Shown piece by piece: positions 1 through 64,000 of a DNA stretch of 64,000 nucleotides (the stretch's first letter is position 1; each line of letters opens with the position of its first letter). The position numbers and the translations under genes were made by a program. The stretch is from positions 744,001-808,000 of the forward strand of contig NW_026250415.1 of assembly GCF_024521635.1 (NCBI RefSeq), given 5' to 3'. The notes beneath the pieces are model-generated. The model did no database searches, was not told where the DNA came from, and worked only from the letters and a program-made list of their open reading frames with translations. Source of the DNA: Tricharina praecox. Lineage: Eukaryota.

Positions 1-461
1 TGTGCTCGATTAGGGAGAGCAGGTACAAAACTTCCAAATATAACCTATATTCGCCTCCTGGAACTTGTCGCTAGGTACCTGCATGTGCTGGGAAGAATAC
101 GGATGCTGTTCTGCTGTTCTCCACCCACGATAGTTCCTGCCGCAGACACGAGTTAGGGCTGGCGAATGGGGGTGCCTCGAGGAGCGCGAGTCAGTTGCCA
201 TGACCTGTCCACCGCCAGTCGCCACCGAGGAAGCTTGCGAGAAACCCCCAGGAGCTCTAGGCCCGCGGGGGACTTTATCTGGATCGCTGGTCCGGATACA
301 GACCATATAGACCATATAGACCACGTTTGAAGCCCGATGTACGATGCACAGTACATACGACTACGAGAACATGGGCCATGCTTGACGACCCGTACCTACC
401 TAGTTTCTCGAGATGGCCCATGGATTGCTTGGAACTTGGAGCGCGGGCATTGCTCCGGCCT

Positions 462-531
462 GTCGGTCGGTCGAGCGTGGTCACTAGCCAGTCAGTCGGT
501 CGGTCGAGCGTGGTCACTAGCCAGTCAGTCG
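462..531. repeat. 33-bp tandem duplication (gtcggtcggtcgagcgtggtcactagccagtca x2)
   Basis: Two consecutive identical copies visible in the sequence. Confidence 0.85.
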
Positions 532-570
532 ACTAAACAGCTGTCACTCGCCCCAGATCTCTCTCCCGAG

Positions 571-645
571 TCCTGTCCTCTCCTGTCCTCTCCTGTCCTG
601 GCCTCTCCTGTCCTGGCCTCTCCTGTCCTGGCCTCTCCTGTCCTC
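571..645. repeat. Minisatellite of ctctcctgtc(ctggc) units
   Basis: About five to six 10/15-bp units; explains the SPVLA repeats in the spurious ORF 337..717. Confidence 0.8.
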
Positions 646-2138
646 TGCTATTATAGGCGCTGCGCGTCACAGGCACAGACCGGAGATGGTAGGAAGCGCA
701 CGGAAGGGAAGGGATAGGAGTTGCTGCCCGCCAGTGTCTCCGCCGAGTCGGAGTCCGAGCCATTTCATGTTTGTGTTTCTTCGCTAGAAAAAAAGAAGAA
801 GATGGCATGTTCGTACATCAATACGAAAATCGGTTAATGAAGAGGGTACGGTACGGCATGATCCGGACTAGGTACCTAATCGATCCGTCCCCAATAAACA
901 CACTTACTTAGGTGCATCCTACCCCGCGTACCGATATTCCAGTGCCAATACAGCAGTTCGCCTTCGAGGTCTATTTATCGTCATGTAACACGGAAAAGTC
1001 TCGATGATAGATATAGGTAGGCCCTTTCGCACCGCTATAGGTATATTTCGGCTCACCCCGCAAGCCTCGGGTGAGGCGCCAGCTATACTCCCTACCTATA
1101 TGTAGCACTCCACATACCCGCAAGGACCAAGGTGCTCACGCCCGATGTCTTCTTCCCCGTGGGGAGGTTGAATTGACTTGATGGGCACAATAATGTTTCT
1201 GTGTTGCCCTCCTACCTATCCCTAGTACAGTTATTTCTCAATGCCCAATTCGACCAGCACAGAGCATTGATCGATCTAGGTACCTATTGCCCGAGAAAAG
1301 CAAATACACCTACCATCACCACACCTTTGCCACCGCCTCTAGGCTCTCATGTCGTGTTGTATTTCGTTTGTGGCGACGGCGGTGAAACCTACCTACCTAC
1401 CTACATCACTATCGCTGGGAGCTTCAGGCTTCAGACTTCATCCTGCATTCATGACGTGCTCTGGGCCGTTACATAACAACAGAAGAGTCAAGGGTCGAGG
1501 GACTGGGGACTGGGTGCGCTGAACTCGACTCTGCATACATACATCGCAGTTAGGACCCCGAGGCAGTTAAGGCAAGAGGAAGAGAACATCTTCGAGAAGC
1601 ACGCCTACTTGTTAACTAGTAGCCCCGGGTGGCGCCGACTGAACCATGTACTCTACATAACCAGGGCACTCCGGGGGACTTCCCGATTGAAGAGCAATTA
1701 TGTGCTTTTTTTCCTTTTTTCCCTTCTTTTTTTATTCCGCTTTCGCTTCGTGAAGCACGGCCGTGGTGGGCTAGGTACTATGGATGCCGTTTGGGGACGT
1801 GAATAAGGGAATGTTGCCGGTTGGGGTAGGTAGGTGAAGAATGGAAACTTGAAAGAGTGGAGTCTACATACCTATCGATATATACTAGATAGCGACCTTC
1901 TCGTCAAAGACCTTGGCACGAGTACCTAGAGGCTCGCCGATAGATACTGCCTGTGGTGGGTGGATGATGGAGTTTTGCCGCGAGGAGCTTTGCCGGGGGT
2001 AGAGCGATAGTTAGTTGAATACTTGGCATTCATTCGCCCATCTAGAGCATAGATATCCGATTCATCTCCGGCAGCCGTTGAATCCGAACGCGAACGCGAA
2101 CTCGAGCTCGAACCTGTCCTATCAAGCTATCAGGCTAT

Positions 2139-2142
<4 letters not shown>

Positions 2143-2180
<38 letters not shown>

Positions 2181-2186
2181 CGTGTG
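2143..2186. repeat. Compound (CT)n(GT)n microsatellite
   Basis: Directly visible. Confidence 0.9.
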
Positions 2187-5100
2187 TAATTTTTCGTTGC
2201 TTATTCCTCGTCACCATATGTACCGGTATGTATTACGATGGCTCCCGCGTCCAAATCGCCCGCCCCGCCCGCCCATCATCATCATCGTCATCGTCATCAT
2301 CGGCTGTCTGGACTCTGGAACCGTCGATTTGCCCCTGTCGTTTATTGGACTGGACTGGGACTGGGACTGCCTGGGACCCTTCTGGCAAAAGTATCCTGCA
2401 CCATGCTATGCCATGCAGGTACCTGCAGTTCAAATGCTGGATATATGATCTGTTGTTTTATATGGAATGTGCCACAAGGGTGCAGTGAAGCCTGAGTGCA
2501 ATCGAAGACAAGACTGGGCTTGTATGTAGGTAGGTAGAAGGCAAGGTAGGTCTGTAGGTGCTCTCAGAGGACTACCGCCAAGCAACGCTTAGTTAGGGCC
2601 TCTAACTCCGAGCCTTATGTTTTCTTCCAAATTCCAATCGTCGTGCGGATTCCGAAACCCCGATATATGTAGAGTATTTGTGGTGACTCCCTCGGCATGT
2701 GTACTTGCACCTGTGCCGATCGCTTCGGCTCGGAAAAATAACATAAGCCCGGATGGATGCGACCGCGCGCGCGGCACGTTTGGAGATCCCAACAACTCAA
2801 TCGTCAGCGTATGATGTATGATGTACCGTCTACATACATACATAGAGTGGGGGTGTCGGTCGGATAGGTACCTCACTAGTCACCACCATCGCCGCCGCGT
2901 AGTACAAATAACTGGTCCGAGCGTCTATCCAGCCCACTTACCTACCTAGTATCAACTAGGGAAAGTAAGCCTGGATAGAGCGACTGCCAACTCTCAGGTT
3001 TTGTATGTATGTAGAGTAGGTATGGCAACTATGTAGTTCCCTAACCCGAGCAAGCACTGTCTTCGAATCGGCACTGGTAGGAGAGATTGCCGGATCGGAT
3101 CTTCTCATCTGGAACCTTTCGAGACATGTTTCTGGCAGTTAGTTTCCAGTGGAGAACCTCCAGCTTCAGGAGTAGGATGATACATACTAGTAGTTACTTG
3201 GGTACACACTCTATCCCGCGCAATAGTCAGCGGAGGTCATTCTAATAATAGGTATACAGTACTCTAGAGTCTATAGTAGACCAGGAGAAGCCGGAAGGGA
3301 AGCCAGTGGTAGTGGTTAGAGCAGGCTTGCGGCAAACAAGCGAGGGCTCTGGTGATGCCGCGTATGTTGTTCGTTAGCCTAGGGGACTGGCGTGTATCAG
3401 AGTCGACATTCACAGAGACTGCGTTGTTGCATGGGATCGTATGTGTGTACTCTACATACGGGGGCGGAAACATTTGCGACCCGACACGTGCATTCAGACG
3501 GGTGTACCTATGGTGGTATGAGCGCAGTCCGGGCCAACGGAAATACGGATTTTTCTTTGGCCACGCATTGAGTCGACGCCGTATTAATGCTCGGGTTTAG
3601 TATTTTGCCGCCCGGGCAAGGACATCTTTCCCGGAATGGGTGGTGGGCTCGATACGTGACGCCTTGCAGCAGAATCCTTCAGGGTTTCCCGCGGATCGAA
3701 GACGTAGCTGTTGGGCTTGATGGCTGCACCATAGGGGACCCGCAACAGCGAGCAAGCAAGAAAACTCAGCTGGTGGTGAGATGCGACGAGTGAGCCCCGG
3801 TGAAGAGTTTTTTTCTTTCTTTTTCTCTCGCCTTGGCAACGATACGAGCGGAGTGGAGTGCATGTAGAGTAAAAAACGTTCCACTGTCACATCAAATACG
3901 ATGTGTACTGTACAAAGTTCATCCATGATCCCGCGGTGATCCCGCAGCGAGCGGAGGGTACTATTTATAACTGGCACGAGCAGCGAAGAATTAAACTTCC
4001 TCTCCATCATGCCCCACCGTTTAGGCCTGCTCGATTCAACGACGCAACTCGGGCTCGTCATATTGCTCAACGTCTGCATCTGCTGTGGAGCCAGGCAAAC
4101 TTCGTCGGGAGCGAGCATGCAGGAATGCTGCGGGACGAACCAACCATGCCTCCTGCCTCACTGCGGCGGCGTCGGGCGGGCTCAGAGGTGGATGATGGAA
4201 TCGGTCGGCGAGCCTCACTGCGTTGGAAAGTTTGTAGACAGCGCTTGTAAGAAGTAAGCAAGTACCCAGGTAAGCAGCAAACAGCGCGTAAAACTTTGCC
4301 AATCGGCAGCTAGGTAGGTAACTATTTCTCACCGTTTACCGTTCGCCGCCGCCGCCCGCCGTGGCCGACTCCGCGCAAGGGAGGACATGGCATATACCAG
4401 TACTTTAGAGTAACCCATCCAGCTTCCGTATGTATCTACGAAGATCCCCGCACTGTGCATGCAGGAGATCGGAAAGTCTTAGTCCGGGACCACTTGTTGT
4501 TCAGGGCCGCGATCTCCGGTTGTGTGTAGGCACTAAGCTGTCTGAGAACGGAGGAAACGCGCGGTCCGGATGAACGTCCACGTGGATTGAGACTGAGACT
4601 GAGATTGAGACCTGAGACCTGAGATTTCACGAGTTAAGACGGAATCGATTGAATATGATTGTACATCGCAACGTCACCGCTGCTTTTCTTTCCTTTGCCG
4701 TAACACCGGCAGGAAGGAATATCGTGGGTATGTACATACTTCGAAGTACACCGCATGTATCCCTGTAGAACAGCTGCCGTGGTGCTTTGCTTCGCCATTC
4801 GTTCCCGTGTTCGAGCTCGTTGATGCACAAGCTGTCCCAACATTCCGGTGAGCCGTGAGCAACAGACGGATAGCAGCTTGCGGGGGGATGTGTTTTTTTT
4901 TCTCTCGGGGAGTGTGCAGGCGGCGGGTGTAGAGTAGATGTACTCGTGACATCGCCAGCCTCGGCTGGTGCTACACGCAAGAGCCAATACTCTAGAGTAG
5001 AGTAGGTAGAGTAGAGTAAAGTAGAGTACTTCAAGGTTTCCAGGTGGAATCGTGCACACCCCACTCCCTTCCTCCACTCACGCCACAGCAAAGAAGATGA

Positions 5101-6609
5101 AGAAGAATAAGAGGAAGAAGAAGGAGTGTATGAGCGCAAGGCGCGGAAAGTCTGTAGAGTGCTCCGGGTACTTAGCGTCCAAGCAAGGCAGGAAGCGGCA
5201 TGCAGAAAGTGCAACAAAGAGGTACTTACTGGCCAATGTGCAGTGTGCACTGTGCACTCTACCGTGATGGTGTGCTTCCGGTACTGCAACCAGGGACTTA
5301 CACGTACTGTGCAAATGCACCTGAGGAAGAAGAAGAACAAGAAGCAGCTGAGACTCGAGAGAGTCTGCTTTTCGCTTTCGCTGTTGTTTTCCTATTTGCG
5401 TTTCGTGAGAGGGGAGTTCGTGTAGGAGAAGGATCGCCTATGGATTGTTTCGTGGAGACTCAGCTGCTTGGCTGCTGGTATGTACGTACATACATGCTCC
5501 ATATATCGGGCTATATCCATGAACCACCACCAACTGGGTAGGAGGGAAGGTACGATAGATATCCCGAAACCGGCTACCCATATTCGAGCGGAGAGGTTTC
5601 TGGTAACGGTGCGGCGTATCTAGGAAGTTGAAGGCTCGCCCCGTTCAGGTACCCGAGCTTGCCAGTGTTGGGCGCGGCAGATTGATTGCGGTGGGTTTCT
5701 TTCGCTAAACCATTCGCTGTTCCCTCTGACACACCAGCAAGGAAAGGCCAACTGCGTAATGGCGAGGGATGCGGTAGTTCTGTTCAGGTTCGGGTTGAGG
5801 TTCAGAAGGTGCGGCTTCGAACTCATGCGTCGGTAGAGGGTACGTGCCGTTGTTGGTGTGGAGGCGTACTGCTCCGTGTGTACCTCCGCTGCAGCGGCAA
5901 GCCAACAGGCGATGACAAAGATCCACGGGGAGAGGAGAGCAAGCAGGGAGACAAGGGAAGGAGTCCTTTCGATCGCTGGGCCTATTCGGAGCAGGGAGAC
6001 GCCCATGGCAGCATGGTATCAGCAGTTGGGATACTCTACTTAGAGGCGCACACTATATCGGAGTCGCCAGGTACCCTACTATCCCTCTGGCTAGTTAGCT
6101 CTCCTCTCCATACTTAGAAGCTGGTAGGTCGAGATCGCATACCTTGGTTTCGTAGTGGGTTGTGTGTGGATATATTGAGGTGAAGGATTGAAGTCTGCAT
6201 GGGATTCCACTCGCACTCCTTCCATCTCCGTTCTTGCCTTTCTTTCCATCTCCTGCACCTGTGCTTTCCGTCATACTTCCTCCTCCCCCTCCTCCTCCTC
6301 CTCCCTCCTCCTCATCCTCGCCCGCTCTTTTGGGTTTTGTCATTTGTTCCGGAGGTACATACCCTACAGCCATCAGCACCCGAACAACGGCGTCAAGCAC
6401 CCGTAGGACTGACCGGAAGCTCGCATTATCCGCGCACCGAGACTACAGCTATCAATCAGATCGACGTCAGACAGTTGGGGCCATACAAACCCACCGGAAG
6501 ACAAAGGGACACCGAAACCGAAGTGACAGCTCAGACAACTAGCCTAGCCGCCTTGTTGCGCCTGCCGTCCGATTTATTCCTGTCTCTGTCGTGTATCGTT
6601 ATCGAGCAT

Positions 6610-6713
6610 TGCTATTGCTGTTGCTATTGCTATTGCTGTTGCTATTGCTGTTGCTGTTGTTTCTTCTGCTGCTGCTGCTGCTTCTACTGTTGTTGTTGGT
6701 ATTGTTGTTGTTG
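6610..6713. repeat. Imperfect trinucleotide microsatellite (TGC/TGT/TAT) upstream of chitin synthase
   Basis: Directly visible; source of the poly-Cys and poly-Leu spurious ORFs. Confidence 0.85.
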
Positions 6714-7683
6714 CGTGTTACCGTCAAAACTCCATCAAATTGCCTCACGACGGCCCCGGTCCGATTCCCATTCAAGGGTCCTCGACACTGCATTGCATTA
6801 TATTGCGCTGTGCACTCCGTCACTCGTTTGGAGCCACAAACGAACCAACGACATCGTCTCTACATCATTTACATACCACCCTCGTTCCGTTTCCCTCTAC
6901 CTCCACTACTACTACATACAACGGTCCTCTGCTAGACTGTCGGTCCGCTACCACTCTCAGAGGAACCCAATTAATCGTTATTTCACTCTTTCTCCCCACC
7001 CTTCGCCGACAACGCACAACTGGGCTTCCTGCATCGCAATAACCAAAACCAACATAATACTTACGTCCGCTTGTCCTTGACCCTGTATTCTACTTGCAGA
7101 TTGTCTTCCGGTATGTGCTACCCCCACAGTCTTACGGAGCGAGCGAGCGGACGAGGATCATTATCGACAGCTTGACTCTTCTTTGTGCACCGATGGCATG
7201 CTGCAGAGGCAGAGTCCATCTATGCTTCGATCTAATTCTAGATCTTCCGGATGTGCGGATGGCTGACGATCCTTTTACGGCGTTGTAGGCTTGCACCGCG
7301 GTGTTGTTCGGTTTTGGTCGATAAGCCTCCAACCGGCTCCTGCTCCTTCAATATCGATCGCTACCTCCGCCCTCCGCAGCCCCGACCTTAAAATTACATA
7401 GCTAGACGACTCTCCTGTTCCTGGAAATCACAAAGATTTCCTTCCACTCGTTTTGCGTTCGGTATTCCAAGGCTCGAATAATATCTCGGCAAGGTGCCAG
7501 CTTGTCGACCACCTAATACACTACAGACACCCAAGTCTCTCCGCAAGCACAACCGACAGTTGATGGTGCCGTCTTCGTAAGACTTTTAGATCCATTCGTC
7601 TTTCGCAGTTCATCCAAGGCTTTGATTGCTAGGACCGATCTTCAACTTAGTTCGCTTCCTGGTAGACACCAAACGACGTCAAG

Positions 7684-10502
7684 ATGGCCAACGGTATTCC
7701 TTCACTGACTGACAAATGGGAGATCTCCGAGGTACCGAAAAATGAACAGCCGATACTTAAAGACATCTAGATTTTGCTGACTAGGGGGGAAACAGATTGT
7801 TTACTGCTCGATCATGGGAGTGGTGATGCTTGCTGCCTTGCTCGAATGGTTTCTCTGGTTGGCAGCATTCCTGTACTGCCTGATTAAGGTCTTCCAGAAG
7901 GCCGAGAGATGGCACATCCGGGTTCTTGCAGTGATCATGATGGTGCTGTTCTCAGCGCTCCGGTAAGTGCTCAACCCTCACAGCTGGGTGAGAGAAAGCG
8001 GAACAGTAGACTGACTAGCCACATGCAGTTGCATTTTTGCGCCGATAATGGTGGTGACGCTGCCCCTTCCCTCCAGGATCACTCAACATTTCCCCAATGA
8101 AATGGTCGGCTTCCTTCAGTGGTTTGCATTCTGGTCGTTCGCGATCCTACTCACGGTTCCCTGGCTGTTTTGTGTGTACCAACTCATCACCAATAATATC
8201 GGAAGAACGCGTCGCATCAAAACAGTACTGGACGAAGCCACGGCTCCTAAGGTTGTGGTCGTGATGCCTGTTTACAACGAACATCCGGACATTCTATTGA
8301 CGGCGGTTGATTCGATTGTTGACGGAGAATACCCTCCTTCCTGCCTCCACATTTTCCTCTCTTTCGACGGAGCAGACGAGAATGAACTTTACTTGCGTAC
8401 CATCGAGAGTCTAGGTCCGTTCCTTCGGATCTCCTTTTTGAGTGCATTACTGACAATAAGCCCTAGGCGTCCCACTGTCTTTGGAGAGCTACCCGTCGAG
8501 TCTGGATGTCACATACCGAGGGATGCGCATCACCGTATCGCGGTTCCAGCACGGTGGAAAGCGACACTGTCAGAAGAAGACTTTCAAGTTGATCGACAAG
8601 GTGTACACCGAGTACGTGAAGAGAAACGACAACCTTTTTATTCTGTTCATCGACTCGGATTGTATCCTCGACAAAGTGTGCATCCAGAACTTTGTCTACG
8701 AGATGGTATGTCGTCTATGTTTCCACTGCGCTTAGCGCTTCCGACGTGTGTTGCGGGAAACAAAAAAACAAAGTTGCGCTGCGGCTGACATGCGATGCTA
8801 CCAATAGGAACTCAAGCCGGGCAGTAAGAAGAACATGCTTGCCATGACTGGAGTAATCACGTCTACTGCCAAGAAACAGACTTTGATTACTCTTCTTCAA
8901 GACATGGAATACATACACGGTCAACTTTTCGAGCGATCCGTAGAATCGGCTTGTGGCGCAGTTACTTGTCTTCCCGGTGCCCTTACGATTTTACGATTCT
9001 CGGCATTCCGGAAGATGGCCAAATACTATTTTGCAGACAAGGCCGAACAGTGTGACGATCTCTTCGACTACGGAAAGTGCCATCTCGGGGAGGATCGTTG
9101 GTTGACACATCTGTTCATGATCGGTGCAAGCGAGCGATATCAGATTCAGATGTGCACAGGAGCATTTTGCAAAACGGAGGCAGTGCTGAGCTTCAGGAGT
9201 TTGCTGAAGCAGCGACGCAGGTGGTTCCTGGGTTTCATCACTAACGAGGTGTGTATGTTAACGGACATCCGATTGTGGAGACGTTATCCCATCCTCTGTG
9301 TGGTGCGATTCATGCAGAACACCATCCGTACCACTGCGCTGCTGTTCTTCATCATGGTTCTGTCACTCATCACTACTACTCAACGAATCCAACAACTCCC
9401 CGTCGGCTTCATTGCGGTGTCACTCGGTCTCAACTGGGCTCTAATGTTTTACTTCGGCCTCCGACTGAAGCGCTTCAAGGCTTGGCTGTATCCGCTGATG
9501 TTCGTGGTAAACCCTTTCTTCAACTGGGTCTACATGGTCTACGGAATTTTCACCGCTGGTCAGCGAACGTGGGGTGGCCCACGCGCCGACGCCGGTACCG
9601 CGGACGCCGAAACCACTCCGCAAGAGGCAATCGAAAAGGCAGAGCAACAGGGCGATGATTTGCAGGTTGTGCCGGAAACCTTCAGGCCAGCAATCGAGGC
9701 GCAGAGAGAGGCGAATGGGGTGCTTCGGCATCGGTACCCCGATGGCAGAGTTGCCGAAGCGGAGAAGTTCCAGGGCACATATTACACTCATCCGAACGAT
9801 TCTATGGGTACACTCCCAGATCAACTCGCCCGGAATCCCAATGCACCTCACATCCCGCTTCACCCCAGAGCATCCTTCGACTCCTTCGTGTCCGGTATCA
9901 GCACTTCGAACGGGGGGTCGGTTTACTTCCCACGCCGTGTGGAGAGTATCATGGGAGAAGAAGACCGTCGCAAGTACCACGTTGCTCAAGCGAATCAGAG
10001 AGAAGCCGGTGGCGCCTACATGGTTGAGCATCGATCCACGCCGAGTGACTCCTCCGATGACGAGATCTACGGTTACAAGGTGCAGGCAAACGCATCCACA
10101 ACTTCGGTTGATAGCAACTATGGGTACATGGTTGCGGGCGCTAGTCCGTATACCAGCACCCAACCTAGCCGTTCCGGCTCACCCAACGGTCGAGTGTCGC
10201 CTCCAACTAGTACCTCACCCAGCGGGGGAAACACACACCTTGCACTGCCGGAGCCAGCGCACCGTTCGTCGCGACCGACTGTTCCCACACGCAGTCCACT
10301 GGCTAGGCTGAGTCTCGTCAGGACGTCAGGAATGGAGGACGATGACGAGGAGTCCGAAGTCGCAACAGCTTCGGCGGAAGCCACGACGCCTCCTTCGCAG
10401 TCTCCTACCGGGGCCGATGCTGTGGGAGATACTGCGGGAGAATCCGATGAGAGGGAGGGTCGCCCGAAGACTAGGAAGAAGCTTCAAAAGAAATCGCGGT
10501 AG
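7684..10502 (+). CDS. chsD: Chitin synthase, GT2, class VI (ChsD/Chs-6 type); exons 7684-7731, 7796-7962, 8029-8414, 8467-8705, 8808-10502
   Basis: Spliced protein MANGIPSLTDKWEISE-IVYCSIMGVVMLAALLEWFLW..., with FIDSD, TCLPG, LGEDRWLT and QRRRW catalytic motifs; N-terminal TM segments and no myosin or cytochrome b5 domain; all introns GT-AG with branch sites and frame preserved. Confidence 0.9.
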
Positions 10503-11501
10503 ATGCGGTCCGTTCCGACACCCTCCATTAATGCAGAGCAGCACCTGGTTAGGGACTGGATCATTGGGCTTCCGCTATATGGGTGTTTTTTTATTTGAAA
10601 GTTTCTGTTAGAATCCGGCATACATGGCGCTTGGGTCATTCACGAAAATGGTGGTCTTTTGTTTTTTTGTGTGCGTTCGTTGCTTTCTCGTGTGCTGGAT
10701 CTAGCGTCTCTCTCTCTCCCTTTCTCCTTCTCTCTGGTGGAAATATACTTTATGGGTATTCTTTCCTTCTTTCTTTCCTTTCTCCTTTCCTTTGTGTTGT
10801 TTGTCTTTTCTTTTCTTTTACATGGTGTGGCGTATGAATGTGGTTCTGTTTTCCTTTTCTTCTTTTCCAGCCATGTGATATATGGCTTTGGGGACGTCGT
10901 AATGGTGGTCTGCAGTGTTGGAGGATTAGGAGGATCAGGAAGGACGCGAAGGACGACATGTACTCCTGTGGATGGCGATAATCACCCCTTCTTCTTTTTG
11001 CCGAGGGATCAAAAGTACATAAGTAAAAATAATAGAGAGAATACACACGAGATCAAGTTGTATGATACATATCATAGCGATGTGTTCTCTGGAGAGTGAA
11101 AGGCAATGTCTATTCCATGGATGAGTGGCCGGGAGCCGCCGAGTGATCGATAGATGAAGATGACTTTTGCATTGGCCACGAGTTATCACTCGACGGCGCT
11201 CTGCAGCCGTCCAAGTTGCAAGTCCTTCGGCTGCAGGTTGCTCTAGCCAGGCCGTGTGCGACAACGATTTGATGTTTTCTCTGTCTCTCTCTTCGCCTGC
11301 AGGTATGCATCCGTCGGATGATTGGGTGTGCCATGTTCGCCCATCCGAGGACTATCAGTAACTCGGACACCAATAGAGTCGGTTCTCCAAGCCCTTTTTT
11401 TCTTCTTACGGGGTGGCCAAAGAAGCACGTGCCAGTCGATTGACGTAAGATGAGCGAAAGAACAGGGCTAAAAGTTCGAATCAGAACACTGTGTCTCGCT
11501 G

Positions 11502-11612
11502 TTCTCGAGTTTTCTACTCTAGCAGTTGCCAGGGCGGGTTGGGGCGGGCTGGGCGGGCTGAGTGGATGGCGATGGATCGCCATAGAGTCGGATGGAAGGC
11601 GCTCGAAGGTTC
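11502..11612 (+). promoter_or_regulatory. Candidate heat-shock elements upstream of hsp88
   Basis: TTCtcGAGttTTC at 11502-11514 (one mismatch) and gapped GAAgg-cgctc-GAAggTTC at 11595-11612, about 0.5-0.6 kb upstream of an Hsp110 gene. Confidence 0.5.
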
Positions 11613-12126
11613 GGTCGCTTTCTTTCTGCGAGGGCGGGGGCGGCTGCTAACAGGAAGGAGAAAGAAATGCGGCTCTCCTTCGTGCTAGCAAGGCCCCCCC
11701 CCCCACCCAAATAAAAAAAAACAACACAGCGCATGCTCACAACGCAGCGCAACGCAACGGCTTGACTCCCCTTCCCCGCCCTAACATAGGAACGCACTTT
11801 TTCTGTCCCACCCCACCTTAACCTACTTCTACCACCACCAACCTCCAACAACCATCACCTTTCATCACCACCACTAATTCATCAAATCTAATCCTCCCGC
11901 AAGCTCGCCATTCTTTCCGAGGAAAACCGCGATACGCTTTTACGACCCACGGATTCTTTTGAGACAAGTCAGTGCTACCTACCCCTCCATATCTCGAAGG
12001 AACCCCTCCATCCTTCCCGATTCTCGATCCCAGCGCCAAAACCAACAACTACATCGAAGCTGACCCTCTTCTTTCTCTTCTTTCTTTGCGATATAGATCT
12101 AGGACACTCTACACAGTCGAATAGCC

Positions 12127-14657
12127 ATGTCCGTAGTCGGTGTTGATTTCGGTACTCTTGCGACCACTATCGCAGTGGCCAGGAATCGTGGTGTCGATGT
12201 TGTATGTTGTCACCCCCTTTCGACATCCATCTATCTCCTAGGAGCTAGCTGTGAAAGAAAGATACACAGGAAGAACGAAAGAGCGCTGACCATATGTGCT
12301 TCATGTAGATCACCAACGAAGTCTCTAACCGTTCGACTCCGTAAGCACTCCCGCCTTCCTTCAGTGACTCCATCATCATTGCTGCGACAAAGGATCCGTA
12401 TTGACTGATGGTGTTAATAGTTCTATTGTCGGTTTCGGACCCAAGAGCCGATACGTCGGAGAGCCCGCGAAGACCCAGGAGATCTCCAACCTCAAGAACA
12501 CCGTTTCCAACCTGAAGCGTCTTGCTGGACGGAAATTCAACGACCCCGAGATTGAGATCGAGAAGGAGTTCATCGCGGCCACCCTCGTTGATACCGCGAA
12601 CGGCGATGTCGGTGTGAAGGTTAAGTATCTTGGCCAGGATGAGGTCTTCTCGGCGACACAACTCATTGCCATGTACCTCACCAAGATCAAGTTGACCGCT
12701 TCGCAAGAGTTGAAGCTTCCCGTGTCCGACATCGTGCTCAGTGTTCCCCCATGGTTCACAGACCCACAGCGTCGCGCCATAATGGACGCTGCCGACATTG
12801 CCGGTCTGAAGCTCTTGCGATTGATGAACGACACTACCGCGGCTGCGCTCGGATGGGGTATCACCAAACTCGACCTCCCTACCGCCGAGGAGAAGCCCAG
12901 GCGGGTATGCTTCATCGACATTGGCCACAGCAACTACACCGTGTCCATTGTGCAGTTCCGGAAGGGTGAATTGACGGTTCTGGCTACCGCCTTCGACCGT
13001 CACTTCGGTGGACGAAACATCGACAAGGCGCTCATCGACCATTTCGCTGGCGTCTTCAAGGAGAAGTACAAGATCGACATCTACACTAATGCGAAGGCCT
13101 ACTTCCGTGTTGCCGTTGCCGTCGAGAAGCTGAAGAAGGTCCTTTCCGCCAACGCCCAGGCGCCCCTCAACGTCGAGTCCGTGATGAATGATGTCGATGC
13201 TTCGGGCATGCTCAAGCGTGAGGAGCTCGAGGAGCTGATCGCGCCCATGCTTGAACGTGTCACCGCTCCCCTCGAGGAGGCTCTCGCTGAGGCTGGTTTG
13301 ACCAAGGAGGACATCGATGCCATCGAGGTCGTCGGAGGTTCCACCCGTGTTCCTTCCCTCAAGGAGCGCATCTCCGAGTTCTTCGGAAAGCCCCTGTCGT
13401 TCACCCTCAACCAGGACGAGGCCATCGCTCGTGGTTGTGCTTTTGCTTGCGCTATCCTCTCCCCCGTCTTCCGTGTCAGGGACTTCTCCGTCCACGACAT
13501 CCTCAGCTACCCCATCGAGTTCACATGGGAGCAGTCGGCCGACATTCCCGACGAGGACACTAGCCTCACCGTTTTTAACAAGAACAACACCGTCCCGTCG
13601 ACCAAAATTCTCACTTTCTACCGCAAGGAGCCTTTTGATCTCGAGGCCAAGTATACCGAGCCTGAGAAGCTCCCCGGCAAGATGTCGCCTTGGATCGGTC
13701 GCTTCTCCGTTAAGGGTGTCAAGCCTGACGCCAAGGATGACTTCATGATCTGCAAGCTGAAGGCCCGCGTCAACCTGCACGGTGTGTTGAACATCGAGGG
13801 AGGATACTACGTCGAGGAGATCGAGGTCGACGAGGAAGTCAAGGAGGAGGGTGACGTAAGTTCAACTACTCCTCTCACACATCATCCCAGATCACTCGGT
13901 GAACCTAAGGGTGCTCCATTTCAGAGCGAGCATGATCCGCCTTCCCCTTCATCTGCTCCTCCCCATCCTAAACGGCACAAAAGCTCATCAGTGCTGACCG
14001 ATGGTGTTAATCAGGCCATGGACACTGATACCGCCAACGGCGAAGAGAAACCCAAGAAGATGCGCAAGGTTAAGAAGCAGGTCAAGAAGGGCGAGCTCCC
14101 CGTCGTATGTGGAACCGCGTCCATCGACGAAGGCGTCAAGACCATCTGGACCGAGCGTGAGAACCAGATGTTCATGGAGGACAAGTTGGTCGCCGACACC
14201 GAGGACCGCAAGAACGCTCTCGAGGAGTACATCTACGAGGGCCGTGCTAAGATTGACGATATCTACGCACCATTCGCCAGCGACGAGGAGAAGTCGAAGG
14301 TCAAGAAGGCCTTGGACGACGCTGAGGTACGTTTTGTAACAGTAGCCCATACACTTGATCGGTAGTGCTGACATGACATTGCAGGACTGGCTGTACAACG
14401 ACGGCGAGGACACCACCAAGGCTGTCTACATTGCCCGTATGGAAGAGCTCCGATCGGCCATTGCACCCATCGCCCAACGCTACTTTGACAAGGAGGAGGA
14501 GAAGCGACAAAGCTACCAAGCCTCCAAGAACGAAGCCGAGACGATGAGGAGGGCCCAGGCCGACCTGCAAAAGAAGCAGGCCGGGCAGCCCAACAAGAAC
14601 GAGACCGAGAAGAAGCAGCAGCCACCCAGCGTTCCTCAGGACATGGATATGGATTAG
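12127..14657 (+). CDS. hsp88: Hsp110-family chaperone Hsp88/Sse1; exons 12127-12201, 12309-12340, 12421-13855, 14015-14326, 14385-14657 (probable 5'UTR intron 11968-12096)
   Basis: MSVVGVDFG, ITNEVSNRSTP, VGGSTRVP, TLNQDEAIARGCA, DRKNALEEYIY and DWLY motifs of Hsp110; strong codon bias; canonical introns. Confidence 0.95.
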
Positions 14658-17600
14658 ATCCAAAAAAATTACCGGTTTCCGTCATTTTTTTTCTTCTTTC
14701 TCTTGGGCTGTGCTTTTGATTTTGATGTTTAGTGTCTGTTCTCTTCTGTCTTCTTGTCTTCTTTTCTTTTTTCTTCCTTCTGTTGCTTTTCCGTGGGGGA
14801 TGGGGGCTGGGTTGGCTGGCGTAGATGGCAGGAAAAACACTTGTAGTGAGGGAGTTTTATAAAGGGCTGCTCTTAACTGTAACTCTTCGTTCTTTATAAC
14901 TTTTTGCAAGGCGAGGGGGCGGGATCGGGGGTGATGGAATATTCTTTGTTTCAGATCTGTTGTGTGACGTCAATGTTCGACTGTGATGTCGACTGTGTGA
15001 TGTCCATGCCGGGTTGCATGTCGGTAAAGAAGAGGTCTGGGATTCTCTATGAGTTTGGTATTCCAGCTACCACCATCAGTACCGTACTTAAGTATCATAA
15101 TGTTGCTTCCAATTACATACGAGTACATCTTCTCGGTATGTAACCATGCCAGTCATCGTCGAAAACGGACTCCGGCTCTGGCGGGGAGGGGGGTTACGCA
15201 CTGGGCACTGGGCAGGATGCTGTCGATGTCACTCATCCAGGTCACTCATCCAGACACTCATCCAGGCCAAATACTTGCGACCTGAGGTCCGGAGTGTATA
15301 GGAGTATCATCGGATGACAAATACGAATACGAATACACACATAGAGAGGTGGCATGCCTGTGGAATTTGCCTGCCTGTCGAACCCGCTCAGACTTTGGGA
15401 GAGAAGTTTATGGATGATTGGTTAGCGTCTGAGCGGGTTCGACAGGTAGGCCAATATCACAGGTATGCCACCTCTCTACCGTTTCCTACCCCAGCCGTGC
15501 TGCAGAGACCGAGCCCGCATAGCGTACCGGCTGGGGCGTCGTCGTCGTAACTTCCCGCACCCGACGTCGCGGTCTCGGACTCTCGGACTTTCGGACTCTT
15601 AAACTTCCAGAAAAACACTGTAGGATACACGACACGATTACACAGCACAACTACATGGCTACATGACCGCGTGGTAGCAGCCCAAGTACCAGGTAGGTAT
15701 TCCAGTTGTTCGCGTTGGCACCAAACCGACAGTCCCAATCACGAGCGATCACTCACTCTATCCCTCTCCGGCACCCGGCGATGAGAGAAACTTCCTTTTT
15801 AGGCTATTCCTAGTACCTACGAGTAGTAAGTTCACCGTTCATAGATCTCGTGCCTACCTCGTGGCTACCCCCTCTCAGTCTCAGGTACATATATCGTCCA
15901 ATACCGGGAGCTCTAGTCCAGTCCCGCCAATCGTGCCGCCAATCGTGCCGCCACGTTCTTATAAGCAAGTAGGTATCTACTATTTACCAGGTAAGCACCG
16001 GTGGGTACCTAAGCACTCAAACATCTCGTCGGGCAAAGCATGTGTTTTACCCACGGCGCACCTCGCTACCGTTCGTTCTGGGATGGAATGTACCGTATAG
16101 GTATCGGAGAGGTGACCGAGAACATCTACGGAGTCACGGAGGAGGGACCATATCCGTTTCCCGTTTCCCGTTCCGATTTCGGACCGGTTGCGAGATGATT
16201 CAACGGGCTGTGTATGTACTGAAAGTTTCCAGCCGGGCTTCGGATCGTGTAGGTAGTGTACATAAGAGTGTCTGCTATTATTCTAGAATCCACAAGTCTA
16301 GCAGCTAGCTTCTACACGCACACACATGGTCTTTGGTCGTACCTGGTATCAGGGTCCGCACACAGCCGCCGTCTACCACCTACCCAGTAGGCTGAGTGAC
16401 GTGAGTGACGTGAGTGACGTGAGCGCTGACCACCTGACCACCCGACGGCAGCGGCGCCAGGGCCCAGTTGACAGCGATTGGCACGGTCCTTATGATACAA
16501 CCGCGTTAGGCGCGGACACCTACTAAGTAACATGTCTACCAGCTGACCGGTGCGGTGCGTTTGGCCGTGGTCCGTGTGTTGTTTTTCACCGAAAAGTCTT
16601 GTTCTTGCTAGTGGGTTTGGCTCGGATCGGTCAAACGACCAAACGGTCCACGGAGGCAGATGATGCTAGATGAGCCCGCCCTGGACTTGGAACTGGTGAC
16701 GTACGCAAGGGATATTCTATACAAGTACATACTATGTACATACTATGTATCCAGTTGTCGACAGCCAGCTGGATGGCAGATAGGCAGGTACTCGGACAAT
16801 TTCCTCCTGGCTATGTATAGGTAGTAGGTATCTATGTGAGACTTGAGTACTGCTTTCTGCCCCAGATCCAACTGCTCGGATCTGTAGTTTCCGACTGCTG
16901 GCGACAACGTTGGAGGTGACAATTGGTTTGGGCACGATTAATGATTGATCATCGAACCGAAGCCTTCCACTCAGGTGATCACGGGGATGGGATGGTATGT
17001 AGGGCTCGGTTGGAATCGTGGTTCAGCTGGGGCTGTAGATATTATACATTAGGTACCTACCTGGTAGTTACTATAGAATTGCGATGTTTGGTGAAATCAT
17101 CGGACGACGATTGAATGGTCTGGCGTTAGTTAGGCTCTCGGCTTGCCGCTCTGTCATGGATGGATGGATGGCCCATGGGATGCCGAAAGCCGAGAGGACG
17201 AACCAGTAGAGTGACCCGTGACCACACTATTCACCGGAACGAACCAATCCCCCTTTTCTTTCCTTTTTTTCTCCTGCTTTTCTTTCGTTCCCCCTTCAAC
17301 ATCGCGTTGACCGTAAGTCCGGTCTCCTTCCGGTGGAACTACCTAGAGGACCGGACTGTCTGCAGGTACATAGGTATCATCTTTGATACCTAGATACTCT
17401 CTGCTGACTTTTCCGGATCCATGGGGGGAAGGGGGCCATGGTCGCGTCGCCGGGTCGGACTTCGGTGTGTCTTCACAACCACCGGGGTAACTAACGAGGA
17501 AGGGAAAGCTTGATACATAGAGTAGAGTACTGTGGGCGCGCTCGAGGGGAGAAGGACGGGGAATCATATTCAGGGTCTGCGTGTGTATGTAGAGTACTCA

Positions 17601-18391
17601 TGTGGGCGTCAACGCTAGGTCTGCCGAGTTGCTTGGTAACTAAAGCCTACATAACATCGGGGTGGCGCGTTTTGGTTGGTGGTAAGAGGAACATCATCCA
17701 ACTTTCGTTTCGGCAGTGATCCCTCCCTTATCTAGCGGCATTTCTTGGCCGTGTCTGCGGGTGGCTGCAATTGCTTGATGATTTCCCAGGGTCCTTTCTT
17801 CTTCTGCTGCCTGGTTCTTCTTCTTCTTCTGTGGAGGGAGGGAGGATACTTTACCATGCAGCTAGATGCTCTAGACAACGGTAAGAGGGGTGGATATCTC
17901 CACAGAATGAAAAAAGGTACGGGCAGTCTGTCTTCCGTGGAGGGTGCTCTACGTTCATAGTGGGTACCAGTATGGAGGTATCTGGAGCGCCCGCCTAATG
18001 GAAATCCTCATGGAGGAACCTTTTTCCTTCGACGCACGCCCGCTCGCTCGCCTCAATTGCTGTGATCCGCTCCCGCGTGGCTTGCACCTCCTCCTCCTCA
18101 GCGTCATCGCCAATCATCCCATCCTCCTTCGCCTGCGCTCGCCTGACTATCGCCAACCCCTACATCTCCGCTTCGGCTTTGGTCGTGCCGTGACCACTGC
18201 TTCGCATGAGTGTTCGGTTGCTGCTCTCTTTTTTTTCCCTCCTTCCCACTGTGGATGGAATTGACACCATACAGCATCACACATCCATAAGATTGGAGAA
18301 ATACCAACTGCCCACCCAGGTCCACCCCCTCCCTCTCTCCCTCCCTCTCTCCTCGCTCCCGACCCAGCCGACCCCCGGTGTTGTTTTCCTT

Positions 18392-18441
18392 CCACCACCA
18401 CCACCACCACCACCACCACCACCACCACCACCACCACCACC
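18392..18441. repeat. (CCA)n microsatellite upstream of ERG5
   Basis: About 16 perfect units; source of poly-P, poly-W, poly-G and poly-V spurious ORFs. Confidence 0.9.
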
Positions 18442-18699
18442 AAGACCACCCCCCTTCCCCCGTCGCGCCGATAGTACAAAACCAACCACCTACCCACCCA
18501 CCCAACCACCCCTGACCAGGAACAGCTTTTCTTAACCTCACCTCCCACCTCTCTCCCTCCCTCCCTCTCTCCCGACCGTTCTCTCTTCCCCGTCACGTCT
18601 CAGGGAAACCCGGCAACATCGATTTTCGCACATTTTGGCCCCGCCGATAAAAAAACCAGTCAGCAGACAGAGTACAACAAACACGACGAAGACTGAGCT

Positions 18700-20717
18700 A
18701 TGGAGTCGCAATACAACCCGCCATCGGCGGTCAGCAGCGCCGAGGAACCGCTGCAGACTCTCATGAACGGCGTCGGCGCTGTCGGCAAGAGCCTGGAGGG
18801 CGTCAGCGTGTGGCAGCTGCTGCTCACGTTACTGGTGCTGTCGATAACTTACGATCAAGGTACGGGGAACCAAAAACGCAATCAGAGTCCAAGTGTTTCG
18901 GGTGGTGATGATGATGCGGAGAAACACCCCCCCCCCCCCAAACCCGGTTCTCGCGATTTCGATGGATTGGCTGGCTGACGCGTGCCCGCGATTTTCTTTC
19001 TTTTCTGCAGTCAAGTACATTTGGAACAAGGGTAGCATTGTGGGTCCGACTTTCAAGATTCCCTTCATGGGCCCGTTCATGGAGTCCATGAACCCAAAGT
19101 TTGAGGAGTACCTGGCGAAATGGAATAGCGGCCCTCTGAGCTGTGTTTCGGTCTTTCACAAGTATGCTCTTCCCCCACCCTCTCAATTGATAGGGGCCGG
19201 TCGTCGGTGGTGCCGGTGGTGGTGGTGGACGTGTATGTGGACGCGAGGGCTAACAATTTTGGCTTTTCCACCTCTTAGGTTCGTTGTTATCGCTTCCACC
19301 AGAGATCTGGCGCGCAAGGTCTTCAACTCGCCCATGTATGTCAACCCGTGTGTCGTGGACGTGGCCAAGAAAATCCTCCGCCCTCAGAACTGGGTATTCC
19401 TCGACGGAAAGCAGCACGTCGACTACCGCAAGGGTCTCAACGGGCTTTTCAACCGCAAATCTTTGGCCCAGTATCTTCCCCAGCAGGAGGCGATTTACGA
19501 TCAGTACTTCCAGCGGTGGCTCAAACTGTCCGCGGATGGACAGCCGAAGCAGTACATGGGAGAATTCCGCGATATCAACTGCGCCGTGTCGTTGAGAACT
19601 TTCTGTGGAACCTACATCCGTGACGAGGCCGTCGCCGAGATCTCGGAGAACTACTACCAGATTACCGCTGCGCTCGAACTCGTCAATTTCCCCATCATCA
19701 TCCCCTTCACCAAGACCTGGTACGGAAAGAAGTGCGCCGACTATGTCATTGATGAGTTTGCCCGCTGCGCGGCGCTGTCGAAGGTGGCCATGGAGGCCGG
19801 CAATGAGCCCACTTGCACCATGGATTTCTGGATCAAGTCGATGATCGAGTCCCGCGAGTACGACAAGAAGACCCAGGAAATGAAGGAAGAGGCCAAGGCG
19901 AAGCCGATGGTTATCCGCATGTTCTCCGACGTCGAAATCGCCATGACCATCTTCACGTTCCTCTTTGCATCCCAGGACGCTTCCTCCAGCGCAAGCACGT
20001 GGCAGTTTCAGATCCTTGCCGATCGCCCCGACATTCTGGCTAAAGTCCGCGAGGAGCAACTGCGAGTCAGGGACGGTGATCCTTACAAGCGTGTCGATAT
20101 CGATATGGTCGACAAGATGGTCTACACCCGCGCCGTCGTCAAGGAGCAGCTTCGTTACCGCCCTCCCGTCCTGATGGTTCCCTACGAGGTCAAGAAGAGC
20201 TTCAACGTTACCCCCGACTACCGTGTTCCCAAGGGAGCAATGATCATCCCGACCACATACCCTGCCCTCCACGATCCCGAAGTCTACGTTGATCCCGAGA
20301 CCTTCAACCCTGACCGCTGGTTGGAGGGAGGTGAGGCCGAGGCTGCCACCAAGAACTGGCTCGTCTTCGGAACTGGACCCCACGTTTGTCTAGGACAGGT
20401 GGTGAGTTTTTTCTCATTTCTTTTTCACTTTATCCGAAAAACTGGTAGATGTGGTTGCTGATGTTATAATTCAAGTACGCCATTATGAACTTCATGTCCA
20501 TGATTGGAAAGGCTTCGCTTTTCCTGGACTGGGAGCACACTCCTACGCCTTTGTCTGAGGAGATTAAGGTGTTTGCGACGATTTTCCCCCAGGTAAGTCG
20601 ATCTCACCATTCAAAATTGGTGTTGATGATTGAATGAATGGTTTGCTAACCTCTTGACAGGACGATTGTTACCTGACATTCAAGGAGCGCCTACCCCTCG
20701 AGAAGGCCTCGTCATGA
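18700..20717 (+). CDS. ERG5: Cytochrome P450 CYP61, sterol C-22 desaturase; exons 18700-18859, 19011-19161, 19279-20401, 20476-20592, 20661-20717
   Basis: [25 protein letters not shown] (I-helix), [10 protein letters not shown] (ExxR), heme motif [12 protein letters not shown]-terminal [13 protein letters not shown] typical of CYP61. Confidence 0.95.
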
Positions 20718-21368
20718 CAACCCCCTTCATGAGTAATGTAAAGGAAAGAAACAGCACGTTGCAAAACTACTATCTCAATGTAATATTAGTCTGTCCTTAC
20801 ACGTTTAGTTCGATCTGTTAGGGTATGGGTTTGCGTTTTTGCTTTTTTGGAAAAGGATGGGATTGTCGATATGTAGAGATATTTTACGATGCGAGGATGT
20901 GTATGTTCACAGGTGCCGTGAGGCTGGGGACAGCGACGCGGGGAGTAAGGGAAGTGAGTGGAGTTGTCTGATGTTGTACACCACCGTCACTACGGCCGTA
21001 GTTGTCACGATCACCGGTGCCGCGGAAAGGGCGGCCATGCTCGGTGGCAGATCCCGTCATGTCAGTACGTTATATGGCCAAGTACATATGTAATAGTAAT
21101 TTGAGCTGTCTTGTCTAAATTACTCCGAAGCATCTGCGCGCGAAATGAAGTGGTGATCGTATCATTCTCTCGATGATCTGTGCCGTTTGGGCCGACGAAG
21201 AGCCGCATCACATTACGTCGAGCTATGCCGCATTGACCAAAAGTTTCACATGCTACTAGTAGGCTAGTAGCAAGTGTGCCCTCTCCCTGCATTGATAATC
21301 GGAGCTTCCCACCCACACACACCTCAGGAAGGGGGAAATGGACAGCCAACGATAGATACCGATAACTC

Positions 21369-23185
21369 ATGTCTTCGTCTTCTCCGTCGCCTTCGCCGCC
21401 GCCGCGGTCTCGGTCACGCCCCGCAAGGCAGCTGGCCGTCTTCTCTATTCACTCTACCATCTTCCTGTCGCTGATCTCCCTGCGCATCCTCAATGCCGTC
21501 ACCGTCCGGACTTTCTTTCAGCCGGATGAGTACTTCCAGGCCATCGAGCCCGCGTGGAATCTCGCGTTCGGGAACGGCGGGTGGTTAACCTGGGTTTGTT
21601 TCCCTCCCTCCTTCCGCCCCAAATTCCTTCTCCGAGAGAGATAGAGAGATGTTGATGAGGTGTTCAGGAATGGCGGCATTCGCTCCGCTCAGCAGCCCAC
21701 CCACTTCTCTTCGCCGGCCTCTACCGCGCCGTCTCCTTCACCTGCACGGTCCTGCACGTCTCCGAGGCGCAGCAAGCGGAAGCACTCGCGATCGCTCCGC
21801 GGGTGCTACAGGCGCTCTTCGCGGCGATGGGGGACTGGGCGACGGCGCGTCTGGCGGGCGTGCTGTGGGGCAGCGACGTCGGCTGGATCAGCCTGTGTCT
21901 GAGTCTCGGAAGTGCCTGGGGCTGGTTCTGCGGGACCCGTACGTTCGCGAATAGTCTGGAGACGGTCGTTACCGCATTGGCGCTCAGCGTGTGGCCCTGG
22001 AGGTGGGCCACCGCTGATAGGTCCCGCCCAAGACAGCAGCGGAGTGAGGTGCGCTTCGCGATGGGGCTGGCGGCCCTCGCGTGTGTCCTGAGACCGACGA
22101 ATATCCTTGTGTGGTTGGCGCTCGGCGCGTTTGCGGTTTGGAATACGAACGGCAGGAGGAGGGTTATCTTGGTGGCTGAGGCTAGTTGGATTGGGTATGT
22201 TCCTGAGGAGTGGGAGTGAGAGGGGGGAGCTGTTTATTGACTTGGTAATAGTGCTGCCGTGTTCATGGCAAACGCCCTGATTGATAAGGCCTACTACGGC
22301 GAATGGACCTTCCCACCACTCACCTTCCTCAAGTTCAACGTCGTCCACTCGCTCTCGATTTTCTACGGCCGGAACGATTGGCACTACTATCTTTCGCAAG
22401 GGCTCCCCCTCCTACTCACCACCTTTCTCCCTCTCGCGCTGTACGCGCTCTACTGCAGTCTCGCCATCGGCCGCACATCTTCCCCGGCGTTCCAACTTGC
22501 CAGCACAATTGTCGGCGTGGTAGCCACATACTCCCTGATCGCGCACAAAGAAGTCCGATTCCTCTACCCTCTCCTCCCGCTCCTGCACGTCCTCTCGGCA
22601 AAGTCTTTCCAAGACCTGTCATGGAGCACCAAGACCAAGAACCGCGTTCTAGCCGGAATGATCCTCCTCAACCTGCCCGTGGCATACTACACGTCGATGG
22701 TGCACCAGCGTGGGGTGATCGACGTAATGCAGCACCTGGGCGCTACCAGCAGCGAGTGGAATTCCGCGGGCTTCTTGATGCCGTGCCATTCCACCCCGTG
22801 GAAGGGCGCACTCGGCGGTGCTCTGGATAAGAAGGATATGTGGGCGTTGACGTGCGAGCCGCCGATTGACATGGAGCCCGAAGTGAGGGCCGCGTACGTG
22901 GACGAGGCGGACCAGTTCTACGCTGACCCGAAGGCGTTCGTGCAGAAATTTGTCGGCGATGGGAAAAGGTATAAGTGGCCCGAGAGGTTGGCTGTGTTTG
23001 AAGCATTGGTCAAGGAGGATGCTGGCAAGAGCTTGTGGGGCGGACTTTATGAAGAGTGCTGGAGAGGGTTCAATACCCATTGGCATGATGACGATCGGAG
23101 GAGAGGGGATGTGGTCGTGTTTTGTCTAAGAGATGAGATGGACGGGAAAGAGCCGGTGGAGATGGTCGTTAGTGAGATGTTTTAG
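21369..23185 (+). CDS. GPI10: GPI mannosyltransferase 3 (PIG-B, GT22); exons 21369-21593, 21668-22194, 22252-23185
   Basis: TFFQPDEYFQAIEPAW, LTWEW, RTFANSLET, LRPTN, HKEVRF, LMPCHSTPW, LTCEPP and DEADQFY motifs. Confidence 0.92.
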
Positions 23186-23477
23186 TTGTTTTGTTATTTT
23201 GTTGTTACTGGTGCGGGGACCTCAATGTTGATGTGCAGTGGTCATTCTACGGATATGGTACGGGTTGAGCAATGATTTGAGGCCAATCGATTGAGATGCG
23301 GATCGTCGGAACCTGCCTGGATGTTTGACCGTGGACCCTGATCCAGTGTGTGCGCAACCATGACGACATCGGAATCAGCGCCTACAGTAAAGCTCGAGCT
23401 GAGCTCCATCCCACCTCGAACAAACCACCAAACGAACACCACCGTCCCAACCTCACCGTACAATCAACACAACCACC

Positions 23478-24497
23478 ATGGCCACGCCGTCAACCCCCCA
23501 CCTAATCCCCCTCGCCTATGCCACCCCCTCGCTGGGAATGCACCCCTCGCACACGCTCCCACAGAAACTCTCCGCGATCGCCTCAGCGGGGTACACCGGC
23601 TTCGAGCTGGGCATCGACGACCTAGTCTCATTCGCGCGCAGCTACCTACACAACCCGGAGCTGACCTCCACATCGTGGCCATCGCTCCTCCTCGCGGCCA
23701 AAAAAGTCCGCCTGCTGTGCGCGCCGCACTCCCTCAACCTTACGATCCTGATGCTGCAGCCGTTCTCGCAGTTCGAGGGCTACCACGGCACACGGCGCGC
23801 CGAGGTCTTTGAGAAAGCCCGCCACTGGACACAGCTCATGGACGCGCTCGGCTGCGCCATGCTTCAGGTCGGCTCAAACGACGATCCCGCCGCCTCCGGC
23901 GACACCGGAGATATCGTGTGCGACCTGCGGGAACTTGCGGATCTCGTCGCACCACGCAAGGTCGCGTATGAGAATTGGTGCTGGGGACGGCACGTTAACA
24001 CGTGGAAGCAGGCGTGGGACGTCGTGCGCGAAACCGGCAGGGAGAATATCGGCCTGTGTCTGGATACATTCCAGACGTGTGGCGGGGAGTGGGCGGACCC
24101 CGGGACGGAAGATGGACTGCGAGAATTGGAGGAGGGCGAGAGATTGCAACGCTGGAATCAGAGTATGCGGCAGCTCGAGATGCTGCCGAAAGAGAAGATT
24201 TTTCTGCTGCAGATCAGTGATGCTTTCAGACCCCCGAAACCGATTGAGAGGGAACAATGGAGTCATAGTCTCAGACCGCCGCCGGGGATGGGAGGGTATC
24301 TGCCCGTGAAGGATATGGTCAACGCGGTGCTCAAGACGGGGTATAGAGGGTGGTTCTCCGTTGAGGTTTTTCTCGAGGAGGAGCATGGGAAGGAGTGGGC
24401 TGAGGGGCTGGAGGAGAAGTGGGCGGAGGACGGAATGAGGGGGGTTAGGGGCGTGTTGGAGGAGTGTGGTATTCAGGGAGGGGAGGTGGTTGAGTAG
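23478..24497 (+). CDS. Xylose-isomerase-like TIM-barrel protein, 3-dehydroshikimate dehydratase (qa-4/QutC)-like, intronless
   Basis: 339-aa ORF with LQPFSQFEG, LQVGSN, AYENWCWG, GLCLDTF, LQISDA and GWFSVEVF (metal-binding E/D/Q/E pattern). Confidence 0.75.
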   Translation: MATPSTPHLIPLAYATPSLGMHPSHTLPQKLSAIASAGYTGFELGIDDLVSFARSYLHNPELTSTSWPSLLLAAKKVRLLCAPHSLNLTILMLQPFSQFEGYHGTRRAEVFEKARHWTQLMDALGCAMLQVGSNDDPAASGDTGDIVCDLRELADLVAPRKVAYENWCWGRHVNTWKQAWDVVRETGRENIGLCLDTFQTCGGEWADPGTEDGLRELEEGERLQRWNQSMRQLEMLPKEKIFLLQISDAFRPPKPIEREQWSHSLRPPPGMGGYLPVKDMVNAVLKTGYRGWFSVEVFLEEEHGKEWAEGLEEKWAEDGMRGVRGVLEECGIQGGEVVE

Positions 24498-26747
24498 ATT
24501 AAGTATGAGATGTCACTCGAACTGGTGATGGATTGTGGAGGTAATAAAAGTGGGCACATGATGCTAGTATATAAGTTTTTAATAAAAAAAACAATCTACA
24601 TACGTTTAAAAGGGTTGGAGAAATGAAGAGGTTCAGTATTGGATAAATGAAGCATATCATCTCACGCTGAATAGCACAGGCAGAGCCGGCAAACTTCACA
24701 TATGAGTGTGCAAGCAGTCGTTAGTTATAGTCTAGCAAGGCGGTAAGCGTCAATAAATCGATGTTCTCTCTCCTGAGTCCTGAGTATACAAGTAGGTATT
24801 CCAAGCTACCAGCAGACGAATCCACAACTTGCACTCGCTCATGAATCATGAATGATCCTCGCTATGTACATCTCTACTGCCTAGTACATAAGATATCACC
24901 CAGCACTGCATGAATGAATGGGCGCTGCGGAACTCGAGATCGGAGAACTTATTCAACCCGGTCTGAGTCATGAATTCGCACGCAACCATCGTCCCGGTGG
25001 CAGCTGCGAACCCTTCTGAACATCAATCGTCACTGGGTATCCCCCAGTCCACCGCTTTTTCTTGATCCCTCCGATCCTCGATCCTCGTCCAAACCCCCCC
25101 TCAATGCTCATTCCTCCACGGACGAGCACATTGTCGCAGTTTCAGGGCACATATGTTTCCTACTCCGGGACCAGGTCAAGATATCTACCGACATCCCTAC
25201 CGGCCTCAACGCCACACGCCACACGCCACACGCCGCGGCCGCACGCCGCACGACACGCCACATGCCTGCAGACTTAGGTAGATGTTTCCTCGCGAACAAC
25301 AACCAGGAGAATCAGCAAGATCATGAATGTTTCATGCAGACCGGAAGTCACCAGTACTTGAAATATCGCGCCGGTGAGGGCCGTAAGGGTTTTGTTGACG
25401 GGTTGATGGCCGGTGAGGACAGCAGCCAGGTCAATCCCCGCCGCGGACGGGCGGGCAGGACATCGTCCTATGCACTTATGTAGTTACCGATACCGGTGCC
25501 GGGGGTCTCTGTAGCTCTAAACAGAGCCAAGGGCCATGGGGGAGGTCCGCACAAGCACCGAGGCCGAGTGGGTACTGAGCTCCGAAGGAATTGCGGGAGT
25601 GCCCCCCCCCCCCCCCCAACGCCGAGTGACCGGCTGAACCCGGACCCGGCGCGGATGAAGGCCTCGCACCGCAGAATAAAGCGGAACTTGGACGGTACAT
25701 ATAACATTGTTAGACGACAAATAACGGATGGGACGGGGCGGGGTGGGGGGCGAAAGATTGTGGTAGGTAAGTAGTGCTGTGTAGGTAGCATTTACTGGAC
25801 GGAATGGTTGTGATATACCTACTATTGTAGCAGCATCATACGACAGACCAACTACTTGCGCTCGACATCCTGAATCCTGAATCCTGGTGAAACTTACATA
25901 CCAATATCAATCCAGTGGGAAACGATGCTTTTTACCCCCTATGAACTCGAACTCCACAGTAAGTTTGTGTTTTTGGCCTGGACGCATAAAAATATTAGAG
26001 GTGTTGGACAGTTGGAGCTGGCGGAAGTTCATTCATTCATTCAATGCTCGGCATAAAATCAAGTACGGGGAGAGTGTTCCCCTCTCTGAAGGTTCTGGCT
26101 GTCCGCATCATTCTGGTATGTACTACCTACTTGAATGCTGGAGTAGCTAGTACGTTCTCCGGACTCGCGAAGCCGCTGATAGGTAACCAAGTACTCGGTG
26201 GTGACAAGAATTGTAATTAAGACGGCCTAAAACTCCTGCAGAATGTTACTGTTTACCGGGTTATCAACATCTACTTGCAGTTTACTACTCCTACATATGA
26301 TACAATTCCCTCCTCCCTCCAGCTCTCCTTCTCTTCCCCAGGAAACAGACGAGCAAAAGCTGAAACATATCAGGCCCCCATGTCCCATGTCCCGTGCATT
26401 GTCTCGACTCCCGCCGCTCACCACTACCCACCGCCCACCGCCCACCGCCCCCATTCACCATCCACCATCCACATTCCACACCCCCAAACCCGCCCCTCCC
26501 CACGATCTGTTCATGGGCATGGGCACTGCATGGGCGCTGGTAGGGCTGAGGGCTGAGGGCTGAGGAAAGGAGAAGGAGGAGGGAAGGGGCGACGTAATCG
26601 GTGGCGTTTGATCGCCCACATCTCATCCACATCTCATCCACATGTCGTCCATATCTCAGTGCGTGCGTGGCGGTGGGCTGGTCTATAAGTCTATAGGCAC
26701 ATACATACATAAATACATAGTATATAGTAGCCTGGCGCGCGTTCCAT

Positions 26748-26775
26748 ACCCCCCCCCCCCCCCCCCCCCCCCCCA
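26748..26775. repeat. Poly-C tract
   Basis: About 27 consecutive C. Confidence 0.9.
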
Positions 26776-27359
26776 CCCCAACTCCTCTATGTACAGTACC
26801 TAGAGTATGTAGTGTACCAGGTATAGTTATCAATTCCGCAAACCCGTACTCTACATATATAGGCCGTGGGTTTAGCGATCCTCTTGTTCTTGTTTCGCCG
26901 AAGGCCGTAGCAGATCACCCCTGGAATTTCCGGGCTTCGTCATCTATGTACCTATCGCCCACAGAGGATCATCCATTGAAGGCAACGTACGACACCCCGA
27001 GGGCGCCAAAGTGTGGGATAGCTATCACATAAATACATATTTACCGCCGACGTGACGACGTCCGGAATCCGGATGCATGCCGGTGAGATCTGTCAGATCT
27101 GGCCTTGGAGTGGAGTGGAGTGGAGTGGAGTGGAGTGGGCCCGATGGCATGTCGGCATGGGCTTGTTATGTAGGTATGTAGGGCCGCGTGTACTGTATGC
27201 GAGTGACTATCAGATGCAGCGCTACTGGTACTTGCGGTGCTGTGTGTATGTAGATATGGAGGTGGAGGTGGAGGTGGAAACGGAAAAATGAAGTATCTAG
27301 AGTATGGACTCTGGAGTACGTTCTCCTGAACTACAAGATACCTACTCTAGGTAGGGGGG

Positions 27360-27900
27360 TCAACCGCCCAAAATCGCAGCCGCATCCGCCGCCACATCAG
27401 CCCTGAGCCGGGTGCCGGGCGGGTCGGGGTCTTTCGGATTATCTATGTAGCGAGTCCATACAGCACACTTTTCGAACGCCGCAGTCAAAAACACAGCCGT
27501 GGAATCTGTGGATGGCGTATGTAGAGTACCCACCGGAAACGTAATTGGTGGCGTACCCCTCTCCTCCCCTCTGACGATAGTTATCCCCCATCTGTTGTCG
27601 AGGCGTGAAGACAATGCTTCCCCGAGACATTCATAAACATCCATAAGCGTTGTGTTGAGAAAGGGGCAAAACATACAGTTCGTTATACCTACTTACACAA
27701 CGTTGACGATGATGAAAGCATATGTACGTACTTTCTGCGAGGTTACAATAGGTAGCGACTTCATGTATTTATATCACCATTCTTACCACAACGCGCGTCC
27801 ATGGTGTATCAAAAATGCTGTGTGTATGTCGGTGCAAGTTTGAGTTGGCCGATATATACTTGGGCGTGTAATGGTCCGGTTGTTGCAGATGCTAGATGGA
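27360..27900 (-). pseudogene. Possible degraded or lineage-specific gene relic
   Basis: Protein-like 104-aa ORF 27360..27674 can be extended through a weak 43-nt GT-AG intron (27689-27731) into an upstream frame interrupted by TAA (27769-27771); no family recognised. Confidence 0.2.
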
Positions 27901-29156
27901 ACGTGATATCTGACATCTGGAAGCCCGGGGTCCCTGTTGGGTTTGTTGGCCTGCTGCTAGGAGAGAACAACTGTGCGGGTGGTTGTGATGACAGTGACGG
28001 TGATGGTGGTAATAGGCACAGTACGATAATTAGATAATTAGTTGCCGTTGTTGCCGTTTCCGAGTTGAGACCAATATATCTCACTCGGGCCGAACAGGAA
28101 TGAACCACTGGGAGCATGAGCCCTTTTCGGAGAATCGAAGGGGCTAAGGGCAGGTAGAAACGACTTTCCAGGGCCGGAGAGGAAGAATAGATATGGATGG
28201 TGAACGTGCCGAGAGCGGGAAGATGAGGACTGCAGTCGGCGCTCATTGAGGTCTTGGGTCCTACGGGTCCGCACGATTGTATGTAGCACCGAAGCAACGC
28301 GAGGCGGCATTGATTGATGCATCAGGTCACCGAACACGGCCCACGACTTCCTACGCCGGATCATTGCATGCTCTCGAGCTTGTCGAAGACTCGAAGTTCT
28401 TGACTGCTAACCACGCTATTAACAACTGTTGTCCGGGAACCGTGGTGAGCATGCCGGGTTTGAACTTTGGCGGGCATCTTGAGCGGCGTCTCATGAAACT
28501 GCCATTCAGCCTTAAAGAACTCGAAAGATGGCTTGCTCCAGGCGTGGTTCCGAGAGCTTGGCTTGTCCACGTTCGGCGGTTGGCTGAGAGCTTGATCGAC
28601 GTAGGGCTGTTGGTGAGTTTTTTGGTAGGGATGACGCAACGAGGGCGGTAAAATGATGGACCGGTGCCCCCTCGAGCTCGAGCTATTCCAAGCGGTTACC
28701 GCGTTAGTCCGATATACGTAGAGCTTTCCTGTATATAGGAGGGCTTTAACTATGGCTCAACCGTGGTGGCTCTCCGCCGAACTCCTCAACTTCGGGAACA
28801 GCTATCTCGGTTCTCGAAACCACCGCTCATCGGGTTCTTGCACGTAGGCTGCTTCCCGTGGCCATCCGAGAGACTCCCAATGCCAGTACATTGGAATAAT
28901 CGGTTATGGTTAAGTGGAGTAACCGCTGTTTGTCGAGCGCCTTGATGAGATGCTTCGTTCCACAGCAATGTTTAGCGTTGTGCCCGCTTTAAAAGGTTCC
29001 TGTTTTCGGTGTAAACCTTTTTTGGGTTTTTTTGGTTTAATCATTGATCGCAAGCGACCTAGCTAAAAAATGGCAATATATTCTAGTATAAACTTTTCGG
29101 CAGACAGAAATCGGCGGAGGAAGGAGGTAGCGAGTCATTTCCGGTGAGGCGTGAGC

Positions 29157-29300
29157 ATGCATCGAATGCGGATGTTTAGGCCTACGGTCAATTGATCAAC
29201 CTATATACCGTGGCCCCTAACTATGCAACGAATGCGGATGTTAAGGCCTACCGTCAATATCGATCGCTCAATCAACCTATATACCGTGGCCTTATGCAAT
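29157..29300. repeat. Imperfect tandem duplication of about 70 bp
   Basis: cgaatgcggatgtt..aggcctac..gtcaat..atcaacctatataccgtggcc occurs twice. Confidence 0.75.
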
Positions 29301-29336
29301 TGCCATCGCCCCCCGAATCCAACGCCGACGGTTAAC

Positions 29337-29426
29337 GACAGAACTCATCTGGACAGAACTCATCTGGACAGAACTCATCTGGACAGAACTCATCTGGACA
29401 GAACTCATCTGGACAGACTCATCTCG
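29337..29426. repeat. 15-bp minisatellite (gacagaactcatctg)n, about 6 copies
   Basis: Directly visible; gives the DRTHL repeats in a spurious ORF. Confidence 0.9.
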
Positions 29427-30504
29427 ACACCGTTTAGTTACCTGCGACTATCCGGGGGGCGACAAAAGATAAGGAGCAGGGGATCTGCCAACCCCAACAG
29501 CCAAGGACTCCATTTCGTGGAGCCGAAGAAGAAGAGGAAGAAGAACAATAATAAGAAAAGCTTCTCTCTCGGTCGCCGGCTTCAATGCGAGAGAGTTACC
29601 CACGCAGTCCACGAGTCAACGAAGCTTCGCCGTCGAAGCGAGAGAGGGCGTGGTGTTTCGGTTCGGTGTGGTAACCAACTGCCTGGTTAGCAACGTCATG
29701 GCGTCCTGTGCGACATCGAAGCTAAGCAATTCTTGTCTCTCTTTCCTTTCGGTGAATAAAATCCCCGGACTGCACTGGCGACTTCTGCATCGAGGCGGTT
29801 TGCTGGAGGTCGCGGACGCGTGTGCGTCCACGCGTCTCAGGTAGACTCGTCCGATATGACCACCACACCTCGGGTTATCTTTTCTTTTTCTCTGGAATCA
29901 TACCCCAGAGGAAGTAGGCAAGTAAATGTACTTGGTAGGTACCGGTACTGTAAGTAGAGTACTCTAGAATGCGCACATGCGGAAGAGGCCTCCACCTCCG
30001 TCTCCGCGCCGGGAGCTTGCTTGCTTGCTGGACTCGCTGGCTCGTTGGCTCGCTGGCTTGCCTGTTTGCTTGTCCGCAACCGCCTTCGAGATGTGGATTG
30101 CTGTGCTCCGCTCGTATCCGACACGGCTGCGTACCGCAGTTACCGCACGAGAGCGAAGTAGGAGCACACTCGGCGTCGTAACCTAAGTAAGTGCCGCATC
30201 CATCTGGCGCTGGCTCAGGCCCCGAAACTCCGAAACATGCTAATTTAGATCTGCCACAAAGGATTCAGGATGCCCCCGTATCGACTTCGACGGCTAGGGA
30301 GGGCTGCACTGCTGCAGGCATAGAGTACGTGCGTAGGAGGCGTCGGCATCCACTCGACCTGGGCGTTAGATACTAGTATTGTTAGCGCAACGCCCGCTCT
30401 CCATCTTTTCTTTTTTTCTTCTTTTTTCTTACTCTGCGTCCGAATTGTCTGTAGAAAACGGATGGATTGGGATGGTGGGGATCCGCTGCCCTGGTTTGTG
30501 CGAG

Positions 30505-30601
30505 TTCAAGATGTACCTGTCCGTTCCTCCAATTCGGATCCGTGTGATTTGTATGTACGAGATGCTCCTGTCCGTTCCTTCAATTCGATCCGTGTGATTT
30601 G
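30505..30601. repeat. Imperfect tandem duplication of about 50 bp
   Basis: agatg..cctgtccgttcct.caattcg.atccgtgtgatttg occurs twice. Confidence 0.8.
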
Positions 30602-31359
30602 CGTCTTCGACTTGCCAGGATGCCGTCGACCGGACTCCTTGCCCGGTGTGGAGGGTTGGGTTGGGTTGGGGGGAGGAGTATGAAGTATGTGGTATGTACG
30701 AAGTGTGTGTGCCACCCCCACCAACAGGAAGCCGCGCCGTTTTGGTTCCGGTCGGGGAACACCAGGGCCAGGCGCAGAGCGAGTGGAGTGCTCGACGAGA
30801 GAGACCGCGCGTGTGCGTGTGTGTTACGGAACCGGCATCTCACCGTTGGCTCTTCACCGTTGGCTCTTCCATTTTCCCTCTTCACTCGTCGCTCTGACGC
30901 CTGTCGTTCGTCGTCGTTCCGCTTCATATATCTATCAGGTCTATGCCGGCGTAGTTACTCCTTCGTCTGAGGATTCGTGCTCACTTCCCTTCATCCTTCT
31001 CGCTTACGTCACTACGTTCTTCGCACGGTTCGGCGCTTCGCTATATATATTCGCATGATAGTCGGACGGGAAACGAATCGACGTCACTTCACTTCAACTT
31101 CAACTGCAACTGCAACTTCGATCGAGCAAGGAATTGCACATCGACCGACCAGCCAGCTAGTCTTTTAGTCTGCCGACACCATTTCCAGCAAGCAGATCAA
31201 CTAGTTTCAGTCGCAGGTCGGCTCACGCTTCATTCGTGCGAACAACAGCAACAGCAAACGCCCTTCAACCCGCGCTTGCCATCGCCACCGTAATATTTCC
31301 TGCTGCTTGCGAGCGGCATTCGGCGGCCGAGACGACACCCCAACCCACAATCACCACTC

Positions 31360-32983
31360 ATGACGACAGGAGCAATGGAGCGTTTTTTTAAGGAAGGACA
31401 TGGGTCCATTCCTTCGGCGCGGTTGGTGACGAGGCGGGCGTTTCTGAGGACTCTGTTTTTGATGGCGGCATTCCTGCTGGTTTACCACGTCATGTCCAGC
31501 GTTGAGCTGCGCAGTTCCTTCGCCAACGTTCGGGACTCGGTGGCGCCGGTGTTGCAGTCGACTCCTACTACCGCTGCTGCTGGTGGTGAGCAGGCGTTCA
31601 GTAACGCAGGACACAAGGGAGAATTTACGCAGCAGCAGCCACCGCAGATGGGTGGTGGGCCTAAGGTCACGCTGGGAAAAGAGAAGGCTACACTGCTTAT
31701 GCTCGTTCGGTATGTTTACATCTCGCCCCGTATAGTGCTGGGAATGGGAGAGCGGATTCTGACGGTGGCACAGGAATCGCGAATTATTTCAGGCCCTCGG
31801 TATGTCGTTCGTATGGTCGCCCGCGCCTCCCCCTCCAGTATCTGACTGTTCTCTCAGGTTCCATGCGCATGATCGAAGATCGTTTCAACAAGAATTATCA
31901 CTATCCCTGGACCTTCATGAACAACCGTCCTTTCACCGCTGATGTATGTCCGCACGGCGTGCTGTGGGGTCGAGATGGGTGCTGACCTGTGACTCAATAG
32001 TTTATCAAATACGCCACCGGTATGGCCAGCGGCCCGGTCGAATTCATCCAGATCCCTAGGGATCACTGGAGCGTCCCGGACAGCATCAACAGGACTATTA
32101 TGGACGATGGAATGCGCAAGCTGAGGAACGAGGGTGTCATCTACGGTGGCTCGAGCAGCTACAGACACATGTGTCGGTTCAATTCGGGATTCTTCTTCCG
32201 TGAGAAGGCGCTGGAGAAGTACGAGTGGTACTGGCGTGTCGGTATGTTACCTCCACTTTGCGTCGGCGAGGAAGGCAGCAATGTTGACGTGCGCACGCAG
32301 AGCCGGATGTCGAGTTCCACTGCGACCTGAACTACGACCCCTTCACGTTCATGCGCGAGAACAAGAAGGTTTACGGCTGGGTGATCAGCATGTACGAATT
32401 CGAGTCTACGATCCCCACGCTCTGGAAGCACACCAAAGCATTCATCAAGAAGTTTCCCAGCTTTCTAGCGCAAGACAATTCTCTCAACTGGTTGGTCGAC
32501 GGCGCCAACGTGACGAAGGCTTTTGACAACAAGGAGATCGAGGGCGACTACAACATGTGTCATTTCTGGTCTAATTTCGAGATTGCGAGTCTCGACTTTT
32601 TCAGGAGTCCCGCATACCAGAGCTATTTCGATTACCTCGACTCCCAGGGTGGTTTCTTTTACGAGCGTTGGGGCGATGCTCCCGTTCACTCGTTGGCCGT
32701 TAGCTTGATGTTGCCGCGCGAGAAGATCCACCACTTTGCAGATATTGGTACTTCCCCTTCTCCCTATAGCGGGTGATCATCATTCTGACATTGTATCACA
32801 GGATATCTCCACGCCCCCGCTGGCCGCTGTCCCGCAGACGACGAGAGCCATTCCAGCGGCCGCTGCTACTGCGACCGGTCAACCAGCTTCGACCACAACC
32901 AGTACTCGTGCACGCCACGATGGTTCAAGCTCAATGGCGTAACCACGGGCGCCCTGATGCCGATCGAGCCCAATACGATCTGA
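31360..32983 (+). CDS. Kre2/Ktr-family alpha-1,2-mannosyltransferase (GT15); exons 31360-31709, 31774-31799, 31858-31943, 32001-32241, 32301-32747, 32802-32983
   Basis: Type II N-terminal TM; ATLLMLVRN, IEDRFN, SYRHMCRFNSGFFF, YWRVEPDV, YNMCHFWSNFEI and GFFYERWGDAPVHS motifs; start could be 31375. Confidence 0.92.
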
Positions 32984-34565
32984 GCCCAGGGCACTGGGCA
33001 CTGGGTATGTGTTGTAGGTATGTGGGTTTACTTTTAGTATCTAGACGGGAACGGCGTTCGATATGGTGTTTTACTCTCTCTCGCTCTTTGCGGATTTGAT
33101 TGCTTTTTTTCTTGTTTCTTTTGCCCTTTGACGGCGATAGCTGGTGTACATACTACATACTTATTTGGCTCCTGCGTTTTTCTTCTTCTCTTGGTGGTCT
33201 CTCTCTCTCTCGGTGGTTGGTTGTGTATATAGATATTGCTCATGGGAAGAACGTGGTCGGACTGTATTTGTGCCTCCCATCACTTGTGACCAGTGAAACT
33301 CGTGACAACACCCTTGAACTCTTCCCCGGCCTAGCAGGATTACACAACCATACACGACAATACCACAGTACCGTGAGGCGGGGAAGACGAAGTCCGGACA
33401 AGCTCAATGATTGGTGCTCATGAAACGAGGGTGAATCCTCACAGACTCCGGGGTGATAAGGAATCCCATAATACATTGGCTAGGCTCACTACAAAGTTGA
33501 AAGCACCCACTTGCTCGTCTTAGACGTGGAGTCATTCAGGCCGTCCATTCTGGACGGCGGGGTATGGGGGGTTTTAAGGCTCCGAGTACCTATTCTAACT
33601 TCTAAGACTCCGAGTATTACTGGTATTCCAAGGCTCCGAGTGGTTGCCTATTCCAAGACTGGTGTGCGTTCTACAGAGTTTATGGCTCACGAGTCATTAG
33701 CCATGCATACCCGGTGCCCATCATTCGTGACTGGTGCTTGTGGCTTGTAGCTTGTACTCTTGTAGATACTAGTAAACGGCAGTCACTACTCGCAACATGC
33801 ATACTACTCGAGCTGCGAGCACATACAGTACTACATACTCGCAGCCTCCATTCAGGCTGGGTAAGTAACAAATCGTACCGGCACCCACGGCCACCCCCGC
33901 CCCCATTCAGGCCTTCAGGCAGCCGTAGCCCATTCAACCCCCCCACGCATAACTCGGGGTTTGAGGTAGAAGCCGGCGGCCAGCAGGAAAGTTGGCCCTG
34001 AAGAGTCTGTGCGTGCGGTAGTTGCTAGAGTGTTGATATAGAGTTATAGAGTACCTACACGGGGATCTGTCTCGCACAAAGTGATGGCAGCCCGGCTGCA
34101 TCGAGTGATCAAGCTTGTAGAGCAAAGACTCGGGGGCTCGGTGGCTCGGGGCTCGGGACTCGGGGGCTAGTTTCCGGCAGTAGCACTGCTGCCACCGGGT
34201 TCTCACTGTCGGTACTGGGCTGGGCCTACTGCTGTTGCTGTTGCCGTTGCTGGCAACCGGTTCCACGAACACCAGGGACCGAGTGACATGGTAATCTCGG
34301 GAATCTCGGGAATCTCGGGTGGGACAGGGAATTCACTGCTGGCCGCTGGCGCTCTCGGGGAATCGCCGGGTGGGATTCGGGGAGACAGCATATGTACTCG
34401 CCGTCGGTGCTGCAGGGGTGCTGCGGGTAGATGGGCACGCCGCACTCCACTGGCCGTGGAGCTATATACCGACAAAGACCCTCTACCAGTATCCACGTCC
34501 ATTTAGATGTATCGTACACTCCCTCAGCCCTTCCCATGCTCCTCCTCCCCCCCCCTTCTCCCTCC

Positions 34566-35245
34566 TCACAGTCCAAAAACCTCCACCCCCCCCCTCGCCC
34601 TAGCCCTCCTATAAACCGCGCCCCTCCTAACCACCTCCTCATCCTCGCGCACCCTACGCACCCTATCGAGCGGCCAGACGATATGCGTGACCCTACTGGT
34701 GATCAGCGCGATCGGGACGGGGCCGTACGTGTTGCTATCAACCGAGTGGAACATCTCGTCGCCCTCCATCCACGCCTGGCCCTTCGGCACGACTACTAGG
34801 TCCTTGTGGTACCCGGCGGCACCTCCGGCGCCCCCCACGCTTCCCGCGCTCCTCGCGCGCCGCGTCCGCACTACGTCCCCCTCCAGCGCTACGATCCGCT
34901 TTATCACTTGTCGCTCGGGGTCGATCGGTGATCTGTGATGTATATGTCCGTGTCAGTGCCAGTCGGGCGGGGGTGACGGTAGGAAGGAGGGGCGTACCGA
35001 TAAAGCACGACCATCCCGCGCCTCAGGCCCTCCGTACATCTCCAGTGGGAGGCGAGTATCCAGTCCTTTCTCGTAGGGTCGGGACAGAACGTGGGCGACA
35101 TTGACAAGCCCGAGACCTTTTCGAGGGAGGCGACGTTGTCGACGAAGAGGACGTAGGCGGGCAGCCAGGGGACGAGGCTGGCCAGGCCGAGGCCGAGCGA
35201 ACGCGCGACGCCGCGGAGTGCTGGTGCTGCTGCTGCTGCTGGCAT
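34566..35245 (-). CDS. IMP2: Mitochondrial inner membrane peptidase subunit 2 (S26); exons 35245-34998, 34932-34566
   Basis: GLSMSPTF (catalytic Ser), RSPIDP..IKRIVALEGD (catalytic Lys), EGDE..HSVDSNTYGPV, HIVWP. Confidence 0.88.
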
Positions 35246-35607
35246 GGTGGTGTGGTCGCGGCTTTTGCGGCGTGCGAGGGACGCACATAGCTGCGTGGGT
35301 TAGGGGCGTGCGGGAGTTGCCGTGGGGGAATGACGTCGTTAGTCAGGCACGAGGGTCGGCACATGTTTGGGAAGCAAGACTTGGAAATGCGAGATCTACA
35401 GCAAGCACGCTGCAAGGCATCCCACATACGAGACATTCCAGAATTCTGGAGAAACATGGCATTCATGATCATCATCTCAAGACTGTACTAGCCGACACCT
35501 AACCATCACGTAGGTACCAAAGACAATAGACAACCCCTCTACAAAAAAGAAATCCATTCCTTTCACCATTTTCAATACCAACAAGCTCCCCTTTTTGGTG
35601 AGCACTC

Positions 35608-36747
35608 TCACAACTTAACACACTCCCCATCGGCAGAGTCGGGAGTCTTGGCACCCTCCGAAGAGGTTTGCACTTCCTTGGTTTTGACTTCCGTAGGTTC
35701 TTCCGTGGCCGTGGCTTTGGACTCGGTAGCCTTGGAGTCGTCGGCAGGCTTGGCCGCAGTAACCCTGGACTTGTTCTTGTAAATAGGTTCTGAATCTTCG
35801 ATCGCCTTGGTCTTGTCCGTATCGATCTCCGCGGCCTTTTCGATGTTATCCGGTGCAGCCGTCTCTCCATGTTCGACCGCCGCAGTGGGGACATCGGGCT
35901 GCGTGTTATCCCCTTCTCTCATCGTGGTGTCGACAGGCTGAGAATCGCCAACATCCCTCATCGAAGCATCAACGGCCTGCGATTCCTCCGCTGGAGGAGG
36001 AAAGTACAAACTGCCACACTATTAGCAAGCAAGCACGAACCACAACTCCAATTGCCGTAACTCACGAAGCAAGTTCGTTGTAAGCATTCTCATCCTTCTT
36101 CTCAAAGTTACAGAAAACGACCAAATCTAGCTTGGCTCCATCATCTGTCTCCATAAACTTTCTGACGGTGTCCAGAGCTACCCGTGCGGCGGGGTAGGAT
36201 GGATAACCGTAGACACCGGTGGAAAGTGCCGAGAAGGCTATGGCATTGAGACCGTTTTTGACGGCCAGGTCCAGAGAGGTTTGGTAGCAGGATCTCTGCG
36301 TTTGTGTCAGTTGTAGGAACGAGTGAGCGCTGTGAGAGAGTTTGCGTCACGACATACCAACAACTCATGAGGCTTCTCCGCCATACTGTAGATCGGGCCT
36401 ACAGAGTGAATGACCTTCTTGCATGGGAGCCTGTATGCATCTGTGATCTTCGACTGCCCCGTTCTGGCGCCGCTGAGGGTTCTGCATTCAGCTAGCAGCC
36501 CCGGGCCAGCAGCCCGATGTATGGCGCCGTCGACTCCACTGCCGCCTAGAAGTCGCTGGTTGGCAGCATTGACGATGGCTCCATTTTCCAGCTCGATGCC
36601 GGTGATGTCGGTGCGTATGATGCCGATTTTGGCGTTGATGGCGCTCGAGGCGGCGTACAGTGCCAGCGACTGGTCGACTATCGAAAGCTTGTTTGCCTTG
36701 TAGAGGAGGGGCAGCGTCGGGATTTGGGACTGGAGGACGCGGACCAT
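35608..36747 (-). CDS. MacroD-type macro domain protein (ADP-ribose/O-acetyl-ADP-ribose hydrolase) with acidic C-terminal tail; exons 36747-36358, 36295-36066, 36010-35608
   Basis: [42 protein letters not shown] and YFPP motifs; frame conserved across two canonical introns. Confidence 0.9.
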
Positions 36748-36786
36748 GTTGGGTGGTATTTTATTGTGGAGGGAGCTATGGAGTGG

Positions 36787-36836
36787 GTGGAGCTCTAGGA
36801 TGTGGAGCTCTAGGATGTGGAGCTCTAGGATGTGGA
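36787..36836. repeat. 15-bp tandem repeat (gtggagctctaggat) x3 in the MacroD/PMS1 intergenic region
   Basis: Directly visible. Confidence 0.85.
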
Positions 36837-37052
36837 TGATTCGTTTATTGCGTTGTTTGTATCAGTAGAGCGGGGAGTCAGTTGGTTAACCTTATGTGGA
36901 GCTCAGCTTTGTTTCAGGTTCGGAGCAGGGCACCGCATGGAGCTCAATCGGGGTTAGCGTGCTTTGCTCAGCTCCGTCAAAAGTTGTCACCAAGCAATCC
37001 ATCGCGTCGACCCTGCCAGGTACTTTACACGTAGCCCAGAGCAATCAAAATA

Positions 37053-40000
37053 ATGGCGACGCTGATACAACAGATCGATGGCAAATCCGTTTGTTCCCAC
37101 ATTATTAATCGACCGCGATTTGCGATGCTAATTCATCACTCCATCTAACTAGGTCCATCACCTCCAATCAGGACAGGTCATAAACGATGGCCTGAACTCT
37201 GCGGTCAAAGAGCTAGTGGAAAACGCGTTGGATGCGAACGCGACATCGATTGAGATCCGGTTCAAGAATTACGGCTTGGAAAGTCTCGAGGTGATCGACA
37301 ACGGCGACGGAATTTCCCCTGACAACTACGAGAGCATTGGTACCCTTTAATTTCCATTTCTAAGCGCATCGTTACCTGTTGTCTGACTGTATACAGCTCT
37401 GAAGCATTACACGTCGAAGCTGCGAACCTACGCCGACCTCGAATCGGTGACGACTTTCGGTTTCCGCGGCGAAGCGCTCTCGTCGCTATGTGCACTATCC
37501 GATTTCCACATCATCACGGCGCTGGCCGAGGAGGCACCGAAGGGGACAAAGCTGGAGTTCGAGAACTCGGGCAAGCTGAAATCAACACACATGGTTGCGG
37601 CGTCGAAGGGGACTACAGTATGTGTTGCAAATCTGTTCAAGAATCTTCCCGTGCGCCGAAAGGAGCTGGAAAGGAACATCAGGAGAGATTTTGCGAAGGT
37701 CCTGGGTCTTCTACAGGCGTATGCGAGCATTCGTGTCGGAGTGAAGTTTTCAGTGTTCAATCAGCAGCTGAAGGGGTTCGCCTTGCTCTTTCTCATATAT
37801 GTGTTCTCTACTGGTCCAATGTGCTAACATCGTGAAGAAAGAGGACGCCCGCTTTCGCTACGAAGGGAAATCCTACGACTAGAGAGAACATCTCTAATGT
37901 CTTTGGCTCGAAAACACTGGCCGCACTCGTGCCGCTCGATCTGGAGTTCGAAATGCAGCCTACAAAGCCACCCCCGATCGCACCCAGGGACACGGTCCAA
38001 GAGTAAGCATTTCAGTAACATGTAGCACCCCCTGTTTTCTAACAGGTATACAGGAGCCGTGGAGTGAAGATAGTTGGGCACATCTCTCGACCAGTTGTGG
38101 GCGAAGGCAGGAATGCCCCTGACAGACAAATGTTCTTCGTAAATGGAAGGCCTTGTGTTCTACCCCAGGTAACCATGTCGCTTCCGGAATGCCAACATTC
38201 AACTAACCTATAGAAGATCACCAAAGCTTTTAACGAAGTATACAGAGCCTTCAATGTCACCCAGTCGCCTTTCATCTTTGCAGATATCATCTTGGACACA
38301 AGTACGTTAACCACCATCCTGCACGCACCGAGGGCCTGACTAACAAGTAGATAGACGCATACGATGTGAATGTATCCCCCGACAAACGGACGATCTTGCT
38401 TCACGACCAAGCCGATCTTTTGGAGAACATCAAGGTTCGTCCGGGTCATCCATATTCCCTCCTTGAACCATTACTAACCGGGGCATCAGATTTCTCTGAC
38501 GGAACTGTTTGAAAAGCATGAGCAAACCGTCCCGGTCAGTCAACTGGGAGGTAGCATGCCAGCTTACAAACAGACAAGCTTATTCTCCTCCACCGCCGCC
38601 GGATCACCTATGATACCGTACCGCGGACAGTGGCTAAAAGAGGGAAATGCAATTGTCTCATCCTTGCCAAGAGGGAAGGATGGACGATATGTGTCAACAG
38701 GTCCCCCATCACCGCAATCTGATGAGCGTGAGGATATATTGGAGTCGACTGTCCCAGATCGTAGCAAAGGAGCGCCAAAATACGACCTTTCGCGTGGTAT
38801 CTCGAAGTTTGGTAATGCACGGCTGCCTTTCAAACGCCCTACTCCGCATGCCAGCGATTTCGAGGAAGACGAAGACACGCCTCTCCCAACATACGAAGAA
38901 CTCCCAAATGGCGAAGAAGAAATTCCATCCTCGCAGATCCCACCAAGTGCTCGGCCCCCACCGTTAAAATCCTCTCGAAGAATGGAAACTCCCGCTACAA
39001 TCACCATCGGTGATAGATCTCCCGTGACCACCGGAGAAACCCCACGGAAGAAGCGGAGGATCGAAATGCAGCGGGATGGCCCTGTGCCTGCGCTGGGTGG
39101 ATTTGGCAGCGCCTTGAGCAAGTTTTTGGCGCCGGGGACGCAAGTGACAGCAACCTACGCGGAGGACGATATTTCGGTAAAGAAATCGTTTAAGGCACGA
39201 CAGTTTGAGAGTATCCTCAGCGAGGCCTCTCAGGAGGATGAGATCGAGGATGATGAGCAACATGAAGAAGAGGAACAGGCATCGCCCGATGGAGGCACAA
39301 GTACGACACCTCAGGTATTTCAAAGCGCAGCACCTTCTCCAACGCAAGTCTTCACAGGTTCTGCACCAGCTTCTCCACCATTGTTCCTACCCAACCATAT
39401 TCTCGATCAAGATGAACAAGGTGACTCTTCAGAAGAGCAGAGGAAGGAACCGGAAATGTCTGTCCCACCCGAAATCGAAAAGGAAGACGATGACGACGAC
39501 GAGTATATCCCCGAAAAAGCAGCCTCCCTTCGCGCTGCCGCTCGCGCTGCTCGCCTTCTGAAAGAAGCAGAAGCCCGCGAAACCAGGTTGCCGGTCACTC
39601 AACTCCTTGAGCGGAATTTCAACACTTTCAATCACTGTCGTCGAGTTTCTACTCTCGGCCTGGTGAAGTTCCAGCAGACGTCTATGGACCAAATCCGGGA
39701 ATCCGCGAAGCGTCTCCGTACTCCTGCCCCCACTCCTCCTCCTCCCGTGGCTCCTGGATCTACCGGACAAGTAGCTGGACTCGATGTGGAAGAAGACTCA
39801 ACCGCTGAGCAGCGCCTCACCCTCACCGTCACCAAGTCCGACTTTCTGAATATGCGGATCCTTGGCCAATTCAACAAAGGCTTCATCCTTGCTTCACGCG
39901 GCAACGAGCTCTTCATCATCGACCAGCACGCTTCCGACGAGAAATACAATTTCGAAACTCTCCAAGCTACCACCGTCGTGCAAAACCAACCGCTCGTCGT

Positions 40001-40568
40001 TCCCCGCGAACTGGAGCTAATGGCGATGGATGAAATCGCGGTTCAGGACAATCTAGATGTTCTCAAGACGAATGGCTTCGTTGTCAAGGTGGATCCCGAG
40101 ATGCCCACAGGTAGAAAGTGCAGACTCATCAGTCTGCCCATGAGTAAGGAAACCATGTTTGGTGTTGAAGGTGTGTCCCACCCCGTCCCCCTTTCACCCT
40201 TCTCCCACTGACATTATTACACTCCAGACCTGGAAGAACTAATCCACCTAATCCACCAACACCGCGGCTCGGGGACCGCACACCTGCGCTGCTCCAAAGT
40301 CCGCTCCATGTTCGCCATGCGTGCCTGCCGGAAAAGCGTCATGGTCGGCCGAGCACTGCCGGTCAAGGCGATGGAAAAGATCGTGCGGCATATGGGGGAG
40401 CTCGACAAGCCGTGGAATTGTCCACATGGGAGACCGACGATGCGGCATCTGGCGGAGCTGGAGGGCGTGGATAGGTGGGATGAGAGGGATGAACTCAGGG
40501 GCGGCGGGGGATTGCAGTGGGACGGTGAGGGGTGGGAGGAACTGGTTGAGCAGTTTGCAGCTCGGTAA
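37053..40568 (+). CDS. PMS1: MutL-family mismatch repair endonuclease Pms1 (human PMS2 type), 9 exons
   Basis: [72 protein letters not shown] and CPHGRP motifs; introns checked for frame. Confidence 0.95.
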
Positions 40569-40978
40569 GATGCGGAGGATACGGAGGATGCGGAGGATAA
40601 GTAGACTTTTGGAGTTTTGGATACGTGTAATAGAGGCAGTATACCCCTCGTCATTAGACTATATATAACCATAGATAGACATCGCGAATAGACATCGGAC
40701 ACCCGGTATGGTACAGATATAAGAAACCGTTCTGCGCACACGCAGTACGTACATCTCGCAAGACAGGACAAGAAGAAGAAAAAAACCCCACCGAGAGATA
40801 AGCCGCCCATCAAGCAAAGCAAGTTATATATACGTGCTACCTCTGCAAGCAAAAGAAGAAAGAAAAAAGTGAAGTGAATGAAGAACGCATATCAAAGTAC
40901 AAGAATCCCAAACCCCTTCCAACCCAACCCAACCCAACCGATCATTGTGTCATCCACTCGTGCCGCGTACACACGCCG

Positions 40979-41680
40979 CTACCGTTTCCTTGATAGCCCC
41001 TTCCAGAGCGCACTACCGACCAATCCCGCGGCGAGGGCAACGCCACTAACGATTGCCACACCGAGCAGGCCCTCTGTGTATCGTCAGCCTCCGTTCTCTC
41101 CGCACACCCACCTCCCTCCAGCCCACCGCCTGCCCACCCCCACCCGCCCGCATAGGATCACATACCTCTAGCGACCTTATCATCGACCAGCCCGCGCAGA
41201 CTCAGGGCCTGACTGTTTCCCGGCTCATTGAGCAGGAGGGCCTCATTATACCTCCTAGCCTCCGCATAGTTGCCTAGGCGGTAATGTCCGAGTGCGAGAT
41301 AGTAGAGACACTCGCGGCGGCGCTCGCCGTGCTCGCGGAATATCTCGGTCAGCAGCCGCACACCTAGCTGCTGCTCCTCCCGGCGGTTCGACTTGATCAG
41401 CCCCCACGCGTAGTTAAATTTCGTCTGCACCCCCACGAAGCTGCCCTCCGACTCGTATTGCTTGCGGAGAACGGAGAGCTCAGACTCCTTCAGTGGGCTG
41501 CGGGAATACGTCAGTGCTGGTGCGGAGAGGATGCGGGCGTAGGCAAGGGGACGGTGTGCGAAGGTACATACCTCTCGGCGTCCACGGCGTCTAAGTGACG
41601 GGCGTTAGCTGGGCTGGCCGGGGCTAGTGCGAGGGGAGCGGGGGAGTCCACTCACATGGCAGGTTGTCTGATGCGGTCAT
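40979..41680 (-). CDS. FIS1: Mitochondrial fission protein Fis1; exons 41680-41656, 41590-41572, 41497-41166, 41073-40979 (156 aa)
   Basis: [36 protein letters not shown] (TPR), C-terminal TM tail followed by RKR. Confidence 0.95.
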
Positions 41681-42011
41681 GTTGAAGTTCGGGTTCGAGT
41701 TTGCGATCGCGGTGGTTGGTGCTGTGTTGTGGGTGTCGAGTCTTGCAGTTCAGTTTGTAACAAAAAATGTTGGGTTTGGCCGTGTCGTCGGTGATGCGGA
41801 TGGGATGTTGGTGAAATGTAAGTTGAGTGGCTACGTCGTCGGTTGCAGGGAGCATATGTATGGTTGATTGGCTCTAGACTTGGAAGAGGGTGGCGCGGCG
41901 ACACAACACAAGGTGTGGCACAGAATGGACAGGAATTCTCGCCACTTTCTACGCTAGCCTATGGCTATGAGTGGCTTTCTATGTCAAGTATCCTGATCAC
42001 TTGGAACTTTG

Positions 42012-42017
42012 ACGCGT
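42012..42017. promoter_or_regulatory. MCB-like element ACGCGT upstream of SPC24
   Basis: Exact MCB hexamer 270 bp upstream of a kinetochore gene; a short motif that can occur by chance. Confidence 0.35.
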
Positions 42018-42284
42018 CGTCGCCGGTGAAGCAGGAGGAAGGTCGTATCAGGTCTCGTGATTGCGGCATGTGATGCGGGTACTCCATAGTACATAGCGCG
42101 ACGTCATTCGGACAGAGCGTTGCTGTGACAACCGCATCCCACCCTTCATCGCCAGCGGAACACACAACCATCGCAACTTCACAACATACACATCCACTCC
42201 ACCTCAAGCGCATAACCACCACTCCCGGCCGACTCGAGTCCATCCACCACCACAACCACCGCCACCACCCCCGCCACCGCAACG

Positions 42285-42943
42285 ATGGTCCTCCTCGAAG
42301 AAGACCCACACAAGCTGCTCTCGAGCCTACAAGAAAACTTCGGCATAGACGGGGACATCTCGCACCTCTCACGCATATCCTCGCACCTGCACACGCTGCG
42401 GGCCAGCCGGCAAAAGGCGAAAGACGACCAACAGCGCAACCTACGGACTCTCTCGCGGAACCTGCAGTCGCGACGACAGGCCGCCGAAGAGGCGACCAAG
42501 ACGCACGAGGAGCAGCGGTTCCCAGAACAGGTGGCGATGCTGGACCGCAAGAAATTTGCGCTCGCGAAAGGACTGAATGAGCTCGAGTCGAACGCTCATA
42601 CCCTCGAGGGTCAGCTCGCGAGGCTGAGGGAGGAGCTCGAGGCCCTCGATGCGGATGATCCCGTCGAGAGGGCAGTCGTGGAGGGCGCCGATGAGGGGAT
42701 CACGTTTGTCCCCCCCCTCCCTCCCTCCCTACGCATGTCAAATGGAAATTGCGCGCTGACTGTACGGATAGGTTGAAACTAAGAGTCTTCCGGAGTTTGG
42801 GGATAGAGCTTACCGAGGACGGGGCGGGCGGATACAGCAAGGCGGCGATACGCGATAACCGTGGAGAGCTAATTGTTGTCAAGCTCGAGGAGAAGAAGTT
42901 TACGCCGCACTTTTATGTCAACTATTTCTGGGATATGCTTTGA
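42285..42943 (+). CDS. SPC24: Kinetochore Ndc80 complex subunit Spc24; exons 42285-42703, 42772-42943
   Basis: N-terminal coiled coil, then C-terminal LKLRVFRSLGIE...FTPHFYVNYFW typical of fungal Spc24. Confidence 0.85.
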
Positions 42944-43575
42944 GGGAAGGAAGGGCGGTTTGTCTGCTTCAGGGGCGTTTCTGTTTTTCCGTTTTCTGCC
43001 TCGGTGTTTGTCGGATGACTCTTGCAATTACGCGCAATGATACCAATGCCTCCAATGATCATGGTGTCTATGTCTTTGAGCCCTTTTCAATATCCGTGGA
43101 CCGGTCCTGTCCCAAGAGTATTCTAGGTACTTGACTGTGATATGCTCTCTCTATGCATCTACGCATCTATGCGCTACTTAGATGATTGACATACACAACC
43201 ACTCCGACTTTCGTTCGTCCCTCCCATACTGATGCAATTCCACACCCCACCAGTGACCACCTCCTCTCCTCCCTCGCTCAAGTGCTACCAATTACAGCCC
43301 TAAAGTACTGGACCACCGCGATACAACCGAAACACCGCAAATAACGGAACCACGAAATAAGAATAGCAACAGCGCCCGCAAGCCCCCTTGGACAAAGTCC
43401 GAAAACCCAAGGAAAACGAAAGAAAAACCCCACCGAAAGCGATCAACTCAAGGATCGGATCCATTCATGGTGTGGTAAGAAGAGAAGACAAAGGGCAGAA
43501 ACAAGCATCATGTTATCCTAAGGTCATCAGAAATTCCCCTCTAGGACCCACACTCTCTCGGATGCAATACAATAT

Positions 43576-45260
43576 TTAGCTATTCCTCCGCCTGAATAGG
43601 TTAGCGAACGAACTGGTGCGGTTGCCATTTCCATTACCGCCGTCACTGTTCTGATTCTGCTGGTTCTGATGTTGTGGGCTCTGATGCTGGTTCTCTTCGT
43701 CGTAATCAGCGGGGAAGCTGCCCGGGAATCCACTGGACTGGCCCCTAGATGGAGGAGATTGAGATCGGGCTGATCGGGTCGGCGTATCCTGATTCTGACC
43801 TCCTGGACCTGGTGATGACGGCCGTCTTGAACCCCGGGGCCGAGTCTGTGGAAGCCCCGCGCCGAACAAGCCGCCCATGAATGGAAAGCCGCCAGGAATT
43901 GGGCCGCCGAATCCTCCACCACCAGGGCCGCCGAATCCTCCGCCACTAGCACCACCGCTACCGCTTCCGCCGCTGCCGCCGCCGGGCGATGAAGGTTGTC
44001 GCTGGCTGTTCTCCTGCTGCTGACGCTTCTCCGGCGGAGTGATAGGATGGCGACATATGGGACAAGTCTAACTGGGGTTAGTGTACGCCCTTCAGTGGAC
44101 GGCGGGGAACAATAGGGACTCACGTCGTGCTCCACCAACCACTTTGAAACACACTCAAAGTGATATGAGTGCTTGCAAGGCAGCACCGTCACTTCCTCGT
44201 CCAAGACCAGGTCGTCCTTGCACACGGCACAGTCGACGTTATCGTCTACCATGGCTTGGGTAACCTTGAGCCGAGGAAGACCTTCGATATCCTCTTTCTC
44301 TGCCGGTGGAGGGGCATTGCCCTGGTGCTGTTCCATAAGCTGGGATATTATCCTATCCAGCTCAGACTGTGAATAGACATAGTCTCCACCAGCACCGTGT
44401 CCGCCGTTAAAAAACCGGGCCACGAATGGTGATAAACCGTCGCCGCCGGTAGGTCCAAACAACGAGTTAAGAAAGCTGTACGATTGTAAGCTATCGGGGC
44501 AAATGGAAGCAGGGGACAGAGTTTCTTACGTTTGAATATCGGGAACCGGCACGGCGTCACCAGCTTGGGGTACAGCCGCGTCTCTTGGGTTTAACCTCGG
44601 TTCCTCTCCATGAGGGAGAGGGGGAACATTTCCTTCCATTGGATAATCCTCGTCACGGTTGGATCCTTCCGGTCTATTGTAGTGGTCTCTCACGATGTTT
44701 CGAAGCATCGTGGAGAACAGATCCGCAATTACCTCTTCCTCCGGACCACGCCCACGAGCCGGGCCACCGCGAGCGGGGCGGACAATCGTCCTAGTGACAT
44801 AGCTAAAGTTCGGCCCGTCGGCACGGACAACCGTTTGGGTGGTCCCAGAAGCTCCCCCGATTGGGGCTCCGAATGGTACGAAAGGACCAAAGCCAGACAT
44901 CGCGTGGCTATGTTGGTGCTGGTGTTGGTGCTGGTGATGCGCTAAGTGGGGAATGCCATGGCTGTGATCATGTTCGTCGTCGGGCTCGGACTCGTCGAAT
45001 TCTAAATCTGGAATACCCCGCGGGTCATTGCCGTTCTCGATCTAACATCCGCCCGTCAGAATACATAAATCAACGAGGTCACCCCACATGACCACATTTA
45101 GTCTTGCGAGCGAAGAGAGATAACTAACGATTTCGACGAAGTCACTACGGCAAATTTCGTTTGGACACACTAAACCGTGCTCGTCACGGAACCAATCCAT
45201 ATGGCATTCGTGACAGTAAACCTGGTCTCGCTGTGCGCGTGCGGTCGCCGCTGTGGCCAT
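43576..45260 (-). CDS. RNF115/RNF126-like RING-H2 E3 ubiquitin ligase with N-terminal zinc ribbon; exons 45260-45129, 45041-44530, 44475-44124, 44067-43576
   Basis: YCHEC...CPNEICRSDFVEI zinc ribbon; GDYVYSQSELDRIISQLMEQ; APPPA; RING-H2 CAVC..PCKHSYHFEC..W...TCPICR. Confidence 0.88.
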
Positions 45261-47045
45261 GGTGGTAGTAATACTCGGGGTAGTGTTGTGGTGGTGGGAC
45301 AACTGCTCGCCAGAAATCGCAGTTCAGCCACAAGGTAAAATAATACCAGCCGGGCGCTCAGTTCGGAGAAACAGCTGACCTTCCAAGTGATCTCGGGGGT
45401 CGAAGAAGATAGTAACTGTTGCGGACGAATGGTACTTATATGCGGGGCTTCTGGATGTCGAAGAAGTCGGAACCGTGACTGGGATTAGCGATTGCTGACG
45501 ATACAGGTGGATATGATCGTTGCTGGTACGACGCGCGAGGTGTTGGCGGGGCAGCGATGTTTAAGAACCCAAGCTGTAACTGAGAAGTGGTGGAGTGATA
45601 ACTGGTACTAGAAGTGGCAAGGGTGGGAGGAGTAGCGAGCAAGGAGAAGAAGGGGAGAAGGAGGGAAGGTGTGATGAGCGTGATGAGCACCACAGCAACT
45701 TCAAGGGACGGAACTCGATTATTTGCGGGTCCCGATCACCGGTTATCCCGCGGTCCAGAAGCCCTAGCGAAGCTGGTGGTAAGACGTATGCCAAGACAAC
45801 TTGATTCATGTCATGCCACTCAGCTAGTCCTGATTAGGGGCTGAGCTGCCTCGATTACTAAGGAATATCTGCCTAGGTAAATTTAACTACACTTCGTCGG
45901 ATTTCGGCGACAAGGTTGAAGGGAGAGCAGCTGCAGAAGACGGGAATCACGGGACGAGACGCACCAAGCACTCTGGCCAATTTACTTATGTATGATACAT
46001 ACGAGAATTCAAAGTCCCCGCAGAGGACTGACGGTTCGTTAGATCGGATGAGATTCGAAGGCGATAGTTACAAAACAAAGGAGTAAAGCCAGCCTTACGA
46101 CCGGAGAACATCTGGAGGCCATACATACATTTGGACCCTCGTTGATTGTCGCCGCTTTGTGCGCCTAGCTGAACGCACGTTTCCTCGGCATTCATTGCCC
46201 GCATCATGATAGGCTGGTAGTGTAGAAGGCCCGGCAGTCGCCACAGTCTACCTGGAGACGCTGTATGCGAAATAAACATGATGCCGCGACTCGAAGCCGT
46301 AATTTATTCTACTCCAGTTAGTGACAGAGAGCCATGTGACATTCCATGACTCGACTTTCGCGGAGTCCTGCTTACCTAAGTGCTTAGTCGAGAAAGTGTG
46401 GGAGACTCGAGTCTCCACTGTTTGGACCCGGTCGGACAAAGGAAGGCAGTTCTGGGTGCACGACTCGAACACCACACCAAACCACACCATGTCGCGAAAA
46501 TAAACCAAGCTTGCTCCTCCAAGATGCGTCTCGCGTCTTCACGTGGAGAGCAAGTCGTACAAGACCATAGAAAGCCATTTTTCCTTTTTCGAGGTGTCTC
46601 CGACACCCCTGCACACCATCTCTTGAGGAGCCGCGAGAGCCGCCTTCAAAATTCACTGCCCTCATCTTAGCGACAATAGCTTCTCTGCTCTCCTCCTTTC
46701 CCACACATCTCCAAATCCCTTGCTGTCGACTCTCCCCAAGCTACACGCTGGCTCCTCTCCTCGCAAACTCAGTCTTCGTAAGTAACGCTGCCTATTGCTC
46801 CCGAATCTCATAGCGTTTCGTAGTATCTTGGCCCCAGCTCTATTTGGCAAGGTACCTACCTACCTAAACCGGCCCGTACTAGGTCTGGAGCTATCGGGGC
46901 TCGCTACATCGGCCACCTCCGAAATCCTTTGATGATTTGATGCTTGGACATCTTCAGCCGCTCCGTCGTTCTGTACCAACGTCTAGCTCTCAGCCTTCTC
47001 ATGAAAAATGACTGCTAACACCATCGCTTCTTATCGGCTGTCAGG

Positions 47046-50000
47046 ATGTTCCAAGATCAAAATGCGGAGACTTCACTTACGAGCGGTAGTAAGAGGCTAA
47101 AGCTCGACACTCCTTCTACTCCGTCGAACCCTCCCTTCGTCGATAGCTCCCCAGCAGCAGCAAAGCCGAACGATGCTTCCATCACTACTGCAGCCACGCA
47201 GCAGCAGCGACAGGAGGTGCCGAAAATGTTTCCACTCGGAGAACATGCTACAGGTGTTGGTGGTGGTGGTGGTGTTGGTGGGGCTGGTGGGGCTGATGGG
47301 GCTGATGGGGCTGATGGGGCTGATGGATACTTTCACAAGCCTCCTGGAAATACTGCGTTGAGCGTGGGAGGTGGATTGCTGCGTTCGCCGGGAATGCCGG
47401 GAGCATCGGAGGGTGACTCGAACGGGAGTCTGCAGCAGTCCGAACTCCAACCGGACCCGCTGCCACAACCGAACGGAGGACAGCAGGATCACCAGCACCA
47501 GCAGATTCAACACAACGCACAGCATCATACTCATCCCCGACCACTAGATGAGCAGGAGAACGCACGCCTACTCGAACCTATCAAGAGTTTTCTCTCGTCC
47601 GCCGTCAAACCGGAGCCGGATGTCATCGACCTGACGGAGGATGCCGATGATGACGTTGCCGTCACCGAAATTCCCAAAGTTCAACCAATGGAGATTCCAA
47701 AGAGCTACGTCTGTTACGGAATAATCGTAGGCAAGATCAATGCCAACCGAGTGCCCGTCTTCCCAGTCGGCCGCGAACATCTCCCGATGTTCATCAAGAT
47801 AGTTCGCGCGCCAAATCCACTGTCGCTCGTTGTGGATACGTACGACTGCCATGATTCGCAATTTGGCTACGTGGAGTTGAATACTGCACGAGTAATTGTG
47901 CCATTGATTGATTTCCGCACGTTTGTGGTGGAGCCTTACATGTATGCTCTTCCCAGGCAGCAGCCCCCTACCAACACTGTTGTTTCCAACCAATACCGCT
48001 TCTTTTTCAATGTCTACGGGCCGGTGACGGAGGCTAGAAAGGTGGTACATATCGCCACACAGCAGGGCACAGTCATTCAGAAGCCTTACAAGAGCTATTG
48101 CAATACTAGTGCTCCTTACATGGACCCGTATGTGACAACCACGACTAGGGCTACTTCGTCAGCATCCCGTCCGAGTGGCTTTGCCGTTATTACTCGCACG
48201 GCAGACGAGATACGAGCCGATGTCAACAAGGTGTTCGAAGGGTTGGATCAAGCCGAAAATCTACCGGAGATGGACGCGGATCCTCGGATCAAGACGCCAC
48301 TCCTGAAACACCAGAAGCAGGGTCTCTACTTTCTTACAATGAAAGAGCAGGAGAGAAACTACGATGACAATGATGCAAACAACACGCCAGTGTGGCGCAA
48401 GAAGGAGAAGGGCGGGCAAACGTGGTTTTACCATGTGATCACCGGCCAAACCGTCAAGAGACGGCCACCAGATGTACTTGGCGGTATATTGGCGGATATG
48501 ATGGGGCTGGGAAAGGTTGGACATCTCACTTCCTAGGCAGCGACAGGTAATTCATGCCATAGCTAACATCATAAAAGACCCTACAGATCCTGTCGCTCAT
48601 AGTCTCGACCCTGGAACTTTCTGAGGAATTCGCGAAAGGCCCAAAGCCTCGTCAGTACACTGTCAAGGACAACAAAGAGCCATTACCACCTAGCATGAAT
48701 GCAAAGACAACCCTGTTGATCAGCCCGCTGAGCACGATTAGCAATTGGGAAGAACAGATTCAGGCTCACGTACAAGATGGGGCCTTGAAGTGCCATCTCT
48801 ACCATGGTAACAAGCGCGAATGTGACCCCAAGGTTATCGCTGGATACGATCTCGTAATCACAACCTACCAGGTGATCGCGAGCGAATGGTCCAAGCACAT
48901 CAAAGATCGCGACTATGTCAGCCCGGTGCAGCAGATAAACTTCTTCCGCATAGTTCTTGATGGTAGGTTTCCATTTCGCTTCTGTGGCGCTACAAGATGC
49001 TAACATTGCCATCAGAGTAAGTACAATTTATACATGACGGGCTCAGTGTCGGTTTTTTTGAACTGACAATCATTAATAGGGCCCATATGATCCGAGAACA
49101 GAACACTCTTCAGTCGAAAGCGGTGATAGCGTTGCATGCTCAGAGACGTTGGGCGGTAACTGGTGAGTGGTATCCCATATGATTGGCTTTGACGGCCCTC
49201 TGAGTGGTTTCGAACAGGTACTCCGGTACAAAACCGCCTCGATGATCTCGCAGCTTTAATGAAGTTTCTTCAGCTCAAGCCGTTCGATGACAAGGCTGTG
49301 TTTCATCAGTACATCGCGTCACCCCTCAAGAGTGCCGAGGACAATAGCCTTCGCTCCCTGCGACTCCTCGTTGACAGCGTTACCCTGAGGCGACGGAAAG
49401 ACAAGATTGACCTTCCGCCTAGGAAGGATCAGATAGTTTACCTTCAATTCAGTACGGCGGAGCAAGAGATCTACGATGCAACGGCGAAGCAATCTTCCAA
49501 ACGTGTGGATATGGTTGCGAAACAAGGACACATCGGAGGAAAGAATTACGTTCATATCCTACAGATGATTCTCCGGCTTCGCCTCATCTGTGCTCATGGA
49601 CGTGAGTTGCTCGGAGACGAGGATGTTGCCGACCTTGCCGGTCTCACTTCTTCTGACGCTATTGACGTTGATGAACTTGATGACGAAGGTCCGACGAATC
49701 TCTCGGCGAAGCAGGCATATCAGATTTTCAGCCTGATGAAAGAGACAAATGAAGATAACTGCTCGGTCTGCGAGAAGAAAGCGGTGTACAAAGAACCTGT
49801 CCTGACCGTTGACGAGGGTATCAACTTCAAGCCCGAGGACAAAGGCAAGGACAAGGAATCGGACGAAAAAGACCAGCCGAAGGGCTCCACTACAATAGGG
49901 TTCCTGACTCCATGCACCCACATGCTTTGTGAGAGCTGCATCCCGGCCTACACGGCCAGGATCTCGGGCAACTTTCAGCCCGGCATGCGCGCCGTCTGCC

Positions 50001-50800
50001 CGATCTGTACACTTTATGGAAGGATCAGTTTCTTCGAGCTAAAGTCTGACGAGCTGAATGAGCACCTTACCGGTGCCAACGCCTCCAAAGTAACGAAGAA
50101 GAAGGACTTCAAGTATCGTGGACCGAGCACCAAGGTCAAGGCACTCCTCCAGGCTCTGCTCGAGAGTCGTGAAGAGGGAACACCGGAAGATCCGATCAAG
50201 AGCGTTGTGTTTTCGTGCTGGACCTCCCACATGGATCTCCTCGAGCTCGCGTTCCAGAATAACGGCATCAGCTATGTTCGGCTCGACGGCTCGCAGAGTC
50301 GTATGCAGCGAAGTGCCGCTATCGCGCAGTTCCGTGATACGCCGGCTGTAGAAGTCATCATGGTTTCGTTGATGGCGGGTGGCTTGGGGTAAGAATACAT
50401 CCATCCATCCATCCACCCTGACTGGTTGCGAGAAGTTTCTAACGGTGGCACAGCTTAAACTTGACGGCAGCCTGCAGGGTCTATATGATGGAACCTCAGT
50501 GGAATCCGGCAGCAGAGGCACAGGCGATCGACCGAATACACCGCTTGGGCCAGAAGAAGCCGGTGATCTGCGTTCGCTACATCATGGCGAACAGCTTCGA
50601 GGAGAAGATTCTCAAGATTCAAGAGAAGAAGAACAATCTGGCGAATATCACCATGGAGCAGGGAAAGCTGTCGAAGGCGAAGTTGGCGAAGCAGAGACTG
50701 GAGGTTTGTTTCCTTGCCTGGCCTTGCTTGTACTCTGGGGGAAGATGTGAAGCTGACTTTCTTGCAGCATTTGAAGGACCTTTTCAGCGACAAGAAGTAG
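47046..50800 (+). CDS. Rad5/Rad16-type SNF2 ATPase with inserted RING finger; exons 47046-48515, 48578-48962, 49016 (1 nt), 49080-49162, 49218-50388, 50454-50703, 50768-50800
   Basis: LLKHQKQG, GGILADMMGLGKT, ITTY, RIVLDEAH, WAVTGTPVQN, LRLRLICAH, RING CSVC..PCTHMLC..C..CPIC, KSVVFS, RLDGS, GGLGLNLT and QAIDRIHRLGQ; an upstream exon cannot be excluded because an acceptor lies at 47044. Confidence 0.92.
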
Positions 50801-51608
50801 ATTTTCGATTTGATTTGATTGCAGTATTTTCAGTGTTTTGCAGTGTTTTTCTTCATATGGCTGGGTTTCGTCTTGCGTTTGTATCCGGTTACAATGGCTG
50901 CCCTCTATCACACGTTTTTTCCTTGTTTGCTGTTTGCTGTGTTCGTTTTTTCAGGGCGTTGCAGAAGGTATCTTTTGCATGGGGTAGCTATCACTGCGGG
51001 AGGCGTTGGGGTGTCGGGGTGTCGGGAAGAAGTGAGCGGGCGTGACGCATGCGTGGAATGTGCTCTTTGATTGATTGATTGGTTTGATGTTTGTTGATTG
51101 ATTGTGCCGTCTAGAAATCGTTAGGATGATAGGGATGGGTTTACGTGGAAATGGCGAATTTGTCCGGGGATTGCATTGCAATGGTGCAGGATGATGATGG
51201 GTTGGTTGGTTGATCGAAGATGAATAGACGTCAGCAGATGAAGTTACTTTGAAATGGCCCTATTGTTTTGGAAGTGTAGTGGCGGCCACGGGGAGTGGAG
51301 TGGAGTACATAGCGGACGAACGCATACCATTGTAGATACCATGTGGCATGCGTAGAGGTCTAGAATTAGAGGGGTGAAGCGGGACCCTTCCGGCTGGCCA
51401 CACACGCGCACACAAGTAGCGCTTCACAGGCTCGACTCGACGGGAAAGCCCGGTTGACGGCTAGCCAGCAACCAGCCTATGTAGGACGATGACACGACAC
51501 GATCATGTTGTATCACTCGTGAATATATCCGCTCAGTACATACTAACACTCAAAACGGCTTTCCAGAGACCTCAGACCATATCTCAATCCAGAATGCATT
51601 ATTCCCCC

Positions 51609-53477
51609 TCACACAACCTCCAACTGCCCAGTCGCCGCCGCCTCCTCCCTCCTCCTCCTCCTCCTAGCCTGCAGCACCTGCTCCCTGATCCGTCTCTCCA
51701 CATGCGTGACGACCTTCTGCAAGTCCTCGCGCTCGAGCGCCAGCAGGTCTGCGGCCGCCTGCGTCAGCGTGCGCAGTGCGTGCGGCTGCTCCTCGTCCGT
51801 TGAGGACCAGAGGTAGTGTTCCCCCGGGGCTGGGGCGGGGTTGGTAGTAAGGTCGGGGGCGGGGTTGGGGGCGGGGGATGGGGGGATGGGCGTGGTGGTT
51901 GCGTGCAGCGTAGCTAGGCGCTCTGCTACTGACGGTGGGGTGGAAGTGGGGTGTGGCGCGGGCGTGAGCGCTGAGCGCGCGGTGGGGAAGAGGTTCAGGA
52001 TTCCTTTTGAGACTGCGCGTTGGGTGGGGGTTTAGTATTGGCGTAGGCCGTGGGCAATGGGGGGGGTAACTTACTCCCTCGTCTGCTGCTCTCGCCGCCC
52101 TCCAGCTCTGCGTCATCGCACCACGTTTTCTCGTACCAGTCCAGGTACCAGTCCAGCTCGTCCTCGTGCATGTCAAAGACGTCGTGTTCCTTCACGTCGA
52201 TCGCCAGGCGAGCGCGGCCGGGCTCGCCAGAGGCCTGCGGACCGAGCCGTGCGCCGTTTCCGGCAAGCAGGAACCGCTCCCACGCGTCCCAGTCCACCTG
52301 GGTGGCGGCGGGCTCGGTGGCGGAGAGGGGCGTGCGGACGTGTGAGTCCAGGCCGTAGCACAGTTTCGCGGCCACGATAACAAGGGACATGAACTTTGCC
52401 TCTGGCCAGTAGTGGGCTTGCACTTTTGTTGGCAGGGACGGCCATTCGAGCGTGATGTAGAGCAGGTCCGCCAGGCGCTTGGTCGCTGTGTATATCTCTA
52501 CTTCTCGGCATCAATACCCGACATGCACAGGAGGACGGATAGGAGAGGGGGCCGACCAACATACATGGCAATCCCAGATCATTGATAACCCGCCCCAGCA
52601 GCAGCTCCCTGTTCACGGGCGGAAACGTGATCCCGAACTTCTCATGAAGGAGCGCAACCATCTTGTGCACAGTCTTGTACAGCCTTCCCTTCGCCAGTTT
52701 CCCCATCGGCTCGAGGGCCGTGTAGTACTCGGCACTAAGCTTCTCCCTCATCGTTGGCGGCACCTCCTTGATAGCCCGCACAAACACCAAGTCCCCCTCC
52801 TCAACCCACGTATGGATGTCCCCCAGCGTGACAGTATACCGCATCAGCAGCAGGCCGAGATAGCACAGCGCCAGCGACTCGATGAGCCTGGGACGATCCG
52901 TCGCCTTCGGAACGCGGCGCTGGCGCCGCCTCCTCGAGGAATACGTCGTGCTCGCGATCGTATCGCTATCGCTGGTGTACAGATAATTCGAGCTGGACGA
53001 GTATCCGCCGTCGTCGGCGACGGACTGCGACCGCGAGTGTGCGCGTTGACTCCCGGGCTGCGACGACTGTGTCGCAACACTTTCAGGCAACATATCCGCA
53101 ACAATCCTCAACCTAAGAGCCCACAGGTCCCTGACCACCTCCTCCAGCCTCTTCCCATCGCCACCCCCATCCCCATCCTGAACCCCCAGCTTCTGTACCA
53201 ACCATCCCACCTGCTTCCTCAGCAGCACCTGGAGACAGCACAGGTAGAGCTCGAAGCCCTTACGCCCGCGCAGGACCTTGAGCACGCGCTTCTTCTCGTC
53301 GCCGGGAGCACGCGCCGCCCGCGCACCCACCTGGCCGAACCCTTCGTCGTCTGCCGCCATGTCGAGCTCCCCCGCTCGCATGTGCCCGTTCTTGCAGAAC
53401 CATCGGCCGTTCTCGGGGAAGAAGAGGGTTTGCTTGCAATTGTCGATGCCGCACCGCGTGAGGCGCTTATATTCCAT
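51609..53477 (-). CDS. RRN7: RNA polymerase I core factor subunit Rrn7 (TAF1B-like); exons 53477-52565, 52500-52075, 52012-51609
   Basis: N-terminal zinc ribbon CGIDNC..GRWFCKNGH, GFELYLCCLQVLLRKQ, LEEVVRDLW, LALCYLG, PEAKFMSLVIVAAKL. Confidence 0.82.
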
Positions 53478-54355
53478 CGTGGAGTGGAGACGGGGGCGGG
53501 TTGCTGCTGGGTGTGGGTGTGGGTGTGGGTGTGGGCTCGTAGGTGGAGGCGGCGGGCGGAGGGCGGAAGTGCGTGCGAGACAACTGGGAAGACGCGAGGG
53601 ACATGGATTGGCAGACACTCTACGCGTGCGGAAAATCTGCGGTAACGCTGCTGACTCGTGACACCCACCACCCCCCACCTGAGTAACCCCGCATCTAGAG
53701 TAGCTACGTCCTCATCCACATCCACTCCCACATCCACATCCCGCCAGCCAGCCGTTTCCACATCTCACCGAATAGCCCAATTGACGACTACACGCAGCGA
53801 TGGGCGGACACTAGTTAGGGCAGTGGATGAGGAGGAACTCGCAGCCATAGAACTACCAGAAGTACCTTCAACATCGCTGCATAAGTAGCCGGTATATTTT
53901 CGATTTCACATCCCGATTCATCAAGGCTTGGGCGAGACCGGAGGAAAAAAAAGAGAGATGGATAAGAGCATATTGGCGAAGAGGCTGCAGATTCGAAGCA
54001 ATTCCCCAACCCCAAGCGATTTCCATAAACCCCATCTTGTCATATACCAATATCCAGCATATCATATGCAACCAGAAACTTTTGGGTGTGTTTTGACAGT
54101 AATCCAATTTCCCCCCCACCCCTCCACATCAATTGTGTGCTTGCAATCAAAGAGAAACTCCCCCGCCGCTGCTGCCCCAATTGCTCCACTCCACAAATGT
54201 TCGATCGGTAAAGGGAGAAGGATGGTTGAAAAAACGAAAAACACAAAAAGCCCCGTGCAAACGCACCTAGACGAAAAAAGACGGAAGAATCGAAGATGTG
54301 GAAAAAGAAAGCGAGAAACTAGGTTTAATTTTAATCCTTGACTCCAGCAAAACAA

Positions 54356-55275
54356 TTAGGCCTTGGGGGCCTCCTTGACGGAAATGGCGGCCTCCTCTCC
54401 CATGGCGGCGATGATGGTAACCACTATCGAACAGAATCAGCCATTGTCACCGAGAAGATGGCGGAATATGCGACTTACAGATGTCGGTTCCGGCGTCCTC
54501 GTACTCCCTGATCTTGTCACCGACCTCTCCTTCGGGGACCTTGACGTCGTTCTTCTCGGAACCATCAGGCTTGATCAGGTAGAGGAAATCGTCGTCGATG
54601 TACGAGAACTGGTACTCAGTGCGAGTGACGTTGGGCACGTCCATGTTGTGGGTGGAGGGGCAGAGATCCTCGAGCTTCTTTCCGGTGAAGATGTCGATGG
54701 CGACCAAGTGGACCTTGGCGTGTCCGTGCTTTCCAGTCTTGGAGGTGCTCATCTCGACAATCTTGCAAGGGCGGCCCTTGATGACGACGTGTCTGTGTAG
54801 GAGGAAAACTTCTTAGCATCCCATAGCTCTCTCAAAGCCAGTCGAACCAGGCAGCCAAGACGAAGTATGGACAGCGGACGGAAGGCAAAAAGATAGACAC
54901 ATACCCGTTCTTGCGCAGAGCGGAACACTGCATGGGGTAAGTGGCCGACGCGCCGGCAGAGGCCGACTCGAAGGTGTGGTTGTGCTACATCACGTCGAAC
55001 AATCCGTCAGCGAAAAATGTCACCGATTCCGCCTTGCAGACCCAGATGTTGCATGTCCTGCTCCGCTTCCTCGCCCTCAAGCCTTCCCCCTCCCTACGCT
55101 TCCCTTATCCGAGACTGCGCGAGAGTGGGAAAATAGAGTGGCTGTCTATTTTTTTTCTCTTTCATTCCGTTGTGGATGAGGGCGAAGCGGAGAGGGACGG
55201 CAACGTCGAAGGCGGGGGCGGGGTAGAAGTAGAAGTATATTGTCTTACCTGCTCATCGTTATCGGTATCGGCCAT
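54356..55275 (-). CDS. HYP2: Translation factor eIF5A; exons 55275-55249, 54984-54905, 54792-54479, 54423-54356 (162 aa)
   Basis: [13 protein letters not shown], hypusination motif [22 protein letters not shown]. Confidence 0.97.
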
Positions 55276-56035
55276 CTTGAAAGAAGTGTACGGTGTAAAA
55301 GAAGCGAAAAGATAGAAGGGAATAAGGGGTGGGAATTGGGGGGAGAGTTTGATTTCGTCGGGGATGTGGTAGCGTTGAGGGGTGGTGGGGTTGGAGGAGG
55401 AGGAGGATGAGCAACAGGAAAGTGGAGGGGGGGGTGGGGCTTGGTGTTCGTGGAGGAGGGGTGAATTTTACTAACGGCGAGAAAGAAGAAGCGCACGCCA
55501 GGACGGACGAGTGAGAATTTGTCTAGTGCGGTTCAGGTTACCCCACTTGTGCCCACTCACCACCAACCACCACCACACAGAGCAGCGCAACGCAAAGCAA
55601 GCTTCTTATTTCCTTTTTTTCTTTTCTCCATTTTTTTTCTTCACCTTATCCATCCTGCATCGCCTGCTGTTATCGTCCTAGAGAGAAGCCAGAACTCAAA
55701 GGTCGTGTGGCCAAGCCTCATCGCAAACCTCCAATCGCACGCAGGCAATAATAAAAAGCCTTTCAAGCCACTGATCAGATTGGCGACGCTTTAGGGCTCT
55801 GCCCTTGCCATCCCGCCACTCGCCGCAAGCCGCTAGCCACAATTCACGCGCATCATGAAAAGACCGCGCACCGGTCCGAAAGAAGAAAAAAAAGAAAAAA
55901 AACAAGATGCAAAAAAAATCAATCGCGAACGAACGAGAGCAGAGTAGCACGTAAAGAAGGGCCCCAGTGAGCAACAATTCCGTCCGATGCATCAGCATCT
56001 GCATCTGCATTCCCAGTTCCCGCCACTCATGGAGC

Positions 56036-56957
56036 ATGCAGCGGCCACCCACGCACCCACGATCGGTCCTCTTCCTCCTCCACCTGCGGCTCGCCGTCCC
56101 TTCCGCGCAGCGCGCGCAGCGGCAGCAGCAGGCCAGCCGCTTCTCAACCACCCAATCAAATGACGCCGCAAAGAGCAAGAGCAAGAGCAAACTCCCCTCG
56201 TCGAGCCTGCACAACGACCTCGCCTCGTTCCGGCGGTACGCCACCGATGTCGACCTCCCCGTCGACACGACCGTGTACGTCGGGACGATCTATGAGTACG
56301 CCTCGTCCCCGCACCCGCCCCACCCATACTTCCCCCCACACCGTCCCATAGACTTACAGTCCACGTAGATACACCGTCCTGCGCGTCCTCTCACGTCTCG
56401 GCATGTTGTTGACACGGGTCGGGGGCCGTGACGACCGGGGCGTAGACCTTCTCGGAACGTGGTCACCACCGCCCGCGCTGCCATCACGGCCGGCATTGCG
56501 CATCTACGTACAATGCAAAGCGGAGCGGGCGCGGGCGGGGCCAAAGTTTCTTCGGGAGCTTGAAGGGACGTTGGGGACCACGGCGACGCGGCCGCTGGGG
56601 ATACTCGCCACAAGCGGGTTCTGCACCCCCGGCATGAGGAGACATATGCAGCTGTCGAGAATGCCGCTGGCGTATTGCTGCGTCGAGCCTAGGGAGGAGG
56701 GGGGTTATATAAAGCAGTTGATCTGGAACGCTGCGGCGGCGGAGTTGATTGGAAATAGGGTCAGGGCTACCACGAAGTTTGTACCTACTGGTGAGGTCGG
56801 CGAGGATGGTGAGGAGGAGATTCGGATGGAGGCCGTGTTGACGGTGGATGGGCAGCCCTTCGAGCCGGTGGAAGGTACGATTGAGGACAAGGGAGGTGTT
56901 CATGGAGATGTTCAGGGAGATGCTCAGGGAGACGATGTTCAGGGAATACCAACATGA
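56036..56957 (+). CDS. RRG7: Mitochondrial Rrg7-like protein (DUF2034, restriction-endonuclease-like fold); exons 56036-56295, 56369-56957
   Basis: Arg/Ser-rich presequence-like N-terminus, TVYVGTIYE, RVGGRDDRGVDLLGTW, VQCK, RELEG, QLIWN. Confidence 0.78.
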
Positions 56958-57629
56958 AGTATCGCCCACTGCCCACTGCTGCACATCAGTTTCACCATCA
57001 CAATGACATTAGCATGCATCGATGTTACATTCGAAGAGTACATTGTTAAATATGTAACTTTCCTTGCAGAAAAATATGTCATCTTTCATGCTCGGCTGCT
57101 GTCCCTCGCTCGAGCTGCTCTAGATAGAATCCTAATGATCAAACCCTTGTCCTGTTGAAGAGACGCAAAAGTATGTGTGGATGGCGGGAATGGCAGAAAA
57201 GGACCAAACATATGGGAACAGAGAAGGAAAAAGAGAGAGAATAGGAAGGAAAGGAAGGAAGGAAAGAAAGAAGAAAGCAAAAAAAAAAAGTTATTTACAT
57301 GAAGCATTAATACCAAAATATAGTGTACAAGCAGGCTTCCGATCGATATATAACCATATCCACCGTCCGAACAGAAAAAAAACACGAGGGAGAAGGAGCT
57401 GGTGGAAAAGGGACAAAGTAAACAAGAAAGGAAAAGAAAGGAAGAAACAGTGAATACAAAAAACGCCATCCAAAACAGTTCAATGCTGTGCTGCCGAATG
57501 AACATCTAAACGTGTCAAGAAAATACTCCATAGCCTGCCCGAGCCTGTACAATAACTTCTTTCTCCTTCTCCTTCTCCGCAGTCGACTTTATTCCCAATA
57601 TTTTTACATGTTCATAGCATGCTTTGCTA

Positions 57630-60600
57630 CTATTGGTGCCGCTTCTTCTCGCCATCTTCTGGATCCTCCAGGAATATCTCCATCAATCCCGCCAGCGTAG
57701 GTCGCGTCTTGCTGAAATGAATCGCCACAAACCAGGCTGCCAAGATATTTACAAGGTGATGCAACCGGTAGGCGTACGTCAGTCCGTACAGTGCGGAATA
57801 TGCTGCTAGGCCCAAGAACAAGCAATTTGTGACGTATTTCATCCTGTCAGGTTCGGTTGCGCGTCAGTAAAGAGATCTTATCCGTTGACCAAGGAAATGA
57901 GGGGATTCTTACTTGGTGGTAACACGAGGTATCATGTTCCCCGTTGTGAGAGTTTCCACTAGAAGGATGAATGGCATGATTGAGAGAAGGTTGTGGTGAG
58001 ATGTGAATGGTGTGAGCCAGTGTACAGCCAGGTTGTGACTCCAGACAGCTAGCACTGGCAAGTTGATGGGCAAAATCCACAGCATGATGACAAATATCGA
58101 GTAAGAATAGTTGTAGAAATCCCAAGCAGGCCCGGAATTCTAGATGACAATTAGCAGCTCCTCAGGCACGTTCAGTGGAGGAGGGGGGGATGTGCTTACG
58201 TTTTCTTTAGCGTGCTTCAGAGCGCGGATGCAAGTAAAGAGCTGTACGATACAGGCAACCATGTACGCAAACTGATATGGGACTATCGTCGCAACGAAAA
58301 GTAGTAGGAATGAAGTGACAACGATCCTTCTCCGGGGGCTGCTCGTCGAGAATGGCCCATTGTTCGCGCGTCGTCGTTCATGACTTTCCCATCTCGGCCG
58401 TCTGTCCAGAACGGAGTACACCGTCGCGGATGCATGCACAATGATCATCGTCAGATGGTTGATCAAGACCGTTACACCAACAGCAATCAGCCCGAACAAC
58501 GGCGCAAGGAACCAAAAGAATGGATCCTGCAGGCCAATGAGCATGTCATTCTTGGCAAACTGCATTGATGCGGTCGTTGAAGGATGACTTTCGGACCGTT
58601 TGTCGAGGGGAGATGGAACACCATGCGTTGATTCCGACTTCGCAAACGAGAGTGAAACGGCCATGAGAGAGAGAGACATGAGGACCAACGGCAGAGATTG
58701 CGATACGAAAAGATCCATCCCTTCGCCGAAGCTGATGAACCGACCTGTCACCAACAAAGTCATGTTAGTATTCATTGACGTTTCCCCATACGTTAGGAAC
58801 ACTTGGATCATCATTACCATTATTGTCGTATTGTTGGAACTGTTTGCGGAAAACCAGAGCCACGATAAGCAACGGAAACGCCGCAAACGCTGTTCTATAC
58901 CGCATACCGAGCCTTCCAAGACTGCCCAGAAAATCCATCTTCACAGATATATCGATCGGCGTGTTGCACGTTGGGTCGGACCAGATCTGAAGCGACAGTC
59001 CGCGCCTGCTGTTTGGACGTAACGCCGGAGGTAAGAAGGGTGCCGTTCCGTGGAGATTGATATCTGCTGTTTGCACGTTGACGAAGAACTTGGACTCGTA
59101 AGGGTCTGCGAGATATTGACGAACAAGCGGAGTAAAGAGCTGGCCGTTGTTGCAGATTTGTGGCCCAACAGTAAGCTTATACGCGAAGAGGCTGCTATGT
59201 ATCACGGGGATATTGATATCGGTAACCAAGGCACGATCGGCCGGAAGAGTGATGTGTACACCATCCGTGAGGAGTCCCGCCAGACTGGCGTTTGATTGCA
59301 CGCGGGAGTCTCTCGTGCTGACGAATTCGGCGATAACCCACCCATCGGTCTTCCGACTAGCCTTGTCGACGACAGCGACAAACTCGAACCGGTCGATCTC
59401 CTGCTCGGCGAACTCTGCCAGTTCTTCCAGCTTGTACTCGAGATACGAGAATGGCGTTCTATCGTCGAACGAGTGTTTCGCATCCTTCGTCGAGGCGGGC
59501 AGGCGAATCACATCGCCCGTGGCACCCCTGCAGGCCAGACGGGTCGACCCTGGGGTGTCCCCCGACAGATCCATGTTCATCGAGAACAGGGCCGCGCCTT
59601 GCCCCGACTTTGGCGGCCATACGCTGCAGAATAACACCTCCAACTTTCCGTTCCTCCCTTGTTCGAGCGTCTGGTCCGTCATGAGATTGAATTTGATGCT
59701 TCCCGGTTCGCCAACGGGTGGTACCGGCATCAGGTAAGCTCGTGGCTTCTGGGATTCTCCCAGGTTTCGCAATACAAGGCGCTGGCCCAATGAGGTGATG
59801 TTCTGCGAGTTGTCTTCGAGGGTCAACAGAGTGGTCGGCACGGCCCGGGGAAGCAACTTCTCGGTGCCCTCCTCCAGACTCGTCAGTAGCCACTTCTTCA
59901 ACAGTCGCATTCGGTCCGCACGGGGCTTTGTCTGCTCGGCTCTGCGAACATCGACAATATCGAGCATGGCGCGGGCAACCACTTTCATTAGTTGATCGCA
60001 CCAAAGGATGGCCAGATGGTCGACTCCAAGCCACACATCCGGAATCGAGGAAGTGTACACCGTGAATCCGTGCGTGTCCGGGACCAACGACGAGATGCTG
60101 GCATAGTCCGAAGGCACCACACCATCCAAGCCTCCACCCGCAATCGACACCAAGGTCGTATGCCACAGCGGGTTGTTGTTGGCCCACTTCTCGGAGAAAG
60201 ACCGGCTCCAGAAATTGTTGATGTCGTCGTACGTCTTGACGATCTGCCTGTCAAAAGATACCGGTGGGCGCGCATGGGGCGCAGACATGGTGATTATCGT
60301 GTTTATGGACTTGATGCGGTAGTTGGGCATTATCAACATGGTGCGCGCCACGATTCCTCCCATCGAATGTCCAAAAATTATAACCGAGCTGGGGTCGGGC
60401 AGATCCGAGTCCATGGTCGACTTGCGAGAGTCGTGGTAGAGCGAGAGAATGTAGGCGACCGCCTCGTTCAGATATTCCGCTTGGTCGAGGACGGTCTGGC
60501 CGTGAAACGCGGTGATATCCTCATTGAAATCGACGGTGAAGAAATCTAGGTTCCGAGATCCGGCTTTGGCTAACGTTTCGTCTTTGGAGAGGACATTTTT

Positions 60601-61440
60601 GAAGTGGCGAGCTGCTTCCGCGGCGATGGGCCGTACCTGTCGATAGCTGCCGGCGTTCCCGGGAATGAACAAGACGGGGACTCCTTTAGGCTGCTTCGTG
60701 GTCAGCCTTTTCTTTCTTTTTTCTTTTTAAGTCGCGAGAGAGGGAGGGCGTGAAGTCGCGGGAATCGCGCTCAGCGCATTCGTCTCTTTGTTGCCGCGAG
60801 AGCGAAAGGCGAGGACGAGTAACGTACCGGATAGTCCTCATCCACGCCATGTTCCCGGTAGAGATACAGACTGTATTTGCTCGCAAAACGCGTGTGTTCG
60901 GTGTCGAAGTCCTTGGCCTTCAGGTAGACTGGCGACATCCGCGACATTCGACAGCCCTTAGCATCGCATTGTCGCTCCCGATAAGACTGAACGATGGACC
61001 ACAGCACGAACGCCGAGAGCAGTGTCACAGCCAGTGTTCCTAGCGAGCAAGCCCAATTGGACCGTGAACGTGATCGCCTGTAATTCCTCGTGTCCTCCAT
61101 CTGTTCCTTGCTCAGCCGCGACCCCTGTGATTGTGCTTTGGATGTGGTTATGGTTGTCGTGGTTGTCGGTGTGTCCGAGCCCAGTGGCACCGGGATATCT
61201 GTAGCCCCCTCCTCCCCCTCCTCCGACTCCTCCGATTCCTGCTCCCCTGTTGCCGCAGGATTCCACGCACCGCTACCGCTGTCTGGAGAAATCGGAGCCG
61301 GAGAACCCTTTTTCTTCTTCACGGTCCCATCCGTCGCCTTTGTCTTTGTCTTGGGCTTCGTCGTTGTCGCTGTCGTATTATGAAACTGCTGGGCAGTAGC
61401 GAAGCGACATTCGTCCGCGGGACCGACGGGTGCTTGGTGT

Positions 61441-61475
<35 letters not shown>

Positions 61476-61634
61476 TTGGTGTTGTTGGTGTTGTTGGTGT
61501 TGTTGGTGTTGTTGGTGTTGTTGTTGGTGTTGATGTTGATGTTGATGTTGAGGTTGTTGATGTTGTCGCTGCTCTGAATCGTCGCAGACTTCCCGGGTAG
61601 TCGAGGAATCGCGGGATGAGCGTCGACTCCGCAT
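57630..61634 (-). CDS. BST1: GPI inositol-deacylase Bst1/PGAP1; exons 61634-60828, 60690-58818, 58744-58200, 58139-57913, 57843-57630
   Basis: CRMSRMSP, KYSLYLYRE, PVLFIPGNAGSYRQVR, lipase motif GHSMGG, DHLAILWC, multiple C-terminal TMs; the exact start codon is uncertain. Confidence 0.93.
61436..61565 (-). repeat. Coding CAG/CAA/CAC/CAT repeat (poly-Q/QH) in the BST1 N-terminus
   Basis: Directly visible; encodes QRQHQQPQHQHQHQHQQQHQQHQQH...QQQ. Confidence 0.85.
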
Positions 61635-63945
61635 CTAAAACGGAGGTTTATAGTTTCGAAAGCCAAGTCGGGATTGCGAATCGGGCGTTATGGATGCGGG
61701 GGGGGCGTTGACGAGAGATCGAGAAGGCGGCAGCAGCAGCAAGCAGCAAGCAGCAGCAAGCGGGCGGGCGGAGACAAGGCAGACGACAAGACGACAAGAC
61801 GACAAGACGACAAGACGACGACGGGGAAGCGATTCGCGCTGGGTGGTTGGGTGGGTGGTGGGTTGGGTTTTTTTTGGTATTGGTATTTGGTATGGGTATG
61901 GGTATGGGGGTATGGGGGGGGGAGTTGCCGAGCGAGCGAGCGAACCAAACGAGGGGGTCGGGATGTAGTCTCGAGAACGCCCTTCTTCAGCGACACGGCG
62001 CGTTCGTTCAGTCCAGTCGAGTCTCGTTCAGAGAGATGATGCGCTCGCTCTTCTGGTCGCAACGGGAGTGGGCCGTTATCTATCATCCCCGAGAAGAGAA
62101 GCCTTGTATTCCACTATGCAGACAGACATACATCATGCAGTGTCGGAACTTGCTCTCTTCTACATATCTGCCTTGTCTGGTGCTCGTGGTGCTCGTGGTG
62201 CTCTGTACCTACTCTATTCTACCCGCGCGAGTCAACTGCCAACGGGATAGCCCCCGATTGATAGCTAGATGCCATAGCTAGAATCGTAAAATTCAGCAAG
62301 TGCAGCGTTAATCCCGTATCGGCAAGCATGACTGCGGTACTTAGGTGGTTACTCTAGCCCTGCAACACGACGGCGGTAACCTCTTCACTGCAATATCTAG
62401 GAGATTAATACCTCCATCAGGACAAGCTGTATCGTCGGTCGCGCGCATAGGGACATGCTCAGCTAATTGTTGCTGAAGTCATGACAGAGGTTGTCTGAGT
62501 GTAAAAAGCTTGTACCATGGCACTACACTGCACTGATCGTCTGTTAAATGGGTATAGGATAGAGTAGATAGATGTTTGGCGAACCCCGATACCGTTTGCA
62601 TGGTTGGATTATCCGGAACTTGTTGTTGGCCTTCTTCTGTCTGTCCGTCCTTCGTCTTCGGCCCGACCATACCGGTAGACCTTGTCACGGTTCGTACCTA
62701 GCATTCCTATGCGAGAGTGGTCGTGACGAGACCCAATCCTACATACCTCAGTCACTCGAGACGACCATTCGGATTTGCATGCGACGACCATTCACCTCAT
62801 TGGTGACTTCAGTTCCTGACCTGGGTACATGCCCAAGTTTCAACTCCTCCTCCTCCTCCATTGGACCCCACCTCCAACAACTCGTTAATTGGGGCCTAGG
62901 TACTCTATTTGAGTACTTGCAGGTCCAAGAGCAAGTACATACGACTGCCAGAGCGGAAACACCTTGGAATACCGGTACTCTGTGGCCTCAGTGCCTCACA
63001 TTACCACCGAACGACACTTCAAGAGGTGTAGGTACCAGTTTACTGAACGAAGGCAATTCACAGGTGCAGATGTCTCATCCAACGCAGAACCCGATTACAG
63101 GCGGCTATGTAGAGTATCGACGTCCTCCCCGACGCCGCTTTCATCATCGCATGCCGTCATGTGGTGGTGGTTGACGATCTCGAGCAACCACCGATGATGC
63201 ACATGGCGAATATCGAGAAAGGCAAGGAGACAGCTATGGAGCGAGAAGTTGGAACCGTTGTGACTTCTGTCGGCCTTGAGGCTCTGGTTACAGTGTACCG
63301 GTAACTGAATCACTGCGCACGTATGTACCACATTTACATGTATCGTACTCGGCTACCTACCGCATCATCACGATTATTTGCGCACGCTTACTACCGTACG
63401 TCCGCTTACCTACGAGGCACCTACCACTCGAGCCGCGTTGTTAAGCTTCAACCTGTCAGCTCTCCGTTACATATGTCATATGTTCGAGAAAACACTTCCC
63501 GCCGCCGTTGGTCGTCGCATCATGTGCCACGGACCGTCCGTTCATTACACGCGTCCGGTGGTACGTAAGTGAACACGCAGTGACAAAGTGGACCACGTAC
63601 ATACGGTACTCTCAGGGCATACACAGCACACGGAGGACGTGGAAGGCATGGCTGAACACGTCTGATGGACAGCTGCGTTTCGCAGTAGAGTGCTTTCTCA
63701 ACTATTCCTTCCAAACTCTCAATTCTCGAACGCCCCATCCTCATCTCTCTCTGTTCTCTCGATGCACCACCGTCTATCACTCACTCACTCGCGGCGCTAC
63801 TCCAAACGCCCACCCCCCCCCCCCCCCCCATCCCTGTCCAGAAAAAAAACAGAAAAACGAAATAAAAAAGAAGCCCCCAGCAAACTAACGCAACTTCGGA
63901 AGCGAAGCCCTGAACCGTCTTGACTTTCCTGCCCCTGCAGGAGAA

Positions 63946-64000
63946 GACCGACCGACCGACCCCCCGACCGACCGACCCCCCGACCGACGCCCCCCCCCGA
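63946..64000. repeat. (ccga)n / C-run simple repeat at the window end
   Basis: Directly visible. Confidence 0.75.

Follow-up and report, generated by a model that had tools for sequence, protein, structure and literature searches.

A transcript-supported single-nucleotide exon in the motif II glutamate codon of a Pezizomycete SNF2-family ATPase gene

The adenine at position 49016 (A49016) of the 64-kb stretch of DNA analysed here (the window) is very probably a genuine single-nucleotide exon of a nuclear gene encoding an SNF2-family ATPase with a probable embedded RING finger (the SNF2/RING gene), and probably one in constitutive use. It appears to be flanked by two ordinary short U2-type introns, 2a and 2b. 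Each possesses a complete set of splice signals (5′ GT, a CTRAC branch motif and a 3′ AG) and would be excised as a separate intron-defined unit. Once G48962, A49016 and G49080 are joined, the result is GAG, which encodes the DEAH glutamate of motif II (Walker B). Only one base separates the acceptor of intron 2a from the donor of intron 2b, so the two excisions most likely take place in succession, and the product would not depend on which comes first. A49016 is a transcript-supported case of the smallest possible exon, encoding part of an ATPase's catalytic glutamate, and shows that a fungal spliceosome can define two introns with inner splice sites one base apart. The gene comes from a Pezizomycete allied to Trichophaea and Sphaerosporella.

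Results

The split codon

The upstream exon ends in GATG at 48962 and the next exon opens with GGCC at 49080, and the window sequence between them reads exactly as the initial annotation had described it: a 53-nt intron, a lone A and a 63-nt intron. The glutamate codon is cut at phase 1 by intron 2a and at phase 2 by intron 2b, with A49016 as its middle base, and in-silico splicing gives GAG within the product ...RIVLDEAHMIREQ.... The proposal that only G+A+G restores this codon held for all three alternatives: omission of A49016 shifts the frame and gives VLDGPI followed by a stop, four codons on; retention of intron 2a gives a stop at 49003; and retention of intron 2b gives a stop immediately past E. 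The base is needed both for the frame of the open 1130-aa coding sequence and for a conserved residue.

GT..AG borders are canonical in both introns, and the branch motifs lie at a normal distance from the acceptor. Intron 2a carries GTAGGT and CTAAC (A at 49003), the latter 12 nt upstream of the 3′ CAG, and intron 2b carries GTAAGT and CTGAC (A at 49066), the latter 13 nt upstream of the 3′ TAG. Their lengths are normal for the gene, in which the other coding-region introns measure 55-65 nt (Table 1).

The chance occurrence of such a layout was assessed by searching the whole window, and first-order Markov resamples of it, for a generic pattern of two short introns around an exon of 1-3 nt. 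The window held one match, at the A49016 site, where 0.23 were expected, and 20 of 100 resamples held at least one. As a bare pattern the double-intron layout is not rarer than chance; the above-chance case for A49016 lies in its placement in the one codon that needs it, in the transcript contigs and in its conservation in relatives.

Table 1. Features of the SNF2/RING ATPase gene, in window coordinates; all intron borders were also read off the window sequence
Feature	Position	Strand	Evidence
5′UTR intron, 267 nt, GT..AG	46778..47044	+	joint 46777>47045, one X1 contig, side 30 only
First coding exon, ATG at 47046, ends inside motif I (GLGK/T)	47046..48515	+	X1/X2 coverage from 47291/47320
Intron 1, 62 nt, GTTGGA..CTAAC..AAG	48516..48577	+	joint 48511>48574, cut +4, X1 and X2
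Exon, 385 nt, ends ...VLD + G (Glu codon base 1)	48578..48962	+	contigs; Pfam SNF2-rel_dom E 2.4e-15
Intron 2a, 53 nt, phase 1	48963..49015	+	removed in X1/X2 contigs; kept in L069, L079
Single-nucleotide exon A, middle of GAG, model residue 619	49016..49016	+	one A in X1/X2 contigs; sole canonical source
Intron 2b, 63 nt, phase 2	49017..49079	+	sequence signals; removed in contigs; conserved in L069, L079
Exon, 83 nt, opens with G (GAG base 3), then AHMIREQ...RRWAVT	49080..49162	+	contig piece 49080-49161
Intron 3, 55 nt	49163..49217	+	joint 49161>49217, cut +1, X1 and X2
Large exon: motif III TGTPVQN, putative RING finger, Helicase_C start	49218..50388	+	contigs, Pfam, motif reading
Intron 4, 65 nt	50389..50453	+	adjacent contig pieces 49217-50387 / 50453-50701, X1 and X2
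Exon with helicase motifs V/VI (GGLGLN, QAIDRIHRLGQ)	50454..50703	+	contigs, Pfam, motif reading
Intron 5, 64 nt	50704..50767	+	joint 50701>50766, cut +2, X1 and X2
CDS end, stop codon through 50800; 3′UTR to about 51186-51239 in contigs	50768..50800	+	contigs

Transcript contigs

The splicing evidence consists of assembled contigs of two public runs, X1 and X2, from two studies. The runs are labelled RNA as a guess only, and their RNA origin was inferred from the full splicing of the contigs; they are not fully independent, since the strains may be close or identical and one run may share the sample of the assembly. The matching contigs (X1, 3534 nt; X2, 3562 nt) are at least 99% identical to the gene with 0 or 1 differing letters, and all five coding-region introns are missing from both. 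At the site, a single A takes the place of the 117 bases 48963-49079 in both, linking 48962 to 49080. The mature RNA retains one base between the flanking exons, as had been predicted for a DEAH glutamate codon split by a phase 1 and a phase 2 intron. No contig of the soil metatranscriptome runs X3 and X4 aligned to this gene region, a negative result that does not prove absence.

The contig alignment itself records a 117-base skip bridged by one letter and does not specify the source of that letter. A single 117-nt intron, with the extra A produced by splicing at non-canonical sites, by RNA editing or insertion, or as an artefact of the assembler, would fit this alignment, but such an origin is very improbable. 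No adjacent genomic base can provide the A, and all sources but A49016 need non-canonical borders: among 44 candidate pieces of 1-4 nt within 48963-49079 that could yield the observed mRNA, A49016 is the only one with GT-AG and GT-AG borders. The identical A is found in the contigs of two runs, the arrangement CAG-A-GTNAGT with flanking branch motifs is conserved in two relatives (L069 and L079, below), and in the single-intron lineage L013 the A is located in the downstream exon instead.

That the locus is a pseudogene, or that the assembly is in error at 49016, has nothing in its favour save the oddity of the layout and is extremely unlikely. It is contradicted by an intact 1130-aa coding sequence with all motifs, by spliced contigs from X1 and X2 that differ from the gene in at most one letter, and by the independent assemblies of the relatives L069 and L079, which show the same layout.

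The inclusion form is the sole form in the assembled contigs of both runs. This is a weak point as an argument against regulated inclusion, since assembled contigs drop rare variants and show the finished form only, and isoforms that retain an intron or skip the A could go unseen. Skipping of A49016, from the donor at 48963 to the acceptor at 49079, could in principle switch the helicase on and off or control it through NMD, as the outer donor and acceptor are mutually compatible and the product would terminate after VLDGPI. We consider such regulation unlikely. Three lineages preserve all six splice signals, which fits efficient constitutive use, and short introns of fungi are as a rule recognized by intron definition, exon skipping being infrequent. 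A plant precedent for regulation is VPS55, for which isoforms both with and without the 1-nt exon are described (PMC8831610).

A stronger version would have the 1-nt exon as a clade-wide device under selection rather than a frozen accident, its introns being removed in a fixed order because the splice sites are one base apart. That order might be set in part by a conserved 7-bp helix that pairs 48957-48963, where the upstream exon ends, with 49009-49015, at the 3′ end of intron 2a, and failed or deliberate skipping would give a frameshifted, NMD-targeted message. Folding of the window stretch gave z = -2.1, and the RNA consensus of three sequences had little covariation, too little to claim structure. 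This selected-device reading is improbable; if true, it would place splicing-level control of a DNA-repair-type ATPase at the catalytic residue, and the one-intron sister lineage would show the single-step birth or loss of a 1-nt exon in living species.

The encoded protein

The contig-supported gene model is an open coding sequence of 1130 aa with GLGKT at residue 487, DEAH from 618, TGTPVQN at 646, GGLGLN at 1034 and QAIDRIHRLGQ at 1060. The SNF2 N-terminal domain with motifs I, II and III is present, Pfam SNF2-rel_dom matching on two exons (E 2.4e-15 and 3e-20). A Cys/His pattern begins at residue 828, and this RING region scores under the Pfam cut-offs (zf-RING_5 26.7 bits against 27.9; zf-C3HC4 19.7 against 21). 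The Helicase_C lobe with motifs V and VI is also present; its exon fragments score 23.1 and 23.2 bits, slightly below the cut-off of 23.5, and the whole T. hybrida ortholog (P0002) scores 47.5. At motif II, 118 of 120 homologous proteins read [VI]LDE[AG]H. A second protein search yielded only the window's own single-exon ORF (P0122) and additional close relatives, among them P0123 (90% identical).

With P0002 as query, the closest solved relative is RAD5 (PDB 6l8n, E 3.4e-76), likewise an SNF2 ATPase with a motif II of the DEAH/DEGH type; its RING finger is inserted between the two lobes, as is probably the case in the present protein. The proteins differ at the N terminus: the 490-aa N-terminal exon of the SNF2/RING gene matched no Pfam family, hence no HIRAN domain, expected there in Rad5 and HLTF proper, was found in it, and RAD5 aligns to residues 229-936 of P0002 only. 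The product is probably an SNF2-family ATPase with an embedded RING, of the Rad5/16-like group; orthology with Rad5 or HLTF is not established.

Relatives and intron states

Two independent metagenome assemblies of relatives, L069 and L079, with 84% and 83% protein identity to the window, have the same order of G, intron, A, intron and G. All six splice signals are intact in both and the remaining intron sequence has diverged; CAG-A-GT is kept in L069 (A at 1961) and L079 (A at 7294), in each case as CAG-A-GTNAGT with a branch motif on either side. The sister lineage, which is Trichophaea-like (L013/L015), has one phase-1 intron at the codon and no 1-nt exon; in L013 this intron is 120 nt long. 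The ortholog alignment that the initial annotation had put forward as informative has in this way shown conservation of the exon in two relatives and a single phase-1 intron in their sister lineage. No intron is present at the glutamate codon in 75 of the 79 fungal loci. One codon is found in three states that are rarely seen together: free of introns, with the phase-1 intron only, and with both introns (the window, L069 and L079).

In the tree, the lineages with the 1-nt exon and those with the single intron are sister groups, with the Pyronema row beside them at a fork drawn open; support for the node that places S. brunnea with the 1-nt-exon clade is low (81/86). Given the sister groups and the open Pyronema fork, gain and loss of intron 2b are equally parsimonious. 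We infer gain of the second intron, one base 3′ of a pre-existing phase-1 intron; alternatively, the Trichophaea-like lineage underwent a precise loss of this second intron. The earlier suggestion of a recent gain beside an older intron is compatible with the phase-1 intron of L013/L015 but not proven by it. Either precise event in intron 2b is preferred because it takes one step and has no broken intermediate, and an insertion of A at the 3′ border combined with exon skipping was dropped in its favour. The three intron states allow the origin or loss of a 1-nt exon to be tested in cup fungi that form a small group and can be cultured.

Fusion of two introns into the 120-nt intron of L013 was rejected, as the similarity of its interior to the two-intron region was insignificant (1773 of 2000 shuffles as high), while the positive control, L079, gave 0 of 2000. 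Within the L013 intron, CAG/GT at nt 53-57 aligns with CAG-A-GT, which is a hint only. As regards an introner-type origin, no further copy of intron 2a or 2b was found in the window or the 79 loci, the 64-kb window being a small sample.

Discussion

A49016 is a further instance of a phenomenon already published, including in fungi. Single-nucleotide exons are very rare, as the initial annotation held, yet more cases have been described than it listed, fungal ones among them: plant APC11 (PMC4674806) and VPS55 (PMC8831610), Fusarium CYP621A (PMC12940212) and Coprinopsis (PMC12230235). These reports, and those on stwintrons below, were available in part, and our comparisons pertain to the available parts. 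In our literature search, no report was found of a micro-exon in Pezizomycetes or of a 1-nt exon in this SNF2/RING gene.

The exon of Fusarium CYP621A, called the first in fungi by its authors (Nelson & Syed 2026, PMC12940212), shares much with A49016. Both belong to fungal nuclear genes and consist of one base between two short canonical introns, in mid-codon within a conserved motif; both are essential for the frame, are shared by orthologs, find support in public transcript data and escape gene models. CYP621A differs in being a Sordariomycete P450 gene, in which the exon is the G of a Gly codon in PKG and the junction is AG-G-GT (PMC12940212), whereas A49016 is the A of the catalytic Glu codon of a Pezizomycete SNF2/RING ATPase, at AG-A-GT. 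Loss of a base and adoption of a cryptic exon have been proposed as the origin of the CYP621A exon, and the available part of that paper reports no single-intron relative, which the SNF2/RING gene has in L013/L015 (PMC12940212).

In plants, APC11 (Guo & Liu 2015, PMC4674806) and VPS55 (Yu et al. 2022, PMC8831610) likewise have one base between two U2 introns; these exons are widely conserved and unannotated in reference genomes, and relatives lacking one or both introns exist. They differ from A49016 in being found in land plants, with long introns and validation by reporter assays and RT-PCR, and neither exon, as described in the parts available, is located in the catalytic residue of an ATPase (PMC4674806, PMC8831610). 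The long-read annotation of Coprinopsis cinerea, a Basidiomycete and in this respect different, listed 13 one-nt exons in 13 genes, indicating that such exons recur in fungal genomes given full-length transcripts (PMC12230235).

Stwintrons and single-nucleotide intron shifts are known from the Pezizomycotina, and they resemble the present pair in that short fungal introns abut or nest in one codon and are removed by consecutive splicing reactions, related species differing by gain or loss of one of the two (PMC5587772, PMC6616335). In a stwintron, however, the internal intron breaks a splice signal of the external one, be it donor, branch site or acceptor, and the external intron can be spliced only once the internal one has gone (PMC5587772, PMC6616335). 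No such interruption is found for introns 2a and 2b: both sets of signals are complete in the DNA, neither removal creates a needed signal, and one base stays as exon. Removal of intron 2b first does produce a second AG, from A49016 and G49080, but its use breaks the frame and the product is not the observed one. In recursive splicing at zero-length exons, flanking intron pieces are removed stepwise at AG/GT ratchet points. There, too, a 3′ splice site directly adjoins a 5′ splice site, but no base is left in the mRNA, whereas the SNF2/RING gene keeps one essential base.

Exons of one nucleotide break gene models, and the expectation that predictors would mis-model this site is supported indirectly by the public ortholog of S. 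brunnea (P0001), which reads VLD, a 22-aa insert and AHIIRE. Such an insert is what is expected if the predictor missed the 1-nt exon, and S. brunnea probably has the same layout of two introns and a 1-nt exon, judging from the protein sequence. The ortholog as deposited appears with a spurious insert and without the catalytic Glu, and a functional gene thereby looks inactive. The insert begins with VSA and ends with R, the same shape as intron 2b of L079 translated in the frame of the next exon.

The one-base exon and its transcripts

The window sequence agrees exactly with the layout proposed in the initial annotation, in which a single-nucleotide exon between two introns completes the catalytic glutamate codon of a SNF2-RING helicase gene. 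Joining G, A and G yields ...FFRIVLDEAHMIREQ..., and translation shows the consequences of the alternatives: frame is lost when the lone A is omitted, with a stop arising four codons on, and either intron, if retained, yields a stop codon. The bare pattern is no rarer than chance (1 match in the window versus 0.23 expected, with at least one match in 20 of 100 resamples), and the case therefore depends on context and transcripts.

Features of the helicase gene, in window coordinates or as residues of the encoded protein
Feature	Position	Details
Upstream exon end	last base 48962	...GATG, read from the window sequence
Intron 2a	48963-49015, 53 nt	GTAGGT, CTAAC with branch A 49003, CAG
Single-nucleotide exon	49016	A, window sequence
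Intron 2b	49017-49079, 63 nt	GTAAGT, CTGAC with branch A 49066, TAG
Downstream exon start	from 49080	GGCC, window sequence
Coding-region intron	48516-48577	removed in X1 and X2 contigs, borders adjusted to canonical
Coding-region intron	49163-49217	removed in X1 and X2 contigs, borders adjusted to canonical
Coding-region intron	50389-50453	removed in X1 and X2 contigs, borders adjusted to canonical
Coding-region intron	50704-50767	removed in X1 and X2 contigs, borders adjusted to canonical
GLGKT	residue 487	1130-aa model
DEAH	residue 618	1130-aa model
TGTPVQN	residue 646	1130-aa model
Cys/His RING pattern	from residue 828	1130-aa model
GGLGLN	residue 1034	1130-aa model
QAIDRIHRLGQ	residue 1060	1130-aa model

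A search of public sequencing runs returned two matches from two studies, X1 and X2 (sampled words present, 0.86 and 0.84), whose RNA label is a guess only. For region 46500-51500 each run gave a single long contig (3534 nt in X1, 3562 nt in X2) that matches the window with no less than 99% identity, the sole difference named for X2 being C>T at 47617. All coding-region introns are absent from both contigs, and the removal of five introns from a contig indicates an mRNA origin regardless of the library label. At the joint from 48962 to 49080, 117 bases are skipped (both = 0 in the X1 and X2 contigs), and in each run the flanks are separated by one letter, A, with exactly one contig position left unplaced (1924 in X1, 1981 in X2). 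Among 44 candidate pieces of 1-4 nt within the 117 bases that would give the observed mRNA, A49016 alone has canonical GT-AG on both sides. Two complete introns thus flank 49016 and one base is retained in the mRNA; the observation of a one-base exon in the catalytic codon is confirmed, and the core of the interpretation placed upon it is supported. The contigs are uninformative on minor isoforms, starts, strand and expression level, and no contig from the soil metatranscriptomes X3 and X4 matched 46500-51500.

A 5'UTR intron of 267 nt (46778-47044), whose end falls a single base short of the start codon region, is seen in just one X1 contig, where one side of the joint spans only 30 nt. The contigs break at a short tandem coding repeat of Gly-Ala-Asp units in the N-terminal exon (47246-47290), a segment skipped as repeat during contig placement.

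The encoded protein

With the contig joints, the coding sequence starts at 47046, closes with a stop codon whose last base is 50800, and encodes 1130 amino acids. Pfam places SNF2-rel_dom on two exons, RING and Helicase_C matches of the exon fragments fall slightly below the cut-offs, and the whole Trichophaea hybrida ortholog (P0002) has a clear Helicase_C; the 490-aa N-terminal exon has no Pfam match. The closest solved structure, with P0002 as query, is RAD5 (6l8n, E 3.4e-76). Given these motifs, Pfam matches and closest solved relative, sequence comparison identifies the protein as a Rad5/16-like SNF2/RING ATPase, with Rad5 or HLTF orthology not established. The nearest named proteins are those of T. 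hybrida (76%) and Sphaerosporella brunnea (74%), followed by other Pezizomycetes. The motif II glutamate is known to be required for ATP hydrolysis in SNF2 ATPases, and [VI]LDE[AG]H stands at this site in 118 of the 120 best homologs.

Splicing of the intron pair

The predicted U1 site at 49014-49022 would overlap the acceptor AG of 2a, and only 14 nt would separate the putative branch point of 2a from the 2b donor, so that two spliceosomes could hardly be accommodated simultaneously; established knowledge of the spliceosome thus suggests that the introns are probably removed sequentially. Either order would leave normal-looking splice sites. If 2b were removed first, A49016 and G49080 would form a second AG, lying two bases further downstream than the proper one, and its use would break the frame; the mRNA seen in the contigs is the product of the proximal AG.

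A 7-bp helix is predicted in the window (z = -2.1) between 48957-48963, to which the upstream exon contributes its final six bases and intron 2a its first, and 49009-49015 (the last seven bases of 2a). Two related metagenome loci, L069 and L079, keep the pairing with a single G-U change. This is a hint only; such a helix would bring together or mask the splice sites of 2a.

The same codon in related fungi

When ten aligned Pezizomycete proteins were used to scan metagenome contigs, 79 loci were returned. The D, E and A codons are uninterrupted in 75 of them (74 by a first motif search and L050 by a looser one) and interrupted in L069, L079, L013 and L015. The layout of the window recurs in L069 and L079 (84% and 83% protein identity to it), so that the one-base exon, whose conservation the initial annotation had left to ortholog alignment, is conserved in these two relatives: G, an intron of 48 or 52 nt, A, an intron of 58 or 59 nt, and G. 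The splice signals are kept (GTAAGN, GCTAAC, CAG, GT[CG]AGT, AACTGA[CT], ACAG), and the rest of both introns has diverged by substitutions and indels. The L069 counterpart of window intron 3 begins GCAAGT (2104-2109; GTGAGT in the window and L079) and looks like a GC-AG intron.

L013 and L015, which do not differ from each other at this site and match T. hybrida at 86-87% identity, have a single 120-nt phase-1 intron, with the A within the downstream exon (...TTAG, then AG GCC). That exon is a 16-nt micro-exon (L013 4238-4253, identical in L015), in which AG from the Glu codon is followed by AHMI and then by two bases of an Arg codon. It is flanked on one side by the 120-nt intron (4118-4237) and on the other by a 53-nt intron (4254-4306) that is absent from the window, L069 and L079.

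In a protein tree of 12 rows and 1042 columns, the window groups with L069 and L079 (100/100) and T. hybrida with L013 (100/100); S. brunnea is sister to the former group with weak support (81/86), and Pyronema stands beside these groups at an open fork. As the one-base-exon and single-intron states are sister groups, parsimony yields no direction. In our view the most economical path is precise gain of intron 2b, inserted a single base inside the downstream exon, or its precise loss, since either single step would turn one state into the other with no frame-broken intermediate. The 120-nt intron could instead be two fused introns, as its double length and a CAG followed by GT at its nt 53-57 would allow, but its interior has no significant similarity to the two-intron region. 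No further copies of intron 2a or 2b were found in the window or the 79 loci.

Known cases and probably mis-annotated homologs

Published studies describe one-base exons in Arabidopsis APC11 (PMC4674806), in APC11 and VPS55 throughout land plants (PMC8831610), in Fusarium CYP621A, termed the first fungal case by its authors (PMC12940212), and at 13 sites in the long-read annotation of Coprinopsis cinerea (PMC12230235). The A49016 exon joins this very small class, and our literature search found no account of it or of micro-exons in Pezizomycetes. Its added value lies in its place in a catalytic codon, in the public mis-annotation that it probably causes in a related species, and in close relatives, where this codon has one intron or none. 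Stwintron studies cover fungal introns that lie close together or nested, and intron shifts of one base (PMC5587772, PMC6616335), but the defining feature of a stwintron is absent at 49016.

The mis-annotation concerns S. brunnea. Its public protein (P0001) reads VLD, 22 extra residues starting VSA and ending R, and then AHIIRE. Translated in the next exon's frame, intron 2b of L079 reads VSA...DR and then AHMIRE with no stop; because it is open with the same shape, the insert would be the expected product of a predictor error at the same layout, in which the lone A and the first G of intron 2b would serve as acceptor AG and 2b would be read through. In its C-terminal part P0001 also lacks LNLTAACR, the residues expected to separate GGLG from VYVMEPQ; the gap coincides with window intron 4 and suggests a second modelling error in this gene. 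In the Orbilia brochopaga homolog (P0073) the whole ...FFRIVLDE stretch is missing before AHTIREQ, around residue 620, which may reflect a further faulty gene model affecting motif II or its immediate surroundings.
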